From Eledone cirrhosa (taxonomy: Eukaryota): DNA of 64,000 nucleotides. The stretch spans positions 394,940,001 to 395,004,000 of the forward strand of contig OZ024740.1 in the NCBI GenBank assembly GCA_964016885.1, written 5' to 3'. Both the position numbers and the translations under genes were made by a program. Positions 1 through 64,000 of the stretch are shown here, in pieces (position 1 is the first letter of the stretch; each line of letters begins with the position of its first letter). The notes beneath the pieces are model-generated. The model saw nothing but the letters and a program-made list of their open reading frames with translations. It searched no databases and was not told the origin of the DNA.

Positions 1-299
1 ATACATAAAATAAATAGATCTCGCCATTTGATCGTGTGGTAATCTAAGTGTCTGGATATTCAACAAACATTTGTATTCTTAAATTAATCCGTCAGCAAAT
101 TCAATATGATGTTGTGTGCGATGAAACTGCTCCTTTGATTAACAAGTACAATATATCTGATGGAGACACACGCACTTTATGTCTCACATATTTTAAGTCT
201 CTGAGTATTCCACAGATAAGTGTACCCTTAACATAATCTTCAAGCAAGATAAGCTTAATGCAACGTGAGATAAGGCTGGTCCTCACCCAATGAGGGAAC

Positions 300-500
300 C
301 GCAAAGTGGTCATTCGATCTCGTAGAAACAGCAGCCAAGTCTCCTCCTTCAGATCATACTTTACTTTCTTGAAAAATAAAAAAAGATACCTAAAATATGT
401 GGACCTAGATGCACTTATAAAGACGAGTGGATTGCAGCTAGGATACAGTTGAGCTTATGTCTGCTCAAGTATGCTTTTGAGTTAAAACAACAAAACAACA
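300..500 (+). repeat. Dispersed non-coding repeat family ('agaaatagcagccaaatctc...aaacaacaac'), decayed copy
   Basis: Related degenerate copies at ~530-660(-), 3280-3400, 6135-6220, 9590-9960(-), 16350-16530(-), 17820-17930(-), 18115-18210, 38850-39045, 42890-43065; class unknown. Confidence 0.55.
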
Positions 501-1569
501 AAGCTACTCTTGTGTATTACAAGTACAGTCCATCCGACAGTTTTCAACGTAATTTCCCTCGGTGACCAGCTCGTCCTTTACCTATGTGCAAGATACGCCG
601 TATCACATTGTTCCTTTTTAAGGCGGTAAGATATGGTTTGGGTGACTATGCAATGTCTCCGTTGGCTTGTATTTTCGTTTTCGCTGGTTTCTGGTATTGT
701 TGTTTAGACCCAGGTTAGCCCCGACCCATGGTTTCGTCTGTAAGCATTCCAGTTTTTATTCAAACGTATCATTCCAGCGGAGATTTAGCAGAGTTGTTAA
801 AACGTCGAATAGAACGCTTTACGGAATCCGTTCCGGCTCTCTGCGCTCTGAGTTTAAATCTCTCCAAAGTGAACTTTGTCTTTCATCCTTTCGAGGTCAA
901 TGAAAAAGTACTAATCCAGTACTTGGGTCCATTATATCTCTTTCTCGCTTTCTCTCCTTCTTATTCATCTCTTTATCTCACCTTCTGTAGAAAAAATCGG
1001 ATGTGTTCAAACCTGAAGAGGGGATGGGCTCTACCGGGTTTAAAGTGCTTAAGACACGCCGTCTGTCACGACGGTGCCTGTATGACTCCATCAGGAGTCA
1101 ATACATATAATATGTATTGTCCCATCTATTTTCTTTTCTTTCTAAGATGATGGAGTGTGTGAATATGACGTGAGGAAGACTTGGCAGCCATTTTTAAAGA
1201 TTCCTTTGCTGGCTCACTCTTGCTGTCTTCTCTTACGCTACTGTTCTCTTTCTCTAATCTTATCCTTACCTTCCACTCCTCTCTCCCACTACCTTATCCC
1301 CCCCCCCTCTCCTTCTTACACCGTTACTGCCTATTACAAGCCCACTTGAAGTCTGCTCGGCCATCAAGCTGTAGTTTTCGTTTGTTTTTGTTTATTTGTA
1401 TTATTATTTTTGTGTTTATTGCCTTTCGTTTTTGTTTCTGGCTTTTATTGTGGTAGTTGTTGTTGCCTTATCAACAACACACTTACATAGCTGGGATTCC
1501 TTCACTGTAACTCGATCGTACATCCAGTTGAACTGACACATAACCGTGCTGACAGAACACTGAATAGAT

Positions 1570-2480
1570 TCGTTGGTGATGGCGGTGGTGGCAGTGTTAT
1601 TGTTGTTGTAGGGGAGGGGGTGACGAGTGATGGGGTGATGGTGATAGTGGCAGTGTTGTTGTTGTTGTTGTAGTGGGGGAGTGATGGTGATGGCGGCGGT
1701 AGTGGCAGTATTGTTGTTGTTGTATGGGGTGACAAGTGATGGGTGATGATGGTGGTGGGCAATGGGTGGTGATAGTGGCGGTGGCGGTGATGGTGGTGGT
1801 GGTTGTGTTGAGCGATGGGTGGTGGGTGGTGGGTGGTGTTGATGGGTGGTGGTGGTGGTGAGCGATGGGTGATGTGTGGTGGTGGTGGTGGTGAGGAATG
1901 ACTGGTGGTGATGGTGGTGGTGAGCAATGGGTGATGGGTGGAGGTGCTGGTGTTGACCGATGGCTGGTGGTGATGGTGGGGGTGAGCAATGGGTGATGGG
2001 TGGTGGTGGTGGTAGTGAGTGATGGGTGATGGTGGTGGTGGTGGTGAGGAATGGCTGGTGGTGATGGTGGTGGTGAGCAATGGGTGGTGGTGATGGAGGT
2101 GGTGGTGAGCGATGGGTGATGGGTGGTGGCGGTGGTGGTGAGCGATGGCTGGTGGTGATGTTGGTGGTGAGCAATGGGTGGTGGTGGTGGTGGTGAGTGA
2201 TGGGTGATGGGTGGTGGTGATGGTCGCGAGCAATGGGTGATGGGTGGTAGTGATGGTGGGATGATGATGGTGGTGGCGGTGTTGGAGAGGTAACAGTGGT
2301 GTTAGTGGTGATGTTAGAGTGAGTTGGGGGTGGAAGTAGTTGTGGCAGAAGGAGAGAAAGACGGTGGAGGAGGTGGAGGAAAGTGCGAAGAGAGCATGTA
2401 AAAAGGACCAAAATAAATTTGGCGGTGAAAAGTAAGGAGAAGGCCAAGGTGGTGGTGATGGTGGTATGAGTATGGGTGGT
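1570..2480. repeat. (GGT/GAT)-rich degenerate minisatellite with recurring 'gagc(a/g)atgggtgat' unit
   Basis: Directly visible; produces spurious His/Pro/Thr ORFs in all three minus frames. Confidence 0.9.
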
Positions 2481-2614
2481 AATGTTGTGGTGGGGGAATG
2501 GGGGCTGATAGGTCGTAGTAAGTTAACACCTACCCATCCTCCCACCCAACTTCCACCCTCCTAACTCCACTGATTCCAAAGAGACGAGAACGGAGAAAAT
2601 TGGGAATTAAAATA

Positions 2615-2637
2615 AACACCACCACCACCTACTACTA

Positions 2638-2675
<38 letters not shown>

Positions 2676-2712
2676 ACTGCTACTACTACTATTACTGCCA
2701 CTGCTGCTGCAG

Positions 2713-2761
<49 letters not shown>

Positions 2762-2877
2762 CACTACTACTACTACTACTACAGCTACTACTACTACAGC
2801 TACTACTACTACTACTACTACTACTGCTACTGCTACTACTACTGCTGCTCCTGCTACTACTACTACTGCTGCTACTA

Positions 2878-2921
<44 letters not shown>

Positions 2922-2944
2922 ACTACTACTACTACTACTAGTAG

Positions 2945-2982
<38 letters not shown>

Positions 2983-2985
2983 CAA
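2615..2985. repeat. Compound (CTA)n/(CTG)n trinucleotide microsatellite
   Basis: Directly visible. Confidence 0.95.
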
Positions 2986-3094
2986 CATCAGTAACTACGA
3001 CTGCAATGAGTAGGTAGTATGTGATATATATATAAAACTATTTTTGGGGGGAACGATCGACTTTCTTCCAATCGGACCGAGAAAACAATGTTCC

Positions 3095-3265
3095 CGTTGG
3101 TCTTTCCAATTGCTTATACTATCTATCGGTCGCAACTCCAGCTAGAAGGAGCAACGTGAAATAAAGTGTCTTGTTCAAGAATATAACGCATCGCCCGGTC
3201 TGGGAATCGAACTCACAACCTAGCGATTGCGAATCCAATTCTCTAACCACTCAGCCACATGCCTT
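3095..3265 (-). mobile_element. tRNA-derived SINE family B (CORE-like body 'tccttgagcaagacacttt')
   Basis: Minus-strand A box (tggctgagtggttag) and B box (gagttcgattccc); homologous copies at 6283-6592(-), 7455-7585(+), 18360-18550(-). Confidence 0.7.
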
Positions 3266-3526
3266 CAATGTGATATTTGACCTGCTAAAAATAGCAGCCA
3301 AATCTCCTCGAAATAACACAAAAAGGCAGGGTGAACATGCTTGAAACACATTTGATCATGGGTCAGCTTGATAATGGTTGAGCTCGAACTAAACAACACC
3401 ATCAATAATAAATACTACTCTGCTGCTGCTGTTGTTTTAGCCATTGTTGCTGATACTGATGATGACGGGAGGGGGGGGGGGGGAGCAATGATGATATAAC
3501 AATGGCTACTAATACTAATAATAATG

Positions 3527-3735
3527 ATTTCTACTATTATAGGCACAAAGCCAGCAATTTTGGGGGAGGGGAAAGTTGATTAAATCGACCCCAGTGTATT
3601 ACTGGTGCTTTAATTTATCAACCCCGTAAGGATGAAAGGTAAAGCTAACCTCTGCGGGATTTGAACTCAGAACGTAAAGGGTTGTAACTCTAGGCTGCAA
3701 AGCATATTGTCCGACGCTCTACCGATACTGCCAAT
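3527..3735 (-). mobile_element. tRNA-derived SINE family A (Meta/MESC-like central domain 'gcctttcatccttacggggtcgataaaataaagtaccag')
   Basis: Minus-strand A box (tggcagtatcggtaga), B box (gagttcaaatcc), central domain, tail ending 'agtagaaa'; many near-identical copies in the window. Confidence 0.85.
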
Positions 3736-4074
3736 AATAATACTATTGCTGCTGCTACTACTACTACTACTACTACTATTGCTACTCCTGCTGCTGCTGC
3801 TGCTACTACTACTACTAATACTACTAATACTACGTGGTCAGAGATAACTATAACAATAGTAGATAAGTATAAATAATTGTTGAATATATCCGTTGTAGAT
3901 GGAAAAGAATGGACAATGACGCCTACGCAATGGTTAAATGTGTTCGCCCTGTACACGAGAGATGCGTGCTTCATTTGACCACAGGCCTTTCTGTTCACTT
4001 TTTCCCATCTCCAGGGTTAATGTACCTGATTTGTTGAACTATTATTTATAGTTATCAACTACTATTATAATTGC

Positions 4075-4220
4075 AGCAAAGAGTTACAGCCCTTTATGGT
4101 CTGAGTTCAAATCCTGCCGAGGTTAACTTTGTCTTCCATCCTTACGGGGTCGATAAAATAAAGTACCGGTAATACACTGAGATAATTGCTGGCCTTGTGC
4201 CAAAAGTAGAAACAATTATA
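4075..4220 (+). mobile_element. SINE family A, 5'-truncated
   Basis: B box, central domain and 'gccaaaagtagaaacaattat' tail. Confidence 0.85.
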
Positions 4221-4313
4221 ATTATCTGTATTGTGTTGACTTCATTTCCAAATTTCAAAATTGTTCCGTATTCTAATCATGTATGTATGTATGTATGTAT
4301 GTATGTATGTATG

Positions 4314-4344
<31 letters not shown>

Positions 4345-5509
4345 GGAGCTCTTAAGAGTCAATGGCCATCCAAAATCACCGGGAGAGATGACCCCTTAGC
4401 CTTTGTCAAGGCAGAATTCTAGGAGAAGGAAAACTTTGATATAACACCTGCAACCCTGATGGTATCCAATGATGTTGACTTGTTCTTCTTTTTGGTAAAT
4501 ATCATCTTGGTTAAGAGAGTGGGACTGGCTTTGTGCAGTGCCTTTGCTCACTATAAAAGCTTCACGGCACAGGCATTGCTTTATATCTGGAGATCTCTCT
4601 GCACTTGTCGTCACATGGTACCATGGGCCCAGCACTATGTGTCAATAATTGTCACAAGTGTAGTGTTTGTACCAGAGTTTTCAAGTCGCTGGCTGGACTA
4701 AAAAGTCACACTCGTTCAGCGCATCGGTAGGGGTTCTCCTACATGGATATAAAGTAGTGGCCGTACTCGAAAACGAGTTGGCAGCCACCATGTATGTATG
4801 TATGTGTGTGTGTATGTATGTATGTGTGTATGTGTGTATGTATCTATATATGTATGTATGTGTATGTATGTGTGTGTATGTATGTATTCCCAAACTTTCA
4901 AAATGACGACATAAAATCCATTAAAAGATTCTCGCCGTATTTACATTTTTGCTGATAAAGTTAAACATAAAAACTGTGAATTTGATAGTAAAACACACTC
5001 CAAATTCCTGTCAAGCAACATTGCAAACACTTATAAAATTCAAACCTTAATATATATGTAAAACATCATCAAGAGCGAAACAAAATCCCTCTTCTCTCAT
5101 TTGAAAATACATAAGTAGAACTCTTATTCATGAGTAAGTAAGCCTTATACCACCTCCAAGAATCATAAAAGTAGTTAGATTTTTGTTTTCTTTTTCTTAC
5201 CTCAATAAATCTAACGAAAAAAATAATGATTATATGCTGAAAATCCATTTGACTCAATTATTTCAAATATGAAGATGCTAAGAAATTACAGCAAAATGTG
5301 GATACAGTATATTACACTGACTCCAGTAGTTAACTAGTACTTGATGTATCGACTCAATAAACATACAAAGTAAATTCGATCCTGGTGGAATTTGAACTGA
5401 AAATATAAATGATGCAACCAACAGCCGCAATATGTTTTTGTGCGATCTTCAACCGATTCTACCTTTCGCTGCTGTCGACAACAGTAGCATCAGCAGCAGT
5501 TGCAGAAAT

Positions 5510-6057
5510 AATGGTTTCTTATATAGGCACAAGGCCAGCAATTTGGGGTGGGGAAGTCGATTAAATCGATCCAGTAGGTGACTGGTACTTTATTTTATCG
5601 ACCCCGTAAGGATGAAAGGCAAAGTTAACCTCGGCGGGATTTGAACTCAGAAAGTAGAGGGCCACAACTCTATGCTGCAAAGCATGTTGTCTGACGCTCT
5701 ACCGATACTGCCAATTCACCGCCCTAATAATTGTTTCTACTTTTGGTACAAAGCCAGCAATTATCCAGTGTATTACTGGTACTTTATTTTATCGACCCCG
5801 TAAGGATGAAAGGCAAAGTTAACCGCGGCGGGATTTGAACTCAGAATGGCAAGGGCCATAACTCTATGCGCCAAAGCATGGGGTCCGACCCTCTACCAAT
5901 ACTGCCAATCCAATCCGTCCTAATAATTGTTTCTACTTTTGGCACAAGGCAAGCAAATACCCAGTAGATTACTGGTACTTTATTTTATCGACCCCGTAAG
6001 GATGAAAGGCAAAGTTAACCTCGGTGGGATTTGAACTCAGAATGGCAAGGGCCGTAA
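5510..6057 (-). mobile_element. Head-to-tail cluster of three SINE family A copies
   Basis: Copies at ~5510-5725, 5727-5920 and 5922-6057 (the last is 5'-truncated). Confidence 0.9.
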
Positions 6058-6282
6058 TGACAATAAGAGTGGTACTAGTACCAGCGATGATGATGACGGC
6101 AACAACGACATTCACCAGGTCAACGACGGAGCCCCTATGTGGTCGACTGATCTAGTTGAAATAGTATTCAGATCTCCTCAAATCACTCCTTACCGTCTAG
6201 AGTAAGACACGTAGAATAATTCCCCACAAAGAATAAACAAAAATATATGTGCTCGAACAATAGCAATTTAGGGATATATACT

Positions 6283-6592
6283 GAGGCACTCCGTCGGTTA
6301 CGACGATGAGTGTTCCTGTTGATCCGATCAACAGAACAGCCTGCTCATGAAATTAACGTGCAAGTGGCTGAGCATTCCACAAACACGCGTACCCATAACA
6401 TAATTTTTAGGGAGATTCAGCGTAACACAGACTGTGACAAGGCTGGCCATTCGAACAACAGGCACAACTCATTTCGCCAGCTGAGTGGACTGGAGCAACA
6501 ATAAAATGTCTTGCTCAAGGACACAACGCACTGCCGGGAATCGAACTCACAACCTTACGATTGTAAGCCGAATATCCTAACCATAAAGCCAT
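6283..6592 (-). mobile_element. SINE family B, near full length
   Basis: Minus-strand tRNA head (ggttaggatattcg...gagttcgattccc), then CORE-like 'tgtccttgagcaagac' and a ~200-bp tail. Confidence 0.75.
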
Positions 6593-6660
6593 AGGGCTAT
6601 ATAACAATGAAAACAACGAACTACGAGGAATATAGGTAGTTGAACTAAAAGTGAAATTTA

Positions 6661-6800
6661 CCGTATTTCCTAAAATAAGTCTCAAAAATCTACCATGCGT
6701 CCTGGAGGCAGAAGGTTGTTTATTATTTTTTTCAGATTTTGGTCGTCAAAATTAGGGTGCGTCCTCGAGGATGAAGCGTCTTCGGCGCCGCGAAATACGG
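6661..6800. mobile_element. Tc1/mariner (pogo-like) MITE
   Basis: TIRs CCGTATTTC / GAAATACGG flanked by TA on both sides. Confidence 0.75.
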
Positions 6801-7868
6801 TACTTAGTCCACTTATGTCGTTCTTGTTACTCATATGTTCAAATCTTACTAGAGTCAGCTTTATCATTTATAGTGAGATAGTTTTGATACTAGACTTTAA
6901 GCTGAGTTGATTCAATTGAAAATATACATCAACACATCTACAGATTTAATACTGTGTGTAAATGTAAGGAATCTATAAACATTGGTAGCTGCTTTATGAC
7001 CACGGATAATTTCATAAAATGCTTATTGTTTTAAACATTAGTGGAAGCCCGAACACGCTCGTGATATTGTTATATATTTTATCAATCGGCTATTGTTATC
7101 TAAAATGTTCCCTCCCAAAGCGATTATAATAAACCGCTAAACTATATTATTGTTGACGAAGATCGGCTTAAAATAACCAGTTAGAAATCATTATACAGGT
7201 TTTGGACATTGTGGTATTCAAATACGATCTTTTTTGTTTTGAGTTAAAAAAAACTCTGAAGTCAACTTCGTCGTCATCCTTCCGGGATTTGCTACATTTT
7301 AAGATTTGCTACATTTAAGATTATCCATGATTATAAGCAGTTTCCACGGCATCAGTAATATACGGAGGTCGATTTGGTCACGCATTCCTCTCCACTTTAA
7401 AAACAATCCTTGAATGCACGTCACGTAATAATGAATCCTTGGTTAAAATATGTAGCGTGACCTGGTTGTTCCGATGTTTAGCTCCCGATCGTAAGATCGT
7501 GGGTTCGATCCCCGTAGTGGGTGATGCTTTGTCTCCTTGACAAAAGCGCTTCATTTCATGTTATTCCAGTCCTCCTCAACTGAAAAAGGTGTAACAGTAG
7601 TAGCAGCTATGGTTTAAGCTTTCAATGTAAATAAACATCATTGTAGCCTCATTATTATTTTAAAATAGCGTGATCATGTCACTGCTATTCTTAACAATAA
7701 AGGGAGAAAACCATAAGCTAAAAGCTTATAGTTTTTATTTAAGCTTATGAACATCGGCTGATGAAGCTCATTTGCACACAGAGAAAAAGCTGACGGGCTC
7801 GAATTAATAAGCGGTAGTGATGTTCTAATGTAGCGTGATGGAGACGTGACCGGGATTGTATAATGAAT

Positions 7869-7931
<63 letters not shown>

Positions 7932-8364
7932 GTGTGTGCGTGTGCGCGCGTGTGTGTGTGTGTGTGCGTGTATTTGTGTGTGCGCGCGTGTGTGTATGTG
8001 TGCGTTTGTGTGTATATATAGCTGCCCGAAAGAAACTAAATGAGAGATTTCAATCTCGACTTAGTACTATATACTCTCCAAACTATATTAAATTAATCAG
8101 GTCACTTTTATCGTATGACACCGACAAGTGTATATAATATTGAACAGGTCAGGTCAGAAGTTCAAATCTATAGATAACTTTTTTTTTTATATTGCTGGTT
8201 ACAAAAGCTTACGTTGCCTCAGTTCACCTAGCAATTGACAATCACTTATATACCCTCTGTCGAAGAAGTCCTCCAATTGTTTGGATGAGCCTTGACATTA
8301 AATATGTATCCTGGTTGTTGTGACAAGCCGCATGTGATGACTGTTCAATATAAAAGCCTAGCAT

Positions 8365-8530
8365 AGAGTTACGTCCCTTTATGATCTGATTTCAAATCCC
8401 GCCGAAGTTAACTTTGCCTTCCATCCTTACGTGGTCAATAAAATAAAGTACCAGTCACTCACTGGGGTCGATTTAATCCACTTTCCCCTCTCCCAAAATT
8501 GCTGGCCTTGTGCCTATATAAGAAACCAAT
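8365..8530 (+). mobile_element. SINE family A, diverged
   Basis: B box remnant, central domain and tail. Confidence 0.75.
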
Positions 8531-9201
8531 ATAAAAGCCCATTCATATTTAAATTCAGCACATACAGGCGTCCATCTCCAGGTGGATATCTTCCACAGTT
8601 GGGAGGAAATTCAACACGGTGCCTGTTTTCATGTTTTAACTGTTCAGTTGGCAGGTTTGTGCGACGGGAGGATACTGGACAAGCATTTACTAGAAACAAA
8701 AGTAAACGAAAGTGACACATTTAGATCACTTCCGGAGCAACATGTTTTCTTCCATTTTTTTTTTACCCTTCCTTCCTTCCTCCGCTGTCTTTCTTGTTTT
8801 TCCCTTTCATTGTTTTACACTTTTTTCTGTCCTTTATATCTTTTTTTCGTTTTCTCATTATATTATCCCCTCTCTTTGTAACGTACACACTTACACACAT
8901 ACATCAGCACACCTACCCACACATATTGACATACGCACACAGACCCACACATACATGCATGTACACTCTATCTACCTATATTTTCTTTTCGATAAATAAA
9001 AAAAGTTTCTTTCTTCAACCTAGTCCACAACTTTTCTGTAAGTTCTGTATTTCTCTCCCAACTCCGTCTAAAATGATGAAACACAAAGGTCAGCGCACAA
9101 CTGAGTGCTCTTTATAGGGAAAGGGTAATGACGGTTATAACCCGCAGAAATACCTTCAGAAGCAATAACAGTCGGAGAGAAAGAGAGAGAAAGTGTAAGT
9201 G

Positions 9202-9272
<71 letters not shown>

Positions 9273-9696
9273 GAGATGAATAAGAAAAACAAACAGGATG
9301 GAATATTTGGGGGCACTGATATTTCTGCTAACTAACTGCATGGTCGGGAGACTTCATTAGGCCTATAACAGAATGATCCTCGTTTTATCTTCAAATCCAG
9401 CTGATGTCAACTTTTCCTTTGGCCTTTTTTCCTTCCGAGTTCGATGAAATATAAAATAAGTATCAGTCAAGCACTGGAGATCGATTTAATCGACTCTTCT
9501 ATCCCTTCCCATAATCAAATTTGTAGTTATATTTTCATGGAGAAAATGAATATTTTTATGAAATCCTAATAATGAGTTGTTCTTTTTCTTCTCTATAACA
9601 CACAGTCAGTCCTAAATGAGTAGACTTACTATCAAAGGCATTCTAACCATGACAATCTCATCATTTTCTAGGCTAGCATATTTAAAACTACATTAT

Positions 9697-9886
9697 TGGA
9701 TTGGCAGTATCGGTAGAGGGTCGGACGCCATGCTTTGACGCATAGAGTTACGGCCCTTGTCATTCTGAGTTCAAATCCAGCCGAGGTGAAGTTTGCCTTT
9801 CATCCTTACGGTGTCGATGAAATAAAGTACCAGTAATACACTGGGATAATTTCTGGCCTGGTGCCAAAAGTAGAAACAATTATTAT
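9697..9886 (+). mobile_element. SINE family A inserted into an older dispersed repeat
   Basis: A box, B box, central domain and tail; flanks match the 300-500 repeat family on the minus strand. Confidence 0.85.
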
Positions 9887-12759
9887 GCAATGTACCATTT
9901 CTTCTTTAAAGTGGTAGGATGAGATATGTAATTTGACTGCTATTTCTAGCAGGTCAAGTTATCTTTAACTATTTTGGAGCTAAGCAGTTGTAAGCAAATT
10001 TCTAATAGACTCTTTGTCTTTATGACTGTAGTTATAGAACTATCAATATTTGGATTTACATATTGTCTAATACGGCAGTTTTTAATCTAATTCTCGGAGG
10101 GAAATTGTGGATTCTAATGGGAAATTAATTCTTTTAGGTTGAAAATTCATTATCATTATTTTCATTGTTTTTGCAAAATATATTTTCATTAATGTTGGTT
10201 TTAAGGATCCATCAATCCATTTACAAGCCTTTCTCTCGATAGAGCTGTTGGGGCATCATCATCTTGGACATTTAAACTTGGCCAGTCCATTCTTCTCCAG
10301 ACCAGAACATAGTCGAGACATAGACAAAAAGTAAGAAAAATATATACAGGAAGAATAGAACTCAGTATTGGACTGGTATTTTATTTATCGACCTCGAAAG
10401 GATGAAAGGCAAAGATGACCTCGTCGGTATTTGAACTCAGCACGAATAGTCGGAGTGAATAGCGCAAGGTGTTCTATCCGACTTTGCCAGCTCCCTGCCT
10501 ATGATTTGATGGATGCTATAATTGATAAAATTATTATGCTTGTACGTATGTGATGGGAATGGATGAAAGGATAAAAGAGAGAGGACATTTTTTTTATGGA
10601 AAGAGAAGAGTTTTAATGGGAAGAGAAGAAATAGAATGATGAGTTTTAATGTGGGGCGGGGGGGGGCGTGTGAGATAATAGTGTTGATGGGAGGGGAAGG
10701 GAGAGAGGGAAAAGAGTCGATGGGAAGAGAAGGTAGTAACGGTGGGCGATAGAAAGAATTTGGAGGAAGAGGTAAAAAGACTGAGTGACAGTGAGAGGGA
10801 ATGCTACTTATAGACAAACGCAATCACACACATATGTACTATACCGTGAACTGCAGCTAATGACCTTATTGGTAAGGGACATTATTTAAAGCTAGGGCAG
10901 GAGGCGAGGGGGGGGGGGGGCACAAGGACATCAGATTTTTCTTATTATTAATATATGTTTGTATGTTATTTACCTTATGCGCTTTAGTTAAATTATATCG
11001 TCTGCTCGACTGAACCTTTATCAAAGAACGCAGTTGCTACTTAGACTAGCTTATTCAATGACAATTAATAAAGCACAAGGTGAAATATTTAATAAGAAAG
11101 GGATTTATTTGCTAAAAGCAGTATTTAGTCGTAGACAGTTATGTTAACTTCTCAAGAATAAGGAAATTAACTGATGTTTTCGTCAGGGTAGATAATACCA
11201 AGAAAAATATCTCTAAAACCATTGTAAATAAGGAATTATTAAACTAATGGTATAAAGTATGATAATGATAATTAATGGTATGATGATTTAAATTATACAA
11301 TAATGAAATAACACGTATATATTAGATTAATTATTTTGTCTAAGATTTCAACAACCATGCAATTTTCATGGGTTTAGGTAGTTTAACATAAAGATGTTAA
11401 CCTTATGTAATAAGGTGTTGTAGAAAGTCTGATTTCTATCTTATTATATGTAAGTATTATACGATGTTTATAGAGTTCTTGTCTTGAGATTGCGAGGCTA
11501 ATCTCAGTTGATTGATGTTTTTCCACTCATCATATCTTTACATAAGTATTATTCGTTATAATGATGCTCTGATGAAAATTGGGTTAAAGAAAAACATAAT
11601 ATTATATCAAAGAAATCTTTAGCCCTCATTTAAAAATATAAGAAAACGGAACACGATTTGGTACAGCTCACGTATAATATCGCCCTCAAATCTCCAATAC
11701 CAAATGATTTCATTAAATTAATTTTTAAATATTTATTTCCATCCTATAAATACTATTAAATATTCAACAAAAATACTGTCAAATACTTATATTTTATTAC
11801 ACACAAATTGCAAATGCTGCCTTTTCTAACATAATATGCTGGATGAGGGCAATTATTAAATTGTTTCTTGCTCTTTTTTGTGTGTTTTCTGCTACGTCAA
11901 AATTAACGTTGTAGACCCATGTAAATAAATCCTATTCCTGCTTGGTTTGGGAAAATAATCACAGCTTGAGTAAACCAATTGTGAATAAAATTTATCTGCG
12001 GTACCTGAACTATTTGTCTATGCTTGGTCTTCACTGGCACTTATTGTTCTTTTCTCAGACACGATCTTTGTATTAAACCAATCTTCTCTATTTATCTGTT
12101 TTTATTGCTGTTGTTTTTTGTTGTTGTGGTGAAGGTGGTGCTTTTTTTGTTTTTATCATAGTTGCTGTTTTTGGTGCTTGATAATTTCAATCTATTACCT
12201 ATTTACCAAATAAAAAAGATTTATTCCATCAATCCTCCAGTAACTTGAGTGTATATATCTCTAAGTGGATCTGTATGTTTGTCTGACTATGAGATTGTAT
12301 AGGCACATGGAGTTATATATGGGTTTTACGCAATGCGTACATACATCTTTCCTACATTTTCTCTTATTATTATTTATGTTATTCAATTATTTTTTTTAGA
12401 TGAGGTTAGGGATTGAGAATTCACCTACACACATCAATCTACATTACACTCTTAAATACACATAAAGTTCTCTCGCTCACTTTGACTCCCACCCTCCTCT
12501 ATCTTTCCGTATTCGGCTATACATGCATTATTTTATCTATCTCCAACTCTATCTCACGGTGTTCTTATATAAATGGTATATACAAATATAAACAAACACA
12601 CTGTGAAAATACACATATAAAAGTATTATATATCTATATGCTTTTTTATTTGTAACTGCACTGTACACAGCTATATATATGTTTGTGTGAATATCTATCT
12701 ATCTCAGCATTCGTTAGCTTGCCCGCAACCAGAGCTTCGATTATGCTGTGCTACCTTCT

Positions 12760-12827
<68 letters not shown>

Positions 12828-13353
12828 CATGGTGTCCTAAAAAATGTATACACACTTTTATTAGATTGTTGTTGAAGTGTGTATGTGTGTGTGTGTATGT
12901 GTGTGTGTGCACATGTGTGTGTGTGCACATGTGTGTGTGTGAACATGTGTATGTACACGTAAATCTGTGTTTATTTAGGTATACATGGGAGTGTGTTATT
13001 GATTTTACATCTAAATATATATAGTTGTAGTAGAAATTGCTAGATTTTATACATCCCTCTATACATTCAATTTATTTCAATTTTAAGGCTACTTCTAAAT
13101 AGTAATCCGTGTTTTTACCCCGAGTTACACACATTATTTCTAATTCTGTCTTACTCCTAACATTTCTTTTTTTATTACTTAATGTAAATTATTCAATTAT
13201 GTTTCTTTTTTAATGGTAGTGGTGGTGGTGGTGGTGGTGGTCGCCGTCGTCGTCATCGTCGTGGTGTAGATGGTGGTGGAGGTGTTGGTGATGGTGGTGT
13301 TGGTGTTGGTGGCGGGGTTCCTTGCTTGATTTTCTTTTCATTCGTCTTTTCAG

Positions 13354-13401
13354 ATAAGGTTTTCACAAATGTTCTATTTCATCCTGGACAGGCACTTCAT
13401 G
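13354..13401 (+). CDS. Candidate 48-nt internal exon of an unidentified host gene
   Basis: Long polypyrimidine tract + cag acceptor (13331-13353), donor G|gtaagt, length divisible by 3; open in phase 1 (DKVFTNVLFHPGQALH) and phase 0. Confidence 0.45.
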
Positions 13402-13566
13402 GTAAGTTGTCGGAAACTTAAGTTCAATCCCAGCTTGGAATCTACTCAAGTTCACAAGGTGCAACATTGTGTGTAAGTATGAAAGTGTGCGTGTAAAACC
13501 CATACAGACACACGGATATGCAGCACATGTGCAGTCTAAAACATATATATAGTAAAGAAATAGGAC

Positions 13567-13645
13567 TTCGCTTCAAGCATAGCTTTATACAATATGTATA
13601 AATATTTCGTATCTACATATTGTATAAAGCTATGCTTGAAGCGAA
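13567..13645. repeat. Perfect 32-bp-arm hairpin (15-nt loop)
   Basis: ttcgcttcaagcatagctttatacaatatgta ... tacatattgtataaagctatgcttgaagcgaa. Confidence 0.9.
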
Positions 13646-13785
13646 ATGCTATTTCTTTTTTATATTACGTTGAGCCAACTTATGCAGCTTCATATGCAAA
13701 TGAGATTAATCACCTCATTTACACAGACGAGAAAAGTATATATTCTCGCTGTCTTCTAGCCCAGCAGTCGCAAGCGGCGGGAGGG

Positions 13786-13829
13786 ACCGTCCTGACGAAG
13801 GCCAGTTAAGCCTGAAATGCATAGACGGT
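13786..13829 (+). ncRNA. Minimal type I hammerhead ribozyme
   Basis: accgtc-CTGACGA-aggc(cagttaa)gcct-GAAA-tgca-TA-gacggt: perfect stems I and II, palindromic stem III (ATGCAT); predicted cleavage after 13823. Confidence 0.85.
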
Positions 13830-14039
13830 TGTCCCCCTTGTTTCTGCTGGACATCACCAGAGGGCCTTAGCACCCCGGTGTTTGCATAGCTATGGCTTCC
13901 TAAAACCGTATTTCTTTGGAGATACGACATATTTACATATTTATAATAATAAATATTTACAGTGTAACTATATTTTTTCCATTTCAGGTAGACGTGCTCC
14001 ATCATCCACTTTTCTAAAAAATAAATCATACACAAAACG

Positions 14040-14240
14040 CCAACAGTTTTGCAAGAGATGTCAACATGAATGGACTCCCGCCCGTCCCCTCAATCTATCT
14101 TATTTCTCATTCTTTCTTCTGATGAAAGACTAGCGTCCGAAATGGTAAGACCCTCTTCCAGCTATATCAAGCGTTAACCTAATATATCCCTTCCATATAC
14201 TGTACCGATTGTGTTGCTATTTCTGTTTACCTTTTACTTA
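14040..14240 (+). mobile_element. Penelope-type terminal fragment with decayed minimal HHR (14115-14150)
   Basis: tctt-CTGATGA-aagac(tagc)gtcc-GAAA-tggt-aaga; homologous to 40535-40760(-); ends in (TA)n. Confidence 0.65.
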
Positions 14241-14520
14241 TATATATATATATATATATATATAGTGACGAAACATAAGTCAATTGCATGAACTCATAAT
14301 CCTTTATTTACTGCTATATATATTTCAATGACAGCCATTGTTAGTCAGTTCTTAGATATGCCAGCTCTGTGTTTATGGTGTTGATGGTATCAGAGCCTAG
14401 GGGCATATGGTGGTGGTGGTTGTGGTGGTGGTGGTGATTGTTGTGATAGTGGGGATGGTGGTGGTGTTATATATATATATAAAAAATAATTAGGTCAATA
14501 TATATATATTAATAATTAGG

Positions 14521-14563
<43 letters not shown>

Positions 14564-14849
14564 ATTAGGTCAAATATGTAAACAAACCAACCTGCGTACA
14601 AACCAACCTGCGTACAAACCAACCTGCGTACTTCGTCGAGTGCTCCAATCTGCATACTGAGGTGTCGGTAAACAAGCAACATATACTCAAAATTTATATA
14701 TATATATATATACTTGTGCGTGTAGGAATCAAACCACATCGATTGGTGACGGTCGCTATTGAAAGCATGCAGCGCATTAGGCCTCGCAATCCGCCTGAAA
14801 AAAACCGTGGAGATGTACCAGACAAAGCTCACCCTGCGCCAAGCATATA

Positions 14850-15740
14850 TTTGTATGGCTAGAAATTCAAAGTCGTGGATACGTTTGTGTATCTAGGTAG
14901 TAGTGTAAATATGACCAATGCTCTGGATGATGAAATCTCCCTTCGAATGAAGAAAGCAAGTGATGTATTTGGAAAACTGGAAGGACGTCTTTATTGACGT
15001 ATTTCCATTAAGATAAAGTTGAAAGTGTATAATGTCTTATTTGCTGTATGCATGTGAGACCTGGGTCACTTACCGGAGATATCTCAAAAGATTGGATCAC
15101 TTTCAACAATAGAGTCTTCGGAATATACAGGGCAGCTACTGGATCATGTACGAGAGTGATACTGAACCCCTCGAACAGTCAGTCTACCAGTATAATCTCT
15201 TATTTCAGCATCGATTACGTTGGTGTAGTCATGTGGTGAGAATGGAAGATGATTGCATCCCTAAGTAGTTTCTGTACAGTCAGTTAGTAGAAGGTAAATG
15301 ACCAGCGAACAAACCAAAATTGAAGTACAAGGATTACATTTAAGGCACAATGGGGAAGATGAACATATTGGAGAATGGGTGGGAGAGCCTCGCTCTAGAT
15401 CACCTTTCCTGGAGACAGGCATGGTTATGTCTAAGTAAGGCAGGCTTTAGAAGTTAGCAAAAAAAGTCACATGCACAAGGACCCTGTAAACTATGCATTG
15501 TACGGCATTTCTGTTTGTAAGGAATGTGTAAAAGAATGCACCTAAGTTAGTGGACTGAAACTTCCTATGAAAGTGTACCAAAGTAGCACTGTAACGCCTA
15601 CTGCGGCGAGAGGCCACCATCGTTGCCTCGTCTGTGCAAAAGTGTTCGGCTCTCTAGCGAGACTTAAAAGCCACGGCTATACTGTTCATGCTTAAGAAGA
15701 GTGTCAAGCGATGACATTGCTCGAAATCGAGTTGTGGCCA
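14850..15740 (+). mobile_element. Decayed RTE-clade LINE, 3' part
   Basis: Broken reading frame with YLGS, EISLRMKKAS.FGKL, LLYACETW, RLRW.SHVVRMED..IPK..LY..L..GK motifs. Confidence 0.75.
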
Positions 15741-17326
15741 TCATGTATGTGCGTGTGAGATTTGGAGAATGTTGTACGAATATCGACAGATAGTTAAATA
15801 TGCAGTCAAAACGGCTCATAATACATACCTTTACAAAAGCATATTAGAATTGTCTTAAAAAAAAACATATGAGACACTGGAACACTGTAGAATACATATT
15901 ATTTTTCTTTAAATCCGAGACCAACAAAAACGACAAATTAAGAACACCATCAGAGAGAAGGGGGATGTGGAGAAGGTCAGAGTCCACGTTGACTATTCAA
16001 GAAATCTATCACAAAACACTGGGAAACACAGAACACGCAACTCAAGAGGGGAACTGACACTCAATGCGCTAAATTATACGTGGAATGGACTGAATATCTA
16101 ACGATATAAAATACAATGAGTAGGTATTTTCCCTGATGCAACAACCGAAAAATTTCTCATCGAAACCAATAGCTCTCCATCTTCTGTTTGGCTTCGTCCT
16201 TGAGATTTCATTTCGTTGGGGCCTACTTTACCTTTCACCCAACAAAGATGGATAAAATAGGTAGCAGAAGTGTAAGGTATCGATCCAGTTGACTATAGGC
16301 CTTCCTACCATAATTATTGGTTGTTTTGTTCTAATGTTATATACTAATATATTATTGTTTAGCTCCAATTAGACCTGTGGTGAATTGTGTTCCAATGATG
16401 ACCATCCTTTAGATGTATATCGAAGACTACATTGTCTAAAATGTCTTCTTTTATGATGATAGGATGTGATCTGAGGAAAATGTCTGCTGTTTTATTAGGT
16501 TTGAATAACCGTGTAAAGTCCCCTCATTTAGCTCTAGAAATCAATATTATTGTGAACGGTTACCTAAATATTACCTGATTTATCCCACAGTCACACACCT
16601 CCACCATCACCACCGCCTTTAAATCTAGTGTGGAAGGGTGTGTGCTTATGTAAGAAATCGATTTTACACTATATGATCTTTGAGACGCCAGTTAAATAGC
16701 GGCATTGGTTAATCTTTAGAATTACAGAAAAGTTTAGATTTAGTGCTTAGGTATTATTACCTATTGAGTTGGCAATATTGTCTAGAGAAACAGAATGAAC
16801 CTATTCGACACAAACTAATTAAATTTAACAAAAGGGAAATCGATATGTCAACTTCTTAGTCGGCTGGGGAAATTGCTAGAATAATTGGAGAAGGAAATAT
16901 ATTTGCTCTGGTGTTTATTTCCCGACCACGTCTATACACACATTTTGTACAGTTGTTATCTATAGAAACATATCCACTAAATATATAAAGCCCCCTGCGG
17001 CGTAGCTTCGCCGTCTTCTGTTGAACATTTTAAGAAGCAGTAACAAAAGAGCTATCTACCCAACCTACCTTTAATTTCTCTAACGATGGACGATTTTATT
17101 ATATTAATTGAGAAAACCCTTTCATTTGTATTTCTATTTTATTTTATTTATTACAGAGACCCGCTGCAACTAGCATACAATTTCCTGTTGAAATGTCCTC
17201 ACCTAAAATACTCCGGTCACTCTCATACTTTCCTAAATCTTCCCTACCACCATTTCTTCCACTTTCTCTATCCTCGTCTTCTTTCTCTATATATACATAC
17301 ACATGCGTGCACACACCACACATGCA

Positions 17327-17389
<63 letters not shown>

Positions 17390-19539
17390 AGAGAGAAGGG
17401 GGAGAAGAGAGAGAGAGAGGAGGGAGAGAGAGATTTGTGCGTGTGTACATACATTTGTTTATTTACAAGTGAAACAAAATCAGAGCACGCAACACGGTGT
17501 AGAGTTTATATATATTAGGAAACGTTCGGTGAATCACTCTATTGTCCGAAACTCAATATTCAGAGTTTCACACACGCAAGGTCAGCATGCAATCCTTCGA
17601 ACAATATGGCGAATGGGGCAATGTCCGCATGCACTAGGTTAGCCGATTCTGATTGGTTAACGCGTTATTTGCCAAGTTTGATTTGTTTCATTTTTACAGT
17701 TCACACCTTTCGTAGTTGACCTCCTATAAGGTTGACTCTTATGTGTGCGAGAGGCGCCAGTTCCATTATATATTTGTATATTTGCCATATGATATACAAA
17801 TAGCGAGGAAGTAATATGTTCTTGTTGTTTAGCCTTAGGTCAGTCCCGATTGAGCAGACATTGGATTAAAGACGTGTCGGCCGTGACCATCCCATCTTTT
17901 GTATATCTAGAAGAGCATTATCTAATGTTCATATTGTTTTTTCAGTTTGGCTGATATTCGTTACAAATAGTGCAACCTCTTTGATGCTCCATCCTGAGAT
18001 GAATGGGGAGGGGGGCTAAGGGCTAAGTGAAAGTAACCAAACAGGAAGCATCTCGTTAATGTAAAATCAAACAGGCACTTTTGATATTGTGCTTCTAACG
18101 ATTGAAGGATATTCTATGCGGTCGATCAACCAGGTAGAAATAGCAGTCAAATGTCTTTAAAAAATCCTGCCATACACAATTGGAGATGAGGTGGTCATGA
18201 TTGAAACAATTTTTATTGAATTGAATGGACCTCCGCCGATTTCGATAAGTTTTCTGGTTATTTCATCAACGGAATGTCATACTCGGAAAATAAACGCGCA
18301 GGTGATTGATCATTCAATGAAAAAGGTGTAAATAATGAAATGATTTGGAGGTTTTCAATGTGTGACAAGGCTGGCCCTTTGCATTGGAATTACAGTCCAA
18401 TCGACGAACTTCCTAACAGTTTACATCTATCCAATTTCGCTCACAAGGCTTAGGTCGACCGGAGGCTATAGTAAATAACACTTGACCGGGATGCTAAGCA
18501 GGGGTATCGAACTCGAGACCTCGTGATTACAAAGTGAAACCACGCGGCTTTGCATTTATAGGGTTAAACCTAGCTAAGCAAAAACAACAAGGTTGGAGGT
18601 GTATAGCTGCATGACTTAAAGAAAGGTGCTGATGATGATCATCATCATCATGATTTTATTGAGGCGTGGGAAGAGGAAGTGGAAGCATGGGGATTGGTCA
18701 AATATCTTCCTAATGTTCGTCTGTGTCATTTCAATGATGTAAATATTTCGTCATCTAAACTAAACGATTTTATGAACCGTTAAATGAAAATTGCCTAAGA
18801 ATGTCCATATGCAAGTTAGATTTGTCAGCCGTCTTAACAAACATCTGATACTCGCAAAGTATGCTGCTAAGGTGAAATATGTAAATTGGATTAGTAATAT
18901 CTTAATCCCACTTCTCTTTATTCCCCTTGATCAATCTATGTTAACATTTATACTGAAATAATATGGTCTCTGTTGCAGTTTGTTGTTGGTGTTGTTCATT
19001 GTGATGGTAAATACGATGACGACGCCAAAACCAACGACAAAGACGACGATGATGACAATGATGATGATGATGATGACGACACCGACAACAACGACGATGA
19101 TGATGATAGTCTTGATTAAAAAAATCTCTTTTCTTTATTGCACAGGCTTCGTCGACAGGAAAAAGTATTGACTGACTATGAATGAGCCTCTATGTGGTAA
19201 TTAGCAGCTAGAAATAGCAGCTAGACTGCTCGCATATGGAGGTGGTCCAGCATGGTTGCAGTACATGGGCCGGAACAAATAAAAGAGTAAAAGTATCGTG
19301 TTTGGTGTAATATATAGTAAGTTGAAAATCTTCGATCAACTAAAGTTATCCCAGCATCCCGTAGACAAAAGCTCCCTCCAGTCGCCTAAAAATGCTGGAC
19401 TATAATAACAATCCAGATTAAATTTGATCTGGCATTTAAAGTCAACAGGAAAACGCAACAGATATGTTCAGTCTAACTAGACACCGTCGATCAAATCATT
19501 TGACTAAGCGTGATCAATGTATATATCTATCTAGGGCGG

Positions 19540-19860
19540 GTAAAATTCCCGAGATCCATGGACGAGTTCTCTCCAGCGGTCTCTGTTCCTCATCATAGTT
19601 TCCATGTCCTGCGTCTCCAAGAGACCGGTGTCTGTCCGTAGGGCCTCAACATATGTCAACCTCGGTCTCCCTCTTCCAGTGTGTCCATGTAGGGGATCTC
19701 ACGGGAGCACTGAGTGCAGTGTCAACTCTGGATGTCGGTGAGCATGTCCAGCTAACCTCAGTCACCTCTGTGCTACTTTCGAGCTGACTTTTGGGAGGCT
19801 TCCGAACAGCTCTGAGTTCTTCATCCTCAGTGTATACTGATTAATGTTCAGAGCCCTGCT
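19540..19860 (-). mobile_element. Decayed RTE-like LINE 3' fragment
   Basis: Minus strand reads LRLAGH...HG.TGRGRPRLTYVEALRTDTGL...DMETMMRNRDRWR. Confidence 0.7.
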
Positions 19861-19891
19861 CATGGGTGCTACTCGAGAATGTACATATATG

Positions 19892-19931
<40 letters not shown>

Positions 19932-21429
19932 AGAGAGAGAGAGAGTGTGTGTGTGTGTGTGTTCGTGTGAGTGTTTGTGTGTATTTATATGTGTATAGTA
20001 CTAGAGAGAATGTAGTGATTCTAATTATGAATAGCATCACTACATCAGTAGAGCTACAATTTCCAATCAACAGAGATTACCCAAGTAATTAGTAGAGAAA
20101 AAACCTCTTGGTGTGATTAAAACCTAAAATCCTAAAATCAACAAGCAATAACTCCAATAAAATCTGTTGATCGAACATTTTCGCCAAAGTACATATAACA
20201 CTGAGAATAAGAATTTTGCAGTCGACATGCCGTCACGTGTCTGCCTTTCAGCTGACAAAAGACTTCTCATCTTATAAAAAAGGGATTCAATTAGAAATAC
20301 TTAACTGTTATTGTTGCTTTTTAGTTCCACGCCAATTCTGATTAAGTAAACGTATGACCAAAGCGGATCCAGCTCGTCCCCACATGTATTTCGAATTACA
20401 TTATATAATATGTCATTCTATTTTTAGATCGGTAAAATGTGTGTTCATGGAAATTTGACTGCTAATTCTATTAGCTTGGGCGACTTCGTAGAGACTCACT
20501 AACAGCATCATCACCCACACTGTCAACAATTACACCGTTTAGCCAATGAAAATTTCTATGCAGTTGCTTAACATGCTTGACATAGCTGTCAAATATCCTG
20601 AAAGGATATCTCCCAAGAGCAAAGAAGAAGAAAATTACCGTGGTCAGTGATTTTTAGACCAAAGGATTTGTATATCTTTACTTAATCTGTCTTGTGTATG
20701 TCCATATGTATTTCTGGCTATCAATAGGGTATCATCAATGTATAGGCCGAAGGGTACACAGGTTCTTTGCACTCTAAAATGGTCAAAAAGCGTCGATATG
20801 CGATAAATATAACATGTACATAAAATAAAATTGTAGCGCATATCCAAATAGATGTGTGTTTTGGTAGTTCGGGGAGAAAATATAATTATTGGAAGTGGGA
20901 AGGGGGGGGGGGGGGGGGGGGGCATGCCCCCCCCCCCCCCCCCCCAGTTATATTATCACCGGTACGGATGGGTAAAGGTTTTCTAGAGCCAACCAAACGA
21001 TATACGCCCGCTTGCTCAAACGAGCCTATGCTAACTTCGAAGGATCCACAATTCTTGACTGCACAGTACAAAATTCGTTCTTGGCCTCTGACCTATAACG
21101 TAACCAAACACTCACCTCACACCAGGAGCGCCAAATCCCTCACTCACCGGATAGACGCTATAACACCGACGCCCACAAAGTAATATAGATGTATAGATAG
21201 ATAGATACATACATACATACATATATATATTTATATATATGTATATATATAATACATATATATGTATATATATAATACATACATATATACATATATATAT
21301 GTAATACATATATATGTATATATATAATACATACATATATACATACATATATACATACATATATACATATATACATACATATATATATATAATATATATA
21401 TATAATATATATATATAATATATATATAT

Positions 21430-22099
21430 ATAATATCTAAACATAGGAATGACCCAGCAGATAGGCAAATCAGAGAGGCCAGTGAAATAGAAATTAGAAG
21501 ACCAAAGCTAAACAGAAAGAATGAGTGGAACAACAACAACACCCAAACAAACAACACTGACCTAAGAGAAGTATAAATAAGTAAATAAAATAAAATAAAA
21601 TAAGATAAATAAATACATACACAAGCACAATAACAACAAGCACATAAACACACACTAGTCACCCAGCAGACACAACACTATACACACTAGTCACACAGAA
21701 AACATGACACTATACACACACGCAAACGCATGCGCAAAGAAGACAAAATAAAATAAACAAACAAGCAAATAAATAAATAAATATATAAACAGACTGAATA
21801 AAAAATGGCGTAGACATACAACACAACAGGAGGAAAAAATATAACACCACTGACGATGTTGCTGATGTGCAACGAAAGATTTATGTAAATTATGTAAACT
21901 ATATATATGTGTTTGTGTCTATATTGTATCTGTATTATTTTTGACCGTCGGTCAGTCAATGGCAACATTGAGGACCGAGTAAGTTAGATCGCACATATAA
22001 AAGACAGCGAGAAGCGAAAACCAACCAAACAGTGAGTGTGTTCTATTATTAATTCTGGCAATATTACACAAATATGACCCTCCCCAAGTATAACAATAT
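21430..22099 (+). repeat. Upstream pseudo-LTR (ORF 3' end + UTR + first codons)
   Basis: Near-identical to 25592-26258 with scattered substitutions. Confidence 0.95.
21845..21885 (+). ncRNA. Atypical hammerhead-like motif in the Penelope pLTR (also 26002-26042, 29120-29160)
   Basis: CTGACGA-t-gttgc(6 nt)gcaac-GAAA-gatt-TA-tg; core and stem II conserved in three copies, but proximal stem I is only ~2 bp. Confidence 0.5.
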
Positions 22100-25000
22100 T
22101 TGTTTCGACACACGATTTCATATAAAAAACCTCGCTAAACTAATTCATCGCCGCTACGGCATTAGCTTGTGCCAAGCTGAAAGGTTATTGAAAGACACTG
22201 TTTTCTGTTATATAAAAACTACAATAACAACAGAACAAATCCGCTTCTTAAAACACTGTGTTTCCTCCAAAACATACACAACAAACATATCAAAACAAGT
22301 AAATAATTTATTATTGAACAAAACACAAGCCGAACGACTAAAACACACAATAACAGTTAATATGAAAAGAACAACATATACAAAAGTCAACGCACTCTAC
22401 AGACAGAAACGCATTAACGGTAAGGAAATCCGAAATCTCATCACAGCAAACGAGAGAGATAACTTCATGAGCGTCATCCGACGTGAAACGAAATATGCTC
22501 GAAACGAATGCAATAGGCATTTCAAGAAGAAATTAGAATGGATGAATAAGAAAAAACTACGAGAAAGGAAAACCGAATATTCTCAAAAATACCCAGATAA
22601 CATCGACAATATCCGTATGACTGATGTAAAACTACCGGAAGAATTTACCAATGACCACACAGTAAATATCTATGGGAACACTTTAATCAGTGAACAAGAA
22701 CAACAAATCCTACGGTTACCACCCAAATTTGCCATCTACAAAAAGATTAACCCTATGGAGTGCAAAACGGAGCTGGAAAAGTGTTTCACAAAAATACGTT
22801 GGAATGCAAAGGTAAACAACAACAACAACAATAATAACGGTAGTAGTAATATAAACAATAACTCTGGGTATAGAAATAACAGCCATAACAATAACAATGG
22901 CAGGAAAGTGAGAAATAGTGATAATGGTAATAATACTAGCGATAGACAGAACAACAACAACCACAATAATAATAATAATAGAAACATTAACCACAGACAC
23001 AGCAACAGCGACCACAGTAGTAATAACGGTAACAATACGAACAACAACAACAATAACCACAGTGGTAATAATGGAAATAGTACATGTAGCAACCACAGTG
23101 GTAATAATGGAAATAGTACATGTAGCAACATCAACAAAAACAAGAAACATAATAATAGTAACAACCACAATAGTAGAAATAACAGTAACAACAACAACAA
23201 TAACGGTGAAGTAAACAACAATACATCTAGCAATCATAACAATAATAATAATGCTAATGATAGAAACAACAACAACCACCCTGATAACAACAATAGCAAC
23301 ACACACAACTATGACGATAGATATAATGACAACCCCTTAGAGAAACTATTTTTCAACCCAGCTGACAAAACATATAAGATGGGTAATATCTATCCTACGA
23401 GGTTACCCTTTAATAAAAGAGTTTGCATACCACAGCAAATAGATGACGAGACAGAGGCACAGTTCACCATAGCTAGAAATAAGATTAGACAAGTAGTAGA
23501 CAGGTATACTAAGAGACAGAGCAGACCAGAGGCCCAACAACTTGGGAGGAAACCTGTAGAAGGCTTGGTTAGCCTCAAGCAGCGCACAAAGGATGGTGAG
23601 GTAGTGTGTCTACCCACAGATAAGTCTGGTAGGATGTCAATAGATAGCATGCCGAACTACATCGAGGCTATGCAACCCACATCACCAACACGAGCGAAGT
23701 TGCACAACAAACACACGATGGGAGAGAAAAAATCCTCAACGCTCACATGATGATGTGGACTGACATCCTAAGGCCAAGCAGACGCACTGCCAACAACTTC
23801 CAGGCGTCTAACAATGGCATACCACCCTTGTATGGGCTCCGCAAAGACCACAAGACAGTCGACGACCCGACAACAGGACCACCAACAAGACCCGTATGCG
23901 GAGCTAATATAGCTAGCAACTACAGGATCTCCTACTTCCTCTCAATGGTTATACGCCCCATAATCAAGATGTCCCCAGATGTATGTGAAAGTACAGAGGA
24001 CCTCCTCAGCAGAATCAGTGAGTGCAACAAAAACAGGAGCCTATCCAACTGCATAATAGGCAGCATGGATGTGGTGTCACTGTACCCATCCATTAACATT
24101 GATTTTGCTGTGAAAAGATGTGTGGAGATGATCATTGAGAGTGAGGTGGAGTTCTGCGACGTCGACACAGACGAACTGGGCCTCCTACTTAGACTTACCT
24201 ACGACACTGACTACCTAGACAGCCATGACCTTAGATGTTTCTGCCCTAGTAGACCTATAAGAGGTAGACCCCCCACCATAACCTCAATGGCAAAAAAGAC
24301 TCCCATGGGAAGGTGGATTGGGTGGACCAAAGCTATACGGACCCCCCAAAACAATGATCAGGTAAGAAAAATGGTCGCACATGCAATAGGGGCTAGTATC
24401 AAAACTACCCTAAAGGGCCACATATTTAAGTTCAATGAGAAAATCTACACCCAAAATGAGGGAGCAGCCATCGGCGTCAGCATAGCTGGTGATGTTGCCA
24501 ACCTTTTCATGGTATGGTGGGAAAGGAGACTTAAAGATCTCCTTAATGAAAGCTCCATAGACCTCATCATGTACTCTCGTTATGTAGACGATATCAATAT
24601 AGTTATAAGAACACCCCCACTAGAGAGCACTAACAAGTTTGATTTAGAACGTAGCACGATGGAAAGCATCCAGCAGATGGCTAATTCCATACACCAGAGT
24701 ATAACTGTAACTATCGACTTCCCCTCCAAACACCCTAACAATAGACTACCTGTATTAGACACAGAACTCTGGATTAACACTATAGACGAGAGAGCCCAAA
24801 TTCTCCACTCACACTATGCTAAACCCATGGCCTCCAAATACCTGATACTCAAAAACTCAGCAATGTCCAGTAGTGCTAAGTTTAATATTCTGATCGCAGA
24901 TTTGGTACGAGTGATGAAGAATGTGTCCAGCATGTGCGACCCAATAGAAATGGAAAGACACATCCAACACTTCATCAACCGCATGCAGTTCTCTGGCTAC

Positions 25001-25738
25001 AACCAAAGAGACAGAGTCAGAGTATACGAAGGAGCCATGGAAAAGTATAAGACCCTCATAGAACTGGACATGAAAGGAATTTGCCCATTATACAGGAGCA
25101 AATCATGGAATAGCTTAAATAGGGCTAGACATAATATAGGGAAGGCCACATCATGGTACGACAACCAGAGATATCAGAGTGTCATGTTTGTGGACGCCAC
25201 CCCTGGAGGGAAATTAGCTAACCAGTGTAGAAAGGCCCTGAGAAAGACCCACTTAAAAATAAAGGTGGTAGAAAAGCCAGGAACCACCATAAAATCCCTG
25301 ATCAGCAAAACCTACCCTTTTAAGAAAACCCACTGTACCAATAGGAAATGTATCATATGCAAGGTGAACCCCCGGATAAACTGTAAAACTAGAAACGTAG
25401 TCTATAGCATAAGATGTACAGAGGGTACTTGCAGAAACATGACAACAACATACATAGGCGAAACAGCTCATAGCATAGGTGAAAGGATAGACCAACACTG
25501 GGGGGAACTAAAAGGACGAAAAAACGGATCAGTACTATACGAACATGCTAGACAACAACATGACGGTAACATAGACAACATAGAAATTAGAATAATATCT
25601 AAACATAGGAATGACCCAGCAGATAGGCAAATCAGAGAGGCCAGTGAAATAAAAATTAGAAGACCAAAGCTAAACAGAAAGAATGAGTGGAACAACAACA
25701 ACACCCAAACAAACAACACTGACCTAAGAGAAGTATAA
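22074..25738 (+). pseudogene. Penelope polyprotein (~1220 aa: N-terminal domain, Asn-rich tract, RT, Cys-rich linker, GIY-YIG endonuclease) split by one frameshift near 23678
   Basis: TDKSG motif; PLYGLRKDHK, TRPVC, SMDVVSLYPSI, GAAIGVSIAG, RYVDD, LPVLD; CxxxxCxxC...NVVYSIRC...YIGET...REA...LN. One added base near 23678 joins the two track ORFs (MQP-H-ITNTSEV...ILNAHMMMW). Confidence 0.88.
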
Positions 25739-26258
25739 ATAAGTAAATAAAATAAAATAAGATAAATAAATACATACACAAGCACAATAACAACAAGCAC
25801 ATAAACACACACTAGTCACCCAGCAGACATAACATTATACACACTAGTCACACGGCAAACATGACACTATACACACACGCAAACGCATGCGCAAAGAAGA
25901 CAAAATAAAATAAACAAACAAGCAAATAAATAAATAAATATATAGACAGACTGAATAAAAAATGGCGTAGACATACAACACAACAGGAGGAAAAAATATA
26001 ACACCACTGACGATGTTGCAGATGTGCAACGAAAGATTTATGTAAATTATGTAAACTATATATATATGTGTTTGTGTCTATATTGTATCCGTATTATTTT
26101 TGACCGTCGGTCAGTCAATGGCAACATTGAGGACCGATTAAGTTAGATCGCAGATATAAAAGACAGCGAGAAGCGAAAACCAACCAAACAGTGAGTGTGT
26201 TCTGTTATTAATTCTGGCAATATTACACAAATATGACCCTCCCCAAGTATAACAATAT
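25592..26258 (+). repeat. Downstream pseudo-LTR ending in ATGACCCTCCCCAAGTATAACAATAT then (AT)n
   Basis: Direct repeat of 21430-22099. Confidence 0.95.
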
Positions 26259-26379
26259 ATATATATATATATATATAAAAGTTTACATATAAATATATAT
26301 ACATACATATACATATACATGTTTTGCAACTGGTCAATTTGTGGCTCAATGAAAAATTAATAAATTAAACAATCAGAGG

Positions 26380-26771
26380 TATATATCATAAAACATGTCT
26401 ATAGAATCACAAGATAAAATATATACTATTTCCTCCCCCAATTAACATAATTAACCATATAAAAAATCAAATAGACCAGGCTATAAGAATGAGGTATTTA
26501 AATGTATTCTATTTTCTCCTAGTTTATTTTACACCTAATTCTGTTTAGTTAACTATATCTGGACGATTTACGCTGTCGAAATATTCGATAAATATTCCGC
26601 TACGGCCGACGCGAAGCGCTAGTTTCGGTTATTTGTCGGACATTTCTGCATAGAAGCCTCATTCTTATAGCCTGGTCTATTCGATTTTTTATATGGTTAA
26701 TTATGCTAATTGGGAGAGGAAATAGTATATATTTTATCTTGTGATTCTATAGACATGTTTTATGATATATA
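26380..26771. repeat. Inverted repeat, ~115-bp arms, ~160-bp spacer
   Basis: 26380-26494 is the reverse complement of 26657-26771 with few mismatches; right arm ends in (TA)n. Confidence 0.9.
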
Positions 26772-26936
26772 TATATAGTATTAAGGATACTATTTATGGT
26801 TATGTATATACTAAAACCTTTTATAGTTATATATATTTTAAACTCTAAATAGTGAAAGACAGTAATTTATTACTACCTTATTACCAGTAAGATAAATAGT
26901 TCAATGTAACAACATCAGTAGTTCTACAGAGCAGTT

Positions 26937-27836
26937 ATATAGAAAATACATGAATCAAAGTTGTGTTTAAATCATTTATTTGCTTACAATTGTTTCTTCC
27001 AAACCGAGGTCTGGAGTTTTCGGAGCAATTTTTCAATGATTTTTTACATCCTTGACCTCCTTTCCAACACAAGAGACATATAGAAACATATGTATATATT
27101 GATGCACAGTGGGTTGACATCCATTATAATAAAATAGCATGGCAATATATATACAAAGATTAAAGACATATTAAAGGACAAAATTAAAGTTAAAATACAA
27201 CATTGGCAGTTTACGAAGATAAAGCAAGAGGATAGTTTGAAGTAGTTAGTGTATACAATAGTTACACGTGTGGCATGCACGTGTGTCTTATTTATATAAG
27301 ATTATAGTGCCGCAGGGTGTTACATGTAATACAAGCAGTTTAAGCAGGCAATCAAGAGTATTATGGGGGTTGTATTGGTAAAGTATTTTTTTAATATATA
27401 TATATATATATGTATGATATAGAAGCCTGTGTGTAGAGAGATATCAAAAATATTAAAAGTATTAAAAGTGAGAAGCAAAACAACGCCACGGTCCTCGCAT
27501 ACACCACCATTTTCACAATCCAGGAAACGCAATTTATAGATTATATGTCCTTACACAATCCACGATGATTCAACAATGGATGCTTGAAGAACCATGTTAT
27601 AACACTACCGCTTGTTGTTCTCTAAATCAATTCTATAGAGCAGGTTGTTTTGGATATCAACTCACTGTGCATCAATATATACATATGTTTCGCTATGTCT
27701 CTTGTGTTGGAAAGGAGGTCAAGGATGTAAAAATCATTGAAAAATTGCTCCGAAGACTCCAAATCTCGGTTTGGAAGAAACAATTGTAAGCAAATAAATG
27801 ATTTAAACAGAACTTTGATTCATGTATTTTCTATAT
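26937..27836. mobile_element. Fold-back element: ~186-bp inverted arms, each carrying an outward-facing HHR-like motif
   Basis: 26937-27123 is the reverse complement of 27651-27836 (~90% by eye). Confidence 0.85.
27745..27793 (+). ncRNA. Type I hammerhead variant (core CCGAAGA); more decayed copy at 26980-27028(-)
   Basis: ttgct-CCGAAGA-ctccaaa(tctcgg)tttggaa-GAAA-caattg-TA-agcaa; palindromic ACAATTGT stem III; distal pairing aaatcatt/aatgattt. Confidence 0.65.
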
Positions 27837-27842
27837 TTTCTC

Positions 27843-27957
<115 letters not shown>

Positions 27958-28042
27958 CATATGTATATATATATAGGTATTATATATATACATATATATG
28001 TATTATATATATATATACACATATATATATATATACATATAC

Positions 28043-28163
<121 letters not shown>

Positions 28164-28288
28164 TGTATATATAGTGTATGTTGCAGTACACTGTATGCTT
28201 AATTAAAAGCATTTCGAAGACCTTACGCTATTGTTTTAGAGTAGTGACAGTCTCACTTACTTTAATTTTCACCGAACAGTGGAGATAA

Positions 28289-28334
28289 AGCTGACAGAGC
28301 CCTGTTTCGCACTTTTTTGGTGCTTATCAAAGCT
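28289..28334 (-). ncRNA. Decayed hammerhead ribozyme
   Basis: agct-TTGATAA-gcac(caaaaaa)gtgc-GAAA-cagggctctg-TC-agct; all stems intact, two core substitutions. Confidence 0.55.
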
Positions 28335-28494
28335 AACTACCCCTCCTGTTTGCTGAAAATCATGAATGTTTGATTCTTATAGAATTCTAGTAATAATCAG
28401 GAACTGATTATACAGAGCGGATGCCGGTCAAGCAGAAATTTATAATTAGAAATAGCTATTTCAGAGCACCTATGTATGTATGTATCTATCTACC

Positions 28495-28840
28495 TATTGG
28501 AAGAAGAATCGGGATGGAGAGAGAAGTGCTGTACCCCAGCAAATTTTATAAAAGGTGGGTGAATGTGGAAAAGATGGCCCGAGTGGTTGGGCCTTCTCTC
28601 TATATAAGCCTGTAAGTTGAGGAAAAAGAGGAAGGAAGTACTCACTCTTGGTGCTCCTGGAGATGAGGGTTGTGCATTTTTTCGGGTTGTGTACAACCCC
28701 TGTGTAACGTGTCCCCCCTATTGGGGATTTCAATTGTTATTTGTTATTTTATTAATAGTTTTATTTTCATATACCTGTATGTAAACTCCCCATTTGTATT
28801 TGTCCCCTTCTTTTGTGCCCTTGTGGCTAATAAAGAAATT
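28495..28840 (+). mobile_element. Tx1/L1-clade LINE 3' fragment
   Basis: GRRIGMEREVLYPSKFYKRWV...GPSLYISL* + 3' UTR 'gtggctaataaagaaa'; TCTA-like flanks. Confidence 0.9.
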
Positions 28841-28864
28841 TATCTATATATATATCTATATTAC

Positions 28865-28970
28865 TTCGCCGAGGTTAACTTTGCCTTTCATCCTTACGGG
28901 GTCGATAAAATAAAGTACCGGTAGTGTACTGGGTAATTGCTGGCCTTGTGTCAAAAGTAGAAACAATTAT
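28865..28970 (+). mobile_element. SINE family A, 3' half
   Basis: Central domain and tail. Confidence 0.85.
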
Positions 28971-28985
28971 ATATAATACATATGC

Positions 28986-29465
<480 letters not shown>

Positions 29466-29513
29466 TATATATTAACAAATGGAAACTATATTTATAAAAC
29501 CATATTTATTTCA

Positions 29514-29567
29514 TTATACATATTTCAAGGACACCAAAGCAAATTATGGTGCGCTTTCATCAGATAA
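29514..29567 (-). ncRNA. Decayed hammerhead ribozyme
   Basis: ttat-CTGATGA-aagcgcacca(10 nt)tggtgtcctt-GAAA-tatgt-ataa; the cleavage-site nucleotide appears lost. Confidence 0.5.
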
Positions 29568-30025
29568 AATATAATATAGATCAGTTTTATAAACAAATAT
29601 TGACATACCCTTAAAGAATGCGACCATGTCGGTTGGAAGCTCCCGGATAGTGGGGTTACTAATTTTATTATTGGTCTATTATGCAAATTAGTGTCGGAGA
29701 GGTTTAAATCCCATACATTTAAATTAAGCCGTTGGAATAGGTAAAAAAGAAAAAGAAAAAGAAAAAGAAATAAAGAGTAAACCCAAAGAAGGAAAACAAA
29801 AGAAAAACAAAAGAAAGAGAAAGAGAGAAAACCCTAAGTGAGAGAGTGTTGTATTAACGTAATTTTATGAGATGATGAAGCGAAAAGATAAATATATAGT
29901 GGATGAATTACGCGGAGTAAATAAAGCGTGGATAAATAAATAAATAAATAAATAGTAATAACCGGAGAATTTTATCTAATGCTTAAATTTGATTAAATTA
30001 TTGAGATCTATATATTATTAAAAGA

Positions 30026-30155
<130 letters not shown>

Positions 30156-30645
30156 TATCAAAAAATATTATTAAAATATATGTTATTATTACATAAATTT
30201 ATTATTAATCATCAACCAACAATTAATTATTAATTTTTCAATTAACAATAAAACTTATAAGAAATAACAAAATATATGTTAAAAATATAGGAATGTTCAG
30301 AGATTTTACCGAAGAAAAAATCTCTTCTTAGTAATAGCAATACAGCGTGAGGGAAAATTGATTGATCAATTTGTTGAGTGCTTTATATCATTTGTAAAAA
30401 TATTTGCTTGTTGTATCCCAACAAATTAAATATAACTTCTACATATATATATATATATGAAGTTAATATGCCCACGGGCACTAAGTACCCCTGGAAATAT
30501 ATAGGTTGTCTATGATACAGGGTTGTTCAATGGTATTAATTTGACATACCAGAACTATAATATTGAGATAAGCAGAACAAGCAAAATTCAAACAATTTTT
30601 TAAAATAAATTAAAAAATATAATTTAAATATTTACCTACTCCAGT

Positions 30646-30728
30646 TGCTTTTACCGATCGGTTTCACTTCATAAAACATTAGAAATCCATGGGACCTTTA
30701 ATGGAAAAGTCAAGATCATCAGAGAGCA
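30646..30728 (-). ncRNA. Type I hammerhead ribozyme with long stem II
   Basis: tgctct-CTGATGA-tctt...aagt-GAAA-ccgatcgg-TA-aaagca; palindromic stem III ACCGATCGGT; one stem I mismatch. Confidence 0.75.
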
Positions 30729-31130
30729 TTTTCCTTTCCTAGGACAAAAAGTCCCAGGAACGGCAAAATATATTGCCATCTGCTAGCTAGTACAGGATCA
30801 AATGAGGCCAAAATTTGACCTGTACATGAACCAGTCCGTAGCAAAAGCGGAAGTAAACATAGACGTGTTGTCTACCCCACCACTAAAAATAGCAGCCAAA
30901 TAGAACAACAGATTTGTTCTCTACATAACGGAGAATATTAAATGAAGTTAATATGCCCACGGGTACTAAGTACCCCTGGAAATATATAGGTTGTCTATGA
31001 TACAGGGTTTTTCAATGGTATTAATTTGACATACCAGAACTATAATATTCAGATAAGCAGAACAAGCAAAATTCAAACAATTTTTTTAAATAAATTAAAA
31101 AATATAATTTAAATATTTACCTACTCCAGT

Positions 31131-31214
31131 TGCTTTTACCGATCGGTTTCACTTCACAAAACATTAGAAATCCATGGGGATCTCTAATTGAAAAGTCAAG
31201 ATCATCAGAGAGCA
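31131..31214 (-). ncRNA. Type I hammerhead ribozyme, second copy
   Basis: Same core and stems as 30646-30728. Confidence 0.75.
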
Positions 31215-31564
31215 TTTTCCTTTCCTAGGACAAAAAGTCCCAGGAACGGCAAAATATATTGTGAGCGAGGAAAAGGATCGCGTACGGTGTGGGACGATGG
31301 AGGAAGTGTGAGAGAGGGTGAGTAGCAGAGAGTGAGTGAGTGAAAGTGCGAGGAAGAGGCTAGCTGAGAGAGGGTGAGTGAAAGTAAGAGGGAGAAGGAG
31401 AGAGAAGGGGGATATGTATTATATATATATATATATGTATGTATGTATATATGTATGTATTATATATATACGTATATATGTATTATATATATATATATAT
31501 ATATGTATGTATTATATGTATCAATGTATCTATAAAGAAACATATCTATCTGTCTATATTACTT

Positions 31565-33017
31565 CTCCTCAACAGTTACGCAGAGAAACTGTTCTAAAAA
31601 CAGTAATTTTTAGGACGGTTTCAAATGTGTCGAAAAAACCAGTTCAATTATCCCCAAACGATATTGAACTGGTTCTGAAGAATTCCATGAAGGATATTGC
31701 CTTCATCCAAAAAGGCAAACTTTTTGGAAGCATTTCGGTGTTGTTGAAAGACCAATTGACAGCACAAAAATATTCTGTATCGCCGATTGTGTCCCCCCTT
31801 TACACCTTTTCCCCCACATATATGGGAAAAAGAACACAAAAAATAAAGATTTCGAACATTGCACCAAATGTAAACGTCTGGTGGATTCTAACTGGCTTCA
31901 TCGATTTCGACGAAGACACCATCATTTTGGTGGGCAAGTCCTCCAGAGGCACATTCAATGATACAAGCATGGAAGTTCTGGTCCAAATGAGGCCAGAACG
32001 GATAGCTAAAATACCCCAACGTGTGCCTCTAGATGGAATTTCACACATAAACATTTCTGTTGAGGGTAGGCGGCCTTCATGTTACCACTGTTTAAGCAGT
32101 GGTCACCTAAAGGCTTACTGTCCTCAGTTAACTAAAAAAAAAAAAAGAAGCACTACTGCCAACACCCAAAACAACAACACAACCACCACCACCACCACAA
32201 CTACAACAACAACAAAAAAAACAACACGCAAACACAACCACAACAAAAACAAAAAACCAACCTGCAAGCACAGTCCCACCCAACGCCACTCCACCTAAAA
32301 CCACTGCAAAAACACCCACAAACACAACAGCTCCCCAAAACATACCTCTTCCAAATAGCATAGACACCACAACGGACGAGGCCCCCACATCATCACCAAG
32401 TGATGATGAGGGAGAGCCTCTCCGTTCGAAAAGAAAGAAGAAAAGACACCACAAGAACAAAAAAAACAACGAACATCACTACAAACGTACAACCACCAAC
32501 ACAAACAACACAAATATTACAAACAAAAACCCCCCGTCCCGAAAACAAAACCACGACATCACTCCAAACACAAATACTTACAACAAAACGAAAGCTCCCA
32601 CAAAAACAACAGACAAATACCACCGCAACACAACAAGAACATTACACATACATAAACAGTAAAAACAAAACTTTAATGGGGGTCATCTCCAACGACCCTT
32701 CGGTTTTCACCGAAGGGAAAACTTTTTCGAACTGTGTAGACAAACCTAATTTAAAGATGATTAGGGTCCCTACGGACATCTATAAGTCTTTAAAGGAAAA
32801 TTTTCCTAAGGACGTGGGTAATCCTTGTGTTAAACCCATTAACCGCGTCCTTTTAAAAAGATTCCCCACCCTCACCCCAGACACCCCCACCCCAGACACC
32901 CCCACCCCACCAAACATCTCCGTCCCCACCCCGCTGGAAACCAACACCAACCCAGACAACTCCTCTAACACCCCCATGGAAACCGTGCGGCCTGATTCCC
33001 GGGAGACGAAGAGGTGA
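31565..33017 (+). pseudogene. LINE ORF1 (gag-like, CCHC knuckle CYHCLSSGHLKAYC, Thr/Pro-rich tail), frameshifted
   Basis: Track ORFs 31378-32298 and 32400-33017 plus the intervening frame; the upstream ORF start lies in microsatellite. Confidence 0.75.
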
Positions 33018-33051
33018 GTGTTTTCTTCTCTTTTAACTTTTCAGAACCAAC

Positions 33052-36000
33052 ATGGCCAATATAAGAGTTGGATGTGTGAATGTACGCGGCCCCGGGATGC
33101 CCTGCAAACAGGGCAAACTCTTAAACGACCTCAGGTCGCACAGTATGGATGTAGTAGCCATTTGCGAGTCCAGGATCCACAGCGAGCGACAGCTGGCCCC
33201 CATCTTCAATGACTTTGAGATATACGCATCTCTCTGTAGACCGGGGGTGGGGGCGGGGTTGCCGTTTCGCTGCGGAAACACCTGGGCCTCGTAACACAGA
33301 CGGTACATCTGGACCCGGAGGGTCGACTGGTGGTCCTAGACGTTGACGGTAGTGAAGGTGGAGCCTTCAGGCTGGTGGCCGCATATGCCCCATCCGGGAC
33401 ACCGCGGCCAGACTTCTTCAAACGTCTAGAAACTTTTTTGGGAACGTCCCGCTCCTTGCATTTAGTGGGGGACTGGAATGGAATCCTAGATGCACGTTGG
33501 GACTATGTGGGAGCATGTCCCGATGAAGGAGGGTTAAAGCTTCAAACAGTTAATCGGCCGATTTGAACTGGCCGATAGATATCGACTAGATTTTCCGACT
33601 GTGCCACTGTGGACGTGGACTAATCGCGGTGGAACATCTAGATCGTACCTAGATAGGGTTCTAGTTAGATATAAGGATAGGGACATGTTAAGCTGTCCGC
33701 AAATGTTCATGGTTGCCTATTCAGATCTCAAACTAGTGATCTGCATGGTCCACCTCGATAGAACCCATAGACAAGGACCCGGCTACTGGAAGCTGAACTT
33801 GTCGTTACCGACATGCAAAGCCTACAGTAGACGGATTAGCACTTTAGTTAAACAGCACTTGACAGGGCCATTGTCAACAACAGATGGTGGTACCCTCTCA
33901 AGAAGGCAGTTAGATTACACTCGTTAGTTTTTAGTAAAGAATTAGCGTTAGATAGAAATAGAACCGAGAAAGAACTGGTAGATAAAGTAGAAGAGGCAAT
34001 TAGAAGTGGCAACGTAGCTAGCGTGCTAGCAACGAGGACGGCCTTGGACCAGTTCTTCGACGCAAAGAATGAGGGCTGCGTTGTCAGAAGCAAAATACGT
34101 GCTCTGGGAAACGAGGGAGCCAAAGCTGTTAGCTGGGCCCGAGTGACGGAGGCAAAAAGTGGCAACAAGTCCACGATTCGGTCTTTGAAGGACCTAGACA
34201 GACGCGTGATACGTGAGCCGAAGCAGATGTGTGCGGCCTTTCAGCGGCACTTTGCTCAACTGTTCGGGCAGGGCGGCGCGCCGGGAGGGGCTATGGATTT
34301 CGGTCCATACCTCGACGGCTTACCGCGACTCTCGGACAGCGAGGCAAAGTTCTGCGAAAAGCCAATTTCAGCCGCTGATATAGGGGACGCGCTGAGCCAA
34401 TGCGGCAAACGCAAATCTCCAGGTCTCGATGGTCTACCCTACGAATTTTACGTAGCAATGCCGGACTTATTCTGCGGTCTCCTGGAAGCGGTCTACTGCA
34501 ACTGGCAACAGAACGGGAGAATTCCCAGTTCTGTGACTGGGGGCGTAGTTACACTAGTCAGGAAGGACGAGAATAAGGGGGATGACATAGCCAACTTCAG
34601 GCCCATAACTCTGCTAAACACAGAGTTACAGATTTTGGCCAAGGTGTTCGCAAAGAGTCTGGCGCTTGTCGTCGAGAACCTGGTGGGAGAAGCGCAGACA
34701 TGCGCAATCCCGACCAGGTCCATACACGACAACCTCCACCTCATGCGATACATCATAGAGAGGGTAGGGTGTAAACCTGTCTTCGGTGGGGCCCTGATCA
34801 ACTTGGATAAGTCTAAGGCTTTCGATAGGGTTGACCATTGTTACCTGGATGCTGTGCTCGAGGCGGCAGGCTTTGGACCCGTGTTCAGGGGCTGGATTGC
34901 TGCAATGCACAACAGCAACATCTGCTCAAGGGTTAAGGTGAACGGTTACCTCTCGGAGCCTTTCCATATCACGCGATCCATTCGACAGGGATGCCCTCTC
35001 TCCTTCATTCTGTACGTACTGACTCTCGAGCCACTACTGCGGAAGTTGAAGCTATTACAGGGCATCCCTCTGGAACCGGGACTGCGGAAAGCATCGACGT
35101 GACAGTAATGGTGTCGAGCGCCTCTCAAATCGAGGAAGTCGGCACCTTACTGAAGGAATACGAAAGGTTTACAGGAGCGAAGCTGAACCGGTACAAGTCC
35201 ATCGGTTTGCAACTCGGATCGTGGAGAGGCAAACCGATGCCTTCCGATGGCGTCGTCGGACGCTGGACGGAAGGACCAGTAAAGCTGCTCGGGGTCTGGT
35301 TTGGTCCGGACCTCCAGGTGGAGAAGAACCGGAACGAGGTGTCGGCCAAGGTGTTTGCACTCACCCAGAAGTGGGCCGAGTGCAAACTATCCTTGAAAGG
35401 TCGAGCGGAGGTGGCGAACACTTTTATAGCGTCCGCCATCTACTACCGCTTGACCGTCGTGCGTTGTACAGCCAAAACGCTCACCAAAATGGAGCGCTCG
35501 CTCTTCCAATTCCTTTGGAAGAGGCGGGCTCCTTTGGTGAGAAGATCCATCTGCTGCCAACACCCTCCCAAACGGAGGGCTGGGGATGTCGTGGCTGACG
35601 ATGCGCAAACACGCGCTCAAGCTGCGGCATCTCTACGAATTCCTCACCGGACCACCGGTGTGGGCCCCATTCGTGAAGCGAGCTTTCCCACGACTCGTCT
35701 CGCTGACCGAGCTGCAGTCTTGGGTCAAGCAAAGACCGAGAAAAATGGGCGACTGGCACATAGAATGTGCTCAGGTGCTCACAGCCCTCTGGCAGGCGGA
35801 CCCGGCGATCAGTGGAGACTCCACTTTGTCATTCTATAGAGGGCTGATCCGCAGCAAGTGCGACGACGGGCTCGGTGAAACTCTGGGCGTAGAGGAAGAC
35901 GAACTGGCCAGTCTGTTCGGTAGGACCTTCCGCTCGGGACCGATGGACAACTTCCAAAAGTCCCTGGCCTGGCAGTGCTACCGAGGAGCTCTACCAGTTC

Positions 36001-36439
36001 GAGACAAGCTCTACAGACATGGGCGCCCGAGGTGCGTGCGAGACGAAGAAGAGTCGCGCACGCATTCATACACTGCCAGGGCGTCACCGACCTGTGGGGC
36101 TATGTAGAACGACTATTGTCGCGGGTGGGACCAATCCGGTTGACCACCGAGTCCATTGTCATGATCAAACCGCCACCTTTCTTCAAAAACGAAGGAGAGA
36201 CGGTTTTCCTTTGTTTGATAGCTATGGCGAAAGAGGTTGTATGGTGGACAAGGTTGAAAGGGCTGAGGTCGGAAACCTTTCTCTCCGGCCAACAACTGAT
36301 TCTTTTTTTCAAATACCACTTTGGAAGAAGAATCAGGATGGAGAGAGAGGTGCTGTACCCCAGCAAGTTTTATGAAAGGTGGGTAAAAGTGGCGAGAATG
36401 GCCCGAGTGAATGGGCCTTCTCTCTATATCAGCTTGTAG
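33052..36439 (+). pseudogene. LINE ORF2 (APE endonuclease + reverse transcriptase), multiple frameshifts, YADD motif deleted
   Basis: NVRG, GDWN, SYLDRV, GPGYWKLN, KSPGLDGLP, NFRPITLLN, KAFDRVDH, RQGCPLS; comparison with the 58-61 kb copy shows loss of AVSAYAD near 35092. Confidence 0.92.
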
Positions 36440-36719
36440 GTTGAAGAAAAAGAGGAGGAGAGGAAAAGAGTACAAACTCTTCGTACTCCTGGAGATGAGG
36501 GTTACACATTTTTTTTCGGGGTTATGTGTTTCCCATATGTAATGTCTCCCCCTATTGGGGAAATTCGACTAATTTTTAAATTACATTTGTGATAATATTT
36601 TACACGTTTTTATTGTATGTAAACTTCAACCTTTGTATTTGTCTCCTTTTTTCCTTCTTTTGTGCCCCTGTGGCTAATAAAGAAACATATATTACTTAAT
36701 GGGCGTCTATATTAAATCT

Positions 36720-36783
<64 letters not shown>

Positions 36784-36784
<1 letters not shown>

Positions 36785-37301
36785 TATAAAAGTAGCGAAA
36801 CAAACGGTTATTAAACAATTTTCTAAATAAATTAAAAAATGATTAAATAATCACCTGTTCAGATGCTGTTACCGACGGTTTCATCATTCCGAAAGATTGG
36901 AAATCCAACGAATTTCCAATGGAAAGAAATGAATCTTCAGACAGCCCTATTTCCACGCTATAAGGTATAGCAAGTAAATATTATGCTCCCTGCCCAACGC
37001 ATGCGGTCAAGCCGTTAAAGTGACACACACGCAAATCAGGTCGCTGATAAAAGCTGGATATTATAAACATGTCGAATTGCCACTAAAATTAGCGGCATTA
37101 TTCAACGTTTTGTTCTCTACGTAAGGAGAATAAATTATAGAAGTGGATGGATACTTCAACAGGTACAATGTACTTGTAGAAATATTCAAGTTGTTTATAA
37201 TACATGTGGTTCAATGGCACTAATTCGAGATACCAGAACAATATAAAAGTAGCGAAACAAACGGTTATTAAACAATTTTCTAAATAAATTAAAAAATGAT
37301 T
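36784..37301 (-). mobile_element. Retrozyme-like unit (457-bp period x ~1.13), distant relative of 30457-31261
   Basis: 36784-36844 repeats at 37241-37301; shares blocks (cactaaaa.tagc, ttgttctctac.taa.ggagaata, taccagaac) with the 485-bp family. Confidence 0.78.
36865..36945 (-). ncRNA. Type I hammerhead ribozyme
   Basis: gctgt-CTGAAGA-ttcatt...attggaaat/atttccaat...aatgat-GAAA-ccgtcgg-TA-acagc; perfect 5-bp stem I. Confidence 0.85.
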
Positions 37302-37346
37302 CTACAGGACTAGAACTGTTTCATTCTTTAGAAATCATCAGGAATC
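37298..37346 (-). ncRNA. Type I hammerhead ribozyme (monomeric stem III) overlapping a 64-bp perfect palindrome (37317-37380)
   Basis: gattc-CTGATGA-tttc(taaa)gaat-GAAA-cag(ttctagtc)ctg-TA-gaatc. Confidence 0.8.
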
Positions 37347-37471
37347 TGCAGATTCCTGATGATTTCTAAAGAATGAAACATATATTAAACATATATTAAA
37401 ACTTTTATTCTCTGCTATGTATTGAGGACCTTACTTACTGTGGTTACCTCCGATCAACCCGGAATAACTTA

Positions 37472-37510
<39 letters not shown>

Positions 37511-38162
37511 CATACATAATACATACATATATACATATTTAATACATACATATATGTATGTACAAATGTAAGTATGTATTTATGCATATATGTATGCATG
37601 TATGTATGCATGCATGTATGTATGTGTTTATGCATGCATGTATGCATGTATGTATGTATGTATTCAGAATTTTAGATGTATACAGGTAAACAATAACAGT
37701 AACATCAACTCCTTAACATCTTCTACCTCTAATTCGGTATTTCAAACAACGTTTTAAAATCTAATTAAATAGAAAAAAACTACATGTATGGAATATCAGT
37801 AAAGAGATATCTAAACATAATCTCCCTCTGATATTTAAAAATACATAAACTATAATGAATTTAAAATATATGCCAAACACTATTGCGGTTTGCTCTAAAT
37901 GAATTTTCTTTCATAGATATAATCAAGAACGTAATATCGCTAGTTCGAGTACCTCTTTCGATTAGTTTATTAGCTATAGGTGAACGCATTCAATTTCTCT
38001 CAAATCACACCCTAATGCCTTTAAACAGAGGTTCTCAAAGTGGGCGCTACCGCCTCCGGGAAGGAGACGGGGACATTGAAAAAGTCCAGGGGGCGCTGGG
38101 CTAAGAGGGCGGTAGGGGAAAGATAGAGATGATATAATAGTATATTATGATACATATGATAC

Positions 38163-38346
38163 ATAATTGTTTCTACTTTTGGCACAAGGCCAGCAATTGT
38201 TCCAGTGCATTACTGGTACTTTATTTTATCGACCCCGTAAGGATGAAAGGCAAAGTTAACCTCGGCGGGATTTGAACTCAGATCATAAAGGGAGGTAACT
38301 CTATGCTTCAAAGCATGGCGCCCGACCCTCTACCGATACTGCCAAT
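38163..38346 (-). mobile_element. SINE family A
   Basis: Full motif set; TSD-like 'atatgatacataat' on both sides. Confidence 0.9.
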
Positions 38347-38484
38347 ATGATACATAATGATACATATTATATATAAATATAGTAAAATAAAAAATATATA
38401 GATAATATTAATACATAGAATATATTATATTACTTATTATATATAAATTGGCGATTTTATTTGTTATATATTATTTACAATTTT

Positions 38485-38650
38485 AATAATTGTTTCTACT
38501 TTTGGCACAAGGCCAGCAATTATTCCAGTGTATTACTGGTACTTCATTTTATCAGACGCCGTGCCTTTCATCCTTACTGTCGATAAAATAAAGTACCAGT
38601 AATGCACTGGATAATTGCTGGCCTTGTGCCAAAAGTGGAAACAATTATTT
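38485..38650. mobile_element. Inverted pair of SINE family A 3' halves
   Basis: ~68-bp arms; flanked by direct repeat attatttacaattt. Confidence 0.85.
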
Positions 38651-39674
38651 ACAATTTGCATGTAGGCAGGTATCTCTGGAAATAGTCCTAGAACCTCTGA
38701 CTTAAAACAAAGGCAGATTATATACTGTTCTGCTGAATATGGCCCAAGTGAAGATAAAATATGAAAGGGGTACAGTGTGAATGTTTATGATCATGTCCGT
38801 TGAATCAGATCTGGTTTAATCGACACTACCAACAACATTGGCCACCATGGAAGACTCTACGTCTTCGCCCAATCTGCTAGAAGTAGTTTCAAAATTTCTC
38901 TTAAATTACATCTTAGAGCAAGACACATTGACTAATGTAGTCTAGGTTCCTTCAACATAGAAAAAGACGATATGGTTTGGATAGAATACCTTCGACATTT
39001 GTTCTGCTCGATCTGATCTGACCTGGCATTAAACAACAGCAACCATAACTTTTAGATCTCAATTAAGTCTTAATATTGATTTCTACTATGTCACAAATTT
39101 GGAGAAGAGGTGTCATCTCCTTAATTGGTATTTCACTTTATAGCCTCAGAATCAGCCTCAGAATGATGAAAGACTAAATGGACCTCGGCCTTAAGTTAAA
39201 TAACACCTCAAATACTTTCTGTTTTGCTGTCTTCTAAAGTGTAGGGTTATGTTTTAAGAAGAAACTTAGTTAGAAAGTATTTAAACATGGTTAAATCCAG
39301 TATTGATTATGTATGGTGAATCTAATAACCTGATCTAATATAAAGCCTAGTAAATTTCCGAAACTTTCACACGTTGCTGGTCATTGTAGAAGATTTTCTT
39401 CTGGTGAATTGAACGCCACAATCATTCGGCTATTGCAATAATATAATTATAGTTACTAACCTTAACATAATTGGATGGCCACGGCTAGAAGCATTTTGAT
39501 CATAGGCCTGTCTGATCAAGGTTGACCGAAAACTTAGCAATAACACAGACATTAGAAGGCTGGGAGGATTGCCTAAATTGTCTAGGATGGTATGTGGTAC
39601 TGGGTTCATTGTATATATATAGCAGAACGATGTGGTCAGTGCTACTTAACTATTTGAATAGAACTGACCTAAAC

Positions 39675-39866
39675 AATAATTGTTTCTACTTTTGGCAGAA
39701 GGCCAGCAATTACCCAGTGCATTACTGGTGCTGTATTTTATCGACGCCGTAAGGATGAAAGGCAAATTTACCTCGGCGGGGTTTGAATTCAGAATGGCAA
39801 GGGCTGTAACTCTATGCGTCAAAGCATAGCGTCCGACCCTCTACCGATACTGCCAATCCACCGCCA
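39675..39866 (-). mobile_element. SINE family A, full length
   Basis: Full motif set; TSD-like ctgac(c/a)taaacaataat. Confidence 0.9.
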
Positions 39867-40630
39867 TCTGACATAAACAATAATAACATTTTAATATCAT
39901 CATGAGGGTGGATGTAATACTTATCAACATATTCTGGTACAACAATATTAAAGAGAAAACTTAAGTAGCATCACTAGCTTCACTTGATTATGACTTAAAC
40001 AAATACATTTTCATAACTACTTCTAACAACAACACATCCCCAGCCATTACATTCTGCTTCACACATCTAGCTTACAGCAACTACTAAGGTTAACAATCCT
40101 TAATCACTCACAATTACATGATTATCAACATAACAACATATCAATTAACAAAGAAACATTACATTAACGAATTTCAAAAACCTCCAGTAGAATCATTTTC
40201 CCCCAAAAGATATAAAGTTTGTACAATTCAACAACTCAAGCAAAACCAACATAAATATTACGATGTATACAACCAATAAAATACATTGCATAAGCTTTCA
40301 AAGATATGTTTGACAAAACAATATAAAAAATACAGTTCAAGTTACTCAACTGAAAAACCAACCTGATAAAAGTAGTGGCCAACTGAAACAATACACCTTG
40401 ATTACACACTAGAAGAATGAAACTCAGCATGGAACAACCAAACAAGCAAATAAAAGAAATCAACACAAGAAAAGTATAAAACAAGACAAATACTTGTATC
40501 TGTCATAAACCACAAAACAAACAATAAAATACTATATATGTATGTAAAAGATAAACAGGAATAACAACACAATTGGTACAGTATATGGGAGGAATATATT
40601 AGGTTAACGCTTGAAATAGCAGGAAGAGGG

Positions 40631-40665
40631 TCTTAACGTTTCGGACGCTAGTATTCATCAGAAGA
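40631..40665 (-). ncRNA. Minimal hammerhead ribozyme within Penelope-type terminal fragment (40535-40760)
   Basis: tctt-CTGATGA-atac(tagc)gtcc-GAAA-cg-TT-aaga; palindromic AACGTT; stem II weakened. Confidence 0.65.
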
Positions 40666-41036
40666 AAGAATGAGAAATAAGATAGATTGAAGGGATGGGC
40701 GGGTTGAAATTGAAAAAGAAGTCTTTAGATAAAAATAACCGGTGTTGACATCTCTTAGAACTATATTCGTATTAAGCCACAATAACACTTTTGAGAAGCA
40801 TATCCACACTTTAATAGCAAGTAAACTCATTTCTTATACAAGTTTCATTAACCATTCGTATGAAACAGACAAGACCGCAATTCTCAATCCATAACCCTTA
40901 TAAATACAACAATAGTAATTGTATCAACAATCTCATAAGTTCGAGCTGACGAAGCCTCTACGGAGTCAGTGGACCTAGTAGACTTAGCAATAAAATATAT
41001 TTTAAATCCTTAAAAATACTGAAAGTTAGACTAATT

Positions 41037-41218
41037 AATTGTTTCTACTCTTGGCACAAGGCCAGCAATTACTCAGTGTATTACTGGTACTTTATTTTAT
41101 CGACCCCGTAAGGATGAAAGGCAAAGTTAACCTCGGCGGGATTTGAACTCAGAATGGCAAGGGCCGTAACTCTATGCGTCAAAGCATGGCGTCCGACCTT
41201 CTACCGATACTGCCAATC
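41037..41218 (-). mobile_element. SINE family A
   Basis: Full motif set. Confidence 0.9.
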
Positions 41219-41620
41219 AATGACCTAATTAACGTAACCCTATATATCCCCAAAGAGACCGGACGGTTACGACTGGAATTACTTTGATTATAATTCTGCT
41301 TGGTCAGGTTTAACCTGGTCCTAAACCACAGCAGTCTCCTGAGTTCCAAATATTGTGCTAGAATGTTACACCACCAAAATCTATAGAGAGGAACAATAAC
41401 TGTCGTAACTCTGCTCTGTCTTTCATTGTAACTTTGGCGTATACCAACCAATTGGAAAACATCTTCGCCAGGACTGAAGGACTAATGAGGAATTGCAAGT
41501 ATATAAAAATTATACCCCTAATGGGGAGCATCTGTTTTGAGAAAAATAAGGAATCTTTAATTTTACAAATTCATAGGTATTACATTACTGTTTAGCTATT
41601 AAACTATTAAAGCTTAAACC

Positions 41621-41662
<42 letters not shown>

Positions 41663-42101
41663 AGTAAGTAAGTTAATTTTTATAATTTTCTTATTTTACG
41701 TCTTTCATATAATTGTTCTGCATCCCCTTGCATTGAACCACAAAGTTACTAAGACATAACCTCTATATTTGCTAGCATAGGCATGCATCTGTATATATAT
41801 GTTGGTAGATATACTAATTCTTTATAATTATCTCCAAATTATTTTGTGGAGCAAAAATTTGCCATAACAGCTACTATAGTTCATAGTAATAGTTCGGCTA
41901 CTGTCTTCTTAACACCCCACTCCTCACTGATTAACCTCGTTGTTACGTGATTGATTCTTTTGAATTTGCCACCGACCAAGTAGGCAGTGATTTTTTCAAT
42001 GTCTTGGAATATAGTCCCCGCTTGCTTTTTTCCATCCACTGAATTATTTTTGTATAAATTCCCCGTGTCCACGCATCGCCTGGGAACTTAGCTGAGAATT
42101 G

Positions 42102-42185
42102 ACTTCCTGATGACGAAAGGCATTCTCCATGTTGTTCCATTCGGAAACCATGTTTATTCCCTTTCAGAAACTAATTAGTTGGAGT
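42102..42185 (+). ncRNA. Type I hammerhead ribozyme
   Basis: acttc-CTGATGA-cgaaagg...cctttca-GAAA-ctaattag-TT-ggagt; palindromic ACTAATTAGT; cleavage predicted after 42180. Confidence 0.82.
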
Positions 42186-42631
42186 GAAATTTTAGTAAGT
42201 AAGTTAATTTTTATAATTTTCTTACTTTACGTCTTTCATATAATTGTTCTGCATCCCCTTGCATTGAACCACAAAGTTACTAAGACAAAACCTATATATT
42301 TGCTAGCATAGGTATGCATCTGTATATATATGTTGGTAATATACTAATTCTTTATAATTATCTCCAAATTATTTTGTTGAGCAAAAATTTGCCATAACTG
42401 CTACTATAGTTCATAGTAATAATTCGGCTACTGACTTCTTAACACCCCACTCCTCACTGATTAACCTCGTTGCCACGTGATTGATTCTTTTGAATTTGCC
42501 ACCGACCAAGTAGGCAGTGATTTTTTCAATGTCTTGGAATATAGTCCTCGCTTGCTTTTATCCATCCACTGAATTATTTTTGTATAAGTTCCCTGTGTCC
42601 ACGCATCGCCTGTGAACTTAGCTGAGAATTG

Positions 42632-42714
42632 ACTTCCTGATGACGACAGGCATCTCCATGTTGTTCCATTCGGAAACCATGTTTATTCCCTTTCAGAAAC
42701 TAATTAGTTGGAGT
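42632..42714 (+). ncRNA. Type I hammerhead ribozyme, second copy
   Basis: Same as 42102-42185 with one stem II mismatch; cleavage predicted after 42709. Confidence 0.78.
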
Positions 42715-42762
42715 GAAATTTTAGTAAGTAAGTTAATTTTTATAATTTTCTTATTTTACGTC

Positions 42763-42808
<46 letters not shown>

Positions 42809-45800
42809 CATTTTGGATTGGGAAACTTTTTCAGTTGAAAGTTTCAAAACTGAATGCGAACGAAGTGTTCTCTATTCTTGCTCTAGTGGTCGCACTACAT
42901 GCTAGAATAGTAACCACATCTCCCACAAATTCTAATTCATCGTCTTAAAAAGGACATATTTGAACGTGTAGTCATGGTTTCACTGTGTCTATAACACAAA
43001 TAAATAAATAAATCGATGCCCATGAGTTTTCTCGTACACAGCTGACGTGGGATTAACAACAATATCAGGAATACTAAAGCCTACTGCACAGTAGAAGGAA
43101 TGCATACTCTGTACGCTGCACTACGTAATGTGGTCCTCAATTATTTATTTACCATATTTCTAATGAAAGCTACTGCTTATAATTTTGAAATAATTTTGAA
43201 AATAATGAAGAATTTGCAAACATTTAGTAATATAACTTTCCATTATTTAGCTGATGTTTGACACAACATAACAAAGGTTATGATTGACTCACAAAACTAA
43301 TGTGACGTGAGTTCATAAGAGCTGTATGCCTCATAAGGTTACGACAGAAGATTCATCGTTTAATCTGTCTATAATTATAGAGTAAAATGGTTAAATATCA
43401 TTTTTTAAAGATAGGTTTTTTATACTTTATGCATATTGTACACCAATATATTTGTTTTAAATTGCCGCCAGTAAAAACAAAAGTTAGTAACTATTGCTTT
43501 ACGCGGTCGTCTGATATGTTAGAAAAAGCAGCAAAATATTCCTTATGGGATATACACATTAAAGAATGTAATCTCTGATATACAAATAGACTGATTATAG
43601 CTGAAATAATTTCATCTTAGGTATGCTCCAGAATTGACCATCCAGCGTTATAACCTCGGGCAATATTTTGCGGTATTTACACTGACACCTTGCTTTCTGA
43701 TTTCAAATCTCGTCAAGATCAACCTTTTATTTCATTCTTCTGGGTTGATAAACCAGTACCAGTTTAGAGTAGTTGACTGCTGAAATCCCCAGAGCATCGG
43801 AGGGGGTGCCAAAAGGTATTTATTCTTTGCGATCTGCGTTCAAAGTCACATAGCCCAGTTGTATGGCATACTTTACGTGTCACATAGTTTAACATCGCAA
43901 TATACCTTTTTTTGTGTCTTTAGGCGACTCCAATATTTTACAAGTATTCAGATCAGGTTTCCATAATTTAAGAATATGTTATTTCCCCATTTCCACCAAT
44001 CTCGAAAGCTCTGGAAAAATATAGGGTCTTGGATGCTGCCTTTCTTTCTGACTCAGTGAAATAAAATGCCACCGGGTAAATGCTTTTGCTTGTATTTTTG
44101 CAATATCAGTTGATACATTTAACAATATTTGTATTTTTAAATTCTAAAGGAAAGAAGGAAAGCTATAGTCAGATTAAACTGAGGAAACAGTTTCCGTTGG
44201 TCTTTCCATAGTTGGTACTATGTACCAGTAACAATTGCTTGCAGAAACGTCCTCAGGAGATTGAATTTGAACTCAGAAAACACAGAGCTGGAACAGATAC
44301 TGCAATTTATCCTGTACGATACTTTAACAGTCCCACCAATTCACCGCTTCTTATTGGTATTTTATTTATCGAACACAAAAAGCAGATGGCCGGAAACAAA
44401 TACCGAGGATTTTAAACCTACGCTCTAAGACTCTGCTAATTTCCTGCTATAAAAACAAATACAAATCTAACGTCGGAGCTTTCTTAATTAATCGTTATAA
44501 TTGTAAGAAACGATGTTAATTGCTGCAACTTACTAATTGTATAAATGGCACATCTATTAAAACTGTAATTTAGGCAAAGTCGACTTCATATGGGCGTTGG
44601 ATTCCAGACTAATTCTTCCTCCATTATTATTATTATTGTTGGTTTGCATTGACGAAATATCTTTATTTCGGGTTTCGTAGATTGGGATTATTAAGTGGTT
44701 TTAAGTGTATTACTTTATGTGCGTATGATTGCTAAACGAAAGTATATGTATAATGCTCTTTTGAGGCAAAAGTCATATATTTAAACTAATTTTTATTTCC
44801 ACTTGGTTCGGCTTCTGTCGTTTGTTTAACATTATGGTGGCGAAGCTGGGATACAGCTACTAAAAGCAAAATCGAAATATCTTCGTAGATATCGCAAAAG
44901 GAAAAATACATATGAACACGACTATTCCGTACAAACTCACAGACCTTTAGAAAGATAGAAATATTGAACTTTTAAGCATCGAAGGTGTCTTCAATTCCTC
45001 GCTTGATAATAACAGCAACAATATCAATGACAAAAACAACCGTAGCACTATTTCATACACTTTCATACGCTTTGTCATGCGGAAATGAAAAATAAGAAGA
45101 GTTTTGTCCATATTCCTTCTAATGAAGTTTTTAATATGGACTAAGCCCAAACCCAGAAGGACCAATGACGAAATTGCGTCAGCAAACTCTGTGTCTTCTT
45201 ACACGAAGAATTTATTCAGAACTAAGAAATGAGAAAATCAGGGGTAGTGGTAATGGTACCAACCCCTGGCTTGTCTTTACCTTTCGGGATTAGTACTGAC
45301 GGTTAATAAGCGTAAGGGCCACGAAAAATGACATACGAACCGGAAGAGTCAGTATAGACTTACAAATCCCTATAAACCCCCACCCCCTTAAGAACTCAGG
45401 GCAATTCAGGAGCTATGCTCCGTCATGAGTGCAAAAACTAAAACAAACCATGGAGACTTACGGTGTAGGGCAGATGGCCCAGCTATTATATTGTGGCAGC
45501 AATACGCATTTAAATGATTACTGCAACGAAAATTTGAGAAAAAAAATAATGACCGCGACAACCACAAGATCCGATGACTGCTATTCCAGCTGTACCTTAG
45601 ACTGCAGCTCTGAAATTGGCGGTGATTGTCTTGTTCTTGGTCTCAGAAACTGACCAGAAAATCTAAGGGGCCCCTACCCTTTCATCAGCAGTGACAGTAA
45701 AGAAGAAATAAAAGAAAAAAGTGGTGAACAACAGCAACAACAACAAACAGTACTGACTCTAACTCTACAAGGAGTAAAACATAGCCACATAGCGGTGAGA

Positions 45801-46639
45801 CTCACGAACCATGGACAATCTAACTAATTAATCATGATTTCTGCGGGGGGAGGGGGTGGGGTGGGGGAGAAAGTTGATACTACTGACACTAGTATTTTAT
45901 AAGTACTTAATTTTATCGACCTCGAAGGAACGTAGTGTTGACCTCGGCGAAATTTCAAGTTAAATCGTAAAGAAACGAACAAATACTGCTAACAACTCTG
46001 CCAATACTCTAACAACTCTGCCAATCTACCGCCCTAAGCAAACCACTGATAAAGAAAATGAAAATGATGTGGTGCAATCGATATTGCTGAGATATTCTAG
46101 CAACCGAAGGCCAAATAAGCTTGAAATAGAAACAGACTTCAAGCAACAGACTTCTATTAAAAACAACCACCGACTATTATTACGTGCTAAAAGAAGCACT
46201 TTGAATTCATCCGACACAAAAAATATTAACAGGTACTTTGGAACAATGGATGGTGTTAGAGGTGTGAGGTCCCCTAACCCGACCTGAGCAGCAAGTTGTC
46301 ACCTATGTGTGGGTGGAAACGCTAAAATGCTTATATAACTACGTTTCAGGAATTAGATTGTATGTGTTATTTGCTGGAATAGAGCTTGCTTTAATGTTCT
46401 AACTGTGTATTTTGAATATGTGTGCCTGTGTTTTTGATATGTGTGCCCGTGTGCGCCAGTGTGTATTTAGGTGTGTATGCAAGTGTGTGTTTGAGTGTAT
46501 GAACGCTAGTGTGTTTTTCAAAGTATGTGCGCTAGTGTGTTTTGATGTATGCGCCTTAGTTTGTGTATAATATGATAGTGCACATACTTAAATATGGAAT
46601 GTTACGCGATCCCCCCCCCCCCCCCCCCCCCCCCACACA

Positions 46640-47040
46640 CACACAGCCCCGGTGGACAGGATGGAGAAGGCGTTCCCCCGGATGACGGCAAGGGAGACGC
46701 GCTGTAAAAGCCACTCCAACTCGCGAGGTTCACACCTGCGGCTGGCCAGCTGAGCGCCTATGGTGGTGAGTAGGGGGGTAGCCCTAGGGCCGAGGACACC
46801 AGAAGTCTCCACTGCCAGGGGTACAACCGCAAACCTGTCGGAGAGCGACCTGTATTTGAGGAGTTTGGCCTCCTCAGCCCGATGTGCAGCAGAACCTGGG
46901 TTAGTCGCAGACTGCACCAGGTTGCGGCTGCAGAAAGTGTCGGTGCAAGTAGCATCCCAGACGAGGGGTTTGCCACCGCGGAACGGGAGATGGTCATGCC
47001 ATCTGGCCTTTTGCCGTCCCCTCGGTCTAGCCCCACCGGC
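46640..47040 (-). mobile_element. CRE-like non-LTR retrotransposon 3' fragment (restriction-like endonuclease domain)
   Basis: GDGKRPDG...LVWDATCTDT...AEEAKLLKY...VPLAVETSGVLG...QRVSLAVIRGNA across one frameshift. Confidence 0.82.
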
Positions 47041-47782
47041 TCGAGCCGTTTTAATGATTTTAATATTCACCCTCAGATTTAGAATAAGAATGGTGATATT
47101 CCGAAATATTTTCGAATTAGACTGACATCCAATGTGTTCTGAAGCCCCCCACCACTGAGACGAAAACATTGGTAAGTTCAGTGTCTGTCATAGAGCAATA
47201 ATGTCTTTTAATTGGCCTAAGACCAAAGATGTGTAATGGAATGATACAGTCAATGAATCTATCCTAGTAAATACTATTTAATCAATGCTTAGCGAATTTA
47301 GTTTTTAAGAGTCGATAAAATAGCATCATTTCGAATAAGCAAAGTCAATCCTGAGGGATTCCAACTTGAAATGTACAATAGCTAATTACATTCTGAAAGA
47401 CATTTTATTCGGAACTACCAAAAAACTGCTCTTAAGTTGTTAAATAATGAGAATTACAAAGGCCAAATCTTGAAAAGCCATCAGCAGAATGACATTTGTT
47501 CTTCTATTTACGTACAGGCACTCTGTCATTATTAATATATGTATATACGCAGTTTCTATTATTGTGATAATTGTTTTGATTTGAAGCTAAGTTAATGAGA
47601 GCGTAGGTTAAAAAAGGAAGCTATGGTTAGAGCCAATCTCTTAAGATGTTTTTTATAATGTTTTTAAAAGAAATATTACGTGCCTTTTATAAAACTACAA
47701 ATTACATCATTTGGAATAGGTATAATTAATGAATTTTCACCGACCTTTATCTATGTACCTATATGTGTGTGTGTAAATATAT

Positions 47783-48850
47783 GGCAATAGGTAATTTTCC
47801 AAAAGTTAAAATTCTGCTGCTCCCACTCCCTAATCTTGTTCCAATAAACAAAAACACAGGGTGTGCAAACTTTCAGCTCAACCGGACACCGGTTAGGCGA
47901 CCCTCAAATGTCTTGAAGTTGGAACAGAGTATACGCAACGATTAATTCTATTCAAAAGAGGTATACTGTTCCCTATCTTGACCATTTTCTTTTTTCTTCT
48001 TTGAGAAATTTATGTGGACACATCCATACAACACCAGCAAATGTTTAAAAACGTCCTGAATCAAATTTACCAAGAGTTAATTTGTAACATTCCTGAAATA
48101 ACATGAAAAACTTAAGAAATATTAGTTTTTCTTAATAAAGCACACAACTTCTATAAGAGAAATGCATTTTTATTTACAACAATAATTTCTATAGAATCAA
48201 AAACATAATGTGAACACTGAACACTGAATATTGAACATTATTTTTGCATAAGGGCGGTGGATTGGCAGTATCGGTAGAGAGTCGGACGCCATGCTTTCCA
48301 GCATAGTTACGTCTCTTTACGGTCTGAGTTCAAATCCCGCCGAGGTTGACTTTGCCTTTCATCCTTACGGGGTCGATAAAATAAAGTACCAGTAATGCAC
48401 TGGGTAATTGCTGGCCTTGTGCCTAAAGTAGAAACAATTATTTTTGCATAAGAGAGGATTTAATGGCAGTTGGGTATGTTTTACGGTTTTCGGTAACGAT
48501 CTGTAAAACAAATTGTTTCTCAGTTTCATCTTTTATGAGAATATTACTGTAATCCTGAATGAGTTTGACACCTCTTTCTGCAACATCATTCACAACAATT
48601 GTCTTCTCAAGTTTTTCAAGTCCAAGTTTTGTAACCAGGATCATCCTTCCATGTTGAAGGGTCTTTGTCGAGGAAATCGGTGCTGATAGAAAATATTGTC
48701 AAGAAAGTTTTTGTACCAGGAATTACAAAAGACGAAAACTCGATGTTTGCAAAGGTGCAAAATGTACCTCTTCAGTTGATTTTTTTTCTTCTTCCTCTTC
48801 TTCACCTTTGTCTGCTTCCAGCATAACATAAGCAATATTTGCCTTAACCT
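47783..48850 (-). mobile_element. hAT-like (probably hATm-type) DNA transposon remnant with transposase C-terminus, interrupted by a SINE
   Basis: VVNDVAERGVKLIQDY...KDETEKQFVLQIVTENRKTYP (48438-48644); subterminal 47783-47826 matches the MITE at 50212-50255. Confidence 0.65.
48253..48438 (+). mobile_element. SINE family A, full length
   Basis: Full motif set; TSD attatttttgcataag. Confidence 0.92.
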
Positions 48851-48943
48851 CTCCTTGCTCTCCTTTTCTCCTCGCTCTCCTTGCTCTCCTTTTCTCATTG
48901 CTCTCCTTTTCTCCTTCCTCCCTTAGCTCTCCTTTTCTCCTTG

Positions 48944-48947
<4 letters not shown>

Positions 48948-49039
<92 letters not shown>

Positions 49040-49074
49040 CATATATATATACACACATATATATATATATATAT

Positions 49075-49123
<49 letters not shown>

Positions 49124-49158
49124 CATATATATATACACACATATATATATATATATAT

Positions 49159-49205
<47 letters not shown>

Positions 49206-49212
49206 CATATAT

Positions 49213-49271
<59 letters not shown>

Positions 49272-49278
49272 CATATAT

Positions 49279-49339
<61 letters not shown>

Positions 49340-49343
49340 CACA

Positions 49344-49429
<86 letters not shown>

Positions 49430-49434
49430 TATAC

Positions 49435-49503
<69 letters not shown>

Positions 49504-49522
49504 CATAGATATATATATATAC

Positions 49523-49577
<55 letters not shown>
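48948..49577. repeat. ~630-bp interrupted (TA)n microsatellite
   Basis: Directly visible; similar tracts at 21180-21430, 27890-28160, 29370-29470. Confidence 0.97.
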
Positions 49578-49714
49578 GAAAAAGAGATGAAATCGTAAAT
49601 GCAACTGGAGTCTTATTTTTTAAAAAAATATATATATTTATTTGGTTCCTTTACCGGTTTCGCAGTTCTTCTGCTTTTCAAAAGGTGAGTTGAGATGGAG
49701 GGTCAGACCCTCAC

Positions 49715-50068
49715 ATCCTCGGTATTTGTTTCCGGCCATCTGCTTTTTGTGTTCGATAAATAAAATACCAATAAGAAGCGGTGAATTGGTGGGACATATA
49801 GGTACATAGATAAAGGTCGGTGAAAATTCATTAATTATACCTATTCCAAATGATGTAATTTGTAGTTTTATAAAAGGCACGTAATATTTCTTTTAAAAAC
49901 ATTATAAAAAACATCTTAAGAGATTGGCTCTAACCATAGCTTCCTTTTTCAACCTACGCTCTCATTAACTTAGCTTCAAATCAAAACAATTATCACAATA
50001 ATAGAAACTGCGTATATACATATATTAATAATGACAGAGTGCCTGTACGTAAATAGAAGAACAAATGT
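49715..50068 (-). repeat. Composite inverted duplication of 44330-44410 and 47491-47766
   Basis: 49715-49794 is the reverse complement of ~44330-44410; 49793-50068 is the reverse complement of ~47491-47766; near-perfect. Confidence 0.9.
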
Positions 50069-50100
50069 ACATATATATATATATATAAGAACAAATATAT

Positions 50101-50156
<56 letters not shown>

Positions 50157-50197
50157 CTCAATATCGAGTACGCAGCTGTCAACCACATAATGTATAT

Positions 50198-50568
50198 TAG
50201 GGCGGCCCTTAGCAATAGGTAATTTTCCGAAAGTTAAAATGTTGCTGCTCCCACACCGGAAAATAGGTGTTTGCCCTATACCTACGCTCTGTCCCCAGCT
50301 TTGCAAGTTACTTTCCCCATCATATTTATTGTCACTTATCCTTCTAATACCAAGAATAAGTCTGAACAAATTTTTGATTTAAGAGGTAAAAAATTTCTGA
50401 AAAAAATTACTTTCCGGGCGAAAACTTCAAAATTTCACGGTCAATGAGGGTCGCCTTGTAGTTGTCTGCTTGAGCTAAAATTTTACATAGATTGGAGTTT
50501 TATTAATTGAAACAAGACAGGGGGTGGGAGCTAAACTTTTATAAAGTTGAAAAAAAGGGGCTACCCTA
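50198..50568. mobile_element. hAT-family MITE
   Basis: TIRs TAGGGCGGCCC / GGGCTACCCTA; 8-bp TSD atgtatat/atatatat. Confidence 0.72.
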
Positions 50569-50599
50569 ATATATATATATTAAGGTGGCCCTTATTTTT

Positions 50600-50649
<50 letters not shown>

Positions 50650-50661
<12 letters not shown>

Positions 50662-53600
50662 CGAAGGAAGTGTGGTAGGGAAGCAGGTGGACTATAACGC
50701 ACCAGAGTACTCGATACTTTGGGTAGTAGAGTGGGTAATAAGAAAAGAGTCAAGACCCCGACGGCAGAGCTCAGGCCGTTTCAACGGCTATTTCTGGACT
50801 AAATTTAGTCAGAAATAGCCGTCGAAATGGCTTCAGCTCTGCCTGTTCAACACTGTTCAACACTAACACAGGAACGATGTACTAGTTTCAAGCTTATTAG
50901 CTATCGTCAGCATCGTATACCTTTCTGTCAGATGATTGAACATTTGAAAGTATATACTTTCCTTATGCATATTAACGGCTGAGGATCCGATAATCGGACC
51001 CCCAGAGGCAAAAATCCAGCAACCGAAAAAACGCCATTCTTTTTGCTTCCATTTGTCGCGACTCCCGCCATGCAAAAAACATTCAATCTATCAGGATTAT
51101 CCACCGTAAGTCTCTTTAAATTAACGCTCACCATATTCAGCAAACCTTTTATGCCGATTCTTCCATTTCTTATATAAGGACTATCAAGACTATACCGCCG
51201 CGCATCATCCTTTATTGCGCCCAGTCTTCTCAAGCGATCATCGAGCCTCCATGCGCTCTCTTTATTCCCGTGGTCCCACTACCGTAGCATAATGAGACAT
51301 CCGTCAACCCCAGCCCTCTCCCTTCCCAACACGCCGTCGACCCACTGCATCGTTGTGCATCACCATGTGCATCTCTGCCTTGTCATTCGCAATTTATTCC
51401 CCAGCCCTTTCCATTGCCTGCCGTCCGTGGTCCATGCCACGGCTCAACATGCCGAATCCCTGCCACCGTCCACCCCTGCCAATTTCCATTGCCTACACTC
51501 TGGGAGAGCTCAAGACCTCCATGCCTGACCAAGCTGCATCCCTGCCACCGTCAACTCTTGCCCTCTCCCTTCCCTGCTCGCCATCGTCCCACTGCATCGT
51601 CATGCCTCACCATGCCGCATTACTGCCCTGTCAGCCGCCATCCCCTCCTCAGCCTTTTATTTTGCCTGCCCACCGTGCTCCTTCAAGACTACCATGCCTA
51701 ACCAAGCTGCATCCCTGCCACCGTCAACCCCTGCCCTCTCTCTTGCCCGCAGGCCTTGGTCCCTCACGACTGTCATGGCTCACTATGCGGCATTCCTGCC
51801 CTGTCAGCAACTTGCTCAAATGTCATCAGCATGGTTTATTCCTGCGCCGCACATAACCGCCCATTATCTCAGACCAAAGACAGCACCGAACATGAAGACG
51901 ATCCTGTGTAAGTCTTTTTACATTCATTTTGACCATATTTAACAAAATTAAACAAAAATTCATCCCTTTCTCCTCCAAAGCCTACCGATCATGTATGGCC
52001 GATAAACATCCTGCCTTGCACCCGGTTTTCTCAAACAATCATCGTGCCTCCCGGTGCTCTCTACATTCCCGATGTGCAACTCAATTGACATACCGCATCT
52101 ACGCCCTGTCAGCCGCCATGCACCCTGCCCTTTCGTCATGCCTCATCATGTTGCATCCCTGCCCTGTCAGCCGCCATCCACTCCCCGACCCTTTCCACTG
52201 CCTAGGCATGGTAGTCTTGAGGGACCAAGTCGCATCCCTGCCACCGTCAACCCCTGCCCTCTCCGTTCCCTGCACCCCGTCGTCCCACTGCATCGTTATG
52301 CATCATCATGCCGCATCAATGCTCTGACAGCCGCCATCCCATCCTGGGCCCTTTCTTTTGGCTGCCCGCAGTGCTCCTTCAAGACTACCATGGTTCACCA
52401 TGTGGAATCCTTGCCCCCGTCAACCGCTGCCCTCTTCCTTGCCTACTGGCCGTCGTCCCACTGCATCGTCATGCCTCAGGATGCCGCATCCATCCACTGT
52501 CAGCCACCATCCCCTCCTCGGCCCTTTCTTTTTCCTGACCGCCGTGCTCCTTCAAGACTCTCATGGCTATCTATGCCGCATCAATTCCTTGCCACCCGCT
52601 TAAACGTCATCAGCATGGCTTATTGTTGCCCCATTTGACCACCGATTTTCGCAGGCTAAACACAATACCAACGTGCACGATAGTCCATGGTAAATCTTTC
52701 TAATTACATGTTCATCATGCTAAGCAAAGGATGAATAGCAACTCTTTCATTTCTCCTGACATGGCTTTCTGTCAATTATGGCTGAGAAGCATCCTGTGTA
52801 ACATCGCGTCTTCTCAAGCGATCAGCGTGCCTTCCACTGTCCTCACAATTGACTCACAACGCCGCATCTATTCCCTGCGACGCCCCTAAACATCATCAGC
52901 ATAGCTTATTTTTCTGCCGCGTTTAACCGGCCCTCATTCTAGGCCATAAATAACAAAACCGCTCGATGATGCTGCGTAAGTCTATTTAAATTAATGGTCA
53001 ACATGTTCAGCAAAACAATTGACCAGTTCTTCCTCTTCACCTCCAAGGCCATTACATCTTAGAGATCGGGATTCGCAATTTCTACGATTTCAATATTGAC
53101 ACAACAGTCCGTCAGGTTTTTCGGCACATGTTGCTCCGATAGGAATATCAACGTGATTTTCACTTAATTCGTATGCTTTTATTTTTTATTGATACAACAC
53201 CGACTACAATCATCTAACTTCACTTTGTAGGCTAGACGCGAATCACAAGGAAAATAATCCTCTGATATACAACCCCACCAAATTCTTTGGTCTACCTAGA
53301 TTTCAATGGCTATATCCTTTGCTTTTGTACGGTTGTACATTTGACAATGTTGCAAAACATTATTCCACTTGATTCTTACCTTTCAGCTATGAATTGGGCA
53401 GTGCCTTAAAATCCCGGTTTATTTGCGTGCAATTTTTTGGTATCTTATGAATGGAGAATCGAAAACCCTTTTTCTCATAACCTGATACATGCGTTACACA
53501 TGCTCCGTGGATGTTTGTGGACTATTTTTTTCAAAATACCAATATCACAGATTGGAGCACAAAAAGAAACGTTTGTTCTTCATTTATTTCGGTTAAAGCA

Positions 53601-54375
53601 TCCTGCTGGAATTTAGCGCAGACCCGTTTAAATCCATCGCCTTATAACTCCGAGTGTAACCGGGTACACCAGCTAGAAAGACAAATGGAAACATTGTTTC
53701 CTCGGTCCGATTTGACGAAAATCGATTTAGTTCCACAACAAATTAACAAACCATACTTGAAGACACGTTGAGGCTGTTGCAAAGGGCAATAAACCTAGAC
53801 ACAATTTTGATCAACTTTTTTTCACCTATAGAAAATTTACCGGGACAGGTTTTTAGCTACTCAAATCTACTTCAGAGGTCACGCATTCATGTAAAAAATC
53901 AATAAAACTGAAAGGGCGGGGGGGGGGTCGACTTTGCAACAAAAACAAGGTAAAGTTGCACATGGGAAAACTTTTTACAGGAACGTCCGATTTTCTTGAA
54001 AACTGTCGCAAAAAACTCGCCATTATACTGCGGTTCAGATAAAGTCCCTTTTATTTCTTCTTCTGCACATGTGAGCGCGAAAATTGTTAAAGAAAAAAAA
54101 AATGTGAAAAAAATCGACTTTTTCACCCTGCTTTAAAAATCAACTGAAAATTCAATTTCAAGTTAATTTGACTTCCGTCAGTCGTGCAAAGAACAATTTC
54201 AACGATACACTGTGAACCTACAATTGATCCATTATTTATGCTCAATCACACACCTGCGTCTACTAACCTGTTTTTTTCCTTGAGGTTCGAAGGTTTTTGC
54301 ACCTGTGATGCGCAGGAAGTAACTTTCACACATTTTAACAACAGAGCAAAGGTCGACGCCGGATACTTCTGCTAG

Positions 54376-54376
<1 letters not shown>
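50650..54376 (+). mobile_element. Probable non-autonomous Helitron with internal minisatellite
   Basis: GC-richer block between two (TA)n tracts; 3' end 'gtcgacgccggatacttctgCTAG|t' resembles Helitron termini; no Rep/helicase ORF; 5' end not resolvable. Confidence 0.5.
51220..52990. repeat. Degenerate ~173-bp minisatellite nested in a ~790-bp higher-order repeat
   Basis: 'ccgtcaac...tgccctct' at 51548/51721 and 52244/52417; 'ttctcaa..(g/a)atca.cg.gcct' at 51226/52028/52811. Confidence 0.75.
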
Positions 54377-54441
<65 letters not shown>

Positions 54442-55096
54442 GTTGAGTAATGAGAATATATATATATAGACCTTGTATAACAGTCGACCCTAGTATTTCA
54501 CGGACAACAGATCAACATTTGTGGATCAAGGTATCATCCTGTATGTAGAAATAACTTATGTTATTGCAAATACATAACTGAAACTAAAAAAATTACCCGA
54601 ACGTGTACCTAACTTACTGTAGCTTGCCTTATAACTGGAATGCTCGGTGTTTATAGTAGAACACCATACAATAGCAAGCACTTCACAAGATGTGCTGAAT
54701 GCCTTCAACCTTTATATTTTCCTCATTTCCAAACACAATAAACACATGCGTCAGCGCTCGTTTCATCGTATGTTTACGGCTTTGTTTATGGATTTTGTTA
54801 TTTACTAGGGTGTGTTTTGATACATAGAATCGCTAATATTACTGTAATTCATTGTGTTTGTGTTTTTATTCGTTTAGAGATCAGTTGGGCTTCTGTTACT
54901 GATACAGTACTTTGGATTCTAGCTTGAATTTCAAACCCCTCAAAAGTTATATCATGTGATAGTTGACCCCATGAATTTAACCTAAAAGGATTGTCTAAAA
55001 ATTCGACAAATAATGCACAAAGAAATATAACAAATGGATAAAAGACAAAACGATAGTCTAAACGACTATTTACAAATAGCCCATTGCAACTGAAAA

Positions 55097-55485
55097 ATAA
55101 TTGTTTCTACTTTTGCAACAAGGCCAGCAATCACCCAGTCAGTTCATTACTGGTACTTTATTTTATCGACCCCGTAAGGAAGAAAGGCAAAGTTAACCTC
55201 GGCAGGATTTGAACTCAGTCCGTAAAAGGACGTAACTCTGTGCTGCAAAGCATGGCGTCCGACCCTCTACCAATACTGCCAATACACGACCCTTTTTTGT
55301 TTCTACTTTTGGCACAAAGCCAGCAATTATCCCAGTGTATTACTGGTACTTTATTTTATCGACCCCGGAAGGATGAAAGGCAAAGTTAACCTCGGCGGGA
55401 TTTGAACTCAGACCATACAGGGCCGTAACTCATTGCTGCAAAGCATGGCCTCTGACCCTCTACCGATACTGCCAATCCACCGCCA
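55097..55485 (-). mobile_element. Tandem dimer of SINE family A
   Basis: Two copies bracketed by one direct repeat tgcaactgaaaaataat. Confidence 0.9.
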
Positions 55486-56260
55486 TCTGCAACTGAAAAA
55501 TAATGACGCGGCCCAACGTATCAATTAGCCAAGAAGAAGAAGAGATAGAGAATATACAAAAGTTAATAAGATTATTTTCAGTTTGTTTGGCCGTTAAATC
55601 CTAAAAAGACAGACACAAGAGAGAGAGAGAGAGAAACGCGGAGGTGTACGACAAAATATATCAATTCGAAAAAAGAGACCTGCGTAGCTACCATCATACG
55701 AATGAATAAAAAAAATATGGGCGAAGACAAGAAAATGAACGAATATAGCCAGTAGTCCCATCTCATCAGTCAGTCGACCGCTAGAGATGTGTTTTGATGC
55801 TTTAAGATCGATACAACTGACTTTAATGCAGAAAGGACGGTAACTAATGGACAAAGGACAAGACGATAGTCTTAACGACTATCAAATAGAGAATATCACA
55901 CAACGTTCTGAAAAGTATAATCCATAGTCTCCTACCTATTAGATGTATATTACATAATGTTTCTCATATGAATCCAGATAACATTCTTTTAAAAAGTAAT
56001 AAAATCAAAACATTTCAAACGTATGCTCTTTTTCCAACAGGACGTCTAAAATCAGTATATGGGTAAAGAAACTAACTTGACTTACTGCATAAATTCTCCC
56101 TCATTGCCTTTTGTGAACCTTATACTACTTATATTTGTAACCAATTAAGAATTTAAAAAGGACTGTTGGAATTATTAGAGCGGTGGATAAAATGCTTTGC
56201 GGTATATGTTGAACGTAAATTCCACTGCGATCTATAATTAAATACTGGATAGATCCCCAT

Positions 56261-56324
<64 letters not shown>

Positions 56325-56577
56325 AATTGGCCAGGTTGTGCCATGCCATGAAAATGGTTGTGGGAGAACCCTTAGAATGTTCTCATGTACTCAGCGTACC
56401 TTCGTCGAGAAATAGAGAAAGGTTGAATAAAATAGTTGTGTACCGACTCTTAGATACCCTGTAATCTGTAGGGGTTGGGTCGCAATATAGTGAATCGTTT
56501 ATAGTTGAAACTACAGTCGTGACTTTCCAAAGATACGTACTTTCACTAATATATGTAATTGATTTTGTTGTTTATCT

Positions 56578-56697
56578 ATGTTTTATTTTTATTTAGTTTA
56601 TTGTTATTTATCATTGTTAAAGATTTTATGTAAAACCCCCACCGTCACGTCTTGTAATGTCCCATTTTTGTACGCCCCTGTGGCAAATAAAGAAAGA
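56578..56697 (+). mobile_element. Tx1/L1 3' UTR fragment
   Basis: Matches the reverse complement of 60984-61105; flanked by tatcta on both sides. Confidence 0.85.
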
Positions 56698-57782
56698 TAT
56701 CTAGGTAATTTAAAACTTAATAGGATACATATATTTACCGTTATTACTGACGGTGGAGGCACTCTAGTAAAGTTAAAAGAAACAATTAACTGCAAGTATC
56801 AGCAGTGTGTGTGTGTGTGTGGGGGGGGGGGGTGATCAAATAAATTATAGTATATTTTTATTTATGGTGTATTTGGTGACATTACTAAATGTTTAAGCAG
56901 CAACCAAGGATTTCTAGATAAAAAAAACATTTAATTTACAGCACTTGGGTTATGTAACTTTTAATGCTTCTTTTAAAACCTCAAATAATTAATTCATATA
57001 TGTTAAAACGAAGTAATTTATTTTTATTCATCAATTTTGTTTATGTTTTCTGCTTCGTATAAATAAAATAAATAGGTTAAGTATTATAGAAATCAGAATA
57101 AAAATGTACAGAGTAATTTCCTTTGAGTATTACATATTTAATTATCCAGTTAGTTAGTTATTTAATTAGTTGATTAGTTGCTTACTCATTTAACCTCTTT
57201 GTTTATGTTATTCTTGGTTTGTAATTTCAAATATTTATGAACAATTTTGTATGACAAATGAAGGCGATGTCGTCATCACGTTTTGCGCTAACGAAATTAT
57301 TGCTTATAATCATTTATAGCAAAATATTACTGTTTTATTGCATTCATTTGTAGAGAATTTTGAATGAAACTGAATTACTTAAACATTTAAAATTGTAAAC
57401 ACTTTATCATACATAGTTATTTCAAGAATGTATAAAATATTCGGAGTGATTCATTTATGAATATTATTGTGTGTGTGTGTGTGTGTGTGTCTGTGTCTGT
57501 GTCTGTGTGTGTGTGTGTGTGTGTGTGCGTGCGGGGCGGCGTGGACGTATGTGTGTGGGCGTGTGTGTGTATGTGTGTGTGTAGGTGTGTGTGTGTGTGT
57601 ACTGTGATAAACCCGGTAAACATGTACTGAAGCAAGGTACTCTATGCTGTTTGTAGAGTCAATATAATATATGTTATTATTAGTGACTGTTTATTTTGAA
57701 GTTTCGCCGAAGCTACTGATTTTCAAACGGTTGTTTCGATAAATTTCGTAATAAACAGATAATATTGATAAGAGATATTATA

Positions 57783-57956
57783 CAGTGAAATTCCGTTAAA
57801 ACGAAATTCACGGAGGTATTAAAAAATTCGTTGTAACGAAAATTTCTTTATAACGAGATCAACCTAACTCATTGAGCGTGTGGCCGGGGATTGAAAAAAA
57901 TTCGTTATACTGGAAAATTCCTTATAATGGTATTTGTTATAACGGAATTTTACCTG
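57783..57956. mobile_element. Tc1/mariner (Tigger-like) MITE
   Basis: TA-cagtgaaattccgttaaaac ... gttataacggaattttacctg-TA; internal 'ttcgttataac' subrepeats. Confidence 0.78.
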
Positions 57957-58061
57957 TATACTGTTTTTCTTTCATACACTTTAACGGCCCATTGTTTTTC
58001 CGTAAACAGAAAACAGGTAGATAGATAAATAGATAGATAGATAGATAGAGAGATAGATAGA

Positions 58062-60888
58062 TATGTTTCTTTTATTTGCCACCAGGGCATCAAAAGTGGG
58101 ACAAGTACAATGGGGGAGTTTACAAAACAAGGCGTCCTCAATAAGGAGGAGGCAATAACAATATATAAAAATAAAATAAAATATAACAAAAAATAAAATT
58201 TATAACAAAGTCCTCAATAGAGAGGAGGCGCCTTGGGGGGTCGCACACACCCCCGAAAAAAGTGTACAACCCTTCTCCTCAGGAGCACAGAGAAGGGGTG
58301 CTCCCTTGGTCTTTAATCTTCCTCACCTATAGTCTGATGTAGAGTGAAGGCCCATTCACACGAGCCATTCTCGCCACTTTCACCCATCTTCCATAGAAAC
58401 GGCTGGGGTGCAGCACCTCTCTCTCCATCCTGATCCTTCTTCCGAAATGATATCGGAAGAAACGGACCAGTTGTTGGCCAGAGAGAAAGGTGTCTGACCT
58501 CAGTCCTTTCAGACGCGTCCACCATACAACCTCTTTGGCCATGGCTATTACGCACAGAAACACCGCCTCTCCTTCGTTTTTGAAGAGGGGAGGCGGCTTT
58601 ATCGTTACAATAGACTCGGTGGTCAACCGGATCGGTCCCACCCTTGACAGCAGTTGTTCGACATAGCCCCACAGACCGGCAATGCCCGAGCAGTGTACCA
58701 ATGCGTGTGCAACGGTTTCCTCGTCGCACACGCATCTGGGACAGATCTTTTTCGATGGGTCCCTTTCCCGGGCGCCCGTGTCTGTAGAGCCTTTCTCGAA
58801 CGGGCAGAGCCCTTCTGTAGCATTGCCAGGCCAGGGACCTCTGGAAGTTATCCATGGGTCCCGGGCTGAATGTCCTACCGAACAGGTTGGCCAGTTCGTC
58901 TTCCTCCATGCCTAGGGCTTCTCCTAGGGCGTCGTCGCACCTGCTAACCACCAGCCCTCTATAGAATGACGAGGTGGATTCTCCACTGACAGCTGGGTCC
59001 GCCTGCCAGAGAGCCGTGAGCGCCTGGGCACACTCGGTGTGCCAGGCGCCCAGTTTTCTCGGTCTTTGCTTGACCCAGGATTGCAACTCGGTGAGTGAGA
59101 CGAGTCTGGGAATGGCTCGCCTCACAAACGGGGCCCACACCGGTTGACCGGAGAGGAATACCTGAAGGTGCCGTAGCCTTAATGCGTGTTTACGTATCAT
59201 TAGCCACGGCATCCCCAGCCCTCCTTTCGAAGGGTGTTGACAGCAGATGGATCTCCTCACCATAGGAGCCCGCTTCTTCCAAAGGAATTGGAAGAGTGCG
59301 CGCTCCATTTTGGCGAGCGTTTCCCTTGGGCAAGGCACAACGGTCAGGCGGTAGTAGATGACGGACGCTATATAAGTGTTCGCCACCTCCGCCCGACCTT
59401 TCAGGGACAGTTTGCACTCGGCCCACTTCTGGGTCAGTGCAAACACCCTGTTCGTCACCTCACCCCAGTTCTTCTCCACCTGGAGGTCTGGTCCGAACCA
59501 GACCCCGAGCAACTTCACCGGGCCCTCTGTCCAGCGCCCGACGACGCCATCGGAGGGCATCGATCTGCCCCTCCACGTGCCGAGTTGCAGACCGATCGAC
59601 TTGTCCCGGTTCAGCTTAGCCCCTGTAAACCTTTCGTACTCCTCCAGTAAGGTGCCGATCGCCCCGATTTCCAAGGCCGTCGACACCATTACTGTTACGT
59701 CATCGGCGTAGGCTGACACCGCTTTCCGCAATCCCGGTTCCAACGGGATGCCCTGCAACAACTCCAACTTCCGCAGCAGTGGCTCTAGAGTCATTACATA
59801 CAGAAGGGAGGAGAGAGGGCACCCCTGTCGGATGGACCGCGCGATTTCGAACGGCTCTGAGAGGTAGCCGTTCACCTTGACCCTAGAGCAGATGCGGCTG
59901 CTGTGCATGGCATTGATCCAGCCCCTGAAAACGGGTCCGAAGCCTGCCGCCGCTAGCACCGCATCCAGGTAACCATGGTCGACCCTATCGAATGCCTTAG
60001 ATTGATCCAAGTTGATCAGGGCCCCACCAAAGCCGGGTTCGTTCCCAACCCTCTCTATGATGTATCGCATGAGGTGGAGGTTATCGTGGATGAACCTGGA
60101 CGGGATAGCACATGTCTGCGCATCTCCCACCAGGTTGCCCACGACAAGCGCCAACCTCTTTGCTAGCACCTTGGCCAAAATCTGTAACTCTGTATTTAGC
60201 AGAGTTATGGGCCTGAAATTATTTATATCGTCCCCCTTGTTCTCGTCCTTCCTCACTAGCGTGACTACGCCCTTGGTCACAGCACAGGGAATTCTCCCGT
60301 TCTGTTGCCAGTTGCAGTAGACTGCCTCGAGGAGATCGGGGAACAAGTCTGGCATAGCTAGATATAGTTTGTATGGAAGACCATCGAGACCCGGGGATTT
60401 GCGTTTGCCGCATTGGCTCAGCATGTCCTCTATCTCAGCGGCTGAAATTGGCTCCTCGCAGGACTTCGCCTCCCTGTCCGAGAGACGCGGCAGGCCGTCG
60501 AGGTATGGACCGAAGTCCACGTCCCCAACCGGCCCCCCGCCCCTTCCGAACAATCCGGCAAAGTGCTTTTGAAAAGCCTCGCACATCTGCTTAGGTTCAA
60601 GGATCACCCGTCCATCCTGGTCTCGCAAAGACCGGATAGTGGATCTGCTCCCTCTTTTGGCTTCTGTCACGCGGGCCCAGCTAACAGCTTTGGTCCACTC
60701 GTTTCCCAGAGCACGTATTTTGCTTCGGACGATGCAGCCTTCGTGTTTCGCGTCGAAGAACTGGCCCAGGGCTGTTCTCGACGCTAGCACTCTGGCCACG
60801 TCGCCGCTTCTAATTGCCTCTTCCACACTATCTACCAACTCTCTTTCCTTCCTATTTCTATTGGAGGCTAACTCCTTACTAAATTCTA
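58062..60888 (-). mobile_element. Tx1/L1-clade LINE, 5'-truncated, young (RT intact, one frameshift near 58750)
   Basis: KSPGLDGLP, DQSKAFDRVDH, RQGCPLS, AYADD; C-terminal C..C...ETVAHALVHC; (GATA)n on both sides. Confidence 0.95.
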
Positions 60889-60891
60889 GAG

Positions 60892-60952
<61 letters not shown>

Positions 60953-60983
60953 TCCATAGATAGATAGATAGATAGATAGATAT

Positions 60984-62247
60984 CTTTCTTTATTTGCCAC
61001 AGGGGCGTACACAAATGGGACATTACAAGACGTGAAGGCGGGGGTTTTACATAAAAATAACTTTAACATTAATAAATAACAATAAACTATATATAATAAA
61101 ATAACAATTGAAATCCCCAACAGGGGGGAACATTACTGCAGGGTTGTTTTACACCCCGTGGATAGAACAACCCTCAACACCAGGAACACGTTTTATAGGT
61201 GTTCCTGTCTTCCCTCTGTGTATCTTCCTCAACCTACAGGTTTATATACAGAGAAGGCCCATTCACTCGGGCCATTTTCGCCACATTCACCCCCCTTTCA
61301 GCGAATTTACTGGGGTGTAGCACCTCTCTCTCCACTCTCACCTTCCTTCCTTCTGAAGTGATACTTAAAGAAGAGGATAAGTTGTTGTCCGGAGAGAAAG
61401 GTATTTGCCCTCAGTCCTTTTAACCTCGTCCACCATATTACCTCTTTCGCCATAGCCACCAGACAGAGGAAAACCGCCGCTCCTTCGTTCTTAAATGAAG
61501 GCGGCGGGGTGATCCTCACGATGGACTCGGCTGACAACTGGATGCGTCCCACACGTGACAACAGCTGTTCGACATAATTCCGCAGGTCGGTCTCTCCTGG
61601 GCACTGAACAATTGCATGCTGAACGGTTTCGAAGACCTGCTCGCATCTTAGACAGGTCCTTTTGGTAGAATCTCTGCCAGGGCCTCCGTGTCTGTAGATT
61701 TTGCCTCGAACCGGTAGAGCACCTCGGTAGCACTCCCAGGCCAGAGACCTCTGGAAGTTATCCATAGGCCCTGGACGGAAAGTCCTCCCGAACAGACTGG
61801 TCAGTTCGTCCTCCTCGATGCCTAGAGTTTCCCCGAGAACGTGGTCGCACTTATCCTCCACTAATCCCCTATAGAATGTCGAAGTGGAGTCTCCGCTGAT
61901 TGCCGTTTCCGCTTGGTAGAGGGCTGTGAGCGCCTGTAGGCACTCGAGGTGCCAGGCACCCATTTTCATTCTTCGCTTGACCCAGAACTGCAGCTCTGTT
62001 AGTGAGACGAGTTGTGGAAGAGCTTGTCTCACAAATGACAGCCACATCGGTTCACCGGTCAGGAATACCTGGAGATGACGTAGCCTCAGCGCATGTTTGC
62101 GCATCATCAGCCATGGCATGCCCAGCCCTCCGTTAGAAGGGTGTTGACAGCAGATGGATCTCCTCACCAATGGAGCCTGTTTCTTCCAGAAGAACTTGAA
62201 GAGTACGCGTTCCATTTTGGTAAGGTATTCGCGAGGGCAAGGCACGA
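60984..62247 (-). mobile_element. Tx1/L1-clade LINE, 5'-truncated, different subfamily
   Basis: GGLGMP, CLRCEQVFETVQHAIVQC, 3' UTR with aataaa; (GATA)n on both sides. Confidence 0.93.
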
Positions 62248-62329
<82 letters not shown>

Positions 62330-63269
62330 TGATTGATTGATTGATTGTTCGTCTGGTGTAGATAGCTTCATTCACGAGGAGACTTGAATTTAATCATGTT
62401 AGTTAATGAAATATTTGAGAATTTAAATAATGTTGATGTTGCTTGCAGTGATGAGTTGTTCTATTCTGAGGGGTATATTCTCAATTAGATTGATATGACT
62501 ATTCAAGTGCTTAATATATTGGACACGCACGCACACACACACGCTCTCACACACACACACAGACACATATACACTCACACACACTCTCACACACACCCTC
62601 ACATACACACACACGCTCACACACACTCACACACAAACACGCGCACAATGACGCAAACACACGCCTGCACACACACATACAGTCGATAACCATGTTCTAT
62701 AATGTGATGCAAGGACACAGCGTACAAAGGCCCGGGTATTTTCTGAAATCACAGAAAATATGTGCATCTGTTAAAGTGAGAAAGAGAGAAAGAGGGGGAT
62801 AGAGAGAGAGGGAGATTGGGGTTATCAGAAAAAAAAAAGAATATTATCCGTTGCCAACAGACAGGAAAATGTCTTTCCTCCCTCTGCCTAACTTGGAACA
62901 AAATCAGAATTGTTCTGCATGTCATAGCATTCGTCAACTTGTTTCCAGAAGTAAGCAATTCATTATCATTAAACATAAGCATTGGATGACGGTTTCGTAG
63001 TTTTTCATGGATTTCAAACATAACAGATTAATTGCATTACCATGCCTTTAGAACTTTCTCGATTCGGTAACGCTCCATACTAACATCCAATGATAAAAAC
63101 AAAAATAAACAAAAATAAGAAAAATAAAGAAAAAAATCAAATTTTCCTATAATCCCCGTTCTGAAAAAATTAAATACTGTTCAGGATACCTTTATCGACG
63201 CCCCATAACCTCTACTAATTCGCTATAGAACTGTAAAGATGTCCCATCTCCTCACTAACCTCACTGACC

Positions 63270-63510
63270 AATTGGTAGAGAGTTAGGAGCACCTGGCAAC
63301 AATTCAGATGTTATTGTCAATCTATTCTTGTCCCACGGTGGCCCGTAACTTGCCATTGTCCACCTACCACTACCCTTCTGTTGACCGTTAATCATGTGAT
63401 AATTCTTCCATTCGAAAATATCGCTGGTAGCGGATAACTCAGAAGGATTTTTCATAATTGAGAAGTTCACTGAAGAGCTGAGATTTCTCACAGTTCTCAG
63501 ATATTCAGAT
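63270..63510 (-). CDS. Candidate host exon (non-repetitive, ~80 codons)
   Basis: Open frame SEYLRTVRNLSSSVNFSIMK...GRWTMASYGPPWDKNRLTITSELLPGAPNSLPI followed by G|gtcagt donor; no in-frame acceptor identified. Confidence 0.3.
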
Positions 63511-64000
63511 TACTGTTATTACTCAGTGAAACTGCAGTCGGGACATCGACATAAATAGGTAAAAATTCCTTTCTTATCTTATTTACTTTTCCCAAATATG
63601 ATTTTACTATGCTCTGATAAATTGCTGTTTATTAATTCCTTCATTGAGCAAAACTGGTATTGGTTGGACTCCCTCATATGTATGTCTATACTTGTGTATA
63701 ATATATATATATATATATATATCTTGTGTACTAAGTACGAATACCCCCCCCCACCCACCCACCACTACCAAAAAGGAAACACTCTAAACGTGTGTTTGTG
63801 GTTTGTATGTGTGTGTGTATGAATACATATGCATGTACGTTGTATAGATATGTATGTACACACACACAGAGATACACACACATACACACACACACACACA
63901 TACACACACATACACACACACATACATTCACACAGCATATCTTGAATTGTATATAATTTTCCATTTTCCTTTACAAACTGCAAGAATTTGACATTTAACC

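Follow-up and report, generated by a model that had tools for sequence, protein, structure and literature searches.

Two fixed start sites in a young hammerhead retrozyme family of Eledone cirrhosa, and their probable use in copying of circular RNA by a Penelope-type enzyme

Two start sites for cDNA are common to three related families of hammerhead-bearing repeats in the genome of Eledone cirrhosa. One of these, with a unit of 457 nt, is, judged by the identity of its copies, the youngest of several related non-LTR retrozyme families. It is probable that the unit is a retrozyme whose insertions into (TA)n are twin-primed by a Penelope-type enzyme, which rolls round circular RNA from these two sites. 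The copy described here lies in a stretch of 64,000 nucleotides of contig OZ024740.1 (the window, in whose positions all coordinates are given) and has the following parts.

36708..36789, no strand: (TA)n target microsatellite, leading into start site 1 (unit position 1 = 36784)
36784..37301, minus strand (RNA, or ribozyme, sense): insertion of the 457-nt family, 1.13 laps
36865..36945, minus strand: type I hammerhead motif, predicted cut between 36870 and 36869
37130..37240, minus strand: 'tail' segment of ~105-110 nt, from start site 2 to start site 1
37130-37136: start site 2 (unit positions 347-353); start site 1 is 37241, i.e., unit position 1
37206..37239, minus strand: tail hairpin GUUC-stem-UU-GAAC, then CAC, which on the RNA lies immediately 3' of start site 1
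37241..37301, minus strand: partial second lap of 61 nt, not an LTR, its length differing between insertions

The unit occupies 36784-37240 and its first 61 nt recur exactly at 37241-37301. It is non-coding, with a longest ATG frame of 35 aa, and its GC content is 35%. The cDNA direction at this locus was presumably left to right, and a single-arm event that began at site 1 and stopped after 518 nt is the best explanation for its structure. The partial lap terminates in a 4-nt GATT overlap with an adjoining palindromic hammerhead element, to which the truncated end of the insertion is joined. The locus holds one complete ribozyme, and many other loci of the family hold two or more. In the accessible text of a 2026 preprint (10.64898/2026.07.22.740005) an 'active' retrozyme has at least two complete ribozymes per locus, one more than is found here. 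The single ribozyme limits this locus as a source, not its membership of the family.

Copy numbers were obtained from the 3.0-Gb assembly. The 457 family gave 163 BLAST matches (identities were scored for 38 of 1667 candidates), and 23 of these are 100% identical over 518 nt; the word 'diverged', used for the unit in the first-pass annotation, is therefore misleading if taken to mean old. Exact matches numbered 549 for an 18-mer from the ribozyme, which also picks up subfamilies 79-97% identical, and 346 for a 19-mer specific to young copies; controls gave 0. The 485-nt and 483-nt groups gave 1638 matches to their ribozyme motif. Arrays of the 457 family reach 19 + 9 units at 457-bp spacing. 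The family and a sibling 85-90% identical to it are also present in contigs and RAD reads from other samples. These are uninformative on RNA, and contigs of 486-487 nt (the unit plus an overlap) are expected from tandem DNA as from circles.

Several other mobile elements surround the insertion.

21430-26260, plus strand: near-complete Penelope-like element with pLTRs at both ends, RT plus GIY-YIG frame, frameshifted
30447..31262, minus strand: insertion of the 485-nt sibling, 1.65 laps, beginning after (TA)n at a site homologous to site 2
30727-30647 and 31213-31132, minus strand: hammerheads of the 485-nt sibling insertion
31560..36690, plus strand: LINE, presumed L1/Tx1-like, between the siblings, frameshifted, with an RT domain; 5' boundary approximate
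37298..37476, no strand: older palindromic hammerhead element, other copies 83-89% identical, own hammerhead at 37346-37298 on the minus strand
41660-42760, plus strand: 530-bp tandem unit, a distant sibling, in which the long-stem-II hammerhead layout and the tail hairpin are also present

The clade label of the LINE is presumptive, based on motifs rather than on an RT tree. This LINE is ~82% identical to a second copy at 58244-60883; domain matches on a related copy comprised only RVT_1 and a weak zf-RVT. The palindromic element belongs to a separate family of ~190 bp with a short hammerhead. The 15 loci of that family that were viewed, picked by a query already having the inverted-arm shape, all have their two arms meeting exactly at the 5' end of stem I; joints in the 457 family, in contrast, fall at random. 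A weak Rfam HH9 match (E 0.55) was found to the element neighbouring the 457-nt unit. Short hammerhead-like motifs have also been noticed at 13785-13830 (plus strand), 50916-50874 (minus strand) and ~28290-28340 (minus strand), the last, read by eye, with UUGAUAA where CUGANGA is expected.

The hammerhead of the 457-nt unit, at 36945-36865 on the minus strand, has type I topology, with a 5-bp stem I (GCUGU/ACAGC) and the motifs CUGAAGA, GAAA and UA, so that the core is retained, as the first-pass annotation had it. Stem II is a 51-nt arm made up of a U.U base, a basal helix, an internal loop and an 11-bp apical hairpin, and stem III (CCGUCGG) is short and near-palindromic. At 36865-36945 Rfam yielded no hammerhead even at E<=10, an outcome that the length of the stem II arm probably explains. 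A canonical type I hammerhead has a short helix II, the pair G10.1-C11.1 and a contact of loop 1 with loop 2. In contrast, the usual G-C base pair is absent from stem II here and the U.U stands at its base. The hammerhead fold lies 4.9 kcal/mol above the free minimum for the 457-nt copy. As far as the sequence can tell, such a stem II lowers the claim to 'canonical', not the claim to 'hammerhead'. The base of stem II varies among 48 distinct variants (U.U in 21, G-C in 14, A.G in 6, A.C in 4, A-U in 2 and U.G in 1); the U.U that had been singled out earlier is present in the 457-nt unit and in the 485 copies of the window and is not universal. An intact core was found in 26 of 30 copies of the 485 family retrieved by BLAST. 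The same architecture, in other letters, occurs in families of ~520-560 nt that were reached via a different motif, where stem I is, e.g., ACUCC/GGAGU and the stem III palindrome is CUAAUUAG in place of CCGAUCGG.

According to the accessible parts of published work, ribozymes that act in dimeric form are marked by a short palindromic helix III (PMC4209133). An axolotl retrozyme whose helix II likewise has U.U at its base shows weak cleavage in the monomeric form and good cleavage in the dimeric one (PMC7229834). For Xenopus retrozymes, 8 of 9 dimers are given as not cleaving (10.64898/2026.07.22.740005).

The proposed homology of the 457-nt unit to the 485-bp family is borne out, with 64.8% identity over 543 columns (E 1e-41) in the comparison with 30571-31103. 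The 485 copies have the stem letters that had been quoted for them (stem I GCUCU/AAAGC, stem III CCGAUCGG, and U.U at the base of stem II). Neither difference in the stems is the paired change it had been taken for: GCUCU/AAAGC turns a G-C pair into a C.A mismatch, and in stem III there is a 1-nt loss in the loop. Genuine compensation is found in other copies (GCUUU/AAAGC and ACCUU/AAGGU) and in the basal part of stem II.

Selection on the ribozyme, which had been argued from these letters, has to be considered at two levels. In sequence, the hammerhead is no more conserved than the rest of the unit: between the 457 and 485 units its identity is 51/81 (63%) against 225/376 (60%) for the remainder (p=0.35), and of 216 windows of the same length taken from elsewhere in the unit, 106 match or exceed it. 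Against a third sibling of 483 nt the values are 48% and 41% (p=0.15). In structure, the suggested covariation test gave another answer. With stems anchored by script on the core motifs only, 88.6% of stem cells are paired over the 48 distinct variants, compared with 64.8% in shuffles (0 of 2000 reach 88.6%) and 39% and 53% when the pairing is slid, and 8 of 11 pairs have changed on both sides across families. Some four to six lineages underlie the covariation, and an intact core was in part a criterion for choosing the variants. Pair counts were not made on a MAFFT alignment of 26 ribozymes, in which the 457 rows were displaced by one column; a core identity of 10/12 in the comparison of sequences reflects the same displacement. 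Selection acting on the putative ribozyme fold is thus supported by the pairs. Conservation of a ribozyme is, by itself, ordinary for the retrozyme class.

Between families, conservation is highest in the stretch immediately 3' of site 1, which reaches 77-87% identity in 30-nt windows. The tail hairpin of this region folds in all four families that were folded. Its upper stem, which covaries across the four families, is 93.5% paired over 27 variants compared with 69.6% in shuffles, and two of its pairs have changed on both sides. The bipartite tail motif has 9944 matches in the genome, compared with 1 for the control, and relatives of the 530-bp unit make up the majority of the first 100 matches listed. 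The hairpin sits between the two start sites and, from its sequence, is likely a candidate enzyme-binding site. A reading of the motif as a tRNA-type promoter was given up, since both the fold and the covariation of the motif are found on the RNA strand. A variant of the motif (CATTGAGC..) occurs in other elements of the window, at 26280-26790 and 63641, one of them with inverted ends; a hammerhead was not recognised in either.

The start sites emerge from the anatomy of 93 insertions (143 arms) mapped at 91 non-redundant loci. The loci were taken from the top BLAST matches and from pattern matches on contigs C1 and C2, and long arrays and contigs C1-C3 are over-represented among them. In 135 of the 143 arms the cDNA end begins at site 1 (71 arms) or at site 2, positions 347-353 (64 arms), and 134 of these 135 starts come after TA-rich DNA; 7 other arms begin elsewhere and 1 runs off its contig. 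Seven other TATA/ATAT words in the 457-nt unit show no preference as starts. Two inverted arms are found in 50 of the 93 insertions. Both begin at a site in 44 of these, 43 of which combine sites 1 and 2 and only one of which uses site 1 twice (p=2e-12); the other 6 have one unclear arm. The 485 family has homologous start sites, with one site per arm in 7 of 7 two-arm insertions, and in the 483 family this holds in 9 of 10 clear cases (14 insertions). Arm stops are evenly spread: 3 of 142 fall close to the cut site, where 3.4 would be expected, and the ribozyme cut site is passed by 122 of 143 arms, with up to 19 laps. The template was therefore something other than a linear monomer produced by cleavage. 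Overlaps of 1 nt or more are present at 37 of 49 inversion joints. L1 twin priming also produces inverted two-arm insertions joined at short overlaps; it differs in that the primers of the 457 family use fixed, different sites and each arm can exceed the length of one template.

Variants within arrays bear on the template. Among 52 insertions with identities of 98% or more, 22 of the variant calls occupy all covering units, 3 are partial and 63 occur in a single unit. Three array-wide variants were counted genome-wide. The first has 27 matches, all in both arms of one 12.9-kb insertion of 19 + 9 units; the second has 11, all within one insertion and again in both arms; the third is not private, with 14 of its 18 matches at other loci. 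Private array-wide variants are the trace that would be left by repeated laps round one monomeric circle. They may also have come from a homogeneous array absent from the assembly.

On the RNA strand 5 of 9 array-wide variants counted as private in the 457 family are A>G, compared with 6 of 63 single-unit variants (p=0.003), and the excess stays after removal of the non-private variant (4/8, p=0.011). It was not replicated in the 483 family (1/13), and A-to-I editing written back into DNA was accordingly set aside as a weak lead. At loci of the 457 family (e.g., L166, L136, L168 and L212) array-wide variants lean toward A>G and single-unit variants toward U>C, which could reflect RNA editing and wobble errors of reverse transcriptase.

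A Penelope-type enzyme priming at the same two sites could instead have copied a long uncleaved read-through transcript of an array, with the ribozyme kept for another step or partly active. For the anole Penelope protein, the accessible parts of the report have uncleaved RNA as the dominant substrate and main template in vitro (PMC11167929). The lack of stops at the cut site fits linear and circular templates alike, arrays of up to 19 units exist that could be sources, and the variant with 14 of 18 matches elsewhere shows that one of those tested is common to other loci. A linear copy, however, would reproduce the differences between units of its source, and what is observed is the 22 fixed, 3 partial and 63 single-unit calls; in addition, for two variants, each of them present throughout one insertion, the assembly has no source locus. 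On balance this template is unlikely. Far less credit is due to growth of the arrays at the DNA level after insertion of a monomer, whether by unequal crossing-over, gene conversion or rolling-circle DNA replication, which would make the family a satellite with a relic ribozyme. Tandem arrays can indeed homogenise, and such a route is proposed for vertebrate retrozymes in what is accessible of the 2026 preprint (10.64898/2026.07.22.740005). It is difficult to reconcile with arrays whose starts, in (TA)n, are at fixed sites and whose stops are random, with private variants common to both inverted arms, and with copies that are 99-100% identical across chromosomes and stems that covary between families.

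The least probable explanation is that the L1/Tx1-like LINE mobilises the siblings, or that it split one ancestral array into both. It is suggested by their adjacency in the window and by LINE fragments that also end beside TA-rich DNA. The siblings do lie on either side of the LINE, as the first-pass annotation pointed out, but this is best taken as incidental, as the 485 unit is not continued in the stretch that follows the LINE. The two siblings differ by 35%, the 457 copy is identical to copies elsewhere, and they have no 3' tail in common with the LINE. LINEs are not known to show two internal start sites or multi-lap arms. A TA-rich tract lies between each sibling and the LINE coding body, and the LINE is best read as an independent insertion, siblings and LINE having gone separately into TA-rich ground.

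In the preferred reading, copying of a circle by a Penelope-type enzyme, the hammerhead likely cuts multi-unit transcripts into monomers, which would then close into circles. The tail hairpin likely recruits a Penelope-type reverse transcriptase/endonuclease, and the enzyme would cut the (TA)n tract and then, beginning at the two fixed start sites, make cDNA round the circle. Both broken DNA ends may prime on the same RNA molecule, one on each side of the tail hairpin, e.g., with a dimeric enzyme, and short overlaps would then serve to join one cDNA to the other or to the target. The chances are evenly balanced that the hairpin, small, bulged and structurally conserved in some 10,000 copies of a retrozyme superfamily, is where a dimeric Penelope-type enzyme docks, to prime both (TA)n ends on one circle, one on either side of the hairpin, and make many laps. 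If so, one mechanism would serve for the spread of animal retrozymes and for the one-tailed inverted insertions of Penelope. The 457 family gives numbered genomic footprints for the proposed copying of retrozyme circles by Penelope: one start site per arm, no stop at the ribozyme cut, and one variant in every lap of both arms. These can be tested with the 457-nt RNA in the existing in-vitro Penelope assay.

Young Penelope-like families are abundant in this genome, and one is nearly whole in the window. That element (21430-26260) has a CX4CxxC linker (Neptune-like) and an Asn-rich insert, its 3' end is in (TA)n, and it has at least 150 copies with 98% identity in the endonuclease, among them copies whose open frames exceed 1100 aa. 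Its Neptune-type pLTR gave no significant alignment with the 457, 485, 483 or 530 units. A second, high-copy family (L257-L285), whose 3' region leads into a long mixed TA/TG microsatellite, has neither the tail motif nor an alignable tail, two families having been compared in all; no hammerhead was found in the stretch of it that was viewed. At one locus, L268, ~1050 nt downstream of the endonuclease match, the end of another element carries a hammerhead with a stem II of 31 nt, a U.U base and a palindromic stem III, UGAUCA; the element ends in (TA)n. Active Penelope families have been described in Octopus vulgaris (PMC13282606, accessible text). The purified anole Penelope protein, in the accessible account of it, is predicted to be a dimer and acts on both strands, each of which it cuts and extends, with starts at two internal sites of the RNA; that these start sites did not differ between strands speaks against the present reading (PMC11167929).

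The retrozyme class is already known, as is, in the form of a proposal, its mobilisation by Penelope via circles; what is added here is the count of covarying pairs, the tail hairpin and the tests of variants across the genome. A literature search of main texts, few of them from subscription journals, found no cephalopod retrozymes, one-site-per-arm priming or array-wide private variants. Mobilisation by Penelope-like elements via circular RNA has been proposed for metazoan and vertebrate retrozymes (PMC7229834; 10.64898/2026.07.22.740005), and in the accessible literature the link rests on co-occurrence and pLTR likeness rather than on mechanism.

To judge from the same two sources in their accessible form, the 457 family resembles metazoan non-LTR retrozymes in that it is non-coding, has a GC content below 45%, consists of tandem units of a few hundred bases and lacks true LTRs. 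As in those of coral, mussel and axolotl, each unit has a type I hammerhead with a short palindromic helix III, and the U.U at the base of helix II is also that of axolotl HHR_Amex2 (PMC7229834). Stem II is a 4-bp hairpin there and an arm of 49-53 nt in the 457 and sister families, and mapping here has added, from sequence alone, a further conserved hairpin and a pair of fixed start sites. Penelope-like elements of the EN+ clades, whose tandem and inverted structure is described as being of unresolved origin in the accessible literature, offer a further set of likenesses: 5'-truncated partial tandems, an adjacent inverted copy, a tail at one end only, microsatellite or AT-rich targets, a hammerhead upstream of the 3' end and, in the anole element, two internal start sites that bound the tail (PMC8557442, PMC3846280, PMC11167929, PMC4209133). 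In contrast to the tails of 30-40 nt described for Penelope-like elements, that of the 457-nt unit is ~105-110 nt; the unit has no ORF, and there are many laps of one short unit.

Follow-up and report, generated by a model that had tools for sequence, protein, structure and literature searches.

The window analysed here, a stretch of 64,000 nucleotides of Eledone cirrhosa contig OZ024740.1, carries at 41658-42771 a tandem array of 2.1 copies of a 529-nt unit embedded in (TA)n, which raises the question of what kind of insertion this is and how its two ends were made. The sequence-only reading had described the array as a ~530-nt retrozyme-like 2.1-mer with a 5' end made by ribozyme self-cleavage and a 3' end primed on (TA)n, and the unit length, copy number and limits given above, obtained from sequence and alignment, bear out its size. 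Taken together, the evidence makes us confident that the array was inserted as a copy of a tandem retroelement that encodes no protein, is present in high copy number and has a predicted hammerhead per unit. It is likely copied in trans by a Neptune-type Penelope-like element (PLE), which would supply the reverse transcriptase (RT) and GIY-YIG endonuclease.

Layout of the array and its predicted hammerheads

With the unit numbered from the first base 3' of the predicted cut (+1), alignment resolves the array on the forward strand into a 5'-truncated unit 1 (41658-42180, +9 to +529) which lacks the first 8 nt, a complete monomer running from cut to cut as unit 2 (42181-42709) and a terminal piece of 62 nt (42710-42771, +1 to +62). 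The terminal piece ends in CTTTCATATA, the first of two 3' ends found across the family and a putative priming site. The (TA)n target flanks, delineated by sequence and repeat scan, occupy 41623-41659 on the 5' side and 42767-42806 on the 3' side, and microhomology leaves both array ends ambiguous by 1-2 nt. The array thus starts at unit position +9 and closes with CATATA+(TA)n, in agreement with the earlier placement of its start about 8 nt 3' of the cleavage-equivalent position and of its end at 'catat' followed by (AT)n. The second family-wide 3' end and putative priming site (+176, TTCTTTATA, 42348-42356, forward strand) is read through in the window copy, likewise in unit 1 (41818-41826), and a long hairpin is predicted by folding just 5' of it, with approximate limits 42293-42346 on the same strand.

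The two units differ at 16 sites (96.9% identity); they share two variants absent from 20 other young units and carry 7 and 9 private variants. The unit is non-coding and without LTRs, GC content is 33-34% in the 2-kb bins covering the array, and no ORF of at least 120 aa overlaps the array in any frame. As the unit profile had no match in the rest of the window below E 0.07, the array is unrelated to the other arrays there, as had been noticed. Among the other repeats of the window are one of ~195 nt, which occurs singly and as short tandems (5571-6057, 55101-55480 and about 41040-41220), which we take to resemble a SINE family, and broken LINE-like reverse transcriptase frames at 33850-36440 (+) and 58313-62371 (-), labelled from motifs by eye.

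Each unit presents, in order, stem I ACUUC/GGAGU, CUGAUGA, an extra C, stem II GAAAGG/CCUUUC, an extra A, GAAA, stem III and GUU. The first hammerhead, of type I by its core motifs and covariation (42102-42185, forward strand, predicted cut after 42180), consists of stem I ACTTC/GGAGT (42102-06 and 42181-85), the core CTGATGA (42107-13), stem II GAAAGG/CCTTTC (42115-20 and 42160-65), GAAA (42167-70) and a palindromic stem III (42170-79). Stem II, which contains an inner hairpin, is about 55 nt in extent, and the C.A pair at its base is atypical. The second hammerhead (42632-42714, forward strand), located by sequence and alignment, has its CTGATGA at 42637 and GAAA at 42696, and a substitution at 42647 breaks one of its stem II pairs. 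The GUU cleavage triplets end at 42180 and 42709, which places the two predicted cuts 529 nt apart as the sequence-only reading had them, and the palindromic stem III that it pointed out, ACTAATTAGT, is present in both units.

Rfam returned no hammerhead at the gathering threshold in the whole window and no hammerhead model at E<=10 in 41600-42850, and folding of the isolated motif was no better than that of shuffles (z -0.6, -0.64 and +0.2), so the hammerhead call rests on core motifs and covariation. Across 44 copies, hand-picked for diversity among 108 distinct ones, 95.4% of cells are paired and both sides have changed in 8 of 21 pairs; slid controls give 38-46% pairing. The covariation score exceeds all 500 shuffles, with relatedness of the copies inflating such scores and the invariance of stem III being partly due to the selection pattern. 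One stem II pair occurs as UA in 26 copies, AU in 13, GC in 3 and CG in 1, another as GC in 29 and UA in 15, and the covariation of stems I and II extends over lineages that diverge by up to about 20%. As the swaps in these two stems are several and independent, the hammerhead is very likely a genuine structure, for which self-cleavage is predicted. Its long stem II means that a ribozyme family with ~9,000 genomic junction motifs escapes standard searches such as Rfam.

Other hammerhead-like sequences were encountered as well. Two more type I motifs with palindromic stem III and a 6-7-bp stem I lie in the window at 13792 (+) and 50910 (-). A different tandem repeat with a unit of about 459 nt and a hammerhead stem II spanning about 50 nt occupies 7510-8419 of locus L182, and similar long-stem cores were seen in L200 near 2042 and L159 near 3190; these long-stem cores are probably further retrozyme families overlooked by standard descriptors.

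Dispersed copies, two 3' ends and head-to-head doubles

A search of the 3.0-Gb genome with the 529-nt unit gave 2480 candidates, 40 of which were scored and gave full-length matches, the best at 95-97% identity, on many contigs. The genome contains 9169 occurrences of the junction 22-mer against 0 of its reversed control, and the contigs of runs X1, X3 and X4 contain the tandem junction with 30 of 30 bins covered. Identity to the window unit spans 77 to 96% among 42 distinct complete units, from which it follows that several lineages exist, and the copies range from monomer to multimer with arms of up to about four whole units. The proposal of a retrozyme-like dispersed element is upheld by these counts, and a unique local duplication, the alternative set against it, is excluded by the dispersed copies across many contigs. 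The wider notion that the array is satellite DNA or a tandem duplication of local origin, its ribozyme-like motif being due to chance, could appeal to the missing Rfam match and to two arrays (L007 and L023) which may have gained internal units by recent local duplication. As an origin of the family it is refuted by the thousands of dispersed copies with fixed 3' ends and by the compensatory stem changes, and we give it practically no credence.

Copies terminate at +62 or +176 (+171 in some lineages) and are followed by (TA)n. Genome-wide, exact 3'-end sites with TA next number 1797 for +62 and 1228 for +176, with 0 in the controls, and the recurrence of the +62 end supports the priming of the 3' end on (TA)n that had been suggested for the window copy. 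Insertions were sampled by genome position from 92 of the first 100 +62 sites listed and the first 30 of the +176 sites; 13 loci were dropped (11 duplicates of counted insertions and 2 cut off) and one triplicated site was counted once, which left 107 insertions with 175 arms from the first ~150 Mb of one contig. The window copy has one arm only, of the +62 type and 2.1 units long. Of the 107 sampled insertions, 76 have a second arm in inverted, head-to-head orientation, and the classifiable doubles combine +62 with +171/176 in 67 of 68 and +62 with +62 in the remaining one, 8 others being unclassed or cut off. Of 88 insertions anchored at +62, the inverted arm ends at +171/176 in 55 and at +62 in 1, while 6 are other or cut off and 26 are single; the 19 anchored at +176 comprise 12 with a +62 partner, 0 with a +176 partner, 2 other and 5 single. 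L007, from the score-selected set, is a +62/+62 double. Single arms have TA within 25 nt of the 5' end too in 18 of 31 cases. The pairing of +62 with +176 in inverted arms is the 'tail' and inversion signature of PLEs. The sequence-only reading had overlooked the +176 priming site, the doubles and the connection to Penelope elements.

When each arm was compared against 26-118 other arms, 19 of 40 doubles had arms that were mutually closest relatives, a share that rises to 13 of 15 where the overlap is at least 270 nt; in 21 of 40 some other arm was equally close or closer. The strict pairing of ends and the mutual relatedness of the arms suggest that doubles would arise from one RNA primed twice. 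Gene conversion between the arms later on may alternatively account for their similarity. L1-type twin priming was rejected, as it would place the 5' end of one arm where the other arm has its 3' end, which is not the case. As a separate observation, L062, L063, L068 and L071 carry an identical +458 to +176 arm, and the three of them with a common flank look like one duplicated insertion.

As all the structural signatures are those of PLE ends, the unit could be the pLTR of an autonomous PLE family and the copies its short 5'-truncated insertions. Such an origin appears improbable to us, since 0 of 175 arms leave the unit for shared ORF-bearing sequence, arms continue into further whole units, up to about four, and the array is overlapped by no frame of the length given above.

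The long 3' end carries a further footprint. Runs of (CT)n, 4 to about 30 copies long, stand between the element and (TA)n in L033, L034, L038, L047, L126, L130, L141, L143 and others, and they are confined to this end, to termini and to lineages with CUCU in the template. In these lineages internal passes have 2 CT (22 cases) or 3 (1 case) and 15 termini have 4-24; by hand tally, termini of this kind number about 21. All 20 doubles with at least 4 CT begin with TA on the other side, and an AG run comes next in 2 of the 20. The simplest reading is that a short template stretch was re-copied at initiation, with later microsatellite growth as its rival.

5' ends and the template

Arms end in +1 to +25 in 37 of 175 cases against 11.9 expected under a constant stopping rate, and in +4 to +14 in 25 of 175 against 5.3, a peak matched by 0 of 300 simulated ones; with one arm per insertion the former count is 19 of 107 against 8.2. 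Among first-pass +176 arms, the stops per 25 nt before the cut are 3/74, 5/71, 0/66, 3/66 and 5/63; the value then rises to 15/58 just past the cut and falls to 0/43 over the following 25 nt. In 13 of the 68 doubles, both arms stop between -3 and +30 (odds ratio 8, p 4e-4). Across the genome, 82 symmetric joins were counted at the short palindrome 3' of the cut against 6 at the 12-bp palindrome 5' of it, and the AAATTTT palindrome region (+7 to +14; 42187-42194, forward strand) is their commonest centre in other copies. The stop counts and the symmetric joins after the cut show that paired cDNAs often share a barrier at the 3' edge of the ribozyme.

The excess is uneven across classes of arms. 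It is weak in arms of at least 250 nt (6/87, p about 0.05), the drop past the cut is mild in +62 arms (16/97, then 8/81), and single arms end in +1 to +25 in 5 of 31 cases only. Single TA-joined ends were tallied by hand: the first 100 of 233 matches, representing 29 places, have 14 at +7/+8, 5 at +5/+6, 7 at -2 to +4, 2 farther upstream and 1 other join, and the first 100 of 269 matches have 37 places at about -16 to -40. In C1 and C2 combined, 15 places fall at -9 to +8 and 32 at about -16 to -40, with differing anchors and +9 to +25 outside the range covered. Within -11 to +1, the hand tally finds a modest peak, with 8 of 24 at +1 or ambiguous between -1 and +1. Single TA-joined ends follow TA microhomology; they are not in excess past the cut, and upstream of it they are no rarer. 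For this reason the +9 end of the window copy is by itself not diagnostic.

The derivation of the 5' end from self-cleavage is supported in part. The distribution of 5' ends across genomic copies, by which it was to be judged, has a family-wide enrichment just after the cut that is clear in doubles and none for single TA-joined ends, and stalling of the RT at a helix over +1 to +6 also fits. The peak lies at +6 to +8, not at +1, and there a predicted GGAGUG/CACUCC helix begins; its CACTCC strand (42448-42453, forward strand) is predicted by folding to pair with GGAGUG (+1 to +6) in competition with stem I of the hammerhead. Run-off from a self-cleaved template is the likeliest cause of the pile-up, by our estimate somewhat better than an even bet, and RT stalling is a weaker though sizeable contender. 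Initiation of transcription at an internal promoter near the ribozyme boundary would be a third cause, and promoter-like words in the unit, presumably E-box-like and CCAAT-like, do resemble those in a genomic PLE 3' region. The next cut is about 200-240 nt downstream of these words, and it would take a coincidence for a start site to match the cleavage site, so we hold this cause to be unlikely. Secondary clusters of 5' ends at unit positions 351-375 (11/175) and 476-500 (18/175) may reflect hairpins or a start site.

At +13 to +23 of the unit (window 42193-42203), one copy of the 4-nt repeat of AGTAAGTAAGT is dropped in about a fifth to a third of passes. The loss is found in every lineage and varies between passes of one insertion; it is a slip hot spot of the RT adjoining the peak.

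At least one intact cut site is crossed by 124 of 175 arms and two or more by 28, and uncut or re-ligated RNA must therefore have been the main template. Successive passes within one arm differ by 2.5% on average and belong to one lineage throughout; in L097 they differ by 1.7%, against 10.4% to the nearest other. Either a circle or a homogeneous source array would account for this uniformity. As no mosaic arms were seen, the RT is unlikely to have jumped at random between monomer templates of different lineages. L007 and L023 have near-identical internal units with private variants absent from the terminal +1 to +62 piece, for which later local duplication would fit better. The circRNA junction read proposed earlier was rejected as a test; it cannot discriminate, because the same junction sits in genomic tandem at each of the 22-mer occurrences counted above (9169).

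According to the published retrozyme model, the template would be mainly a circular monomer copied by rolling-circle reverse transcription, with the 5' pile-up resulting from RT stalling and palindrome joining. The frequent crossing of intact cut sites and the low divergence between passes without lineage mixing favour it, and the recurrent 4-nt slip counts on the same side. As circles, 6 of 6 units fold better than shuffles (z -3.2 to -6.5, 20 shuffles each) with GGAGUG:CACUCC paired, and with a median arm of 248 nt the persistence of the family would need some lengthening step. However, one circle would not give the private variants missing from the terminal piece in L007 and L023, some 5' ends lie exactly at +1, within the helix at which the RT should stall, and the longer stem II gives a weak stop only (p 0.08-0.09). 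A mainly circular template is hence a possibility to which we attach less than even weight, and run-off from cleaved templates in a minority of passes remains our preferred account of the pile-up.

Candidate helper, proposed mechanism and known systems

GIY-YIG matches in the genome amount to 10,596 candidates, 150 of which were scored. PLEs with RT, Cys linker and GIY-YIG are present in the genome, with a 938-aa ORF in L181, and the candidate helpers would be Neptune-type by their Cys motif between RT and endonuclease, as read without a tree against the pertinent sections of PMC8557442. In two Neptune-type families, too, copies run into (TA)n from two pyrimidine-rich ATA points, with a spacing, judged by eye, of about 60 and 38 nt, and the copies of one family are 96-98% alike, an age range like that of the young unit lineage. 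No autonomous element homologous to the unit was found in 50 GIY-YIG loci (of the 10,596 candidates) and the PLE of the window itself, hence the helper can be proposed as a class, not named as an individual. Matches to the unit profile at these 50 GIY-YIG loci occur in L168 and L189 only, where they are unrelated neighbouring insertions of the unit. In one case (L051) a PLE 3' UTR abuts unit position 341 without intervening TA, an arrangement that a template switch would produce.

The PLE of the window, near-complete with two pLTRs and both ends in (TA)n, lies at 21450-26260 (+). It has an Asn-rich N-terminal frame (22053-23750), a frame with RT plus GIY-YIG-like sequence (23648-25738) and its own hammerhead-like cores near 21850 and 26007, and its sequence is unrelated to the 529-nt unit. 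Neptune-type pLTRs (L181, L182, L189, L190, L192; L187, L197) carry a hammerhead-like motif with UUGAAAA replacing CUGANGA, which by our reading would be a U3/A8-type swap, and the second Neptune-type family has GCAA where GAAA is expected.

We propose that a PLE enzyme would cut a (TA)n run and that the DNA ends would prime on UAUA at two sites inside an RNA longer than one unit, both sites often being used on one RNA. The two cDNAs would then be joined at their far ends by microhomology. Most passes would read through uncut ribozymes and produce tandem arms, and a minority would stop just after the cut, most likely on templates self-cleaved there. More tentatively, and with less than even odds, a broader scheme can be put forward in which one RNA would be bound by a PLE protein dimer and primed at two fixed sites, 114 nt apart, by the two ends of a broken (TA)n run. 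Cleavage by the ribozyme would determine in vivo the 5' limit shared by the two cDNAs, and the telomerase-related RT would add new (CT)n by copying a 4-nt template stretch repeatedly at its start. If this were true, the family would be a thousands-deep natural record of how PLE inverted doubles form, of the role of the PLE hammerhead and of telomerase-like repeat addition seeding microsatellites. Its predictions are countable, namely priming at +62 and +176 on (TA)n, strict end pairing, a cDNA stop after the cut and CT addition, and they are testable with a 530-700-nt RNA and a candidate helper protein of the same genome.

The family combines features of two known classes. With non-LTR retrozymes it shares a type I hammerhead per unit, a short non-coding low-GC tandem, dispersed copies and a unit predicted to be self-paired, and with non-autonomous PLEs inverted head-to-head partial tandems, a tail with two 3' ends and a microsatellite target. 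It differs from autonomous PLEs by having no RT/GIY-YIG ORF, and no sampled arm leads into an ORF. Membership among the LTR retrozymes of plants, which have type III hammerheads in LTRs and a 4-bp target duplication, was rejected, since type I topology, tandem units and TA flanks are found instead. We class the family as both a non-LTR retrozyme and a non-autonomous PLE, a known kind with unusually informative insertion footprints. A literature search, including cephalopods together with hammerhead and retrozyme topics, yielded no description of the family or its footprints among the papers listed; the words 'retrozyme' and 'ribozyme' occur 0 times in PMC13282606. The family may already be catalogued in Repbase or Dfam as an unclassified or Penelope repeat.

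The metazoan non-LTR retrozymes, as described in the main accounts of PMC7229834 and 10.64898/2026.07.22.740005, are similar in unit, being protein-free AT-rich tandems whose hammerhead is of type I and whose helix III is short and palindromic, and likewise have thousands of copies, a structured unit and a proposed mobilisation by PLEs. The 529-nt unit exceeds the 170-400 nt given in PMC7229834 and falls inside the 51-972 bp of 10.64898/2026.07.22.740005, and the present family differs by its ~55-nt stem II with inner hairpin and C.A base. What mobilises animal retrozymes and how they are primed are matters of hypothesis in these accounts, with priming left open, and the latter source reports 8 of 9 Xenopus dimers without in vitro cleavage. 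The minimal hammerheads of PLEs, as set out in the portion of PMC4209133 concerned with them, resemble the ribozyme of this family, but in the latter G12 is preceded by an extra A, and helix II is branched and much longer.

The structural parts of PMC8557442 and PMC3846280 describe EN+ Neptune PLEs with 5' truncation, partial tandems, an inverted 5'-truncated head-to-head copy, a one-arm tail, microsatellite targeting and palindromes at inverted junctions, all in common with the present family; partial tandems, inverted copies, tail and microsatellite bias of PLEs are set out in PMC8557442. In contrast, the unit has no ORF, and its tail is about 110-114 nt instead of 30-40 nt. The Poseidon element PAc of Anolis, in the experiments related in PMC11167929, has two internal RT starts 3' of the cut, extension of both strands and uncut RNA as a main template in common with this family, and its two starts equal the PLE tail. 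In vitro, the ribozyme could be dispensed with there, and none of the reads started at the cut. Priming of PAc takes place without homology to the DNA that was cut, whereas both sites here end in ATA matching (TA)n, and those experiments give no sign of cut RNA being used, whereas here the 5' ends pile up past the cut. The function of the PLE hammerhead and the origin of inverted structures are stated as open in the discussions of PMC8557442 and PMC11167929. The PLE link for retrozymes has already been proposed in print and the kind is known; the retrozyme papers, in the arguments cited above, base the link on co-occurrence and pLTR homology, whereas here it is argued from the insertion ends.
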